Shown here one piece after another: positions 1-47,728 of a stretch of 47,728 nt of DNA (positions within the stretch are counted from its first letter, which is position 1; each line of letters begins with the position of its first letter). Position numbers and translations under genes: made by a program. The notes beneath the pieces are model-generated. The model had not been told where the DNA came from and did no database searches. It saw nothing but the letters and a program-made list of their open reading frames with translations. Origin of the DNA: Clostridia bacterium (GTDB lineage: Bacteria > Bacillota > Clostridia > Lachnospirales > JAKSVV01); contig JAKSVV010000002.1 in assembly GCA_024407775.1 (NCBI GenBank), positions 1 to 47,728 on the forward strand, in the 5' to 3' direction.

Positions 1-1
1 A

Positions 2-91
2 GATGTCGACACAAATTGCAAAATATGGGGTTGCATAAATCGTTATCAGGTAACACCAATTGGTGTCCTGGACATATGGCTAAACATATAA
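2..91 (+). CDS. 3' end of an unidentified CDS entering from upstream of the window (partial)
   Basis: Frame is open from nt 2 to TAA at 89-91 (DVDTNCKIWGCINRYQVTPIGVLDIWLNI*). It stops just before a weak hairpin. No motif recognised. Confidence 0.25.
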   Translation, partial: DVDTNCKIWGCINRYQVTPIGVLDIWLNI

Positions 92-160
92 TTATCAAAA
101 AAACAGAAATAAATTTACTTCTGCTTTTAATATATATTATTTTATTTTAATGCTACTAAA

Positions 161-814
161 CTATTTATTTAAAAATTTTTCTTTATCGCATTCATAACAA
201 TAACATAATAAAATATTTCCTTGATCATCAAAATAAGTTGATTGCATTTCGCCAGTTCTTAAAAAGCCTAATTTTTCCATCAACTTCCAAGAAGAAGGAT
301 TTATAATTGCTGCAGATGTTAATATTTTATCAATTTCTACTTCATTAAACATAAAATCTAAAATAGCTGTTGCAGCTTCGGTAGCATAACCTTTCCCTTG
401 ATAACTTGGATCAACAAACCAACCTATATCTCTAATTTCAGGATTATTTAAATATTCATCTTTTGGTTGAACTGTAATTTGTCCTATTGGTTCACCTTCT
501 TTTGTAAAAATACTCCATGTGAATTTTTGACTATTTTCACCATTAACAATACTTTCAATTTTCTTTTCATAAAATGGTTGTTGTCTATCCCAATCATTTA
601 ATTGTTCCATAAATATTTTTCTAGCTTTAGTTAAATCATCTATACTATTTTTAGATAAATCATTTTTTATAAAAATTCTATCAGGTGTTGGAAAATAATA
701 TTTATTTACATCTTCTTTTCTAATTATATTCCATATTTTATATTGCTCTTTCATAGTTGGAACTTTAATTAATAATCTCTCTGTTTCAATATCATGGATT
801 TGTATATTTTTCAT
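161..814 (-). CDS. GNAT family N-acetyltransferase (RimJ/RimL-like)
   Basis: The track ORF 161..844 starts at GTG. The first ATG (MKNIQIHDIETERLLIK) is at 814, after AGGAAA. The acetyl-CoA binding region IGWFVDPSYQGKGYATEAATAILDFMF is typical of GNAT. Confidence 0.8.
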   Translation of the reverse strand: MKNIQIHDIETERLLIKVPTMKEQYKIWNIIRKEDVNKYYFPTPDRIFIKNDLSKNSIDDLTKARKIFMEQLNDWDRQQPFYEKKIESIVNGENSQKFTWSIFTKEGEPIGQITVQPKDEYLNNPEIRDIGWFVDPSYQGKGYATEAATAILDFMFNEVEIDKILTSAAIINPSSWKLMEKLGFLRTGEMQSTYFDDQGNILLCYCYECDKEKFLNK

Positions 815-942
815 TTTAAATCTATTTCCTTTCCATATTTTCACTCACTTCCGTTCTTTTTGTTTAACAACTTTACATATTATACCACAAAAAGGATTTG
901 AAAATCCTCTCTTTAAATTTTACTATTTATATAAATTGGAAA

Positions 943-1476
943 TTAATTTTTAATAGTATATTCTTTTATCTCAGTATTTTTCAATCCTAAATTAAGAAAT
1001 TTTCCATCCTCAGGAATTCCGTTAAAATATGCATAAAATGCTTTTGACACTCCCGAATGCGCTACAACCAATACATTTTCAAATTCTTCTTTTTTTATCT
1101 CATCAATAAAATCATTTACTCTGTCAAATAAACTAGAAATTGATTCTTCAGTACCATATTTTTTTGTTGTGTAGTAATTCCAATAATCTTCCCTATCAGT
1201 TACATCAACTGACATTCCTTCTAAAGAACCATGTTCTCTTTCTCGTAGTCTTTCATCGATTTTTATTTCTTTATTTTTAACATTAATTATTTCAGCAGTA
1301 TGTTTTGCTCTAACCAGTGGAGAAGTAAAAACTACATCATAATCTATATTTTTTATTTTTTCAGCAAGTTCCTTTGCTTGTTCTATTCCTTTCGAATTCA
1401 AATCTTCATCCACATAATTATAAATTTGTTTTACATTTGAATCACATTGCCCATGTCTTACTAAATATATTCTCAC
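943..1476 (-). CDS. histidine phosphatase family protein (phosphoglycerate mutase-like)
   Basis: N-terminal RHG catalytic motif (IYLVRHGQCDSN) and a later VVAHSG. GTG start preceded by a GGGAG RBS. Confidence 0.8.
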   Translation of the reverse strand: MRIYLVRHGQCDSNVKQIYNYVDEDLNSKGIEQAKELAEKIKNIDYDVVFTSPLVRAKHTAEIINVKNKEIKIDERLREREHGSLEGMSVDVTDREDYWNYYTTKKYGTEESISSLFDRVNDFIDEIKKEEFENVLVVAHSGVSKAFYAYFNGIPEDGKFLNLGLKNTEIKEYTIKN

Positions 1477-1590
1477 TTTAATCTCCCTTTAAATTACTAT
1501 TTGTTTTATCTTTAAATATTATAATCTTCATAAATTTTAAATGGCTTGTATAAAGCCGTCATTATAATATTCAACTATATTATATTAAAA

Positions 1591-1962
1591 CTAAAAAACA
1601 AAATTAAAATTTAAAAATATAATAATTAATTGTATTATAAAATAAATTATATTTGAAATAATAGGGATTGTTATATACGCTGTTTTCTTTTTTATATTAT
1701 CTGCATTTTTACCAATAGATAAATAGTATATCCAAAAAATAATTTGGCATACTATTTCTGTTTTTAAGGAATATATTATGCAGCGAGGAACTGGGTAAAA
1801 TATTGTTTGTAAGAATATTAATGCACTACTTAAATAATAAGAATTTCCTTGTATTAAAGAAATATTTTCTGCTTCTAAAATTATCATCGATATGCAAAAT
1901 GCTATAACTAAACTTATTAAAGAACATTTTATCCAATATCTTTTTAAATTATTTTCTTTCAT
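1591..1962 (-). CDS. hypothetical multi-pass membrane protein
   Basis: 123-aa ORF with several hydrophobic segments (LISLVIAFCISMIIL, IIYFIIQLIIIFL). No recognisable family. Confidence 0.5.
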   Translation of the reverse strand: MKENNLKRYWIKCSLISLVIAFCISMIILEAENISLIQGNSYYLSSALIFLQTIFYPVPRCIIYSLKTEIVCQIIFWIYYLSIGKNADNIKKKTAYITIPIISNIIYFIIQLIIIFLNFNFVF

Positions 1963-1974
1963 ATTTTACCTTTC

Positions 1975-2382
1975 TTATAAATCAACACTTTCACTTTGTA
2001 ACATGCATAATGATCTTGATCTATCAATTGTTTCTGGTGCGATTTCAATTAATTCATCATTAACTGTTACATAATGAATCATATCTATTTCAGTATTCAT
2101 TGCTTTTCTTATTTCATTTTCGATGTAATGAAGTTGTATACAATGAGGTGAATTATCAACTGTTGCAAAAATAATTTCTTTAATATCAACTCTTGATAAC
2201 ATACCCATTAATTTTGTTATTACCATATTTAAATGTGTATTTTCTAAACACACTTCAAAAATATTTGGACTTATTCCTTCTAATATTCCATAAGAATTTG
2301 GTGCCATATCCTTAAGACAGCTACCAACAATTATCATAGTATTTGTTGCTTCATAACAATTTGTTTTCATAAAATCTTTCAT
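1975..2382 (-). CDS. hypothetical protein
   Basis: 135-aa ORF tightly packed between lepB and the membrane ORF. Cys/His scattered through it (GSCLKD, SPHCIQLH). Family not recognised. Confidence 0.5.
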   Translation of the reverse strand: MKDFMKTNCYEATNTMIIVGSCLKDMAPNSYGILEGISPNIFEVCLENTHLNMVITKLMGMLSRVDIKEIIFATVDNSPHCIQLHYIENEIRKAMNTEIDMIHYVTVNDELIEIAPETIDRSRSLCMLQSESVDL

Positions 2383-2394
2383 AATATTTTTCCT

Positions 2395-2967
2395 TTATTC
2401 TTCATAATTAATTTTTTCTATTTTTCCAAAATAATCTGATGGACTTATTATAAAAAAGCATCTGCCTTTTATATTTTTCTTTGATACTTCACCAAGTTCA
2501 AGTGCACGTGAATCAACACTATGCATTCTATTATCTCCAAGAACAAAATATTGTCCTTCAGGAACTATATAAGGAAATTCAATGTGATCAAGTCCAGTAA
2601 AATTTTCGCCCTTAATATAATTTTCTTTTAATACTTCACCATTAATTAAAATGTTTCCATCTTTAATATCAACTTCTTCAGAAGGAAGAGCTATTATTCT
2701 TTTTATATAATTATCTTTTGTTCCAATTGGTCTAAAGACAATTGCATCACCACGTTTTGGATCAGAAAATTTATAAGATAATTTTTCAACTAAAACTTTT
2801 TCTCCTTCAACAAAACTTGGTTCCATGCTTACGCCTTTTACAATATCAGTTTCTACAACAAAAAACTTACATACAATTGCTATTGCAAAAGCTATTACTA
2901 TTACTTCTAGCCATTCTAGAATTATTTTTACATACTTGTTATTTAAAACTGCATTGTAATCTATCAT
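2395..2967 (-). CDS. lepB: signal peptidase I (S26 family)
   Basis: N-terminal TM segment, catalytic Ser box GVSMEPSF, Lys box YIKRIIALP and GDNRMHSVDSR box. AGGAGG RBS before the ATG at 2967. Confidence 0.92.
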   Translation of the reverse strand: MIDYNAVLNNKYVKIILEWLEVIVIAFAIAIVCKFFVVETDIVKGVSMEPSFVEGEKVLVEKLSYKFSDPKRGDAIVFRPIGTKDNYIKRIIALPSEEVDIKDGNILINGEVLKENYIKGENFTGLDHIEFPYIVPEGQYFVLGDNRMHSVDSRALELGEVSKKNIKGRCFFIISPSDYFGKIEKINYEE

Positions 2968-3042
2968 AAGTCCTCCTTTATCTTTACTGTTTAATTATAT
3001 AATAAAAAAAATAAAAAACAAAGCAAAAGCGCCTATTATTCA

Positions 3043-3075
3043 TAAAAAAAAGAGTCACAATATGTGACTCATTTT
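3043..3075 (-). terminator. rho-independent terminator downstream of rplS
   Basis: Stem GAGTCACA / TGTGACTC (3052-3070). On the minus strand it is followed by a T-run (the A-run at 3043-3051 on plus). Confidence 0.8.
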
Positions 3076-3095
3076 TATGTTTTTAAAGTAATTTC

Positions 3096-3455
3096 TTATT
3101 TGTTTCTTTGATCGATTTCTTTTAAACGAGCTTTCTTACCGAATCTATCTCTTAAGTAATTTAATTTAGCTCTTCTTACTTTAGCACTCTTTACTACTTC
3201 AATTTTAGCAATTGATGGTGAGTGAAGTGGCCATGTTCTTTCGATTCCAATTCCGTCTGTTACTTTTCTAACTGTGAAAGTTTCTCTTGCTCCAGCGTGT
3301 TGCATTTTTAATACTACACCTTGGAAAATTTGAATTCTTTCTTTAGATCCTTCAACGATTTTAGCGTGAACTTTAACTGTATCTCCAACTTTTACTTCTG
3401 GAAGATCATTTCTTAATTGTTCAGCTTCTAATTCTTTGATTATAGACTTATTCAT
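3096..3455 (-). CDS. rplS: 50S ribosomal protein L19
   Basis: 119 aa. [30 protein letters not shown]...[10 protein letters not shown]...FTVRK...[11 protein letters not shown] matches the L19 family throughout. Confidence 0.95.
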
Positions 3456-3527
3456 TTCCGTTTCCTCCTTCTTCCTTAGATGCTCATGTTATCATACATA
3501 GCAGCGGAACATCCGTAATACGCGATT
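3456..3527 (-). promoter_or_regulatory. 5' leader of rplS (possible L19 autoregulatory leader)
   Basis: About 70-nt untranslated leader between the predicted promoter and the GGAGGAA RBS. It is GC-richer than its surroundings (GGATGTTCCGCTGCTATG). Bacillota commonly carry an L19 leader structure here. The structure was not verified. Confidence 0.35.
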
Positions 3528-3559
3528 ACTATAATATCATATTAAATATCTTTTTGCAA
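3528..3559 (-). promoter_or_regulatory. sigma-A type promoter for rplS
   Basis: Minus strand reads TTGCAA, 17 nt, TATTAT. Confidence 0.55.
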
Positions 3560-3615
3560 GTATTTATAAAGATTTATTTATACTTTTTTATATATTAATT
3601 TTTCTTTGTTTTTCA

Positions 3616-3644
3616 TAAAAAAAGAACGGCCCGCGCCGTTCTTT
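3616..3644 (-). terminator. GC-rich rho-independent terminator closing the small-ORF islet
   Basis: Stem GAACGGC / GCCGTTC with a CCGC loop. T-run on the minus strand. Lies directly after the stop at 3649. Confidence 0.85.
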
Positions 3645-3648
3645 AATT

Positions 3649-3927
3649 TTAGTTAATATTTTTTGTGCCCTTCATCACGATCTTATAATCTGAATCATCA
3701 GCATTCTGAGGTGAATATGTATATGTCTTTCCATCTTCGCCTTTTGCCTGCAAGATAATATTCTTCTTTCTTGCATCATGCTTAAGATATGATGTATCAC
3801 ATACCTTACCTTCACCTTCAAGCAGCCTTATTACCACAAGTGATCCAAGTTTCACATCTGCTTCTTTAAGATTTCCCTGCTGATCCTTCTTAATAATATA
3901 TACTTCGTCGCCTATTCTATACTCCAT
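3649..3927 (-). CDS. hypothetical small protein (92 aa)
   Basis: ORF in a compositionally GC-richer patch. MEYRIGDEVYIIKKDQQGN... looks like a small beta-barrel by eye only. No family recognised. Confidence 0.55.
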   Translation of the reverse strand: MEYRIGDEVYIIKKDQQGNLKEADVKLGSLVVIRLLEGEGKVCDTSYLKHDARKKNIILQAKGEDGKTYTYSPQNADDSDYKIVMKGTKNIN

Positions 3928-3935
3928 ATCTACTC

Positions 3936-4271
3936 CTACTTAAAACGCTTATCATTCCTGAGTTTATTAGCATCCTCAATCATGCCGTACCCATCAGTAA
4001 TCTTATCTTTACCATACATCTCAAGGTAATATGCCAGGGTATCGATATCTACAAATTCATACATACCGCACGATACGCACTTTGAAAAGGCAACATAGCG
4101 GCTCTTATCATTTTCATCCTGAGCTGTATAAAGGGTGTTATCATCACAGCCAATGGTTGTAGGCTCGCTGCTAATAATCTTTGCTACCTTATACTTACCG
4201 TCTTTTAGTTCTTCAATAAACTTTTTCTGGCTTATTACGCCAACATACTGTCCGACCTTAAATTTTCCCAT
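3936..4271 (-). CDS. hypothetical small protein (111 aa)
   Basis: ORF lies 8 nt upstream of the 92-aa ORF. GGAGGA RBS (ttggaggacttaat ATG). MGKFKVGQYVGVIS... No family recognised. Confidence 0.55.
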   Translation of the reverse strand: MGKFKVGQYVGVISQKKFIEELKDGKYKVAKIISSEPTTIGCDDNTLYTAQDENDKSRYVAFSKCVSCGMYEFVDIDTLAYYLEMYGKDKITDGYGMIEDANKLRNDKRFK

Positions 4272-4321
4272 ATTAAGTCCTCCAACAAAAACAACAAAAG
4301 TTACATCCTACCGTTTTGAGG

Positions 4322-4579
4322 CTATGCCTCAGAAGATTCATCGCTGCCAGGCTCCGAATCTTCTTTTACAAACTCTCCATCTACATCTAAATCTCCGTAG
4401 ATTTCCTCATAAGAATAATCTCTTTCGTAATCATCGATTTCATTCCAGTCGACGAACTCGTCAAAGTCCTCGTCGTAATCATCGATTTCGTTACATTTCT
4501 TAATTAAGAACATACATACTGCGTAAACAGCTGCAAAAAAGGCAACAATGCCTAAAATCCACGCTACTTTCTTCTTCAT
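4322..4579 (-). CDS. small single-pass membrane protein with D/E/Y-rich acidic tail (85 aa)
   Basis: ATG at 4579 preceded by GGAGGA; the track ORF extends to 4603. MKKKVAWILGIVAFFAAVYAVCMFLI is followed by EIDDYDEDFDEFVDWNEIDDYERDYSYEEIYGDLDVDGEF... Confidence 0.55.
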   Translation of the reverse strand: MKKKVAWILGIVAFFAAVYAVCMFLIKKCNEIDDYDEDFDEFVDWNEIDDYERDYSYEEIYGDLDVDGEFVKEDSEPGSDESSEA

Positions 4580-4608
4580 TCGTAATCCTCCAAAAATAAT
4601 CACACATA

Positions 4609-4761
4609 TTAATATGTGTAATCGTGTTCAAATTCTGAGAGATCTCCATAGCCGATAAACTCATCGACATCGCAGTAGTCCTCTTCAAAACCTAACCACT
4701 TTCTAACAAACAAACAGCAAGTTACAACTACAAGAATAACAATATCATATATCTTACTCAT
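4609..4761 (-). CDS. small single-pass membrane protein with acidic tail (50 aa), paralog-like to 4322..4579
   Basis: Not in the ORF track because it is under 60 aa. Hand translation gives MSKIYDIVILVVVTCCLFVRKWLGFEEDYCDVDEFIGYGDLSEFEHDYTY*. Same TM-plus-acidic/aromatic-tail architecture as its neighbour. Confidence 0.4.
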   Translation of the reverse strand: MSKIYDIVILVVVTCCLFVRKWLGFEEDYCDVDEFIGYGDLSEFEHDYTY

Positions 4762-4823
4762 GCAAATTCCCTCTTCATTCGAAAAAACTTTATAGCTACG
4801 ACCTTACAAATATTTGACCTTTC

Positions 4824-5231
4824 TCATTTACAATAAGAATCATGGTCTAGTGAATTGAACCCTCCATTTTCTGGCGGATCTTTACTGACTTTGTCCATAA
4901 CGGACCTAACATATTCGCTGAATTTTACATCATCCTTTAAATCCGGGTGATTCATATAGATTTCATTAAAGTACTTTCTTGCAAAACATCTGACTTCGTT
5001 TATCGGAACGAATGTATATTTATAATTTGATAAACATATATCAGGTCTTGAAATTATTACTTTTCCAGTATCTATAACATGCGCATATACAACAACGCTT
5101 TGAGAACGATCTCTCACAATTGATGTAAACACCTTTGCCATAACGAATTTGTCTTTATAAATCAGATCCACTACATTGCCTTTAAGTAAATCAAAGGCGT
5201 CAAATACAAAAACAGTTGTCCCGTTTTTCAT
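4824..5231 (-). CDS. hypothetical protein (135 aa)
   Basis: ATG at 5231 preceded by GGAGGA (MKNGTTVFVFDAFDLLKG...); the track ORF extends to 5255. No family recognised. Confidence 0.55.
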   Translation of the reverse strand: MKNGTTVFVFDAFDLLKGNVVDLIYKDKFVMAKVFTSIVRDRSQSVVVYAHVIDTGKVIISRPDICLSNYKYTFVPINEVRCFARKYFNEIYMNHPDLKDDVKFSEYVRSVMDKVSKDPPENGGFNSLDHDSYCK

Positions 5232-5308
5232 AGCAAATCCTCCAATTGACTGCAAAAAAATATTAACTTTTAACTAATACACTATGGTTAGTGCAAGAAT
5301 ATACGCAA

Positions 5309-5337
5309 ACTATATCATGAATTGGTAAAATTTTCAA
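5309..5337 (-). promoter_or_regulatory. sigma-A type promoter for the small-ORF islet
   Basis: Minus strand reads TTGAAA, 17 nt, TATAGT, about 80 nt upstream of the 5231 start. Confidence 0.5.
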
Positions 5338-5363
5338 GTATTTTTTTGAACTTTTTACTAAAC

Positions 5364-5392
5364 TTGACTTTGAGGCATTAAAACTATATAAT
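5364..5392 (+). promoter_or_regulatory. sigma-A type promoter for hslO
   Basis: TTGACT, 17 nt, TATAAT, about 40 nt upstream of the hslO ATG. Confidence 0.6.
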
Positions 5393-5429
5393 TAATAAGC
5401 GAATATATAAGGAAAATGGAGAAAGAATA

Positions 5430-6305
5430 ATGAAAGATTACATGATTACAGGTCTTGATGACGGTGGTAATGTATCTATCAAGGTAATATATGCTAAAGA
5501 TATGGTTGAAAATGCTAGAGTTTCTCATGATTTATCACCTGTTGCTTCAGCATGCCTTGGAAGAACTATTATTATGACATCAATGATTGGTGATACACTA
5601 AAAGGTGAAGATGACAAAACTACAGTTATAATAAAAGGTGATGGTCCTATTGGAGGAATCGTTGTAACTAGTGACTCTAAAATGAGAGCCAAAGGTTATG
5701 TATATAATCCATCACTTGATATTCCATATAAACCAAACGGAAAACTTGATGTATCAGGAGCTATAGGAAATGGTTCTCTTACTATCGTTAAAGATTTAGG
5801 TCTTAAAGAACCTTACTCTGGTATGATTAATCTTGTAAGCGGTGAAATTGCTGAAGACTTTACATACTACTATACAAAGAGTGAACAATCTCCTAGTGCT
5901 ATTGGTCTTGGAGTTTTAGTTGATACTGATTGTTCAATTAAACATGCCGGTGGTTTCTGGATTAGTATCCTTCCTGGATGCAAAGATGAAGTTATAGATA
6001 TCATTGAAAACAATTTAAAAAATGTTACTAGTGTAACAGATGAATTTAAAGATGAAAAAACTTGTGAAGATTTAATGAAAAAATTATTTAATGGATTAAA
6101 CTATAAAATAATTTATGAAAAAGAACCTAAATGGTATTGTGATTGTTCAAAAGAAAAAATCAGTGAAGCTCTTGCAAGTATAAATAGAGATGAACTTAAA
6201 CAAATTATCGAAGAAGATGGTAAAGCAGAAATCACTTGCCACTTCTGTAACAAAGCATATCATTTTGATAAAGATGAATTAACAAAAATTTATGAAAGGA
6301 ATTAA
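5430..6305 (+). CDS. hslO: redox-regulated chaperone Hsp33
   Basis: 291 aa. N-terminal Hsp33-type region (SPVASACLGRTI) and a C-terminal zinc/redox switch (CDCS ... CHFC). Confidence 0.9.
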   Translation: MKDYMITGLDDGGNVSIKVIYAKDMVENARVSHDLSPVASACLGRTIIMTSMIGDTLKGEDDKTTVIIKGDGPIGGIVVTSDSKMRAKGYVYNPSLDIPYKPNGKLDVSGAIGNGSLTIVKDLGLKEPYSGMINLVSGEIAEDFTYYYTKSEQSPSAIGLGVLVDTDCSIKHAGGFWISILPGCKDEVIDIIENNLKNVTSVTDEFKDEKTCEDLMKKLFNGLNYKIIYEKEPKWYCDCSKEKISEALASINRDELKQIIEEDGKAEITCHFCNKAYHFDKDELTKIYERN

Positions 6306-6308
6306 ACC

Positions 6309-6773
6309 ATGATAATTAGAAATTTTTCATTAGTAGGAAAAGCTATTGTCGTACGTAACGGTAAATTCTTATTACTTAGAAAATCTAAAAACGAACTTGA
6401 AGCAACAAAAATTAATAAACATGTTAAGTGGGACTTACCAGGTGGTGCGATTCAGTTCTTTGAAAAAAATACTGATGGACTACATAGAGAAATTCGTGAA
6501 GAAACTGGTCTTACTTGTAACATAATAAAACCAATTGGTGTATATGATGCAATTAAATCTCATATACATATGACAGTTATAACTTATTTATGTGAAGCAA
6601 CAAGTAATGCTGAAGTAAGTTTAAGTTATGAACATGATGAATATCACTGGCTTAGTCCTGAAGAAATTAAATCATTTGATATGCCATCATGGTTAAAAAG
6701 ATATTTTGAAATTGCTATTAAAGAATATAGTGATATGAAATTATTAGATAACATGAAAAATAAAACTGAATAA
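6309..6773 (+). CDS. NUDIX hydrolase
   Basis: Nudix box GGAIQFFEKNTDGLHREIREETGL. Start is coupled to the hslO stop, with an AAGGAA RBS inside the hslO 3' end. Confidence 0.85.
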   Translation: MIIRNFSLVGKAIVVRNGKFLLLRKSKNELEATKINKHVKWDLPGGAIQFFEKNTDGLHREIREETGLTCNIIKPIGVYDAIKSHIHMTVITYLCEATSNAEVSLSYEHDEYHWLSPEEIKSFDMPSWLKRYFEIAIKEYSDMKLLDNMKNKTE

Positions 6774-6833
6774 TATATTATTTTATTTTAATTTATAATA
6801 ATTATAGTAATAAAAAAATCTATTAAATTATAT

Positions 6834-8714
6834 TTAATAGAATAAATAATTGCTTACTATCATTCCTACTTTCACAAATGTCATCTTAATTATTTGTAAT
6901 TTAGTCATATCAAATTTATATGATGATTTATTTTTTTCATCAATATAAGTATTAATTTCTTCTATCATCTCTTCTTTATCTTGATCAATATTCTCATCTT
7001 TTATTTTTATAGTAAACACTTTTCCTATGTTTTTCTTATTTGTTCTCATACTATTAAATCTATGAGGTCTTATTTCAAAGACTAATTCTTTACTATTTAA
7101 ATTCATGTTATCAGTATCTTTTAATTCTTCTTCAAGCAAGTCGCAAATATTTACTGTAACTTCATATCTATTTAAAGTTAATTTTTTAATTCCAGTTATC
7201 TCACCATAATTTAAAATTATATCATCTCTTGTTAAATCTCTATCTGCATTTTCTGAGAATGTTACACTATAAATTATATTCATAGATACTGATGAGCCAA
7301 AATCATCTATTGTCTTATCTTCAGTATCATGTGCTTGCACTGTTACATTAAATCCTTCATTATCAATATATGTTGTATTTGTTTTATTATATTCATCGAT
7401 AACTTCTTGTGGTACTTTTAATTCATGTTGATATAAATCTGTAAGTGATCCTTTTGATAAATCTAATTTTACAACTTCAATGTTTGATAAAGCCATATCA
7501 TTTCTTTGAACTCTATATTTAAATGTCTTAACTTTTGAATAAGAATAATCATCTTTTGCATCAAGTTTTAATGCTATTTGTTTTGATGCAAGTTTATTCT
7601 TTTCACCAGGTTTATTTTTTGCTGTAATATATAATTTTATATAACCACTATTAACTTTAATTTCTTCATCACTATATAAATTAATTTCTATTTCTTGTCC
7701 ATATCTAAATGTATTATTATTTGATGTTATTTTTGTTAAAGTTGGAAGTGATGTATCTTTTATTATACCAATCTTAGAAACAATTGAGTTATAACCATCA
7801 GAAATATTTTTATCTTCTTTTACGATATAATTTTCTAATAATTTTTTATCATTATCATTGCTTAGTCTTACATTTTTAAATGATACATCAAGCAATGTAT
7901 TATAATTTTTTATATCACAGTTAGCAATATATGCATCTACTCTTTCATTATTTTTAGCTGCGCTTATCTTAGTGAATTTTGCATCATCATATTCAAATAA
8001 TATTTCATCATTATTATTTTTATAATATAAATTAATACTATTTGCATCATTAAGACATGATGCATTACCATCTCTTTCTTTTGATACTAAGTTATTATTA
8101 TCTTTATTTATGTAATAATAATCAATATTATTTTCATCTCTTGCTGTTAATTTATTAAGATCAATTGTATGAGGTAGAACGCTAAATGAAATTAATTTTA
8201 CTCCACTAAATTCTCCTATACCTGTTATCTTTATATAATGTGTTCCAGAGTTTTTTAAAGAACCATTTCTATCTCCAAGATAATCTACTTTATAATCGAT
8301 ATTTCTTCTTAATAAAATTCCTTTATCAGGATTGATATTTCTATCAGAATAATCTCCATAATCGCTAAATAATAATTCATTAATATAATTTGGATTGTTG
8401 TAATATACATTAACATATGGTTTTATATCACGTGCTGTATATTCATAATTTGAAATATTAGATACATTAAAGTATGAAGAAAAATATCCATCCATACTCT
8501 TTGGATTTAAATTTAATTCTTCACTATTTTTTGATGTATTAAAAATATTTTTATCAAATGCTTTTATATCATTACTTAATAATCCAATTGAAAATACAAT
8601 TATCAATGCTATGCAAGAAATAAATTTAGACATGCAAAAAGAATGGCTATCACTAGTCATTTTAAAAAATTTTTTACTCTCATAATTATTTTTTCTAACT
8701 AAGAATTTTTTCAT
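6834..8714 (-). CDS. large Asn/Asp/Lys-rich secreted or membrane-anchored protein, function unknown
   Basis: ATG at 8714 with an AGAGG RBS; the track ORF extends to 8798. Hydrophobic signal/anchor ISCIALIIVFSIGLL, followed by about 560 aa of low-GC, N/K/D/Y-rich sequence with no recognisable catalytic motif. Confidence 0.6.
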   Translation of the reverse strand: MKKFLVRKNNYESKKFFKMTSDSHSFCMSKFISCIALIIVFSIGLLSNDIKAFDKNIFNTSKNSEELNLNPKSMDGYFSSYFNVSNISNYEYTARDIKPYVNVYYNNPNYINELLFSDYGDYSDRNINPDKGILLRRNIDYKVDYLGDRNGSLKNSGTHYIKITGIGEFSGVKLISFSVLPHTIDLNKLTARDENNIDYYYINKDNNNLVSKERDGNASCLNDANSINLYYKNNNDEILFEYDDAKFTKISAAKNNERVDAYIANCDIKNYNTLLDVSFKNVRLSNDNDKKLLENYIVKEDKNISDGYNSIVSKIGIIKDTSLPTLTKITSNNNTFRYGQEIEINLYSDEEIKVNSGYIKLYITAKNKPGEKNKLASKQIALKLDAKDDYSYSKVKTFKYRVQRNDMALSNIEVVKLDLSKGSLTDLYQHELKVPQEVIDEYNKTNTTYIDNEGFNVTVQAHDTEDKTIDDFGSSVSMNIIYSVTFSENADRDLTRDDIILNYGEITGIKKLTLNRYEVTVNICDLLEEELKDTDNMNLNSKELVFEIRPHRFNSMRTNKKNIGKVFTIKIKDENIDQDKEEMIEEINTYIDEKNKSSYKFDMTKLQIIKMTFVKVGMIVSNYLFY

Positions 8715-8828
8715 AATTAGACCTCTAAAAAATTCTTGCATTAATAAGATAATACATCTTAATATAAGTATCGTCTTACTATAAAAAAAATATATCATTT
8801 ATACTGAAAAAATCAAGTTTTTTTAAAC

Positions 8829-8860
8829 AAAAAAAGAAGAGCTAAAGCTCTTCTTTTTTC
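8829..8860 (-). terminator. bidirectional rho-independent terminator
   Basis: Stem GAAGAGC / GCTCTTC with a TAAA loop, flanked by an A-run and a T-run. Lies after the stop at 8868. Confidence 0.8.
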
Positions 8861-8867
8861 AAATAAT

Positions 8868-9320
8868 TTATTCAGTTTTTTGATCATTGTTTTCTTTAAC
8901 TTCTTCAGTTTTCTTTTTTTCTTTCTTTAAGTAACGTTTGTATTGTTGGTTAAAACCTTGAAGTACATATTCTTTCTTTGCAATCATGATGTTAATAATT
9001 TCTTTAGTTGGAACTCTTTTGTTCTTTAAGAATTCTTGAATTACCGCAACAAATTTTGGTAAATCTTCATAAGTTACATTAAGAATAAGTTTCTTTTGTT
9101 CATTATCTATATATAAACGATTTTCTTCTTGTCCAGTGATAATATAAAATTCTGCGATTTCATCGCCATCACTTCCCTTAAATAAGTTAGTTAAAACTGG
9201 TATAGAACCCTCATCTTTGTTATCAATAAGAGCTAATACGGTTTCAATAATGCTTTTCATTTCATCGTCATTATAGAAATGCCAAGAAATTATACCTTTT
9301 AGTTTCTTTACAATTTTCAT
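8868..9320 (-). CDS. hypothetical protein (150 aa) with Lys/Glu-rich C-terminus
   Basis: Clean ORF with a GGGAGG RBS. No family recognised. Confidence 0.55.
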   Translation of the reverse strand: MKIVKKLKGIISWHFYNDDEMKSIIETVLALIDNKDEGSIPVLTNLFKGSDGDEIAEFYIITGQEENRLYIDNEQKKLILNVTYEDLPKFVAVIQEFLKNKRVPTKEIINIMIAKKEYVLQGFNQQYKRYLKKEKKKTEEVKENNDQKTE

Positions 9321-9609
9321 ATAATAATACCTCCCGCAAATATCTGGCTATTATTTAGGTTTCTAAATAATAACAAGTATATTATAACATAAATTATTGA
9401 TTTTGAAAAGAGGTTTTTGACAATTTTTGGATAATACTGCCAATTAGAGCATATACTTTCCAGTTTGATAATTTGAGACAAAATAAAGTATTGATAAAAA
9501 ATACGCGATTTTGTATACTAGTACACACTTATCTTGCATTTCTAAAAAAGTTTCCTTCTATTATATATAGCATTAAAAAAGCACCAATCAAAATGATAGT
9601 GCTTATATT

Positions 9610-10794
9610 TTAAAATAATTTAAGTCCGCGAGATCTCGGCATTACATAGTCTTCATATTCTCTTATAAAGAATTCATCTGTCATACCAGCTATGAAGTCT
9701 ACTACCATTATTTCAGGTCTTGTTAGTTCTCTATATTCCTTAGAGTTACTATTTATAAAGTTATATATGCTTGAATTTTCATTACCATCTTTAATATCAT
9801 TTAAGTATTTTTCATACATTATGCCAAACATATTATCACGTTTATCTTTTGAGTCCTGAGTTACAGGATTATAATATATATTTTTATAGTTAAAATCAAA
9901 TAATGCTTCAAAAGCTTCATGGCATTCTTTACTAAAGAATAGGCCTTCTTTTCCATATGAATTGTTGATTATATCATATGTTAAACTTCTTACTATTTGT
10001 CTATTTTCACTTCCTAGAACGTCTTTTATATCCTTAGGTAAGTCACTTCTCTTAAGAAGTCCAAGCGATATAGCGTCTTCAAAGTCTCTTCCTACATAGC
10101 TTATAAGGTCGCTTATTCTCATAATACATCCTTCATAAGTCATAGGAACCATCGTTTTATCAGCATTTACGTCTTTAAAACAGTTTTGATATTCCATAAT
10201 AACATTAGCTGATTTCTTGTTAAAGTTAGGTTTATAGCCTTCTCCTGGGTTTTTATCATCAGCAAATTTAACAGATTCACCATTATGACAGGCAATTCCA
10301 TCAAGAACTTGTAATGATACGTTTGCATTTAATATATCTCTAAGTATTCTTACGCTTTGAGCGTTATGTTTAAAGTAATATCCAAAGTTTTTAGTTATGT
10401 TGTTTATCGCTCTTTCACCATCATGCCCAAATGGAGTATGTCCAAGGTCATGGCCTAGTGATATAGCTTCAATAAGGTCTTCATTATAACCAAGTGATCT
10501 ACCAATGTTTCTAGCAATCTTAGATACAAGTTGTACATGAAGTCCACGTGTAGTAATAAGATCATTCTGAACCATACTAAATACTTGTGTTTTACCCATG
10601 TATCTAGTGTAAGCCTTTGTGTTAATAATCTTATCAACGTCATCGCTGAAGTTACCAATTACAGCATTTGTTTTATGCGGATTTTCATAAATTGCATCTT
10701 TGCTAAAACATGCATTTTTATTAAGTTTTTCCTTTTCTCTTAAATCAACGTCATTAGCTATTTCCTTAGCTATTTCATTGTTTAACTTAATCAT
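9610..10794 (-). CDS. HD-domain dNTP triphosphohydrolase-like protein (dGTPase family)
   Basis: ATG at 10794 after a GGAGG RBS. HD motifs HVQLVSKIARNIG and SLGHDLGHTPFGHDGE. C-terminal DFIAGMTDEFF is typical of dGTPase-like proteins. Confidence 0.85.
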   Translation of the reverse strand: MIKLNNEIAKEIANDVDLREKEKLNKNACFSKDAIYENPHKTNAVIGNFSDDVDKIINTKAYTRYMGKTQVFSMVQNDLITTRGLHVQLVSKIARNIGRSLGYNEDLIEAISLGHDLGHTPFGHDGERAINNITKNFGYYFKHNAQSVRILRDILNANVSLQVLDGIACHNGESVKFADDKNPGEGYKPNFNKKSANVIMEYQNCFKDVNADKTMVPMTYEGCIMRISDLISYVGRDFEDAISLGLLKRSDLPKDIKDVLGSENRQIVRSLTYDIINNSYGKEGLFFSKECHEAFEALFDFNYKNIYYNPVTQDSKDKRDNMFGIMYEKYLNDIKDGNENSSIYNFINSNSKEYRELTRPEIMVVDFIAGMTDEFFIREYEDYVMPRSRGLKLF

Positions 10795-11035
10795 ATTACC
10801 TCCAATAAACAACCAATACTTTGTGAGATAATTTCACTATAGCACAAATTTTTTATTTTTCTAGTTATTTACTAATTTTTATGTAAATTGAAATTAATTT
10901 TTTCAATAATTTAATTAAATATTAATCTAGTTTACATAAATATTTTATGTAACTATCGCTATATTATTTATATAATTTACCATTTATGATATTATTTTCA
11001 AATTCAATTTTTGAAAAAAATTTTTGAATTTTTGA

Positions 11036-11071
11036 AAATAAAAAAATGGATGAAATTCATCCATTTTTTTA
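11036..11071 (-). terminator. bidirectional rho-independent terminator
   Basis: Stem ATGGATGA / TCATCCAT, flanked by an A-run and a T-run. Lies 22 nt after the stop at 11093. Confidence 0.8.
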
Positions 11072-11092
11072 TATAAAATTTTTGATCTCTTA

Positions 11093-11254
11093 CTAAGAGT
11101 TTCTACCAAAAACAAGGCCAAAGCCAGCCATAAAGCCAGTAAGTGATGCTGCTATTATTTCAGGAACCGCTGGTCCAAGATAAGCATAAGCTCCGCCGCC
11201 AAATAATACTGTTCCAACTGCACATGCAATAATAAACTTAGTTCTTTCTTTCAT
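11093..11254 (-). CDS. small hydrophobic Gly/Ala-rich (glycine-zipper-like) membrane peptide, 53 aa
   Basis: Not in the track (under 60 aa). Hand translation gives MKERTKFIIACAVGTVLFGGGAYAYLGPAVPEIIAASLTGFMAGFGLVFGRNS*. AAGGAG RBS (aaaaaggagattaac ATG). Confidence 0.45.
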   Translation of the reverse strand: MKERTKFIIACAVGTVLFGGGAYAYLGPAVPEIIAASLTGFMAGFGLVFGRNS

Positions 11255-11274
11255 GTTAATCTCCTTTTTGGGTG

Positions 11275-11433
11275 CTATCTCATGTTGTAACTAACCTGAT
11301 ACCCACATTCAGGGCACTTTCCAGATAAACTGTAGAAAACTGTGTTACATACCGGACAACGGTACGTACTAGGTAATGAACTAGGCTTAACGCCTTTTGG
11401 TCTGAGTTTTGGTTTCTTCTTCTCGTTTCTCAT
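11275..11433 (-). CDS. small basic zinc-ribbon protein, 52 aa
   Basis: Not in the track. Hand translation gives MRNEKKKPKLRPKGVKPSSLPSTYRCPVCNTVFYSLSGKCPECGYQVSYNMR*, with CPxC ... CPxC. AAGGAG RBS (tataaggagatattgctt ATG). Confidence 0.45.
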   Translation of the reverse strand: MRNEKKKPKLRPKGVKPSSLPSTYRCPVCNTVFYSLSGKCPECGYQVSYNMR

Positions 11434-11494
11434 AAGCAATATCTCCTTATAATAAACAAAATTCTTGTTAATAAGAACAAATTAGTTACCTAGG

Positions 11495-11523
11495 ATTATA
11501 TCACTATTTCCATTTTTTGTAAA
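11495..11523 (-). promoter_or_regulatory. near-consensus sigma-A promoter for the two-peptide cassette
   Basis: Minus strand reads TTTACA, 17 nt, TATAAT. Confidence 0.6.
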
Positions 11524-11549
11524 CACATTATTGATTTTATTTTTATAAT

Positions 11550-11590
11550 AAAAAAGTAGTTAAAATTTTATTTCTTTTAACTACTTTTTT
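11550..11590 (-). terminator. rho-independent terminator after the hemolysin-III gene
   Basis: 12-bp AT-rich stem AAGTAGTTAAAA / TTTTAACTACTT, flanked by A and T runs. Confidence 0.65.
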
Positions 11591-11607
11591 ATATTTATAA
11601 ATATTTT

Positions 11608-12444
11608 TTAGTGATATATAAAAAATGTTATAGCAATATAATGACATACTGCTGCAAGATTTATTAATAAGTGCCAAATCATGTGATGATATTTAAAATT
11701 TTTCATTGCATAAAATACTGATCCTAGTGTATATAAAACTCCACCTGCTCCTATTAAAATTATAAAAGTTAAACTTGCATTAGCAAGGAATAATGGGAAG
11801 AAGAAAATAATTGTCCATCCCATAATCAAATATATTGTTAAACTTACTTTTGGTATAGATCTTTTAGCTAATGATTTATAAAATATTCCGAATAAAACCA
11901 TTGTCCATTGAACACATACAATAACTATACCTTGCCATCCACCAATTAAATATAAAGCAATTGGTGTATATGTTCCAGCTATTGCGAAATAAATAAATAT
12001 ATGGTCAAATATTTGGAACACTCTTTTATGTGTTGTGTACTCTCTCATAACATGATATAGAGTACTAAATAAAAACATTAAAAAAATTGATACAACAAAT
12101 ATACTAGCACCAACTGCTGCTGTAATTGGTTTATCTATTGCATGAGTATATGCCCATATAGCACTAAAAGGTAATGCAAATAAACATAGTAATGCCATTG
12201 GTCCATGAGTAGTTGCATTAGCTACTTCTTCACCAAATGTATAAATATATTTTTTCTTTTTACCTGTTGTTTTTATATAAGCTTCTTCTTCAAGAATTTC
12301 AGCTTCAGTTTCATCTATTAAATGTTGTTCTTCTTTAAGAGCAATTTCTTCTCTTAATTTATACATCTCTTCTTTTAATTTAAATTTATCTTGTTTATTT
12401 TTCATTTTTTCTTGTTTGATTTTCATCTTATCTGATTTTTTCAT
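11608..12444 (-). CDS. hemolysin III / PAQR family membrane protein with charged N-terminal extension
   Basis: ATG at 12444 after a GGAGG RBS. Seven-TM core with HGPMALL, YHVMREY, FDHIFIYFAIAGTYTP and HMIWHLLINLAAVCHY. The first ~70 aa are K/E-rich. Confidence 0.85.
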   Translation of the reverse strand: MKKSDKMKIKQEKMKNKQDKFKLKEEMYKLREEIALKEEQHLIDETEAEILEEEAYIKTTGKKKKYIYTFGEEVANATTHGPMALLCLFALPFSAIWAYTHAIDKPITAAVGASIFVVSIFLMFLFSTLYHVMREYTTHKRVFQIFDHIFIYFAIAGTYTPIALYLIGGWQGIVIVCVQWTMVLFGIFYKSLAKRSIPKVSLTIYLIMGWTIIFFFPLFLANASLTFIILIGAGGVLYTLGSVFYAMKNFKYHHMIWHLLINLAAVCHYIAITFFIYH

Positions 12445-12521
12445 ATAAGCCTCCAAAATTTTCATCAACATTCATAAATAAAATTCATGAATGTTTTATA
12501 TAAAATAATTTATTTTTATTA

Positions 12522-13391
12522 TTATAATTCTTCTTGATTTATATTTACAAATCCTCTTCCTACAACTTCATTTGCTGTACATGAAATTATAAAAGAATCT
12601 TCATCAATTTTTTGAACTATTTTTTTGATAACAGGTACTTCTTTTTTATTACAAGCACACATTAAAACTTTTTTATTATCCTTAGAGTACATCCCTGTTC
12701 CTTCAAGAGCAGTTACTCCTCTACTTAATTTTGATAAAATTTCATTTGTAATTTCATCATATTTATTTGAAATAATATATACAACTTTTCCAAAACGAGT
12801 ACCAAGTGCAACGATATCAGAAATTTTATAACAAACATATATTGCAAGAATTGCATATAATCCTTTTTGTACTCCAAAGAAATATGCACCAAGAACTACT
12901 ATTGTAGATTCAATAATTGTAAGTAATGTTCCAAGTGTTGCATATGGTTTAAAGTGTTTAATAATTATTGCAACAATATCTGTTCCTCCAGTTGTGCCTA
13001 AACCTTTAAATACTAATCCATTTCCAACACCAGAAATAATTCCTCCATATAATGCAATTAAAAATAAATCATTATCATTAATTACTTCACTAAAGAAATT
13101 TAGATCAATATTTTCAATTGCTAAAAACATTGATAAAGCAAGTGTGCCATAAATTGTTCTTATACCAACTTTTTTACCATCAAGCATTATTGCTATAATT
13201 AATAATGGTAAATTTATTGCTAAGTTTGTAACCCATAATGGAATGTTAGTAAAATATTTAACCATGATACAAATACTAGTACAGCCGCCAGCAATAAGTT
13301 CAACTTTATCAAACAAAAATGCATAAGCAACTGCTAATAAAAATGCTCCAACAGTTATATAAATATAATCAAGAATTGTATTCTTATTCAT
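12522..13391 (-). CDS. YitT family membrane protein (DUF2179 C-terminal domain)
   Basis: Multi-TM N-terminus with GLGTTGGTDIVAIII. C-terminal soluble domain SRGVTALEGTGMYS...IISCTANEVVGRGF. The likely start at 13391 (GAGG RBS) overlaps the scpB stop. Confidence 0.85.
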   Translation of the reverse strand: MNKNTILDYIYITVGAFLLAVAYAFLFDKVELIAGGCTSICIMVKYFTNIPLWVTNLAINLPLLIIAIMLDGKKVGIRTIYGTLALSMFLAIENIDLNFFSEVINDNDLFLIALYGGIISGVGNGLVFKGLGTTGGTDIVAIIIKHFKPYATLGTLLTIIESTIVVLGAYFFGVQKGLYAILAIYVCYKISDIVALGTRFGKVVYIISNKYDEITNEILSKLSRGVTALEGTGMYSKDNKKVLMCACNKKEVPVIKKIVQKIDEDSFIISCTANEVVGRGFVNINQEEL

Positions 13392-14340
13392 CTTCACCCT
13401 CATCTTCTATATCTTCATCTTCATCCCAGTCTTCATCATCGTCATCCCAATCATCATCGTCTTCATCATCTTCTTCAGTATATGAATCCCAATCAATATG
13501 ATCTATATCAAATTCTTTTTCTTCTTCATCAAGATTAACATCTTCGATTACTTCTTCACTATTATCTTCTGCTGTTTCAGATTTTTCTTCAGAATTATTT
13601 TCTCCATCAACTTTTTCTTCACTAGAATTTTCTTCTTGATTTTCATCTTGATTTTCTTCTTGATTTTCTTCTTGCGATTCTTCTTTCTTAGGTGGATTTT
13701 CTTTTAATTCTTTTGCAAGTTCTTCAGCAGCTGTAATAGCCATTGAGATTTCTTCTGAAGGTTCTTTTTCACCTTGTTCTTTTAATCTAATTAATTCTTG
13801 GTCTATGTTATCATTTGTGATTTGTCTTTGTTCAGCAACTTCAGGTAAATCTTCTAAGTTTTGTAATCCAAAATACATTAGGAATTTATCACTTGTTCCA
13901 AATAAAATTGGTCTACCAATTTTATCAGCTCTTCCTACTTCACAAATTAATTCATATTCTAATAATTTATTTACAATATAATCAGATTTAACTCCTCTTA
14001 TATTTTCTATTTCTAATTTAGTAATAGGTTGTTTATATGCAATAATAGCAAGTGTTTCCAGCATAGATGCACTTATTCTTGGTTTTTCAAGTTCAGCATT
14101 TGCTTTAGTTAAATATCCAAAAATATTTTGTTTAGTAACAAGTTGAAATTTATTATCAAATTTAATAATTTTAATTCCTCTTGTTTCATCTTCTTCATAC
14201 ATCTTTATTAAATCATCCATGATTTGTTTTGCTTCATCAACTGTTTTTTCAAGTGCTGTTGCAATTCCTTTAATATTTACAGGATCATTAGATACGAATA
14301 ACATACCTTCAATGATTCTATACATTTCTTCATTACTCAT
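13384..14340 (-). CDS. scpB: segregation and condensation protein B with ~130-aa acidic C-terminal tail
   Basis: N-terminal ~190 aa are ScpB-like (IIEGMLFVSNDPVNIKGIA, LETLAIIAYKQPITKLEIENIRGV, GRPILFGTSDKFLMYFGL). The rest is E/D/N-rich and ends in EEDDEDDDDWDDDDEDWDEDEDIEDEGEDE. Confidence 0.9.
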   Translation of the reverse strand: MSNEEMYRIIEGMLFVSNDPVNIKGIATALEKTVDEAKQIMDDLIKMYEEDETRGIKIIKFDNKFQLVTKQNIFGYLTKANAELEKPRISASMLETLAIIAYKQPITKLEIENIRGVKSDYIVNKLLEYELICEVGRADKIGRPILFGTSDKFLMYFGLQNLEDLPEVAEQRQITNDNIDQELIRLKEQGEKEPSEEISMAITAAEELAKELKENPPKKEESQEENQEENQDENQEENSSEEKVDGENNSEEKSETAEDNSEEVIEDVNLDEEEKEFDIDHIDWDSYTEEDDEDDDDWDDDDEDWDEDEDIEDEGEDE

Positions 14341-14352
14341 TTAATTTACCTC

Positions 14353-15306
14353 TTAGTTGTTGTCATTATTTTCGTTATTTGTTTCTTCGTTTTTTTCTTC
14401 GTCTTGTTCTTTTTGTTTTTCTATTTGTTCTGCTAATTCATTTTCTAATTTATTTTCAAGTTCTTCTAATTCTTCAGGTGTTTTTATTTCATCAATTCTA
14501 TCAACATTGATATCCATATCTGCACTTTCAAAATCAATTCCCTCATCAAACTCATCAGCTTTTTCAATATTAATTTCACCAAAGATTTCATCTTGTGTTA
14601 CTTTTAATTTTTTCATTTTAATCATTTCAAGAAGTGCAAGGAATGTCATAACCTTTTCCATCTTATCTTCACTATCTTCAAATAATTCACTAAATTTTAC
14701 GTTATCAAAATTTGATAATCTATCATAGATATGAGTCATTTGCATTTCAACTGTAAAGACTCTTTTCTTTCTTACTGTTTCTTCAATATGATGAGCTGTT
14801 TCTTTATCATCAGGTTTTTCTTCAGGTTTTCTTTCTTGTTTCATAATTTTTAAGAATGCTTGAGTTAATACATCCATGTTTACACCTTCAAGGAATGTAT
14901 CATAATCTATGCTTTCTTTATATTCTTGTAAGATTTTTTGATTACCTTTGAATGCAATGTCACCAGATTCTTCTTCCATAGCTCTTAGTTCTTCACAAAC
15001 ATCTTTGAAACGTTTGTATTCTAAAAGTCTTGTAACAAGTTCTAGTCTTGGGTCAATTTCTTCATCATTTTCATCTTTTTCAAGTGGTAATAACATCTTA
15101 GATTTAATCTTAAGAAGTGTTGCTGCCATGATTAAAAATTCCCCTATGTTATCGATATCTTTTTCTTCCATAGCTTCAACTTCTTTAACATATTCTGATG
15201 CAATGAAAGCCATTGGGATATCGTAAATATCAATCTTATGTTTTTCTATTAAACTATATAATAAATCAAATGGTCCTTCGAAGACCTCTAGTTTTACGTT
15301 TAACAT
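14353..15306 (-). CDS. scpA: segregation and condensation protein A (kleisin) with acidic C-terminal extension
   Basis: LEVFEGPFDLLYSLIEKHKIDIYDIPMAFI plus ATLLKIKSKMLLP. The C-terminal ~70 aa are E/D/N/K-rich. Confidence 0.9.
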   Translation of the reverse strand: MLNVKLEVFEGPFDLLYSLIEKHKIDIYDIPMAFIASEYVKEVEAMEEKDIDNIGEFLIMAATLLKIKSKMLLPLEKDENDEEIDPRLELVTRLLEYKRFKDVCEELRAMEEESGDIAFKGNQKILQEYKESIDYDTFLEGVNMDVLTQAFLKIMKQERKPEEKPDDKETAHHIEETVRKKRVFTVEMQMTHIYDRLSNFDNVKFSELFEDSEDKMEKVMTFLALLEMIKMKKLKVTQDEIFGEINIEKADEFDEGIDFESADMDINVDRIDEIKTPEELEELENKLENELAEQIEKQKEQDEEKNEETNNENNDNN

Positions 15307-15461
15307 TTCATCTGTCCTTTATAAAATTTTTCTACACAATTTACTTCGTCATAATAATTTTATTTCTAAAGATTATTACATATATTTTTATATCATATTT
15401 TTTAGCGTTTGTATATCTTTTTAATGTAGGTAATTCCTAACATTTTTGGCAATATATAAGA

Positions 15462-16142
15462 CTAATTAAAATGATCAATTATATAATAAATTCCTATTGC
15501 TATAATGCTAACTATAAAATGTGAAGCAAAGAAGAAAATTGATTCTAATAATGATACTATTGGGAAAATAATATATCCAATTACATTTGTGAATAATAAT
15601 AAAATCATAAGTACAATTGAAATATATTGTTCATAGTCCATAATCCAGAAATATAATTTCTTAGGTAATAGTCCTCCGAAAATTTTAGCTCCATCAAGTG
15701 GTGGAATTGGTATTAAGTTAAATATACCAAGTGATAAGTTAACACTAATACATGCTGCTAACATTTGCATAGCAAGGTTCCCGATTGTTGTTGCTCCTAT
15801 TCCAAATTGTCCAAGTGCAACATAAATAAGTGTAAATACAAAACCAAGAGCAATATTACTAAGTGGTCCTGCAAGTGCTACAAGAACTGTACCACGTTTT
15901 GGATTTTTAAAATTTCTTGGGTTAATTGGAACTGGTTTTGCCCATCCAAAGTGTACTAAAAATAAACATAAGAATCCAATAGGATCAATATGTTTTAGTG
16001 GATTAATTGTTAATCTTCCTAAATTTTTAGCTGTATTATCTCCCATCTTGTATGCCATAAAAGCATGTGATGCTTCATGGAATCCAAGTGCAATTATTAC
16101 TGCTGGAAGTGATATTAATAATTCAATTATTTTTGCTTGCAT
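15462..16142 (-). CDS. site-2 protease family (peptidase M50) membrane metalloprotease
   Basis: HEASHAFMA (HExxH) in the first TM region, plus FNLIPIPPLDG (NxxPxxxLDG motif). Confidence 0.88.
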   Translation of the reverse strand: MQAKIIELLISLPAVIIALGFHEASHAFMAYKMGDNTAKNLGRLTINPLKHIDPIGFLCLFLVHFGWAKPVPINPRNFKNPKRGTVLVALAGPLSNIALGFVFTLIYVALGQFGIGATTIGNLAMQMLAACISVNLSLGIFNLIPIPPLDGAKIFGGLLPKKLYFWIMDYEQYISIVLMILLLFTNVIGYIIFPIVSLLESIFFFASHFIVSIIAIGIYYIIDHFN

Positions 16143-16367
16143 AAAATCTCCTAAAAAAAATTTTTTATTTTTTTATTTCCATTTTAGTTAGTATAATTAA
16201 TTTTTTAAAAAATATTTTTTTCATATCTATCCCTCTTGTTTACAAGGAATAAATTTTTTATATTAAAATTTTTATAAATATTTTTTCAGTGTATCATTTC
16301 CAAAAAAATTTTTTAAAAATATTTTTTTATGTTTTTTATATTTTTATATATTTTTATCTTATTATGA

Positions 16368-16397
16368 AATAAAGTCACAACTAGTTGTGACTTTATT
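16368..16397 (-). terminator. hairpin terminator after yloV-like gene
   Basis: Perfect 10-bp palindrome AAAGTCACAA CTAG TTGTGACTTT. The T-tract on the minus strand is interrupted (TTTATTT). Confidence 0.6.
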
Positions 16398-16424
16398 AAT
16401 ATTTTAATCATTAATTTTTATAAT

Positions 16425-18086
16425 CTATTCAGCAGAGATTATGTAGTAATATAATGGTTGTCCACCATTTTCAACTTCACAATCCATCTTTGGATATTTT
16501 TCTTTAACATATGCTTCAAGAATTCCTGCTTCTTCTTCCTTAGTATCTTCACCTGTATAAATACTAATTATATCTGGTTTTTTACTAGCAAGTTCATCAA
16601 CAATTTCTCTAGCAACTTGTGATACTTTTTTACCTACAACTTTAATTTCTCCATCTAAGATACCAATGATATCTCCTTTTGCGATGTCTTTTCCGTTTGA
16701 TTTTGTATCACGTACAGCATATGTAATTTCAGCTGTTCTAACATTTGCTATTGCATCATTCATATCATTTGTAACATCTTCTATTGATGCTCCTTCTTGA
16801 TACATAACCATAGCACTAATACATTCTGTTACTGCTTTAGATTTTATAACAACTATATTTTTATCTTCACATAATTCTTTTGCTTGTTCAGCAGCCATAA
16901 TAATATTTTTATTATTTGGGAATATTACTATATTATCTGCATTTACTTTTTCAATGGCATTCATGAAATCATCTGTTGATGGGTTCATTGTTTGTCCACC
17001 ACTAATTACATAATCGATTTTTAAGCTGTTTAAGATTTCTGTAAATCCATCACCCATACTTACTGAAATAAATCCAATGTCTTTCTTTGGCATTTTCTTT
17101 TCTTCTTTCGCTTCAGCTTTTGCTGGTGCTTGATTATTATCTACTAAAACATTTTCATGTTGTATTTTCATGTTTTCAACTTTTACTTTTACAAATGATC
17201 CAATTTCTAATGCTTTATCTAAAACTTTAGTTGGTTCATTTGTATGTATATGTACTTTTACTATATCATCATCTTCAACAAATACTAAACTATCACCAAT
17301 TCCACTTGTTAAATAATCATGTAATGTTTGTAATTTTGCTGGTGAATATTTTTCTTTATCTATCAAAAATTCTGTACAATATTTAAATACAATATCTTCT
17401 GTATTAAATGCTGCAAAGTTAGCAACTTGTCCGCCTTCACTTTCAGCTTCTTCTTTTTCTAGTTCTTCTTCTTTTTCATTTACAAGTCCGTTATATAAAC
17501 CTTCGAATATTTTAACAAGACCTGTTCCACCTGAGTCTACTACTCCAGCTTCTTTTAATGCAGGTAGCATATCTGGTGTTTGTTCAAGAACTTCCATACC
17601 ATGGTCTAGGACTTTCTTTAACATTTCATCCATTTCCATGTTTGTTCCTTTAAGTTCTAATGCTTTTTCTTGCATTACTCTTATAATTGTTAAAATTGTA
17701 CCTTCTTTTGGTTTCATAACTGCTTTATAAGCATAATCTTTTGCTGAAGCAATTGCATCACAAAAATCATCAGTTGTTACTTCTTCTTTTTCTTTAAGAG
17801 ACATATAAATACCTCTTAAGATTTGGCTAGTTATAACACCACTGTTTCCTCTTGCTCCTCTTAATGCTCCACTTGATGCAACCTTTGCTACATCACTTGC
17901 ATTATCACTATCACAAGCTTTAAGTGCTTTTGCAACAGATACAAGTGTCATTGACATGTTTGATCCAGTATCTCCATCAGGAACTGGGAATACATTAAGG
18001 TCATCAATTAGTTGTCTATTTCTTTGAACGTTATTACTTGCAGCAATAAACATTCTTCTTAGTTCTTTACCTCTAATAGTTTTCAT
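16425..18086 (-). CDS. DAK2 domain fusion protein (YloV family)
   Basis: 553 aa. N-terminal Dak2-type region LNVFPVPDGDTGSNMSMT and GARGNSGVI. C-terminal DegV-like/DUF domain. Lies downstream of asp23, as in Bacillus yloU-yloV. Confidence 0.9.
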   Translation of the reverse strand: MKTIRGKELRRMFIAASNNVQRNRQLIDDLNVFPVPDGDTGSNMSMTLVSVAKALKACDSDNASDVAKVASSGALRGARGNSGVITSQILRGIYMSLKEKEEVTTDDFCDAIASAKDYAYKAVMKPKEGTILTIIRVMQEKALELKGTNMEMDEMLKKVLDHGMEVLEQTPDMLPALKEAGVVDSGGTGLVKIFEGLYNGLVNEKEEELEKEEAESEGGQVANFAAFNTEDIVFKYCTEFLIDKEKYSPAKLQTLHDYLTSGIGDSLVFVEDDDIVKVHIHTNEPTKVLDKALEIGSFVKVKVENMKIQHENVLVDNNQAPAKAEAKEEKKMPKKDIGFISVSMGDGFTEILNSLKIDYVISGGQTMNPSTDDFMNAIEKVNADNIVIFPNNKNIIMAAEQAKELCEDKNIVVIKSKAVTECISAMVMYQEGASIEDVTNDMNDAIANVRTAEITYAVRDTKSNGKDIAKGDIIGILDGEIKVVGKKVSQVAREIVDELASKKPDIISIYTGEDTKEEEAGILEAYVKEKYPKMDCEVENGGQPLYYYIISAE

Positions 18087-18101
18087 TGTAGTAATTTCCC
18101 C

Positions 18102-18452
18102 CTAAACTCTTATACCTTCAACCATAATCTTAACACTATCTACTTCTATTCCAGATAGTTGTTCTACTTTATATTTAACAGTATTCATAATACTTTCACC
18201 TGTTGCTTTGATGTTTGTACCATAAGTAACAATGATGTGAAGTACTAATTTTAATTTATTGTTTTCAATTTCTACTTCAACTCCTCTTGTTAATGATTCT
18301 ATTCCTAGTAATTTAACAAGACCTTCTTTCATATTTTTTGATGCCATTCCGATAACGCCATAACATTCCATTGCAGTAAGACCTGCGATCTTTGCTATAG
18401 CATCTTTACTTATCATAACTTTTCCAATTTCATTTTCTAATTCAGCTATCAT
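18102..18452 (-). CDS. Asp23/Gls24 family alkaline shock protein (YloU-like)
   Basis: GKVMISKDAIAKIAGLTAMECYGVIGM ... VEVEIENNKLKLVLHIIVTYGTNI is typical of Asp23. Start chosen at the second ATG (18452) after AGGAAA; 18470 is also possible. Confidence 0.88.
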   Translation of the reverse strand: MIAELENEIGKVMISKDAIAKIAGLTAMECYGVIGMASKNMKEGLVKLLGIESLTRGVEVEIENNKLKLVLHIIVTYGTNIKATGESIMNTVKYKVEQLSGIEVDSVKIMVEGIRV

Positions 18453-18737
18453 AAATATATTTCCTTTCATTATAAATTTTGTTTTATAACTTTTTAATAT
18501 GTATTAATTTATTAAAAATACATAAAACAAATTATAGCATTAAAATTTAAAAATGCAAATAAATTGCACTCTTTTGCTATCTTGTATATTGTATAGTATT
18601 TAATTAGATTATGCAAGGAAAATCACTGATTTTTTACTGGTAATATAAGGAAATAAAATAGGCTATTTTTCTATAAAAAAGGTTACTTTTTGATATTTTA
18701 TGCTTTTTCAAAAAATATAAGTTTTTTTAATTTCCTC

Positions 18738-18766
18738 TTTACAAGTCCTATCTTCTATGTTATACT
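18738..18766 (+). promoter_or_regulatory. sigma-A type promoter for rpmB
   Basis: TTTACA, 17 nt, TATACT, about 35 nt upstream of the AAGGAGG RBS. Confidence 0.6.
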
Positions 18767-18802
18767 CTATGTTAGTTCGCACGGAGAAAAGGAGGAATTA
18801 TC

Positions 18803-18997
18803 ATGGCTAAATGTGCATTATGCGATAAAAGCGTTAAATTTGGTATTAAAGTATCTCACTCTCACAGAAGAGCAAACAGAACTTGGAAACCAAACGTAAA
18901 AACAGTTAAAATGGACATCAATGGTACATCAAGAAGAGTTCCAATATGTACAAGCTGTTTAAAATCATTAAACAAAGAAATGAAAAAAGAAGACTAA
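18803..18997 (+). CDS. rpmB: 50S ribosomal protein L28
   Basis: MAKCALCDKSVKFGIKVSHSHRRANRTWKPNV... is the L28 signature. 64 aa. Confidence 0.95.
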   Translation: MAKCALCDKSVKFGIKVSHSHRRANRTWKPNVKTVKMDINGTSRRVPICTSCLKSLNKEMKKED

Positions 18998-19004
18998 GAT
19001 ACAT

Positions 19005-19029
19005 GACTAAGGTAACTTAGTCTTTTTTT
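19005..19029 (+). terminator. rho-independent terminator of rpmB
   Basis: Stem GACTAAG / CTTAGTC with a GTAA loop, followed by TTTTTTT. Confidence 0.85.
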
Positions 19030-19043
19030 ATACAAAAAATCAC

Positions 19044-19069
19044 TAAAAAAGAAGCTCTTATAGAGCTTC
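19044..19069 (-). terminator. terminator overlapping the stop of the 285-aa orphan gene
   Basis: Stem GAAGCTCT / AGAGCTTC with a T-run on the minus strand. The stop codon at 19058-19060 sits in the loop. Confidence 0.65.
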
Positions 19070-19915
19070 TACTATTTGCATTATATTAAATATTTCATTC
19101 ATACATCTATCTACTACTTGGTCCTTTAGTTCCTCGCTTGGTGATGCATCAAAACCTTCTTGCTTGTTATAGCATTCAGTTTGACCGTTTTCACCGCCAC
19201 TTCTTACAAATCTAACCATACCACAACCATCTTGTGATTCATAGTCTAGATATAATTCTATCATAGTTCCATCAGATAGAATGCTTGCTACTCTTCTATG
19301 GTAGTAACCTTTGTTTTCAAGTTGTACCTTAATAATTTGAGCTGTACTTGTATCGTTTTCATAGATCTTATCAAGGATCTTATTGATAAATACATCGTTT
19401 GTAAGCCCGTTATAATGAACTCCATCAAGTCTCATATAATGATTGTGGAATGAAAATTCGATGTTTACAAATCTAAAGTTTTCTAAAACATTACTCTTTA
19501 CGCAAGTTGTTTCCTTAATTTCATTATATGCCCAGTCTTTAAGTTCCTTAAATTCATCATCTGTAATGATTCCATAAGTTTGAGCTATTTCTATATCTTC
19601 TTCAATATCCTTGAATATTTCTATTGTTGATGATTCATAATATTTGTATTCTGGAGTTAAAACAAGTTCATTTAATGTATCTTCAATGTTCTTTGTAATG
19701 TCACTTCTCTTGTCTTCACTTATTGGTTCTAGAGAATTATATAGTTTATAATATAGTTCCATAAGTTTTATAGTTACATTGTTCCAAAGAATTGCATCGG
19801 CTAAAAACTCGCTCTTTACTAAAGGTAAATTAATATTAGCGTCGTCTTCAACTAGATCAAATAAGCTTTCAGTTTTATTAATATACTCCATGTTTCTTTC
19901 ATTTACGTTAGTCAT
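19058..19915 (-). CDS. hypothetical cytoplasmic protein (285 aa), orphan
   Basis: Clean ORF, GC-richer than neighbouring core genes. Acidic helical N-terminal half and a mixed C-terminal half (HNHYMRLDGVHYNGL..., GCGMVRFVRSGGENGQTECY). No family recognised. Confidence 0.6.
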   Translation of the reverse strand: MTNVNERNMEYINKTESLFDLVEDDANINLPLVKSEFLADAILWNNVTIKLMELYYKLYNSLEPISEDKRSDITKNIEDTLNELVLTPEYKYYESSTIEIFKDIEEDIEIAQTYGIITDDEFKELKDWAYNEIKETTCVKSNVLENFRFVNIEFSFHNHYMRLDGVHYNGLTNDVFINKILDKIYENDTSTAQIIKVQLENKGYYHRRVASILSDGTMIELYLDYESQDGCGMVRFVRSGGENGQTECYNKQEGFDASPSEELKDQVVDRCMNEIFNIMQIVEAL

Positions 19916-19985
19916 ATCATGCTCCTTTTTATTTACTACATTTAATCATACTATAATTTTTTTATTTATCAATAATTTTTTGCAT

Positions 19986-20016
19986 AGAAAAAGGACCTAG
20001 AATAAAATCTAGGTCC
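19986..20016 (-). terminator. rho-independent terminator after the 400-aa orphan gene
   Basis: Stem GGACCTAG / CTAGGTCC with an 8-nt loop. T-run on the minus strand. Confidence 0.8.
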
Positions 20017-20022
20017 CTAATA

Positions 20023-21225
20023 TTAATCATTTAGTAGTTCTACCCATTCACTAGTTATATCCGGATTCTCGGATACAGCCTTATCATTTGTTGAATAAAT
20101 CGAATATCTAACCTTAACGCTTTCAAGTTCATAAGCTTCATCAATGCTAATATTACCGAGATAACACTCACATGTGCCATCATAGCGAATATTGTTAATC
20201 TTATCAAAGCATACTCTATTTCCGTTTACAAATACTTCAATGTAAACATTAGAACCTGTCTTTGCATTAATAACATCAATAGCTTCATCCTTTGAAACAT
20301 TAAGATTTAATAATGCAGTCTTGCAATCTGAATCGGTATAATATCTAAGTCCATCAATCTTGCACTTTGGAGCTGCAAGAGATTCTGGAAGAGGATTTGA
20401 TTCAACATCACGGCCGCATTTAACAATGTTAGTCCAGCCAGAATAATAGACCTTACCTGATCTTGTATCTGTAATCATATATCTTGCCTTAGCACTAAAC
20501 TGATTATTTGCAACATCAAGATAAACATCACGATAATCTCCATCTTCTTCTATGATGTATGAATCCTTCAAATAGTTGTACTCATCATCAGTAAGACTAT
20601 ATGAATCAACAAACATATAAAATAGTTCAGACTGTAAGCCTCTTGCTGGATAAGAAGTTGATGTAAGTAATGAATCAAATCCATAACTAAATCTTTCTTC
20701 CTTATCATTAAGCTGATAACTAACTTCGGTTGTTACCTGATATAAAGAACCATACTCATCATGTGCTAGCATAAGTGAAATAACATCATTAGTATATGAA
20801 TGTCCATATAAAATTCTATAACACTTGCCATCATAATAGTCTGGTGTCAAATAAAAGTTCTTTGGTGCATATAAATTTTGAAGCAAAGCATCATAATTAT
20901 CAGCAGATATTACAACCTTCTGATTGCTAAAGTATGAATTGAGTTCATCAAGTTTATCAAGAATCTCATTGTTTCTTTCTAAAGCCGAATCTAATTTACT
21001 TTCTATCTCACTAATTGATGCATCAATTTCAGAATTTAATTCATCAATTCTTTTATCCTGCTCTTCTAAAATATTAGCTGATTCTGTTTGATATTTTTCT
21101 ATATCATCAAGTTTAGAATCAAAAATTCTAAAACAGCTAATCATAGCAGCAGTAAAAGCAATTAACATTGTAAGTAATATAAAAGTATCCTTATGCCTTA
21201 ATACAAAACTTATAATTTTTTTCAT
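20023..21225 (-). CDS. hypothetical N-terminally anchored protein with coiled-coil stalk (400 aa), orphan
   Basis: ATG at 21225; the track start at 21231 is TTG. TM anchor FILLTMLIAFTAAMISCF, then a coiled-coil-like segment (DIEKYQTESANILEEQDKRIDELNSEIDASISEIESKLDSALERNNEILDKLDEL), then a ~290-aa Cys-containing extracytoplasmic domain. No family recognised. Confidence 0.6.
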   Translation of the reverse strand: MKKIISFVLRHKDTFILLTMLIAFTAAMISCFRIFDSKLDDIEKYQTESANILEEQDKRIDELNSEIDASISEIESKLDSALERNNEILDKLDELNSYFSNQKVVISADNYDALLQNLYAPKNFYLTPDYYDGKCYRILYGHSYTNDVISLMLAHDEYGSLYQVTTEVSYQLNDKEERFSYGFDSLLTSTSYPARGLQSELFYMFVDSYSLTDDEYNYLKDSYIIEEDGDYRDVYLDVANNQFSAKARYMITDTRSGKVYYSGWTNIVKCGRDVESNPLPESLAAPKCKIDGLRYYTDSDCKTALLNLNVSKDEAIDVINAKTGSNVYIEVFVNGNRVCFDKINNIRYDGTCECYLGNISIDEAYELESVKVRYSIYSTNDKAVSENPDITSEWVELLND

Positions 21226-21323
21226 AATCAATTACCTCATAAAAAAAGGGTCAATACGTTACTAGTAGAACTGATTAATATTAATTTATAAATAGTATTT
21301 CTAATACCAAATGATTAAGCATG

Positions 21324-21352
21324 ATTATATCATCATCCTAGGAAATTGTAAA
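21324..21352 (-). promoter_or_regulatory. consensus-like sigma-A promoter for the 400-aa orphan gene
   Basis: Minus strand reads TTTACA, 17 nt, TATAAT. Confidence 0.6.
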
Positions 21353-21377
21353 TATATAAAAATAATTAAAAATACTG

Positions 21378-21516
21378 CTATTGACAATTCATTTTTTTAA
21401 AAGGGTATAAAAATTTATCATAAAAAGTTAACTTGACAAAAGTTTTTTTAAAACAGGGTATAAAAATTTTTGAAAAAAGTTTGCTTGACAAAATATTTTT
21501 TAAAATGTTTTTTAAA
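21378..21516 (+). repeat. about 2.6 copies of a 52-bp direct tandem repeat, each unit promoter-like
   Basis: Units start at TTGACAA at 21381, 21433 and 21485. Shared blocks are TTGACAA, TTTTTTTAAAA, GGGTATAAAAATTT and AAAAAGTT. The third copy is truncated by the hup terminator. Confidence 0.7.
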
Positions 21517-21518
21517 AA

Positions 21519-21546
21519 CAAAAAAAGAACGCCGAAGCGTTCTTTA
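21519..21546 (-). terminator. rho-independent terminator of hup (structurally bidirectional)
   Basis: Stem AAGAACGC / GCGTTCTT with a CGAA loop. A-run on one side and T-rich sequence on the other. Confidence 0.85.
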
Positions 21547-21564
21547 TTTATTTTACACTATAAC

Positions 21565-21852
21565 TTATTTCTTTTTTGTGTTTACAGCGTCTTTAAGAGC
21601 TTTACCAGCTTTGAATTTTGGTACTACTGAAGCTGGGATAGAAATTTTTGCTCTTGTTTTTGGGTTAACACCTGTTCTAGCTTTTCTAGAAGATGTTTCG
21701 AATGTTCCAAATCCAACTAATTGAATTTTTCCACCTCTTTTAGATAATTCTTTTGTTACGATTTCTTGGAATGCTGTTAAAGATTCTTCTGAAGCTCTTT
21801 TTGTCATTCCTGTTTTAGCAGCCATAGCTGCAACAAGTTCCATTTTGTTCAT
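21565..21852 (-). CDS. hup: DNA-binding protein HU
   Basis: 95 aa. MNKMELVAAMAAKTGMTKRASEESL...VGFGTFETSSRKARTGVNPKT...IPASVVPKFKAGKALKDAV is the HU/IHF signature. Confidence 0.95.
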   Translation of the reverse strand: MNKMELVAAMAAKTGMTKRASEESLTAFQEIVTKELSKRGGKIQLVGFGTFETSSRKARTGVNPKTRAKISIPASVVPKFKAGKALKDAVNTKKK

Positions 21853-21928
21853 GGTTTGTTCCTCCTCTAAATTTAATTATACTATAGAATAGTTAAATCA
21901 GAGCAATTAAATGCTTGATTTAAGTAAA

Positions 21929-21957
21929 GTTATACAGCACCAATTTTTTTTTGTCAA
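21929..21957 (-). promoter_or_regulatory. sigma-A type promoter for hup
   Basis: Minus strand reads TTGACA, 17 nt, TATAAC. Confidence 0.55.
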
Positions 21958-22075
21958 CAAAAATTTTTATTTTTTTAAAAAAAATGTCGAAAAATAGGGG
22001 TTTTTACATAATTTTTTCCATTTTTTGCTCTATTTATGGGGTTTTTAGGTCATATTTTTATGTAAACACCCATGT

Positions 22076-25000
22076 TTAAAAGTTTAATTTCCCCCTACCT
22101 TTTGTCTTTTTTATAGTAGAAATTTTATTTTCTTCTATATTATTAGTATTATTTTTTTCTTCTACTAGTATTTTTTCTTCTTTAATTTTTTTAGATTGTT
22201 TTTCTTCTTTTTTATTTTCTTTTTTATCATCATCTTCTACTACTAAAGATAAAAGATCTATTAAATTTAATAGTAATAAACGTGCTTTATTATTTTCAAA
22301 TTTATCTTTTTCATAAATTAATTTTGTATCAGCACCAAATGATAAACGAACTTTATCTTCTTTATCTTTTACTACTTCCATAAGTTTATTAATATAATCT
22401 TGTTTAATTTCATCTTGATTGTAGAATGTCATTGTAACAAATTTATCATTTTCTATTATGCTTTTTACATTAATAAATTTTGCTTTTGATTTAAGTAATG
22501 CAATATATAATAAATTTGCACTTTCACTTGGTACTTCTCCAAATCTATCTGTAAGTTCATCAACCATTTCTTCTAATTCATTCATTGTTTCAATAGAAGC
22601 TATACGTTTATAAATATCTACTTTAGTCATTTGATCATTAATATAATTTTCATCTATGTATGCATTAACTTTAAGTTCAATTTTCATTTCATAACGTTTA
22701 GGTATTTCTAATCCTTTTGCTCTTGCAATTTCATCTTCAAGTAATTTGCAATACATATCATATCCAATTTGTGCTAGATGTCCATGTTGTTCTGAACCAA
22801 GTAAGTTACCTGCTCCTCTAATTTCTAGATCTCTCATTGCAACTTTTAAACCAGAACCAAGTTCAGTAAATTCTTTTAATGCTTCAAGTCTTTTATCTGC
22901 TACTTCAGTTAAAGATTTACCTTCATTATACATAAAGTAACAATATGCACTTCTTGATTGACGACCCACTCTTCCTTTTAATTGATATAATTGACTAAGA
23001 CCCATCTTATCTGAATCTTCAATAATCATTGTATTAACATTAGGAATATCTATTCCTGTTTCAATGATAGTTGTTGAAACTAATACATCAATATTTCCAT
23101 TAACAAATTCCCTCATTACTTCTTCCATTTCACTTTTTCTCATAGCACCATGTGCATATTCAAAGTGAACATCTGGCATTAATGTTCTTAATTCGTTTGT
23201 TAATTTTTGAATACCTTTTACTTTATTAAATAAATAGAATACTTGTCCACCTCTACCAACTTCTTTATAAATTGCATTCTTAATTAGTGATGCATTCTTT
23301 TCTATAACATAAGTTTGAACTGGTTTTCTTTCTTTAGGTGGTTCATTTAAAATACTAATGTCTCTTATTCCAGAAAGACTCATATGTAATGTTCTAGGAA
23401 TAGGTGTTGCACTCATTGATAAAGTATCTACACCCTTTGTTCTTTCTTTCAGTAATTCTTTTTGTTCAACTCCAAATCTTTGTTCTTCATCTATTACTAC
23501 TAATCCTAAATTTTTAAATTCAATTTTTTCAGATAGTAATTTATGTGTTCCAATTAAAATATCAACAGTTCCTTTTCTTGCTCCTTCGAAAGATTCACGA
23601 ACTTGTTTATCAGTTCTAAATCTTGAAACATATTGAATATTAACAGGATAGTTTTTCATTCTTTCTGTAAATGTTTTATAATGTTGTTCAACTAAAATTG
23701 TAGTTGGTGCAAGAATAACAACTTGCATTCCATCTTGTACTGCTTTAAATGCAGCACGAATTGCAACTTCTGTTTTACCGAATCCAACGTCACCACAAAG
23801 TAATCTATCCATTACCTTGTCTGATTCCATATCTAACTTAACATCATCGATAGCTACAATTTGATCATTTGTTTCAATGAATGGGAATTCATCTTCAAAT
23901 TGTTTTTGCCATTCATTATCTTGCATAAATTCATGACCTTTAATACTTGATCTTTCTGCATAAAGTTTAACAAGTTTATCAGCTATTTCTCTAACACCTT
24001 CTCTTGCTTTAGCTTTTGCTCTTACCCATTCAGCACCATTAAGTTTATTAATCTTTGGTGGTTTTTCATCATTACCAATATATTTTTGTAATAAGTTTAA
24101 GTTTTCAATTGTTACATATAACTTTGCATTATCTGCATAAGTAATTTTCAAATAGTCTTTACATATATCACCTACAGTAATGTTTTCTATACCTTCATAA
24201 ATACCTATACCATAGTCATCATGAACAATATAATCTCCAACTTTTAATTCAGTAAATGAATCAATCGCTTTTCCTTTTTTCTTTCTCTTAATTTGTTTTT
24301 TAGATTTAATAATTTCATCAGCTGCAAACACAACCATATTTAAATTTTCAAAAACAAATCCATTTTCAAAAGTACCTGTTGATAAATATACTATATGTTC
24401 TTTTAAAGTTTGTTTATCATCATCAATATCTATTTCACTAACATTAATATTACTATTTAATAATTCTAATTTTAAATTATTAAGTTCACTTTTTGTGCTT
24501 GTTAATATTACAGGTATATAATCTTCTTTTAAAAATCTTTCAACTTCATCTTTGAATACATTAATATTTCTTAATGAATTATCTATGCTTTTCACATTAA
24601 AATAAAATTGTTCTTTACTTTCAATAAATCCTTCATCATCAAAAGCACTATAAGTCACAATGTTATAGTTTTTCATTTTAAATTTAATATCTTCAAAATC
24701 AAAACGAATATTTGTTTGAGTACTAACTATTTTTCCTTTGGATAATTCTTCTTTCATGTAATCATAGAATAAATCCTCTTCTATCATACATTTTTGATCT
24801 ATTCTTCTTAATTCATCACATATAATTAAATCATCTTTCGCAAAATAATCTAATATACTACAAAGTTCATTTTCTTTGAACATAAAATTAATATATTTTT
24901 CTGGTTCATAATAACATGATGCAAGTTCTAAATCATCATATAATTTGTCATATATATTACTTATATTTTCATGTTTCTTTCTTTCACTTACAATATATTC

Positions 25001-25744
25001 TTTTGCATCATTAATTTTATTTTTATCAAACAAAATATCTTTAACACTCATGATTGTAAATTCATCTATATCTTCACCTTGAAGTGCTCTTTGAGTTTCA
25101 CCATCAAAATATCTAATGCTTTCAACATCATCTCCCCAAAGTTCAACTCTTATTGGATTAGAATATCCAATAGGGAAAATATCTATTATACCACCACGAG
25201 TAGCATATTCACCTTGTCTTGAAACTTCAGCAACTTTTTCATAACCCATAAACATAAATATATCTGCTATTTCATCTAAATTTTCAAATGAAGATTTTTT
25301 ATTTATGTGCATAGAAAAATCAGTGAGTGTTTCTTCTTTAGATATTTTATCTAATAAACATTCACTACTCATTAAAACTACTATTCTATTATTTGTTTTT
25401 CTTGAAGAGACAATTTTATTTAATACTTCCATTCTAGATATCATAAGTTCACGTGATCTAGCATCACTTGAATAAAAGAAAATATCTTTTGCTGGGAACA
25501 TAAATACATTATCTTCACCAAGTAAATATTTAAGTTCATCATATTTCTTTTTAGCATCTAATTCATTAGATAAAATATAACAAACATTACCTTTAGTTTC
25601 TTCAAAAAGTGCTGAAGTAAAAAAGCTCTTACTACTTTGATTTAATCCATTAATTTTAAATAAATCATCATTAGATTTTTTTACACTTTCTAAAACTTTT
25701 TTAAATTGTTCATTTTTTGTTAACTGTTTAGTTAATAAATTCAT
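22076..25744 (-). CDS. mfd: transcription-repair coupling factor Mfd
   Basis: About 1220 aa. CarD/TRCF domain (LKVGDYIVHDDYGIGIYEGI), SF2 helicase motifs (LLCGDVGFGKTEVA, VIDEEQRFGV, MSATPIPRTL, QLKGRVGRQ) and a TRG/C-terminal domain. Start uncertain among ATGs at 25756, 25747 and 25744; 25744 has the best GAGG spacing. Confidence 0.93.
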   Translation of the reverse strand: MNLLTKQLTKNEQFKKVLESVKKSNDDLFKINGLNQSSKSFFTSALFEETKGNVCYILSNELDAKKKYDELKYLLGEDNVFMFPAKDIFFYSSDARSRELMISRMEVLNKIVSSRKTNNRIVVLMSSECLLDKISKEETLTDFSMHINKKSSFENLDEIADIFMFMGYEKVAEVSRQGEYATRGGIIDIFPIGYSNPIRVELWGDDVESIRYFDGETQRALQGEDIDEFTIMSVKDILFDKNKINDAKEYIVSERKKHENISNIYDKLYDDLELASCYYEPEKYINFMFKENELCSILDYFAKDDLIICDELRRIDQKCMIEEDLFYDYMKEELSKGKIVSTQTNIRFDFEDIKFKMKNYNIVTYSAFDDEGFIESKEQFYFNVKSIDNSLRNINVFKDEVERFLKEDYIPVILTSTKSELNNLKLELLNSNINVSEIDIDDDKQTLKEHIVYLSTGTFENGFVFENLNMVVFAADEIIKSKKQIKRKKKGKAIDSFTELKVGDYIVHDDYGIGIYEGIENITVGDICKDYLKITYADNAKLYVTIENLNLLQKYIGNDEKPPKINKLNGAEWVRAKAKAREGVREIADKLVKLYAERSSIKGHEFMQDNEWQKQFEDEFPFIETNDQIVAIDDVKLDMESDKVMDRLLCGDVGFGKTEVAIRAAFKAVQDGMQVVILAPTTILVEQHYKTFTERMKNYPVNIQYVSRFRTDKQVRESFEGARKGTVDILIGTHKLLSEKIEFKNLGLVVIDEEQRFGVEQKELLKERTKGVDTLSMSATPIPRTLHMSLSGIRDISILNEPPKERKPVQTYVIEKNASLIKNAIYKEVGRGGQVFYLFNKVKGIQKLTNELRTLMPDVHFEYAHGAMRKSEMEEVMREFVNGNIDVLVSTTIIETGIDIPNVNTMIIEDSDKMGLSQLYQLKGRVGRQSRSAYCYFMYNEGKSLTEVADKRLEALKEFTELGSGLKVAMRDLEIRGAGNLLGSEQHGHLAQIGYDMYCKLLEDEIARAKGLEIPKRYEMKIELKVNAYIDENYINDQMTKVDIYKRIASIETMNELEEMVDELTDRFGEVPSESANLLYIALLKSKAKFINVKSIIENDKFVTMTFYNQDEIKQDYINKLMEVVKDKEDKVRLSFGADTKLIYEKDKFENNKARLLLLNLIDLLSLVVEDDDKKENKKEEKQSKKIKEEKILVEEKNNTNNIEENKISTIKKTKGRGKLNF

Positions 25745-25818
25745 CATACACCTCATAAATTTATATTTGAACGACAAAAGGCACCCGATATTAAAATATA
25801 CCGGGTATCCCTAATATG

Positions 25819-26391
25819 TTATTTTTCTTTTTTAGCATTGTATTTATTCATGATGTAATTCATATCATTATCTAATCTATCACAAATTGCATCACAAACT
25901 TTTTCTAATGTTTCGTCAAATTCTTTTCTGTCTTCTTTGCTCATTTTTGATAAAACGTGATCTGCTAAATCAGAATTTTCTTTTTTAGCTCCCACTCCAA
26001 TTTTTATTCTATCAAAAACGTCACTTCCTACTTGGCTAATTATACTTTTAATTCCGTTGTGTCCACCTGCACTACCTTTAGTTCTTACTCTCATATTACC
26101 AATATCAAGATCTATGTCATCATATACAACCATAAAATCTTCATTAGTTAAATGATAGAAACTTAATATTTCATGTAAGCTGTTACCACTTAAGTTCATA
26201 AAAGTTTGAGGTTTAACAAGTATTACTCTCTTATTATTTATAACTCCATCACCAATTAGTGCTTGGAATTTTTTCTTAGTAACATCTATGTTAAATCTAT
26301 CAGCAAGTATATCAATTGTATCAAATCCAGCATTATGTCTTGTATGTTCATATTCTTTGCCTGGATTTCCTAGTCCAACAATTATGTACAT
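25819..26391 (-). CDS. pth: peptidyl-tRNA hydrolase
   Basis: MYIIVGLGNPGKEYEHTRHNAGF and GSAGGHNGIKSI. ATG at 26391 after AAGGAG; the track ORF extends to 26421. Confidence 0.93.
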   Translation of the reverse strand: MYIIVGLGNPGKEYEHTRHNAGFDTIDILADRFNIDVTKKKFQALIGDGVINNKRVILVKPQTFMNLSGNSLHEILSFYHLTNEDFMVVYDDIDLDIGNMRVRTKGSAGGHNGIKSIISQVGSDVFDRIKIGVGAKKENSDLADHVLSKMSKEDRKEFDETLEKVCDAICDRLDNDMNYIMNKYNAKKEK

Positions 26392-26452
26392 TTCTTGCTC
26401 CTTATTATTTAATTCATTCATTATTATATCACGAAATTAAAATTAATCAAAT

Positions 26453-26480
26453 AAAAAACCCGCATAAAGCGGGTATTATT
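26453..26480 (-). terminator. rho-independent terminator after hemW
   Basis: Stem CCCGC / GCGGG with an ATAAA loop. T-run on the minus strand. Confidence 0.75.
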
Positions 26481-26481
26481 T

Positions 26482-27639
26482 TTATAACATAAATTCTGCA
26501 AATAAAACATTTGATACATCTATACCTTTTTTAGATAATCTAATTAAATCATCTTCTCTTTCAAGATATCCATCTTCAATCATTTCATTGATAGTATCAC
26601 CATAAATATCAAAAATATCTTTACCGAATTTTTCTTTAAATTTATTTATACTAATTCCATCTAGCATACGTAATCCAAGGAACATAAATTCTGATATTTG
26701 ATCACTTTCAGATTCAAGTTCTTTCTTACCATTAACATAAGTAATTTTATTTTCATCTCTTAATTTACTTATATATCTATTAAGATCAATTACATTACTA
26801 AATCTATAATTATTAAAATAAGAATGAGCTGCAAGTCCTAGTCCTAAGTATTCTTCAGCCTTCCAATAAATCATATTATGTTCTGATTCATAACCTGGTT
26901 TTGCAAAATTTGAAATTTCATATTGATGATATCCATTCTTTTTAAGTTCATCACAAATATAATAATAAATTTCTCTATCTGTATCTTCATCAGGAAATTC
27001 ATATTTGCTATCACCAGAACATGCCATATCATACATCTTTGTTCCTTCTTCTATGATTAAAGAATATGCTGAAACGTGTTCAAGTTTTAAAGCAAGAACT
27101 TCATCAACTGTATGTTTAATATCTTTCATAGATTCATTAGGAAGTGAAAACATAATGTCTGCATTAATATTTTTAAATCCAACTTTTCTAGCATCTTCAA
27201 CGTTCTTTTTAAACTCATCGAATGTATGAATTCTTGATAACATTTTTAATGTCGAATCGTTAGCACTTTGAAGACCTATACTTAATCTATTAACTCCAAG
27301 TTCTTTTAAAGTTTTTAATTTATCAATATCAAGTGTTCCTGGATTTGCTTCACAAGTAAATTCTATTTCATCTTTAAAAGTAAAATTTTCTTTTATAGCA
27401 TTAACTAGCTTTTTTAATTGATCACAAGATAAAATTGTTGGAGTACCACCACCAATAAAAACTGTTTTTATAATTCTATCTTTAACAACTTCTTTATATA
27501 AATTCATTTCTTTTATAAGCATATCTATATATTCATCAATCTTATCTTCTTTATTTGCAAAAGAACAAAAGTCACAATATATACATTTACTTTTACAAAA
27601 TGGAATATGAACATATAATCCAATTTCTTTATTCATCAT
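26482..27639 (-). CDS. hemW: radical SAM heme chaperone HemW (HemN-like, oxygen-independent coproporphyrinogen oxidase family)
   Basis: LYVHIPFCKSKCIYCDF (CxxxCxxC), GGGTPT, and a HemN C-terminal domain. Confidence 0.88.
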   Translation of the reverse strand: MMNKEIGLYVHIPFCKSKCIYCDFCSFANKEDKIDEYIDMLIKEMNLYKEVVKDRIIKTVFIGGGTPTILSCDQLKKLVNAIKENFTFKDEIEFTCEANPGTLDIDKLKTLKELGVNRLSIGLQSANDSTLKMLSRIHTFDEFKKNVEDARKVGFKNINADIMFSLPNESMKDIKHTVDEVLALKLEHVSAYSLIIEEGTKMYDMACSGDSKYEFPDEDTDREIYYYICDELKKNGYHQYEISNFAKPGYESEHNMIYWKAEEYLGLGLAAHSYFNNYRFSNVIDLNRYISKLRDENKITYVNGKKELESESDQISEFMFLGLRMLDGISINKFKEKFGKDIFDIYGDTINEMIEDGYLEREDDLIRLSKKGIDVSNVLFAEFML

Positions 27640-27645
27640 ATCTCC

Positions 27646-28086
27646 TTACTTTCCTGTTGACCCAAATCCACCAGAATTTCTTTCTGTTTTCTTTAATTCA
27701 AAAACTTTTTTAAAACTAAATTTATAAACTGGAACAAGTGCAAGTTGTGCTATCTTGTCACCTTTTTTAATTTCATAATCTTCACTACCTGAATTTTTTA
27801 ATATAACACCAAACTCACCAGTATATCCAGAATCAATTATACCAGGTGCGTTAAGTACGAACACTCCATGTTTTGCAGCCATACCACTTCTTGATCTAAC
27901 TTGTACTTCAAAACCTTTTGGTACATCCATATACACTCCAGTTTTAATAACTTTATATTCATTAACTTTTAAAATGTAATCTTCATTAGAAAAAATATCA
28001 CAACATGCATCATCTTTATGTGCATATTCTGGCATCTTAGCTCCATCATCTAATTTTAAATTTACTCTTTTAATTCTACCAATCAT
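27646..28086 (-). CDS. dut: dUTP diphosphatase
   Basis: 146 aa. RSRSGMA, GIIDSGYTGE and the C-terminal RNSGGFGSTG motif. Confidence 0.92.
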   Translation of the reverse strand: MIGRIKRVNLKLDDGAKMPEYAHKDDACCDIFSNEDYILKVNEYKVIKTGVYMDVPKGFEVQVRSRSGMAAKHGVFVLNAPGIIDSGYTGEFGVILKNSGSEDYEIKKGDKIAQLALVPVYKFSFKKVFELKKTERNSGGFGSTGK

Positions 28087-28145
28087 ACTATTCCTCCATT
28101 TTTATTTAGTATAACAAAATAAAAAATAAATAAAATATTTCATAA

Positions 28146-28176
28146 TAAAAAAAGTCAGGAATAAATTCCTGACTAA
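28146..28176 (-). terminator. rho-independent terminator after the symporter gene
   Basis: Stem GTCAGGA / TCCTGAC with a 6-nt loop. T-run on the minus strand. Confidence 0.8.
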
Positions 28177-28213
28177 AAATTATTATTATTTTTTATTTTA
28201 CTTTTTATATATT

Positions 28214-29494
28214 TTATTTTTTATCTTCTTTTTTAGCTTTTGTTTTTGTTTTTTTATTCATCCAATCTTTTCCGTCAATTATTCTTGCTACTAACATAGA
28301 ACTTGATGAGTCACCTACAACGTTAAGCATTGTAGCTGGTGCATCAATAATTGTAGCAATGATTGATAAGATTGGTAATGAATATAGTGGGAATCCCATC
28401 ATTGTTAAAATTAACATTTCAGAAATTGTTCCTCCACCAATAGGTACAGCCATAACAAGTAAGTTAGCAAGTAATGCTACTACTATTAATTTTCCCATTC
28501 CAGCTGTTGCTGCAATACTTGGGAATAATGCTGCAAGGAACATAATTTTAAATACTGATCCAATAATTGATCCATCTTTGTGGAAACTTGTTCCTAATGG
28601 AATTGTTGTTTCAGCAATGTCATCTGATACTCCTATTTTTTTAGCACATTCAGCATTTACAGGAATTGAAGCTGCACTTGAACATGTAGCAATTGATGTA
28701 ATTGTAGCTGGTAAAATATTTTTCCAGAATGATTTAAATCCTTTAAATCCTCCAGCAATTAATGCATAAATTGAATATACTACAAAATAGAATGCAATAC
28801 AAACAACTGTATAAATAATAAATGTTCTTAAGAATCCAACTGCTATTTGATCTCCAAGAGTTCCAACTAATGCTGCTATATAACAACCAAGTCCGATTGG
28901 CGCATAGTACATTATAATTTTTATTAATTGCATAACAACTGCATTAGCACTTACTATAAAATCAACCATAGGTTTAGCTGCATCTCCAGTCATATGAATT
29001 GCAATACCTACTAATAATGATACAACTAGTAATGCTATTAAATTACCTTTTGAAAGTAATGCTGAGAAATCATTAACAGTTAAAACTTGAACTGTTCTTT
29101 CTAATATAGACATGTCTTCTTCAGGTGCTTCAATTTCTTCATCTGTAGCAAATTCTGAGAAGATAGCTTCTTCGTCATCTACTGTAACAAGATCTACATT
29201 TTGTGTAACACCTAAACCAACGAATACTGCAACAAGTGATGTAAAAATAAATGTTGCAAAAATTGTAATAATAATTTTTCCTAATCTTTTTGGACTAGAC
29301 ATCTTAGCAATTGAAGATGTAATTGTTAAAAAGATTAATGGTACAATAACTATGAACATCATGTTTAAGAAAATGTCTCCTAGTGGTTGTACTACTGCTG
29401 CTTTTTCTCCGAAATAAATTCCGCAGAATGTACCAACAACAATTGCAGCTAGTAAGATAATTGTTGCTTTATAATTTTTCCAAAAATTTTTCAT
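28214..29494 (-). CDS. dicarboxylate/amino acid:cation symporter (DAACS/SDF family)
   Basis: 426 aa, multi-TM. Family motifs ATCSSAASIPV and DAPATMLNVVGD. Confidence 0.85.
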   Translation of the reverse strand: MKNFWKNYKATIILLAAIVVGTFCGIYFGEKAAVVQPLGDIFLNMMFIVIVPLIFLTITSSIAKMSSPKRLGKIIITIFATFIFTSLVAVFVGLGVTQNVDLVTVDDEEAIFSEFATDEEIEAPEEDMSILERTVQVLTVNDFSALLSKGNLIALLVVSLLVGIAIHMTGDAAKPMVDFIVSANAVVMQLIKIIMYYAPIGLGCYIAALVGTLGDQIAVGFLRTFIIYTVVCIAFYFVVYSIYALIAGGFKGFKSFWKNILPATITSIATCSSAASIPVNAECAKKIGVSDDIAETTIPLGTSFHKDGSIIGSVFKIMFLAALFPSIAATAGMGKLIVVALLANLLVMAVPIGGGTISEMLILTMMGFPLYSLPILSIIATIIDAPATMLNVVGDSSSSMLVARIIDGKDWMNKKTKTKAKKEDKK

Positions 29495-29677
29495 AGAACC
29501 TCCTCGCTATGATATATTTTTTATATTTGTAGAATAACATCTACATACTTAAATTATATTCTGCTAAAAAGCAAAATCAATAAAATATATACTAATTTTT
29601 TTATAACAATTAATTAATAAGTTATTAAAAAAATATTACATAATAGCACTAAAAAAATGCACAAAAAAAGTTACAAG

Positions 29678-30199
29678 TTATTCACTTGCAACTACTTTTT
29701 GTGCATTCTTCTCCCTTAAAATTTGCATTTTAAGTGTTTCTATTTCAGCTTTTAATAATTCATTTTCTTTATTTGAATGTTCATATTCTTTTTTATAAAT
29801 ATCAACTTCTGATTCTAGTTTTTTAATATCTATAGCTTTTTGATTTGAATCATCTAAAAGTTTGCAATATTCATCTGCGATATTTAAACTAGTTAATAAG
29901 GCAACTGCTCTTAAGTCCATGTTTCTTGTTGATTCCATTTTTCTTGTTTCAGATAATTTTTGATTTAAATAGAATGCAACTTTTTGCATATAAGATTCTT
30001 CTTCATCACTTACGATTGTATAAATTACTCCATCAAGTAATACTTCAACTTTTTGTTTTTCAGTCTTCATTTCGTGAGCATTGAATGCTTGTTTATTCAT
30101 ATTTAAATTTTCATAAAATCTTTCTGCTTTTTGTCTATTTAACATGTTTGACTTATATGATTCTGTTCCTGGTAATCCATAAAAATTTCTGTCTGCCAT
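29678..30199 (-). CDS. zapA: cell division protein ZapA with C-terminal coiled coil
   Basis: The core VEVLLDGVIYTIVSDEEESYMQKVAFYLNQKL...ALLTSLNIADEY is ZapA-like. GGAGG RBS. Confidence 0.75.
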   Translation of the reverse strand: MADRNFYGLPGTESYKSNMLNRQKAERFYENLNMNKQAFNAHEMKTEKQKVEVLLDGVIYTIVSDEEESYMQKVAFYLNQKLSETRKMESTRNMDLRAVALLTSLNIADEYCKLLDDSNQKAIDIKKLESEVDIYKKEYEHSNKENELLKAEIETLKMQILREKNAQKVVASE

Positions 30200-30316
30200 A
30201 GATAACCTCCTTCATTATAATTTCATTTTATACAAAAGAAATTTATAAGTCAATAAATTTAGAAATAAATAAATTCTTCTAACCCTCATAAAATCAATAC
30301 TTTCCTTGATATAGGT

Positions 30317-30345
30317 TTGACAAAAATTCATATTTTTTATATTAT
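30317..30345 (+). promoter_or_regulatory. sigma-A type promoter for the WG-repeat gene
   Basis: TTGACA, 17 nt, TATTAT. The ORF-track TTG start at 30317 is actually this -35 box. Confidence 0.6.
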
Positions 30346-30403
30346 ATTTTTAAAATTTGTAGCAACAGCTATACTAGCAGTCACTCAATATGGAGATGAT
30401 ATT

Positions 30404-30877
30404 ATGCAAGCAAGAATAAAAAATAAAGGCAAAAATAAATATGTAATCATAAATTGTTTCGGAAAAGAAATACCTGTTGAAAACATTGATGCACTTTTTC
30501 AGTTCAAAGGAAAATATGCAATATATCGAATCAAAGATCCAAACAATAATAATATGCGTAGGTATGGATATTATACAGAGACTGGTGAAAAACTAACAGA
30601 TAAAATTTATGATCATGCTGACAATTTCATAGGCAAATATGGAGTAATTAAAAATGGTGGAATGCAAAATCTTATAAATGAAAATGGTAATGAAGTTCTT
30701 AGCTGGAACTACACCTTTGTTGAACCATTTATAAATAATACATTTATCATCAATTATTATTCTGAAGATGGACAGGATTTATGGGGACTCGTTGATTTAG
30801 ATGAGAACTTTATAATACCGCCAGATAATCAAAGCAAATTTGAAGTAATGTGGAAAGCTAGAAAAATTATGATGTGA
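30404..30877 (+). CDS. WG-repeat-like hypothetical protein (157 aa)
   Basis: ATG at 30404 after GGAGATGA. Repeated G-K-Y-G/W-G-hydrophobic-hydrophobic units (GKYAIYRI, GKYGVIKNGG, LWGLVDLDENFIIPP) resemble WG-containing beta-propeller repeats. Confidence 0.55.
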   Translation: MQARIKNKGKNKYVIINCFGKEIPVENIDALFQFKGKYAIYRIKDPNNNNMRRYGYYTETGEKLTDKIYDHADNFIGKYGVIKNGGMQNLINENGNEVLSWNYTFVEPFINNTFIINYYSEDGQDLWGLVDLDENFIIPPDNQSKFEVMWKARKIMM

Positions 30878-30882
30878 CTGCT

Positions 30883-30915
30883 AAAAAAAGAAGAACTACT
30901 GTTCTTCTTTTTTTA
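30883..30915 (+). terminator. rho-independent terminator
   Basis: Stem GAAGAAC / GTTCTTC with a TACT loop, followed by TTTTTTT. Confidence 0.85.
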
Positions 30916-30925
30916 TTATCTTTTG

Positions 30926-30954
30926 TTGACTTAACATTAATGCTGTGTTAAAAT
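30926..30954 (+). promoter_or_regulatory. sigma-A promoter (extended -10) for the tyrS leader
   Basis: TTGACT, 17 nt, TAAAAT, with TGT immediately upstream of the -10. Confidence 0.65.
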
Positions 30955-30961
30955 ATTATTT

Positions 30962-31190
30962 AAATTAAAGTAAATATTATGCATTGAAAAAAGACCTAGT
31001 AGTATTAATCTAGAGAGAAACTGGTTGGTGAAAAGTTTCAAATAAAATACGAATTACACTTTTAGAGCATGACGAAAGTCCGCTTGTAGCGTTAAAACTT
31101 AATGAGTTAAAGATATTAATCTTTTTAAATATAAGGTGGTACCACGATATTGTCGTCCTTTTAGCATATGTTGCTATAAGGATTTTTTTA
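30962..31190 (+). promoter_or_regulatory. T-box riboswitch leader, tyrosine specifier (UAC)
   Basis: Stem I elements AGTA, AGAGAGA and GGTTGGTGAAA. Candidate specifier region AAAATACGAA with UAC. Conserved T-box AATATAAGGTGGTACCACG. Terminator TCCTTTTAGCA / TGCTATAAGGA followed by TTTTTTT, directly upstream of tyrS. Confidence 0.88.
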
Positions 31191-31231
31191 TTGCAATTTT
31201 TACTTAAAAAATATAAAGGAGGAAATTTATA

Positions 31232-32467
31232 ATGGAAGAAAAGAAAAATGTTTTCGACGTTTTAAAAGAACGTGGTTACATTGCACAAACAAGTAACGAA
31301 GAAGAAATTAGAAAACAATTAGGTGAAGGTAGTGTTACTATGTATTGTGGATATGATCCAACAGGTGATTCATTACATATAGGACACTTCTTAACATTAA
31401 TGGCAGCTCACTACTTACAAGAAGCTGGACATAAAATCATTACATTAGTTGGTGGAGGTACTGCTTCTATTGGTGACCCATCAGGAAAAAATGATATGAG
31501 AAAAATGTTAACTAGAGAAGAATTAGCACACAATGCAGAAAGTTTAAAGAAACAAATTTCAAAATTCTTAGACTACACAGATGATAAAGCTATCATGGTA
31601 GATAATGCAGATTGGTTATTCAAATTAGAATTCCTACCATTCTTAAGAGATATTGCAGTAACATTTTCAGTAAATAAAATGTTAACAGCTGAATGTTATA
31701 AATCAAGAATGGAACAAGGACTTACTCTTCTTGAATTTTGTTATATGCCAATGCAAAGTTATGACTTCTTAGAATTAAATAGAAAATATAATTGTACAAT
31801 GGAATTCGGTGGAGACGATCAATGGTCAAACATGATTGGTGGTATCGAATTAATTCGTAAAAAAGAAAGAAAAGATGTTAATGTATTTACATTCAACTTA
31901 CTAACAACTAGTGATGGTAAGAAAATGGGTAAAACAGAAAAAGGAGCTCTATTCTTAGATCCAGCAAAAACAACACCTTACGAATTCTATCAATATTTTA
32001 GAAACGTACAAGATGCTGACGTAAGAAAATGTTTATGCTTATTAACATTCTTACCACTTGATGAAATTGATAAACTATGTAATGTTGAAGGTGCTGCTAT
32101 CAACCATGCAAAAGAAGTTCTTGCATACGAAACAACAAAAATTGTTCACGGTGAAGAAGAAGCTAAAAAATGTGATGAAGCAGCTAAAGCAGTTTTCTCA
32201 GGACAAGGTAATAATGAAAATATGCCAACAAAAGATTTAGATAAAACATTATTAGATGGAGAATTTGGTTTACTTGATATGTTAGTAACTACTGCTATTC
32301 TTCCTTCAAAATCAGAAGCAAGAAGATTAGTTGAACAAGGTGGAGTTTCAATCAACTCTGAAAAAGTTACTGATGTTAAAATGATGATTACAAAAGATTT
32401 ATTTAAAGATGATGAAATCATTGTTCAAAAAGGTAAAAAGAATTTCTTCAAAGTTAAATTAGTTTAA
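31232..32467 (+). CDS. tyrS: tyrosine--tRNA ligase
   Basis: HIGH motif (SLHIGHFL), KMSKS-type motif (KMGKT) and a C-terminal S4 domain ([17 protein letters not shown]). Confidence 0.95.
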
Positions 32468-32482
32468 TAAATTTTTTCTAAT

Positions 32483-32522
32483 AAAAAAATGTAGATAGAA
32501 ATTTTCTATCTACATTTTTTAT
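32483..32522. terminator. bidirectional terminator between convergent tyrS and lipoprotein gene
   Basis: 12-bp perfect stem ATGTAGATAGAA / TTCTATCTACAT, flanked by an A-run and a T-run. Overlaps the stop of the minus-strand ORF. Confidence 0.85.
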
Positions 32523-33040
32523 TTATTATTTTCTTTTTCTATAATTTGATTTCTTATATCATTTTCTTCATCAGTAATATTTTCTTCTTCTAAAATTTCT
32601 AACGAATCACATCTTATATAATCATAAATTGTATCACCTTCTGAATATTGATCTAATAATCCTGTTATTACAACTTTAGTTCCTATTTCAGGATACTCAG
32701 TTAGTTTATGTCCCATCCAATTAAACTCAACATATAAATAAGAACATCCATCACTATCTGGAATAATTACAAAATGATATACATTAGGTTCATCATTTAC
32801 TGTTGCATAAGTTTCATCATAATATCCTTCAAGTCTTATACTCTTTCCATAATAATCTCCAGCATGTTTTTGAAAGATACTAAATTTATTATACATTTCA
32901 TCTTGATCTTCAATTTGATATAAATCAACATCAAATCCATTAGCTGAATAAATTTCTGTATTAAATTTATTACAGCCACTAAGAATTGAAACTGATAATA
33001 GTAAAATCATTAATAATGTTAACTTAAAAAATTGCTTCAT
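32519..33040 (-). CDS. putative lipoprotein, function unknown
   Basis: ATG at 33040 after GGAGG. Signal peptide with lipobox LSGC (LLLSVSILSGCNKF). Confidence 0.65.
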   Translation of the reverse strand: MKQFFKLTLLMILLLSVSILSGCNKFNTEIYSANGFDVDLYQIEDQDEMYNKFSIFQKHAGDYYGKSIRLEGYYDETYATVNDEPNVYHFVIIPDSDGCSYLYVEFNWMGHKLTEYPEIGTKVVITGLLDQYSEGDTIYDYIRCDSLEILEEENITDEENDIRNQIIEKENNK

Positions 33041-33253
33041 ATATACCTCCAATAATATTTATAGTATATCAAAATTTTTTCTAAAATCATTAAAAAATCT
33101 AATATTTTTAATCAATAACTAATTTTAATGTTTGAATTACATAAAATATATATGTAAATTAGCCATTATTATCGATTTTAAGGCCTTTTTGCCATTTTTA
33201 CAATAAATTATATATCAATACTCTATTTTTCTCATAAAATTTAAATAAAAAAG

Positions 33254-33285
33254 TAAAAAACCTTTCATCACTGAAAGGTTTTTTA
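33254..33285 (-). terminator. rho-independent terminator after glgB
   Basis: Stem AACCTTTCA / TGAAAGGTT with a TCAC loop. T-run on the minus strand. Confidence 0.8.
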
Positions 33286-33364
33286 TCTCATATATAAATA
33301 TATAAATTTATCACACACATTTTAATTTTAATCTTAATCTAATTTTTAATTTAATCTTTTTGGT

Positions 33365-35575
33365 CTACCATGTTTTTCTTTTAAACATAACCATTGATAA
33401 TGGTGGTAATCTAAACTCTATTGAATAAGGTTTAAAGTTCCATCCATCACTTGATGCTTTAATAGGATCTGGATTATAGATATTACTTCCTCCATATTTT
33501 TCGATATCACTATTAAAGATTTGTTGATATTCTCCTCCATCAAATACACCCATCTTATAATTATTATGAGGTACTGGTGTAAAGTTACATACAACATAAA
33601 TATTATCGTTTGGATTTTCTGATTTTCTTACGAAGCTAACAATGCTATTGTTAAAATCATTTCCATCTATCCATTCGAATCCATCACTACCGAAATCATT
33701 TCTCCATAGTGCTCTTTCATTTCTATATAAATGATTTAAATCTTTTATATATTCATTAAGTTGTTTATGTTTTTCATAATCGAATAAATTCCAATCTAGA
33801 CTTACTCCATCATTCCATTCATTAAATTGTCCAAAATCATTTCCCATGAATAACAATTTCTTTCCTGGATGTCCAAACATAAATCCATAATCAACTCTTA
33901 GATTAGCAAACTTTTGCCAATAGTCACCTGGCATCTTACCTATCATTGATCCTTTTCCATGAACAACTTCATCATGTGATAATACTAAGATAAAGTTTTC
34001 ACTAAATGCATATATTAAACCAAATGTTATATCGTTATGATGATATCTCTTATAGATAGGATCTTTTGCAGCATATCTTAAGAAGTCATTCATCCATCCC
34101 ATATTCCATTTGAATTTAAATCCAAGTCCACCATATTCAACTTTAGTTGAAACTCCTGACCATGATGTTGATTCTTCTGCTATCATTAAAGCCTTAGGGA
34201 ATTTTTGATCAATGATTGAATTCATATGTTTTAAAAATTCTATTGCTTCAATGTTTTCTTTTCCACCAAATTTATTTGGTATCCATTCACCATCGTTCTT
34301 ACCATAATCAAGATATAACATTGATGCAACAGCATCAACTCTTAATCCATCAATATGATATTTATCTAGCCAGAAAAGTGCATTTGCTATTAAGAAGTTT
34401 TTAACTTCTGCTCTTCCATAGTTATAAATATATGTTCCCCAGTCTGGATGTTCACCTTGTTTTGGATCTGAATGTTCATATAAACATGTTCCATCAAATC
34501 TAGCAAGTCCATGAGAATCTTTAGGGAAGTGAGCTGGTACCCAGTCCATTATTACACTAATACCATGTTGATGCATGTAATCAACAAAATACATAAAGTC
34601 TTTTGGATTACCGAATCTTGATGTTGGTGCATAATATCCTGTTACTTGATATCCCCATGATCCATCGAATGGATGTTCAGTTACTGGTAATAATTCAATG
34701 TGAGTATAACCCATATTAGTTACATAGTCACAAAGTTTTTCTGCAAGTTCTCTATATCCAAGGAATGAATTATTGTCTCCTCTTTGCCATGAACCTAGAT
34801 GAACTTCATATATACTCATTGCTGAATTATATTCATCTTTTTGATCTCTATCACGAATGTAATCATCATCATGCCATTCATAGTTATCAATATTGTAAAT
34901 TATACTTGCTGTATTTGGTCTTACTTCACAATAGAAACCATATGGGTCTTGTTTCATTAACAAGTCATCATATTTTGTTTTTATTTCATATTTGTATTTA
35001 TCATTTTCTCTTAAACCTGGAACGAATAATTCCCAAATACCAGAGGCACCACGATTTCTCATTTGTCCTCTTCTTCCATCCCAGTCATTAAAGTTTCCAA
35101 CGACACTCACTCTTTTTGCATTTGGTGCCCATACTGCAAATAATACTCCGCAGACACCATCCAATTCAATTACGTGTGCTCCTAATTTGTTGTAGATTTC
35201 ATAATTGTTACCTTCACCAAAAAGGAATTGATCGTAATCTGATAATACTGGACCAAATTGATATGGATCAAAATATAACCATTCATTTTCAACATATCCA
35301 GTTACCTTAAACTTATATCTAAAGAAATCAGTCCTATTTTCTAAAATACATATGAAGAATCCATCATCATGAATTCTTTCCATTTTATATTGCTCGCTAG
35401 TGTTATTAGCGTCGATAACATAAACTTCTTTAGCTACAGGAATAAAAGCTCTAATTATTAAACATTTACTGCCATCTTCTCGTGTAATTTCATGCATACC
35501 TAAAATATGATGAGGATCACGATGATTAGCATTTAATATTTCGTACATTTCTATTTCGTTTGTAAATGTGTTCAT
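33365..35575 (-). CDS. glgB: 1,4-alpha-glucan branching enzyme
   Basis: ATG at 35575 after GGGGG. GH13 motifs (VIMDWVPAHF, GLRVDAVASMLY, IAEESTSW, LSHDEVVHGK) and an N-terminal CBM48-like region. Confidence 0.92.
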   Translation of the reverse strand: MNTFTNEIEMYEILNANHRDPHHILGMHEITREDGSKCLIIRAFIPVAKEVYVIDANNTSEQYKMERIHDDGFFICILENRTDFFRYKFKVTGYVENEWLYFDPYQFGPVLSDYDQFLFGEGNNYEIYNKLGAHVIELDGVCGVLFAVWAPNAKRVSVVGNFNDWDGRRGQMRNRGASGIWELFVPGLRENDKYKYEIKTKYDDLLMKQDPYGFYCEVRPNTASIIYNIDNYEWHDDDYIRDRDQKDEYNSAMSIYEVHLGSWQRGDNNSFLGYRELAEKLCDYVTNMGYTHIELLPVTEHPFDGSWGYQVTGYYAPTSRFGNPKDFMYFVDYMHQHGISVIMDWVPAHFPKDSHGLARFDGTCLYEHSDPKQGEHPDWGTYIYNYGRAEVKNFLIANALFWLDKYHIDGLRVDAVASMLYLDYGKNDGEWIPNKFGGKENIEAIEFLKHMNSIIDQKFPKALMIAEESTSWSGVSTKVEYGGLGFKFKWNMGWMNDFLRYAAKDPIYKRYHHNDITFGLIYAFSENFILVLSHDEVVHGKGSMIGKMPGDYWQKFANLRVDYGFMFGHPGKKLLFMGNDFGQFNEWNDGVSLDWNLFDYEKHKQLNEYIKDLNHLYRNERALWRNDFGSDGFEWIDGNDFNNSIVSFVRKSENPNDNIYVVCNFTPVPHNNYKMGVFDGGEYQQIFNSDIEKYGGSNIYNPDPIKASSDGWNFKPYSIEFRLPPLSMVMFKRKTW

Positions 35576-35757
35576 TCTTACCCCCAAACCAAATTGCATA
35601 TTTATATAAAACAATTTCAAAAATTTTTATATAAACATGGTTACTTTATTATATGATATATTTTTTAAAGTGCAATAAAAAAATGTTTATTTTTTTATTT
35701 ATTTTTCAATATTTTATAATATTTACAAAAATACTATATCAATACTGATTTAGAGCA

Positions 35758-35925
35758 CTAATTATCATCTTTTTTATTGTAATTTTTATTATAATTTTCA
35801 AATGATTCTTTTCTTTTTAGCATAATACCATTAATAAATTTTCTAGTTACTCTATATAGTAAAATAAAAAGTAATATAAAAATAACTGTTCTTAATATAA
35901 TTGTCTTTAATAAAAATGAATCCAT
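35758..35925 (-). CDS. small single-pass membrane peptide (55 aa), third gene of the McrBC-like operon
   Basis: Not in the track. Hand translation gives MDSFLLKTIILRTVIFILLFILLYRVTRKFINGIMLKRKESFENYNKNYNKKDDN*. The GGAGAA RBS overlaps the stop of the upstream gene (9-nt gap). Confidence 0.4.
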   Translation of the reverse strand: MDSFLLKTIILRTVIFILLFILLYRVTRKFINGIMLKRKESFENYNKNYNKKDDN

Positions 35926-35934
35926 CTTGTTCTC

Positions 35935-37383
35935 CTAGTTAATATTTTCTTTAAGCAAATTATATATTTTGTCACAAACTAAATTGCTAGCATTTATAAA
36001 TTCATCATAACTTTTTGCATTTGTAAAAATAGCAAATGGAATTTCAAATAGTACAATATCATCTAATTCGTATCTAGCTATTGCACTATCTTGATAGAAA
36101 GCATCAACAATTTCTTTTAACTCTTCATTATCATTTACTCCCATTGGGAATACGATAACTTGATACTTAGAATCATTATCCTTAGCAATTTTTATTATAT
36201 CATCTATTTTCTTATCGACAATCTTTTTTTGTTCATATTCCATCTCACCGCCTAGATAAGAGATTTCAAAATCTCTACTATAGTCAGATAAAATCATAAC
36301 ATTATTATTTTTATAATTTATAATTGAATCATTATCATATATTTTCTTTTTATTTTTAATTTTTATTTTAGAATTATTATCTTCATAAAATTTACTGATT
36401 ATATTTTTATAAATATAATTACTCCACATTTTTTCTATATCATAAACAACTCCTTTAACTCTGGAATCATTTTCATCAAAGCATGCTCTTCCTTTTGTTT
36501 TTAAAATATTAATAGATACCTTACGTAACATTTCATATTCTTTATAAACCATATTTGAAATTTTAGTATTAGCTTGTTTTGCTAATGAATCTGTTCCAAA
36601 CTCATCTATATTAGGAAATAAATTTTTAAGTTGTAAGATATGTTTTTGCGCATCTTTATATTTATTCATTAAACATGATAAAGTTTTTTTATTATTTTTT
36701 TCATAGAATAAATGTGTTTTTAAAATTAATTTATTAACCGCATTAAGAGGTGTATATTCTCTTGTAGTATAACAAACCTTACCCTGTATACTTTGATTTT
36801 TTATAACCTGTCTTGATACATCTATTCTTCCTTTAATTTTTGTATCGTTATGTTCAAACTCATTATATTGTCTAAACATACCTTTACGAATTGCATTATT
36901 TAAACAAGAAAAATAAGTAAATAAATTAATCGTTTTAAATGTTCTGTCAATCTTATTATGAATAACATCGAGTTCAGAAGTTTCTTCATCTTCATCATCT
37001 ATTTTTTCTTCAAATAATTTACCACTAAATCCGTAATAAGATTCAAACAACATATTTAAAAAATTTTCATTATAAAGTGATGTGAATCTAGTTTTGAGTA
37101 ATAAGTTATGTACTCTTTCATCAATGTATAAAGAAAAAATACCTAAATATTTTCCTAAATAATAATCTTCATTAATATTTCTAAAAATATTTAAATCAAA
37201 TTTATTCTTATATAAAAATTCTCCATCACAATTTATAATGTTATAATTATCATCATTAATTTTATCAGTTATATATTTAGCATAGCTAGAATTTTCTTTA
37301 CTAATAACACCATTATCACTTAAGATAACGATGTTACTATGCCCACTATTAATATTTATTTCTGTTCCTTCTAGCATGCTCAT
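35935..37383 (-). CDS. McrC-like partner protein (482 aa), nuclease motif non-canonical
   Basis: The core KGRIDVSRQVIKNQSIQGKVCYTTREYTPLNAVNKLILKTHL resembles the conserved McrC (McrBC family) block. C-terminal region contains DIEKMWSNYIY ... IYDNDSII ... VMILSDYSR ... YQVIVFP. Starts 7 nt after the McrB-like stop. Confidence 0.6.
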   Translation of the reverse strand: MSMLEGTEININSGHSNIVILSDNGVISKENSSYAKYITDKINDDNYNIINCDGEFLYKNKFDLNIFRNINEDYYLGKYLGIFSLYIDERVHNLLLKTRFTSLYNENFLNMLFESYYGFSGKLFEEKIDDEDEETSELDVIHNKIDRTFKTINLFTYFSCLNNAIRKGMFRQYNEFEHNDTKIKGRIDVSRQVIKNQSIQGKVCYTTREYTPLNAVNKLILKTHLFYEKNNKKTLSCLMNKYKDAQKHILQLKNLFPNIDEFGTDSLAKQANTKISNMVYKEYEMLRKVSINILKTKGRACFDENDSRVKGVVYDIEKMWSNYIYKNIISKFYEDNNSKIKIKNKKKIYDNDSIINYKNNNVMILSDYSRDFEISYLGGEMEYEQKKIVDKKIDDIIKIAKDNDSKYQVIVFPMGVNDNEELKEIVDAFYQDSAIARYELDDIVLFEIPFAIFTNAKSYDEFINASNLVCDKIYNLLKENIN

Positions 37384-37390
37384 AATAAAC

Positions 37391-39505
37391 CTACTTATTA
37401 ATTATTTTATTCCATAGTTTTGTTTTATCGATAGTACCATGATCTATCATTTCATTAAAGAACTTTTCGAATTCTTCTTTTTTGAATTTTTCATTAAACA
37501 TTGCATTAAAAAATACTGATGCATTTTTTATATTTTCTTCTAAGTTATTATCACTAAATTGTACTTCTATATCAAAAATCTTTTTTGCATTATCTATAAA
37601 GTTCATAACTTCAGTTTCATTTTCACCTCTTAGATATTCTCTAAGTAATGATTTAACTCTATAGTTCCAAACATAATCTTTAACTTGTGCTGGTCCTTCT
37701 GCTACCATGTTTGGATTAACATCACTAAATTGACCTTGTGATATATCATAGTGAGAATTTAATCCATATTGTTCTCCATGAATATGCAAATATTTATTTA
37801 ACATACATGTACTTGATGCTAAGCTTTTTGCTAAATCATATGAGAATTTAAATGAAGGCGATACAAATGCTGTCATTAAATTATCAAAGTCTACAAAGAA
37901 TTCTTCAAAGACAAATCTTCTTCTTAATGCAAAGTCCATACTTTCTACAGATCTGTCTATGTCATTCATTGTTCCGATAATAACAACGTTTTCTGGTATA
38001 AAGAATCCATCAACGAATACATCTTCAAATTTTGCAAGTTCTCTTTTTCTATCACAATCATATGTTATTAAATTTCTATATTGTGTTTGAACTAAATTAT
38101 TTGGTCCTCTTTTATCTTTTTCAAAACAATACATAAGTTCTCCAAGAACTTTCGAAAGGTCAGCACGGTTAATTTCATCAATGATAAAGAAATATTTTTT
38201 ATTTAAATCTTTATACTTCCATCTCAAACTCTTACCATCTTCCGCTGTTTCAAATAATGTTCCCGGTATAGTATTTGTTGAATCATCACTGTTAAGTAAT
38301 ATTGTAAGTTCTTCTGGATTATATATTTTTATATTACAATCAATATGTTGTTGCATAAACTTATCAATGTTACCATCAGCAATTTGTCCCCATGTAGTTT
38401 TTTCTATCAATCTTAATGAATCATCAGTAACTATATTTTTTAATTTCATTCTCATTTCATAATTTACTTTAGGTTCATTTAAATTACAATAGTCACCATC
38501 ATAACATGACTTAATTATTTTCTTTATATATCTATTATATGTTGATTCAAAAAATTCTTTGTTGCCTAATCTTGAATCAACACCATAAATGTCTTTAATA
38601 TTTTCTTCTTCAACCCATCTACAAAATTCTTTAAAAATACCATCAACTTTTCTGAATTCAACCACTTTATCTCTTGATTCCATTGGTCTTAATCCTTCAA
38701 CGAAATCTGTGTAATCGAATGATGTATGGAATTGTACTAGTTGATAATTCTTTCCTTTAATTGCACTTACTTCTTCTTTTTTTCCATAGTACTTTGCAAT
38801 TTCTTTAGCAAGATATGTCTTACCTGTTCCAGGAGCTCCAGTAAATATAATTTGTTTAACTCCATTATCAATTAATGATTGAACTTTTTCTTTATATGAA
38901 TTAAAACTTACATTTATATTTTCTAGATTTACTGTAGCAGTTTGCTTACTACTTTCATTTTGCACTTCTTGTTTATGAATCCTAAGTGGACTAATTTCTT
39001 CGCTGACATTTTCATTTGGAATTTCAGTTTGTGTTTCAGGAATTAAATAGTCATCAAAATTAATTTCAAATAAAACATTTTGACCTTGCCACATACGAAG
39101 TGTGTTATAAAGTAAATCAACAAATGATACATCTTGATAACTCATTTGCATATAGTTATATGTACTTACACAAAAATCATATGCACTGTTATATACATTT
39201 TGATTGCATACAAATTTAATACAACATTTTTCTAACATATCATATAACTCAAAAGGAATATAATTTTGTGTGCTCATGCAAGATACTAATGTGTCAGATG
39301 AAATTTCTATTCCATTTAACATAAATATAAATGCATATTTAAGAGCATTTTCATACTTATGTTCGCTATCTAAATTATATTGAATTACATATGATTTTAT
39401 TTTAATAATATCATTTAAAGTAAGTAAATCATAACTTATAAATTCACCCGATACACTATTAAATGTATTTATTAATTCAATAAAATAATTACTTAATACG
39501 TTCAT
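37391..39505 (-). CDS. McrB-family AAA+ GTPase (704 aa) with unassigned N-terminal domain and large intra-AAA insertion
   Basis: Walker A GAPGTGKT (aa 223-230), FHTSFDYTDFVEGLRP, Walker B/McrB motif FFIIDEINRADLSKVLGEL (aa 439-457), IIGTMNDIDRS (NxxD) and ALRRRF. Confidence 0.8.
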   Translation of the reverse strand: MNVLSNYFIELINTFNSVSGEFISYDLLTLNDIIKIKSYVIQYNLDSEHKYENALKYAFIFMLNGIEISSDTLVSCMSTQNYIPFELYDMLEKCCIKFVCNQNVYNSAYDFCVSTYNYMQMSYQDVSFVDLLYNTLRMWQGQNVLFEINFDDYLIPETQTEIPNENVSEEISPLRIHKQEVQNESSKQTATVNLENINVSFNSYKEKVQSLIDNGVKQIIFTGAPGTGKTYLAKEIAKYYGKKEEVSAIKGKNYQLVQFHTSFDYTDFVEGLRPMESRDKVVEFRKVDGIFKEFCRWVEEENIKDIYGVDSRLGNKEFFESTYNRYIKKIIKSCYDGDYCNLNEPKVNYEMRMKLKNIVTDDSLRLIEKTTWGQIADGNIDKFMQQHIDCNIKIYNPEELTILLNSDDSTNTIPGTLFETAEDGKSLRWKYKDLNKKYFFIIDEINRADLSKVLGELMYCFEKDKRGPNNLVQTQYRNLITYDCDRKRELAKFEDVFVDGFFIPENVVIIGTMNDIDRSVESMDFALRRRFVFEEFFVDFDNLMTAFVSPSFKFSYDLAKSLASSTCMLNKYLHIHGEQYGLNSHYDISQGQFSDVNPNMVAEGPAQVKDYVWNYRVKSLLREYLRGENETEVMNFIDNAKKIFDIEVQFSDNNLEENIKNASVFFNAMFNEKFKKEEFEKFFNEMIDHGTIDKTKLWNKIINK

Positions 39506-39592
39506 ATACCCACCATAAAAATTTTTTTATTTCACTATTTTTGTTATCGTCATTATTTTTTTGATATTTACTAATATTTAATTATTTTTTCA

Positions 39593-39622
39593 TAAAAAAG
39601 ACGCCAATTATTTGGCGTCTTT
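39593..39622 (-). terminator. rho-independent terminator after the L,D-transpeptidase gene
   Basis: Stem AGACGCCAA / TTGGCGTCT with a TTAT loop. T-run on the minus strand. Confidence 0.85.
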
Positions 39623-39627
39623 AAAAG

Positions 39628-40371
39628 TTATTTAATTGTTATACCATATGATGCAGCAACATCAATATCACTTGATTCACTGTCACATATAATTACAGTT
39701 GTACCAACAGGCATGAACTCGAATATTTCTTCAACTTCTGCATTATGCATTCTTATGCAACCATGAGATGCATTTGTTCCAATTGAATCTTCTTCATTAG
39801 TTCCGTGAATACCATATTTAGATCCACCTGTACCAGGTACACTAAGTCCCATCCATCTCTGACCTAAAGGATTATCTTTACTACCAGATAATTTTCCTTT
39901 GTATGCAGGTTTTACAATTTTATTTACAATCTGAAATTGCCCCTGTGGTGATGGTGTTGATGCTTTACCTGTTGCACACTGAAGTTCTTTAAGAATTGTT
40001 CCGCCATAATAAATATCAAGTGAATTGTAATGAGGATTAATAATAATTAAATAATCCGACGAGTTATCACTCAATCCATTTGTATATGTTGGAACATATT
40101 CTTCAATGTAGTCTGCACTTACATATGCAATCTTGCCATTATAGTTAATCTTTGCCCAGCCATCAGAAATTGATATAGGATTAATCTTGCTGCCATAAGG
40201 CAATAAGCCAATCTTCTTAGAATCAAGGCTTGCGCCCACTCTAACATTTAAGTTAGAAGCTGTAACCTTATAAGTAGGATTAATTTCCTCTGCAGAGCAT
40301 GTCATAGCCATGCCAAAAAGCGTAGTAAATACAACCATTAGCGTTAAAAAAGTTACAATGAATTTTTTCAT
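39628..40371 (-). CDS. L,D-transpeptidase (YkuD) with N-terminal SH3b domain
   Basis: Signal peptide, SH3b-like YKVTASNLNVRVGASLDSKKIG...GWAKINYNGKIAYV, and YkuD catalytic motif YGIHGTNEEDSIGTNASHGCIRMHN. Confidence 0.88.
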   Translation of the reverse strand: MKKFIVTFLTLMVVFTTLFGMAMTCSAEEINPTYKVTASNLNVRVGASLDSKKIGLLPYGSKINPISISDGWAKINYNGKIAYVSADYIEEYVPTYTNGLSDNSSDYLIIINPHYNSLDIYYGGTILKELQCATGKASTPSPQGQFQIVNKIVKPAYKGKLSGSKDNPLGQRWMGLSVPGTGGSKYGIHGTNEEDSIGTNASHGCIRMHNAEVEEIFEFMPVGTTVIICDSESSDIDVAASYGITIK

Positions 40372-40481
40372 TTTTCTCCTCCAAAGCTTAGTGTGATTAT
40401 TTAATATTTCACAAAATGTTTAACCATGATTATATTACGAAGGTGGTTTTTTGTCAATAACTTAAATGATAAAAAAACTAC

Positions 40482-40510
40482 TAAAAAAGCACCCTTAAAG
40501 GGTGCTATAT
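40482..40510 (-). terminator. rho-independent terminator after ftsW
   Basis: Stem AGCACCCT / AGGGTGCT with a TAA loop. T-run on the minus strand. Confidence 0.85.
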
Positions 40511-40511
40511 T

Positions 40512-41786
40512 TTATTCTTGATATCTCGAAATATTTAATACTATTCCCATACCTGCAAGTAAAATTAAAAGTGTTGTTCCACCATAACTTATAAATGGTA
40601 AAGGCATACCTGTGTTAGGTATTACTCCAGTTACAACTCCTACATTAACTAATACTTGAAGTGAGATTAGTGATGTATATCCAATCGTAAAGAATTTTGC
40701 AAACTTATCTTGCGAGTTCATCGATATATTTACTAAATTGGTTATCAGTGAAATAAATAATATAATTATAAATATTGCACCAACAAGTCCAAACTCTTCG
40801 CATATGATTGGGAAAATCATATCATTATATGATTCAGGAATATATCCTAATTTTTGTTTACTCTTTCCTAGTCCAACTCCTGCAATTCCTCCACTACCTA
40901 TCGCATATAAACATTGAACAGTTTGATATCCTCCATCAAGTGGATCAGAGAATGGATCTAGCCAAGTTTCTAAACGTTGAAGACGTCTATTATATTTTCC
41001 ACCAGCTATATCCCAACTTTGAACTAAATCAATTCCACCAACTTTAATAAATAAAATTCCAACACCAAGTAAACATAGTAAAATTATCATCCATGTTTCA
41101 AGTTTGAATCCATCGATAAATAACATACATAGTCCAGTAAATAATACAACTGCTGCTGTTGATAAATTTTCAATTCCTATTAAAAGAGTTGGAATTGCAA
41201 TTACTATTAATTCTGCTCTATAACTATCAATTGACTTCCATAGTTTTTCATGGAATGATAGTTTATTTAAATCAACTTCATTTTTTCTTCCTGCAAGCAT
41301 TAACGCAAGGAGCAATATCATTGCAATTTTTGCAAGTTCTGATGGTTGGAACGATAATGGTCCAATTTCAAGCCATCTTTGAGCTCCACCAAAAGTATCA
41401 CCTTTAAATAATACTATGATAAGTAATATCATACTTACAAGATATATTCCAAACGCTACTACTTTTTTATATATTCTAAAGTTAATTTTACTAACAATAT
41501 ACATTACAATTATTCCGATAATAAAAAATAATAATTGTCTTTTGAAGAAATGTAATCCATCTCCATATTGTTGAATTGCTTTATAATAACTTGAACTTAA
41601 TATCATCATAAGTCCAATAACTGATAAACCAATAACCATTAAAAATGGAAACATTGAGAATTTACTTTTAGTAACAAAATCACCAAAAAGTAATCCACTT
41701 TTCTTTTTCTTTCTCACTTGTTTTCTTCTATTTGAATTTCGTTCATTTTCATAATTATCAGGAATGTTTTGCTCATAATAACTCAT
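40512..41786 (-). CDS. ftsW: SEDS family peptidoglycan polymerase FtsW/RodA/SpoVE
   Basis: About 10 TM segments. FQPSELAKI, and the C-terminal TGMPLPFISYGGT motif typical of SEDS proteins. Position in the dcw cluster supports FtsW. Confidence 0.85.
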   Translation of the reverse strand: MSYYEQNIPDNYENERNSNRRKQVRKKKKSGLLFGDFVTKSKFSMFPFLMVIGLSVIGLMMILSSSYYKAIQQYGDGLHFFKRQLLFFIIGIIVMYIVSKINFRIYKKVVAFGIYLVSMILLIIVLFKGDTFGGAQRWLEIGPLSFQPSELAKIAMILLLALMLAGRKNEVDLNKLSFHEKLWKSIDSYRAELIVIAIPTLLIGIENLSTAAVVLFTGLCMLFIDGFKLETWMIILLCLLGVGILFIKVGGIDLVQSWDIAGGKYNRRLQRLETWLDPFSDPLDGGYQTVQCLYAIGSGGIAGVGLGKSKQKLGYIPESYNDMIFPIICEEFGLVGAIFIIILFISLITNLVNISMNSQDKFAKFFTIGYTSLISLQVLVNVGVVTGVIPNTGMPLPFISYGGTTLLILLAGMGIVLNISRYQE

Positions 41787-41823
41787 TATAAGTTTTCTCC
41801 TATTTAAAATTTTCTACTATATA

Positions 41824-42789
41824 TTATAATGCTAAAAATCCTATTAGACAAGCAACCGCTGTTATTAAATAAAATACATCAACAACTGTTGTTTCCTTCC
41901 ATCCACATAATTCAAAATGGTGATGAATAGGTGCCATTTTAAATACTCTTTTACCTGTTAATTTAAAACTTGTAACTTGAATCATTACAGATAAGCTTTC
42001 ACTTACATAAATAATTCCTACTATTACTAAGAAGATAGGTAATTGTGTTACTAAAGTAAGTGATGCTAAAAATCCTCCTAGTGCTAATGATCCTGTATCA
42101 CCCATAAAAATTTTAGCAGGGTGTGCATTAAATATTAAAAATCCTAAAAGTGCTCCAATAACGCTACAACATAATGGTGCAAGTTCAGGGAACATTCTAT
42201 AACATACAACCGCAAAGAATGTTGAAACTAAAATTGTAACACCACTACATAATCCATCAAGACCATCTGTAAAGTTTACACTATTAGTTGTTCCAAGCAT
42301 TACACATAATGCAAATGGGATGTATAACCATCCTAAATTTAATTTAAATCCATCCATAAAAGGTATAACTGTTTCAAAGCTCATACCTTTTATTCCAAGA
42401 ATATACCATAAGAATAATCCTGTTACTATAAATAATCCAAGCATCTTTTGCCATGCTCTTAATCCTAAATTATTCTTCTTTTTAATTTTTAATATATCAT
42501 CTAAAAATCCAATAACAGCATAAGCAAGTGTTACTAAAACAATTGCTATTACATCTGTGTTGCCTTTTAAAAAAATTAATCCACCAATTGCTAATGCAAG
42601 TACAATAATTATTCCTCCCATAGTTGGTGTACCTGATTTTTTCTTATGACTTTCAAGTCCTTCTTCTCTTATATATTGTCCAAATTTTATTTTTCTTAAA
42701 ACAGGAATAAATATAGGCATTAATATTACGCATATACCAAATTCAATTCCTAATGTTATAAGACAAGTTTTTAATTCTTCTGTAAACAT
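41824..42789 (-). CDS. mraY: phospho-N-acetylmuramoyl-pentapeptide transferase
   Basis: ATG at 42789 after GGAG. HKKKSGTPTMGG, NSVNFTDGLDGL, MGDTGSLALGG and APIHHHFEL. Confidence 0.93.
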   Translation of the reverse strand: MFTEELKTCLITLGIEFGICVILMPIFIPVLRKIKFGQYIREEGLESHKKKSGTPTMGGIIIVLALAIGGLIFLKGNTDVIAIVLVTLAYAVIGFLDDILKIKKKNNLGLRAWQKMLGLFIVTGLFLWYILGIKGMSFETVIPFMDGFKLNLGWLYIPFALCVMLGTTNSVNFTDGLDGLCSGVTILVSTFFAVVCYRMFPELAPLCCSVIGALLGFLIFNAHPAKIFMGDTGSLALGGFLASLTLVTQLPIFLVIVGIIYVSESLSVMIQVTSFKLTGKRVFKMAPIHHHFELCGWKETTVVDVFYLITAVACLIGFLAL

Positions 42790-42844
42790 ATTTCTAACTC
42801 CAATCAAAATTAACTTAATAATTTTTATCACTAATAATCATACT

Positions 42845-44401
42845 TTATTTAATTAATTTTTCAACATTTTCAATATCACTAAAGTGTATTTTTTCTTTAC
42901 CTATAATTTGATAATCTTCATGTCCTTTACCAGCTAAAATAACAAAGTCACCTTCTTTTGCAATTTCAATTGCTTTCTTAGTTGCTTCATATCTATCTGA
43001 TATTTTAATATATTCTTTATTGAATTCTTTCATACCAACTTCAATATCTTCAATAATCATTTCAGGGTCTTCTGTTCTTGGATTATCGCTTGTAACAATA
43101 GCAACATCACTAAGTTCCATAACTATTCTTCCCATGATAGGTCTCTTTAATTTATCTCTATCTCCACCACATCCAAATACAGTTATAATTCTTCCTTTAA
43201 CAAAAGATTTAGCAGTATTTAAAATATTAACTAAACCATCTGGTGTATGAGCATAATCTACTGCAACACCAAATCCTTTTGGTGATGTAAATGTTTGAAA
43301 TCTACCTGTAATACCAGGAAGAGAAACTAAAACATTTTTAATATCTTCTAAATTAAATCCAAGTGATAATAATGTACCTGTTGCACTTAATGCATTATAT
43401 ACACTAAACATACCAGGTGTTCTAACTTTAATAGTTGTTTGTTCAACTTTTCCTTCATTATAATATGTAACTAAAAATTCACTTCCTGTTATATCAACAT
43501 TAACATTTGATGCTAATATAAATTTGCTACCATTATATTTTTTGTTTAATTCTTCTATCTTACTATTTGGATCATCACATATTCCATAAAGCATTGTTTC
43601 TTTATTTAATTTTAGACAACCATCAATATAGAAATTAGAATATTCAGTATCTAAATTTAAAACGCATTTTTTAGACTTAGTAAATAAAATAAATTTTGCA
43701 TCTCTATAGTTTTCCATTGTCTTATGATAATCTAAATGATCTTCAGTTAAGTTTGTATAAACACCAACTTCAAATTCTTCATCACATATTCTTTTTAATG
43801 ATAATGAGTGAGATGAAATTTCCATTACATTATATTCACATCCTTTTTCAAGCATATGTCTATATACTTTTTGAAGTGATGGTGTATCAGGTGTTGTATT
43901 TTTTGAAGTTTCAACTTCATCATCATAATGAATTTCCATTGTTCCAATTAAACCTGATTTCTTACCAAATGCTTGTAAACATTCAAATATTAATGATGTT
44001 GTTGTAGTCTTTCCATTTGTTCCTGTAACACCTACAAATTTTAATTCTTTTGCTGGGAAGTCATGTAATCTTTCAGCTGTTAATGCTAAAGCTTCATTTA
44101 CTTCATTTACTTTTACTAAACAAATTTTATTATCATTAATATAATTAAAATCTACATCATATTTATTTATTAATTCATCTTTTGTTTTATCAGTTACTAC
44201 TATTTTATAATTATTTTGACAAGCTTTATTAATATATTCATTTGCATCAGAATTTGCTCCATACGCTGCAAAGAAAATACTATTATTTCCTTCATGTCTT
44301 GAATCAAAACTTACTTCATTAATATCTATATCAATATCACTAAGCTTTGTATCAGATAATAATTCAATTTCATTTTCTTTAATTAAATTTTCAATCTTCA
44401 T
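42845..44401 (-). CDS. murE: UDP-N-acetylmuramoyl-L-alanyl-D-glutamate--2,6-diaminopimelate ligase
   Basis: Mur ligase P-loop GVTGTNGKTTT, and a DNPR motif (TSDNPRTEDP) associated with meso-DAP-adding MurE. Confidence 0.9.
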   Translation of the reverse strand: MKIENLIKENEIELLSDTKLSDIDIDINEVSFDSRHEGNNSIFFAAYGANSDANEYINKACQNNYKIVVTDKTKDELINKYDVDFNYINDNKICLVKVNEVNEALALTAERLHDFPAKELKFVGVTGTNGKTTTTSLIFECLQAFGKKSGLIGTMEIHYDDEVETSKNTTPDTPSLQKVYRHMLEKGCEYNVMEISSHSLSLKRICDEEFEVGVYTNLTEDHLDYHKTMENYRDAKFILFTKSKKCVLNLDTEYSNFYIDGCLKLNKETMLYGICDDPNSKIEELNKKYNGSKFILASNVNVDITGSEFLVTYYNEGKVEQTTIKVRTPGMFSVYNALSATGTLLSLGFNLEDIKNVLVSLPGITGRFQTFTSPKGFGVAVDYAHTPDGLVNILNTAKSFVKGRIITVFGCGGDRDKLKRPIMGRIVMELSDVAIVTSDNPRTEDPEMIIEDIEVGMKEFNKEYIKISDRYEATKKAIEIAKEGDFVILAGKGHEDYQIIGKEKIHFSDIENVEKLIK

Positions 44402-44532
44402 ACATACCTCTTCTATTATATAAAATATACTAATAATTTTAGCCTAAATAAAGCAAAAGTCAATTAAATATCGATGTATAAAACATTAATTTTTTGTTAA
44501 GAAAATTCAATATTTGTAACAATTTTAAGGAA

Positions 44533-44562
44533 TAAAAAAACGGGCTAAAATTAGTCCGTTTT
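44533..44562 (-). terminator. hairpin terminator between pbp and murE
   Basis: Stem ACGGGCTA / TAGTCCGT (one G-U pair). T-run on the minus strand. Confidence 0.65.
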
Positions 44563-44600
44563 GTATAATCAAATTACATTAATTTTTTAATTTATTTTTA

Positions 44601-46865
44601 TTAATTTGCATTAACAATAACTGTTGTTCCTTTATCAAGTTTTACTCCTTGTAATGGAACTTGTTTATTAACAATTTTATCTTTTAATGTATCGTCATAA
44701 ACTACTTTTAGTCCCGATGTTGTAATTTGTTTACAAGCATCTTCATATGTTTGACCAATTAAATTTGGCATAGTAATTAATTGCCCTGTTGTACTTGATA
44801 CATTAAGTGTAACTGATCCATTATAAGATAATTTTGTTCCTGGTGCAGGACTTTGAGATGTGATTGATGTTCCTTCACCATTTATTTTATAAGTTAAATT
44901 ACTATTTTGAATCATATTAATTGCTTCAACTAATGAATAATTTGTATATGTTCCTACTGTAACTTTAGTATTAATACTATCAGTTGAATATGTGAAATTA
45001 GATTTTGGGACTCCTAAATATTGAAGTACTTTTTCTAAAATTTCTTTTGATGTTTTACCTGCAACAGTTGAACCAAATAGTGTTTCCCCTACTGGATCAT
45101 CAACTGAAACAATAAGAGCTATCTTTGGATCATTAACTGGTGCAAATGATACGAATGAAGTAACAACCTTACCAAGTTCTCTTGGAAGTTTTTCAGATGT
45201 ACCTGTTTTACCACCAATTGCATAACCATCTATTTGAATACCTTTAGCAAGACCATCGTCTACGCAAGATTTTAAATATGATTTCATTAAGTTAGATACT
45301 TCATCAGAAATTACTCTTCTTATTTCAAGTGGAGAGTTTTGATATAATGTTGCACCTTGTGAATCTACAACTTCTGATACAACATATGGTCTCATTAATT
45401 TTCCACCATTTATAACACTACAAAATGCTGTTATCATTTGTAATGGAGTAACTTGGAATGATTGTCCGAATGATGATGTTGCAAGTTCTGTATCATTTAA
45501 TTTTTCAACGCTATACATAAGTGTTGCACCACTTGCTTCACCAGGCAAATCAATTCCTGTTTTTTCTCCTATACCATATGATTTTTGATATGCATAGAAT
45601 TTTTTTCTTTTTAATTTTTGTGCTATTTCCATAACACCAACGTTACATGATTTTTGAAGAACTTGTTTTGCATTTAATGTTCCGTGATGTCCCATACATC
45701 CGATATATTTATCTGCAACTTGTAATCCTCCATTACATGTAAATGCTGAATTTTCAGTTATTATTCCTTCTTCAAAAGCTGCTGCAACAAGTAATGGTTT
45801 AAAAATTGAACCCGGTTCAATTGTATCTGTTATTGCAACATTTTTATGAAGTAAAGATAATTTATCTGATTCATTAATTGTTATTAATTGATCATCATAA
45901 GTTCCTGTTGCTTTATTATATGTTTTTGCAATTTGATCTGCTTTTTGAAACTTATTAAATATATGTTGATAATATTCTGATGATATATCATTAGGATTAT
46001 TTAAATCAAAGTAAGGATAACATGCCATCGCAAGAACTTCTCCTGTTGATGGATTCATTACAATGATTGATGCTTTTAATGGGTCGAATTGTTCTTCGAT
46101 ATTTTTCTTTAATGCATCTTCAACATATGTTTGAATATTTTTATCAATAGTTAAAACTAAATTAGCTCCATCTTTGGCAGCTATAGTTTGGTTAGATGGT
46201 ATGTTATCTTCAAATGTAACATATTCTCTTCCCGCTGTTCCTTTTAAATATTTATCATATTCATATTCAAGTCCCCATCTCCCTGTTCCATTAGTTGCAA
46301 AACCAATTAAGTGACATGCAAATGTATTACCTAAATATTCTCTTTTAAAATCTTCTTCAAAAGTTATTCCAGGAATTTTTTGTTCACTAAATGTTTCTGA
46401 TAATTCCTCTTTCAATTCTTTTGAAATTGCTTTTTTCATTATTATATATTTTCTTGTATTTTGTATTAGTGCTTTATCAACTTCTTCAGCACTAACATCT
46501 AATTTTTGTTTCATTATATCTTTTAATTTAACTAGTTCTTCTTGATCCATATTTGTCATATTAGATGGGTCAAAAATTACATTATAAACTCTTTTACTAA
46601 ATACTAGTGAGTAACCATTTCTATCTGTCATAGAACCACGAATAGCTTGAATAATTTTATTATTCTTATCTGTTTGTTGTAAGTTTATAATCTTACTATA
46701 TTCGCTTCCATGAACAATTTGAATGAATGCAATACGGACTAATAAACAAATTAATAGTAACACAAAAACAAGGCATAAGCCAATTGACCTATTCCTTGTT
46801 CTGTCTTTGGGTATTAAATTTTTACCATTAATATTTCTCTTAGTTTTTTCTTTTTTGTTACTCAT
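44601..46865 (-). CDS. class B penicillin-binding protein (FtsI/PBP2B-like) with C-terminal PASTA domains
   Basis: N-terminal TM anchor. SxxK (GSIFKP), SxN (KSCNVG) and KTG (GGKTGTSE). Two PASTA-like repeats at the C-terminus (VTVGTYTNYSLVEAINMI..., ITMPNLIGQTYEDACKQI...). Confidence 0.9.
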   Translation of the reverse strand: MSNKKEKTKRNINGKNLIPKDRTRNRSIGLCLVFVLLLICLLVRIAFIQIVHGSEYSKIINLQQTDKNNKIIQAIRGSMTDRNGYSLVFSKRVYNVIFDPSNMTNMDQEELVKLKDIMKQKLDVSAEEVDKALIQNTRKYIIMKKAISKELKEELSETFSEQKIPGITFEEDFKREYLGNTFACHLIGFATNGTGRWGLEYEYDKYLKGTAGREYVTFEDNIPSNQTIAAKDGANLVLTIDKNIQTYVEDALKKNIEEQFDPLKASIIVMNPSTGEVLAMACYPYFDLNNPNDISSEYYQHIFNKFQKADQIAKTYNKATGTYDDQLITINESDKLSLLHKNVAITDTIEPGSIFKPLLVAAAFEEGIITENSAFTCNGGLQVADKYIGCMGHHGTLNAKQVLQKSCNVGVMEIAQKLKRKKFYAYQKSYGIGEKTGIDLPGEASGATLMYSVEKLNDTELATSSFGQSFQVTPLQMITAFCSVINGGKLMRPYVVSEVVDSQGATLYQNSPLEIRRVISDEVSNLMKSYLKSCVDDGLAKGIQIDGYAIGGKTGTSEKLPRELGKVVTSFVSFAPVNDPKIALIVSVDDPVGETLFGSTVAGKTSKEILEKVLQYLGVPKSNFTYSTDSINTKVTVGTYTNYSLVEAINMIQNSNLTYKINGEGTSITSQSPAPGTKLSYNGSVTLNVSSTTGQLITMPNLIGQTYEDACKQITTSGLKVVYDDTLKDKIVNKQVPLQGVKLDKGTTVIVNAN

Positions 46866-47109
46866 ATTTAATGTCCTAACTAGTTAAAATTTATTCACGT
46901 TCTCACACAATAATCATAATCTACTAAAATATTTTAACTCACCATAGTTTTCATTTTAATATTTCTTGATATACATTTTTGTTTTTTATATTTAAATTCA
47001 TGCTTATATTCCTAGTCAATAAATTAAGTTTACCAGACTTAATTTTTATATCTCATATCCCATAACCAATACAATTACCTTAACAAATTATAATTACATG
47101 AAATAATTA

Positions 47110-47535
47110 TTAATAGGAAATTGTAGCATCTTCATGAGATGTTTCAATGTAAACTTTTTGAGAATCGTTAGCTTCTACCATTCCAAGTTTACCTATTGCT
47201 ATCTTTTTAATATATGCAGCGTCAAGATTTTCTGCAATCTTAACATCAGTATCGATGATTTGATCTTCGATATGTTTTATTTCTGTTTTTCTTAATTCAA
47301 TATTATGATCTAAAGTACAGCATTGTACGTATTGAAATAAAAAGGCAAAAACAGCAACAACTATAAGAGAAACTAAAAATACAGACACTACTGCCATTTT
47401 TGGTTTGCTTTTAGATAAGCCTCTTGTCTTTTCAACTCTAACGTCAAAATTATTTACTTCTCTTTCATAATATCTTTCGTTATATGCTAAATTACTATTA
47501 TAAGAATAATAATTACTTCCATTATAATTTTTCAT
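47110..47535 (-). CDS. ftsL: FtsL-like cell division protein (bitopic, coiled coil)
   Basis: ATG at 47535 after an AGAGGGG RBS. Single TM segment MAVVSVFLVSLIVVAVFAFLF followed by a short helical ectodomain. Position between rsmH and pbp supports the call. Confidence 0.6.
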   Translation of the reverse strand: MKNYNGSNYYSYNSNLAYNERYYEREVNNFDVRVEKTRGLSKSKPKMAVVSVFLVSLIVVAVFAFLFQYVQCCTLDHNIELRKTEIKHIEDQIIDTDVKIAENLDAAYIKKIAIGKLGMVEANDSQKVYIETSHEDATISY

Positions 47536-47551
47536 ATCCTTAATACCCCTC

Positions 47552-47728
47552 TTAGTTTTTCTCAAAAACTCTTAGCTTTGCACTCCTTGCTCGGCTATTA
47601 CTAGTCATCTCCTCAGGTGATGCAATGATTGGTTTATTTGTTATGACTTTACCTTTGCTTTTCTTGCCACACATACACACCGGAAAATCTCTTGGACATA
47701 TACAAGGATTTTCGGCATTTTTAAATTT
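47552..47728 (-). CDS. rsmH: 16S rRNA (cytosine1402-N4)-methyltransferase RsmH, C-terminal fragment (partial, runs off window)
   Basis: Hand translation gives ...[52 protein letters not shown], which matches the conserved RsmH C-terminus (CxCP...CxCG...NxRxRSAKLRv). Confidence 0.85.

Follow-up and report, generated by a model that had tools for sequence, protein, structure and literature searches.

A divergent McrBC-like operon with a seemingly degenerate McrC nuclease motif and a coupled membrane peptide upstream of glgB in a Clostridia bacterium

What might an McrBC-like operon do when its McrC partner seems to have lost the nuclease motif and its third gene encodes a small membrane peptide? 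The question is raised by three co-oriented open reading frames on the minus strand of the window, by which we mean the whole 47 728 nt stretch of DNA analysed here; they encode proteins of 704 aa (37391-39505), 482 aa (35935-37383) and 55 aa (35758-35925). A sequence-only reading had described them as a three-gene McrBC-like operon that departs from the textbook system in four ways, and our analysis bears out its reading frame coordinates exactly, together with the 7 nt that separate the McrB and McrC genes and the peptide gene's AGGAG ribosome-binding site, which overlaps the TAG stop codon of the McrC gene. We regard the locus as an intact, expressed-looking operon under selection.

The 704 aa protein matches Pfam AAA_5 (1e-16), the NCBIfam McrB model (2e-33, with a score of 116 that lies far below the equivalog cut-off of 637) and the E. 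coli McrB structure 6hz4 (2e-29, in two stretches, residues 217–301 and 435–544), and its AF2 model (pLDDT 77.6) finds its best Foldseek matches in Thermococcus gammatolerans and E. coli McrB (E ~1e-16 to 1e-13). Every motif quoted in the sequence-only reading is present, namely Walker A (G223–T230), Walker B (D443/E444, invariant in the McrB alignment), NxxD (N514–D517) and RRRF (528–531), and across lineages the AAA+ core is 86–95 % identical with all four motifs invariant. The family assignment made earlier is thus upheld, and the protein (37391..39505, minus strand) can be considered a genuine AAA+ GTPase of the McrB type in which all catalytic motifs are intact.

Outside the core the protein is far less familiar. 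Residues 1–155 (39041..39505, minus strand) form a mostly helical, acidic N-terminal domain (net charge −11, pI 4.1), the fastest-evolving part of McrB, and are followed by a disordered linker (residues 156–199; 38909-39040, minus strand). The proteome of the window is acidic overall. The N-terminal module had been said to resemble no recognisable DNA reader, and indeed it has no match in Pfam or the PDB; a search against 1.84 billion (1.84e9) representative proteins returned only three weak, fragmentary and spurious matches. It is 47 % identical to its counterpart in lineage L001 and 28 % identical to that in L004, compared with 86–95 % for the AAA+ core, and all the amino acid differences between the window protein and that of the 98 %-identical strain L003 lie inside it, as does a 13 aa indel, a strain-level deletion in the window copy. 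Such variability (28–47 % identity, strain-level indel) looks sensor-like. The second departure claimed, an insertion of about 135 aa between the Walker A region and that of Walker B, is seen directly in the 6hz4 match, the split of which at residues 301/435 gives a length of ~133–138 aa; we place the insertion (~138 aa) at residues 297–434 (38204..38617, minus strand), after helix alpha2 and before the Walker B strand. In our McrB alignment (A1) it occurs only in the window protein and its two full-length relatives, L001 and P0002, and its conservation (86 and 64 %) is above that of the N-terminal domain. The insertion is modelled as helical (AF2 pLDDT 61–81) and has no relatives in Pfam or the PDB. 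In whole-chain Foldseek searches the AAA+ core outweighs all else, and neither the N-terminal domain nor the insertion receives a structural annotation. A C-terminal extension of three helices (655–670, 676–688 and 694–703 in the AF2 model; residues 641–704; 37394..37585, minus strand) is family-specific, being present in L001, L004, L006, L007 and L008, with only its last residues kept in L013, and lacking from the generic McrB proteins in alignment A1.

The McrC-like identity of the 482 aa protein (35935..37383, minus strand) is likewise secure: it exceeds the cut-off of Pfam PF10117 (2.5e-16; 60 bits versus 23.9), and its AF2 model (pLDDT 76.5, pTM 0.81) matches the solved McrC chains of T. 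gammatolerans (6ut7_G, 6e-9) and E. coli (6ut6_G, 3e-5), so that we regard it as a bona fide McrC homologue. It comprises a DUF2357 middle domain, in which the 'finger' is conserved, and a degenerate PD-(D/E)xK-like C-terminal domain. The best-conserved stretch, with invariant columns, is residues 168–212 ('KGRIDVSR...QGKVCYTTREY'; 36748..36882, minus strand), a predicted long beta-hairpin (strands 172–178 and 201–207) of low stand-alone pLDDT; from the published McrBC structures that the model matches, we infer that this hairpin corresponds to the finger inserted into the McrB ring. The C-terminal domain, by comparison, shows only 22–32 % identity in the five less closely related lineages and 56 % in the closest (P0122), whereas the middle domain is 51–78 % identical. 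At the position of the PD...(D/E)xK catalytic hairpin (D352...L365-S366-D367-Y368; 36280..36330, minus strand; strands 353–357 and 360–366), located from alignment A3 and a motif table, the canonical PD...LDAKY has become L365-S366-D367-Y368, with D replaced by L, K by D and the first Asp kept. The loss of (D/E)xK claimed as a third departure therefore stands, but the 'D-Y-S' then given describes this site with the reading shifted by one residue, and the aligned reading is L-S-D. The catalytic residues could be mapped only from a MAFFT alignment and the predicted secondary structure, since profile homology gives out at residue 325, ahead of the motif (hhalign to canonical relatives covers residues 51–325 only, at 99.6 % probability). 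Across the seven lineages in which the system was found, the position of the catalytic Lys is occupied by D, E, C, S, S, K and G, so that Lys is gone from six of them. The McrC nuclease-like domain thus seems to have lost the canonical (D/E)xK, while the ring-binding part is the best conserved. That the loss is family-wide is a point the sequence-only reading did not contain.

Active-site residues are known to migrate in PD-(D/E)xK nucleases, and K326, which is invariant in the family and absent from canonical relatives, could form a relocated active site with D315 and with D352, which is kept in six of the seven lineages. The operon would then encode a modification-dependent type IV restriction endonuclease of the ordinary kind, in which McrC cuts with a rearranged site such as D315/K326/D352, recognition of a modified base falls to the N-terminal domain or to the insertion, and the peptide is an accessory without a role in output. 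Membership of both core proteins in the McrB and McrC families agrees with this, as does the retention of E-x-K in one lineage, and variable reader domains and frequent insertions in the GTPase domain are typical of McrB (Bell et al., 2024; PMC11090510). However, replacement of the Lys and the second acid by non-conserved residues is a pattern of decay rather than of substitution, McrC is least conserved in its nuclease-like domain, no known reader fold was detected, and this reading offers no explanation for a coupled peptide that is co-conserved and under purifying selection; we consider a conventional endonuclease rather unlikely.

That peptide (55 aa; 35758..35925, minus strand) is a predicted single-pass membrane peptide, translationally coupled to McrC, in which a strongly hydrophobic 17-mer core (KD 2.6) is followed by a basic tail, 'RKFI..I..KRKES(F/Y)', that the positive-inside rule predicts to be cytoplasmic. 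Homologous peptides of 41–72 aa occupy the same position in L001/L002, L006/L012, L007, L008 and L013, making six of seven lineages with the window included, and in this conservation, the overlapping ribosome-binding site and the hydrophobic 17-mer the coupled peptide proposed as the fourth departure finds ample support. It is absent from one lineage (L004/L005), the one that keeps McrC E-A-K, so that the link between peptide and lost nuclease motif is one of a single lineage only. Firmicutes have type I toxin-like small membrane peptides (TxpA, BsrG, Fst) of 40–70 aa, with one transmembrane helix at the N terminus and a charged tail at the C terminus; by description the window peptide is alike in all three respects, but it is coupled to an McrC homologue and no antisense RNA is evident.

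We hypothesize, at what we judge to be an even chance, that the operon encodes a nuclease-degenerate McrBC-type GTP motor and sensor that is coupled to a membrane peptide and probably serves defence. McrB would form a GTP-dependent hexamer, into which the McrC hairpin would plug and stimulate GTP hydrolysis, as in the E. coli and T. gammatolerans McrBC complexes; the fast-evolving orphan N-terminal domain, possibly together with the conserved insertion, would recognize the target. Output would not depend on the PD-(D/E)xK site of McrC but would pass through, or be localized by, the peptide, which might tether the motor to the membrane or else act as a small toxin-like effector set free upon activation. 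A precedent comes from Bell et al. (2024; PMC11090510), who describe McrC homologues with an inactivated PD-(D/E)xK and suggest that associated proteins took over their function, as well as GTPase domains of McrB that often carry insertions. We consider defence against phage or invading DNA the most probable role, by a non-canonical mechanism that may be abortive. The acidic N-terminal domain, though set in a window with an acidic proteome, is unlike a nucleic-acid reader, which counts against this hypothesis, as does the lack of a defence-island context, the flanks being all housekeeping.

The setting of the operon raises the further possibility of a domesticated, non-defence module, in which a peptide-anchored, McrBC-derived GTP motor would act in a host process of its neighbours, for instance envelope or division functions (dcw, Ldt) or glycogen metabolism. 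All flanking genes in the window are core or housekeeping genes and none is a mobile or defence gene. The array McrB–McrC–(peptide)–glgB was found in all seven lineages, with McrC identity down to ~35 %; it lies immediately upstream of glgB and, in the two loci for which the upstream side is known (the window and L001), between Ldt/FtsW and glgB. Between the window and L001, McrB identity is 75 %, on a par with that of MraY and the Mur ligase (75–76 %). The GC3 of the three genes (0.143, 0.133 and 0.089) lies within the window range (0.137±0.039), so that the earlier description of the operon as more AT-rich than its flanks holds only for the total GC of the McrC (0.224) and peptide (0.155) genes. 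Downstream, the terminator scan found none between the peptide gene and glgB, and the spacer (35576..35757, minus strand), which differs from that of L003 by two bases only, contains by eye a perfect −10 box (TATAAT, 35648-35653) and a weak −35 element (TTGCAC, 35670-35675; also present in L013) and no Rfam element; the glgB leader earlier taken as the downstream boundary is thus traced only to these promoter-like elements. The degenerate nuclease motif also fits domestication. The upstream boundary, on the other hand, is genuine, as had been claimed: the intrinsic terminator of ldt (YkuD/SH3; 39591..39622, minus strand; 11 bp stem, 4 nt loop, T-run), missed by a simple terminator scan, folds at −15.3 kcal/mol (z −5.2), a stability that none of 200 shuffled sequences reached. 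McrC (37–48 % identical, versus 81–87 % for GlgB), the N-terminal domain and the peptide diverge far faster than the flanking genes, and in L011, the nearest relative without the system (GlgB 75 %), FtsW is followed directly by glgB, with neither ldt nor McrBC. Searches of GTDB species representatives, JGI metagenomes, viral contigs and phages recovered no family members, and a plasmid search gave only distant McrC relatives; that none was found in the GTDB species representatives argues against a general need in division or glycogen synthesis. We know of no housekeeping derivative of McrBC, and we regard domestication as improbable. The window's strongest candidate for a defence-type system, as it had been called, remains a divergent McrBC-like operon, but given the core flanks, host-like GC3 and fixed array its defence role is at most probable.

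Comparison with L003 revealed 21 synonymous and three non-synonymous differences in the McrB gene, 20 and five in the McrC gene and two and none in the peptide gene, which indicates strong purifying selection on all three. This excess of synonymous changes, the intact reading frames in seven lineages and the conservation of the AAA+ core already disfavour the idea that the operon is the decaying, functionless remnant of an old restriction system, a reading that would account for the degenerate nuclease motif and the 13 aa deletion of the window copy but that we find very hard to credit. Since downstream synteny is shared by seven lineages, L011 has FtsW abutting glgB and GC3 is host-like, the evidence suggests that the ancestor of a small clade of uncultured, low-GC, Clostridia-like bacteria acquired the array once, long ago, and that it was inherited vertically from then on. 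A mobile island was rejected in view of the core-gene flanks, host-like GC3 and common array, and an order-wide housekeeping gene in view of L011 and the GTDB species representatives. Strict housekeeping-like synteny across the order, named earlier as what would speak against a defence system, is seen as a fixed array in the small clade but not in L011 or those representatives; because L011 lacks the system and no family member was found in the representatives, we read the operon as an old, vertically kept accessory module.

Compared with known systems, the operon appears to be a rare variant of the well-known McrBC defence family and not a new kind of system. EcoKMcrBC of E. coli (PDB 6hz4, 6ut6) has the same two-gene core in the same order, the same AAA+ fold in McrB, including the Walker A, Walker B, NxxD and RRRF motifs, and the same McrC fold with a conserved ring-binding region; it has a DUF3578 5mC reader in place of the orphan acidic helical domain, and lacks the 138 aa insertion before the Walker B strand, the three-helix C-terminal extension, the L-S-D in place of (D/E)xK and the coupled peptide. 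The best structural match is T. gammatolerans McrBC (PDB 6ut3–6ut8; McrB 4e-16, McrC 6e-9; sequence identity ~12–22 %), whose reader is a YTH-like domain (PMC11037411), whereas none was detected here; the matched structures hold McrB and McrC chains only, with no peptide partner. A Firmicute McrB-like/McrC-like pair, BsuMI YdiS/YdjA of Bacillus subtilis (PDB 9a5m, an integrative model), is retrieved by both models but matches much more weakly than McrBC proper (2e-8 for McrB, 3e-6 for McrC), and a scan of window genes revealed no methyltransferase. The view that the operon belongs to no classified McrBC subtype is supported by the lack of a known reader domain and of any PADLOC model for the McrC partner or peptide, and it is not a CoCoNuT, its GTPase having NxxD (N514-D-I-D517) where CoCoNuT GTPases have NxD. 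CoCoNuT types II and III nevertheless share insertions in conserved domains and an McrC homologue with an inactivated PD-(D/E)xK, the function of which is suggested to have passed to associated proteins (Bell et al., 2024; PMC11090510); their long coiled coils, HEPN, Hsp70-like and tandem nuclease genes are missing here, the 55 aa peptide gene being the sole associated gene. CoCoPALM, in which McrB of the NxD branch is fused to an FtsB-like transmembrane/coiled-coil domain alongside pilus-assembly genes (PMC11090510), also joins an McrBC-type motor to the membrane, but there the membrane segment is part of the GTPase, and in the window it is a separate small peptide.

McrBC, the textbook case of a GTP-dependent restriction enzyme, belongs to a family that recent censuses have shown to be far more diverse than was thought, with both insertions and inactivated nucleases among its members. 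The operon between ldt and glgB contains three minus-strand genes only, encoding a 704 aa McrB protein (37391-39505), a 482 aa McrC partner (35935-37383) and a 55 aa membrane peptide (35758-35925), and the coordinates given to all three in the sequence-only reading proved exact. The mcrC gene is co-oriented with mcrB and starts 7 nt past its stop. The ldt gene upstream, encoding YkuD and SH3 domains, is followed by a strong hairpin and T-run (-15.3 kcal/mol, z = -5.2), which upholds the earlier choice of the ldt terminator as the upstream boundary, and this hairpin was not picked up by a simple terminator scan. The terminator scan found no terminator 3' of the peptide gene. A glgB leader had been claimed as well; Rfam finds none, and a riboswitch or other leader in the spacer before glgB was ruled out on that basis. 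By eye, glgB is preceded by a perfect TATAAT, the -35 element being weak.

The identity of the motor, first read from its motifs, is borne out by comparisons of sequence and fold. The 704 aa protein matches Pfam AAA_5 (1e-16), the NCBIfam McrB model NF008457 (2e-33) and, by phmmer, the solved McrB proteins of Escherichia coli and Thermococcus gammatolerans (2e-29 to 1e-24; 6hz4 at 2e-29). The best Foldseek matches of its AF2 model (pLDDT 77.6) are chains of McrB hexamers (6ut5, 6hz4 and 6ut6 at 4e-16 to 1e-13, with TM(target) of at most 0.82); the whole-chain search against PDB and BFVD returned AAA+ ATPases only and nothing on the extra domains. Walker A (G223-APGTGKT-230), Walker B (D443/E444), the RRRF arginines (R528-R530-F531) and the signature N514-D-I-D517 are invariant among 106 aligned McrB proteins, the last of these being the NxxD motif defined for GTP specificity in McrB GTPases (Bell et al., 2024; PMC11090510). 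The equivalog cut-off of NF008457 was missed (115.8 bits vs 637), and by these scores the protein is a member of the McrB family, not an ortholog-level equivalent of E. coli McrB.

Three modules set this motor apart. The PDB alignment is broken into residues 217-301 and 435-544, making directly visible an insertion that had been proposed between the Walker A region and that of Walker B (gap 301/435). The inserted residues, 297-434, are predicted to be helical (pLDDT 61-81) and separate helix alpha2 from the Walker B strand; out of all homologues retrieved they are shared by just the two other full-length relatives, and profile searches of Pfam and PDB gave chance-level matches only. A small nuclease (HNH or GIY-YIG) hidden in the insertion was excluded, since the prediction is all-helical and the motifs are absent. 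Bell et al. (2024; PMC11090510) report that McrB proteins often have insertions in the GTPase domain, which probably confer specificity, so that the phenomenon is known, this particular module not. The proteins scoring highest against the window McrB after the close relatives (P0003-P0015, approx. 650-1100 aa) lack the insertion and do so only by virtue of having two McrB modules. Most of them carry two tandem McrB-type AAA+ modules together with Pfam PF28529. The three-helix C-terminal extension (residues 641-704) is specific to the family.

The N-terminal domain (residues 1-155) is mostly helical and acidic (net charge -11, pI 4.1) and is followed by a disordered linker. It has no Pfam relative at E values up to 10 and no PDB relative by sequence, and HMMER run in full against 1.84e9 representative proteins yielded nothing usable, so the earlier description of an N-terminal module without a recognisable DNA reader stands. 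In residues 1-200 and in the insertion, sequence searches of Pfam, NCBIfam, PDB and a large protein library detected no recognised modified-base reader (DUF3578/ADAM, YTH, EVE, ASCH, SRA or winged helix). A winged-helix interpretation of the helices and strands at residues 52-99 was dropped, the pLDDT there being approx. 55. Across lineages the N-domain is the most divergent part of McrB, with 28-47% identity vs 86-95% for the AAA+ core, and all three amino acid changes relative to L003, a contig of the same species, fall within it, as does a 13-residue indel. Variability of this kind is what one would expect if the domain served in specificity or as a sensor. The three substitutions are all within the first 66 residues; the window protein is without 13 residues (KKYFINENYENDL), at 39479 after codon 9, which are present in L003 (L003:118-2271) and have counterparts in L001 and L004.

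The partner protein matches Pfam PF10117 (McrBC) over residues 148-350 with 60 bits, against a gathering score of 23.9. Its AF2 model (pLDDT 76.5, pTM 0.81) retrieves with Foldseek Bacillus subtilis YdjA and the McrC proteins of T. gammatolerans and E. coli, the solved McrC chains (6ut7_G 6e-9, 6ut5_G 9e-6, 6ut6_G 3e-5) with low TM-scores (0.2-0.4) that are probably due to domain orientation; the McrC family profile had no match among PDB sequences. The catalytic centre of McrBC is described as PD...(D/E)xK (Pieper & Pingoud, 2002, as cited in PMC11037411). Canonical relatives of the partner (P0128/P0129) read PD...LDAKY, and alignment with them supports the departure from this motif that had been noted from the sequence: the window protein reads D352...L365-S366-D367-Y368, so that D352 is kept and the (D/E)xK position is occupied by L365-S366-D367, a mapping that rests on MAFFT and predicted strands, as profile-profile homology to canonical McrC (hhalign) ends at residue 325. 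In the seven lineages that carry the array the acid position reads L, L, K, D, D, E and V, and the lysine position D, E, C, S, S, K and G, a series that points to decay, not conservative replacement. The C-terminal domain is also the least conserved part of McrC: for the five lineages at greater distance its identity is 22-32%, vs 51-78% for the middle domain. Within the family, K326 is invariant and D315 and D352 almost invariant, which leaves room for a relocated active site; we regard a canonical nuclease with a rearranged site as unlikely. Were the nuclease active through a relocated lysine, the finding would come down to a further subtype of McrBC, its reader domain unknown.

In the peptide a single, strongly hydrophobic stretch precedes a basic tail. 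Its coupling to the operon, proposed earlier, is supported by the AGGAG ribosome-binding site of its gene, which overlaps the TAG stop of mcrC, and by homologous peptides of 41-72 aa in the equivalent position in six of the seven lineages, which share the motif (R/K)K(F/L)I..I..(K/R)R(K/R).S(F/Y). In a neighbour-joining tree of McrC, L005 and L007 are basal; L005 keeps E-A-K and is without a convincing peptide gene, and in L007 and the crown group the peptide is present and the lysine lost. Some lineages have an additional membrane-protein gene between the peptide gene and glgB, namely Bax1-I (L001:11837-12538 and L002:2583-3284) or DUF805 (L007:1659-1979).

The family is very rare: 5.8 billion proteins yielded two full-length relatives of McrB and seven of McrC. 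No relatives were found in JGI metagenome contigs, IMG/VR viral contigs or GenBank phages, nor in GTDB species-representative genomes by two scans (one from the insertion alignment, one from the McrC family alignment), whose exact peptide patterns could miss very divergent members; plasmids carry distant McrC relatives only, 25-34% identical over the finger region. On every contig recovered (L003, L001/L002, L004 with L005, L006/L012, L007, L008 and L013) the same array lies upstream of glgB, in the order McrB with the family C-terminal extension, McrC, the peptide if present, and glgB. L001/L002 belong to an NCBI MAG labelled 'Clostridia bacterium', and L001 also has the PBP, Mur ligase, MraY, FtsW and Ldt genes on the upstream side; between the window and L001, McrB (75% identity) has diverged to a similar degree to MraY (75%) and Mur ligase (76%), with GlgB at 87%, Ldt at 63%, FtsW at 60% and McrC at 48%. 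The called genes listed for L001 omit the intact gene of a 709 aa McrB (L001:7831-9960, GCA_024413375.1), and the McrC homologue beside it (MCQ2978707.1) bears no annotation other than 'hypothetical protein', so that the family is effectively invisible in public annotation.

Homologues of GlgB are 99, 85, 75 and 68% identical and then fall straight to 65% or below, which indicates that the clade is small. Comparison of the glgB-ldt interval among relatives, as the sequence-only reading had proposed, placed the array in seven lineages and not in L011, the 75% GlgB relative, where the end of ftsW is followed by a 236 nt spacer and glgB, with neither ldt nor McrBC; the neighbours of the 68% relative (L009/L010) are unrelated. 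The simplest history is a single acquisition at the base of this small clade, followed by vertical descent. In the window all neighbours are core genes (Mfd, ScpAB, FakA, dUTPase, ZapA, TyrRS with its T-box, GlgB and the dcw genes, the flanks also including Ldt, FtsW, MraY, Mur ligase and PBP), and no integrase, transposase or other defence gene flanks the operon. The GC3 of its three genes is within the range of the window, and this together with synteny rules out recent horizontal transfer. With core flanks, host-range GC3, a fixed position upstream of glgB, no relatives found on viral contigs or phages and only distant ones on plasmids, the operon does not fit a mobile defence island; it offers instead a clean example of a defence-type module inherited vertically like a gene of the core neighbourhood. 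Such surroundings may also suggest a motor fully domesticated for housekeeping, which we consider quite improbable, and less likely than an action of the operon at the membrane. A relic without function is scarcely credible: relative to the 98%-identical strain L003, mcrB has 21 synonymous and 3 non-synonymous codon differences, mcrC 20 and 5, and the peptide gene 2 and 0, and this excess of synonymous change rules out a pseudogene and indicates that all three genes are kept by selection. They are under purifying selection and vertically inherited.

The locus belongs to the McrB and McrC protein families; it does not qualify as an E. coli McrB equivalog, a canonical PD-(D/E)xK McrC, a known-reader type IV system or a CoCoNuT. 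No reader recognised in type IV, modification-dependent restriction was detected by sequence in the window McrB. CoCoNuT systems (Bell et al., 2024) combine an NxD GTPase signature with long coiled coils and with tandem or additional nucleases such as HEPN; the window McrB has NDID, that is NxxD, the AF2 models show no long coiled coil in their secondary structure, and the operon holds McrB, McrC and the peptide only. A check against defence models, likewise proposed earlier, found no PADLOC-DB 2.0 system matched by all components: McrB gave partial matches to the generic REase_II model (2e-13), McrC no match and the peptide a chance-level match only.

One compact operon unites a McrB-type motor with intact catalytic motifs, two orphan modules on that motor, a McrC partner in which the ring-binding region is conserved and the canonical nuclease motif has degenerated, and a coupled, co-inherited membrane peptide. 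We propose that McrB would form a hexamer stimulated by a McrC hairpin, as in the solved McrBC complexes, that the orphan modules would recognize the target, and that the output would pass through, or be localized by, the peptide instead of the nuclease of McrC itself, by analogy with CoCoNuT types II and III, for which effector replacement has been proposed (PMC11090510). To this composite of a GTP motor, a degenerate nuclease and a peptide-linked output we give about an even chance; if its output does run via the peptide, the operon would show in simple form, with three genes, how a restriction machine can have its effector replaced. A more specific version, in which the peptide has replaced the nuclease as effector and a foreign target sensed by the orphan N-domain and insertion leads to membrane damage or membrane-localized action without DNA cleavage, is possible though rather doubtful; it would define a membrane-acting branch of type IV restriction, long kept as a fixed chromosomal gene in one clade. 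The compact design of motor, apparently dead nuclease and membrane peptide, with its core-like inheritance, makes the operon a good candidate for experiment.

Some further features of the clade and the window may be recorded. Five in-frame TGA codons occur in two genes of the sister lineage L007 (L007:2-247 and L007:1659-1979). One of them falls at the Trp of 'TKLWNK' that is invariant in the family, so TGA seems to be read as Trp in L007 (genetic code 4). Of the 38 ORFs of the window just one, hypothetical (4824-5255), stops at TGA, and sense TGA codons are absent from all real genes; among approx. 25 genes at the remaining loci of the clade there is no TGA stop. It seems that TGA is avoided in the clade and has been reassigned in one branch. 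For three sizeable minus-strand ORFs of the window, at 6834-8798, 19058-19915 and 20023-21231 (654, 285 and 402 aa), Pfam gave no match at E <= 0.001. Many window proteins have a pI of 4-5, and ScpB (13384-14340, minus strand) and ScpA (14353-15306, minus strand) stand out for their acidity, their net charges being -66 and -43. The gene for tyrosyl-tRNA synthetase (31232-32467) has an ordinary T-box leader upstream (30975-31163, plus strand; Rfam RF00230, 96 bits).
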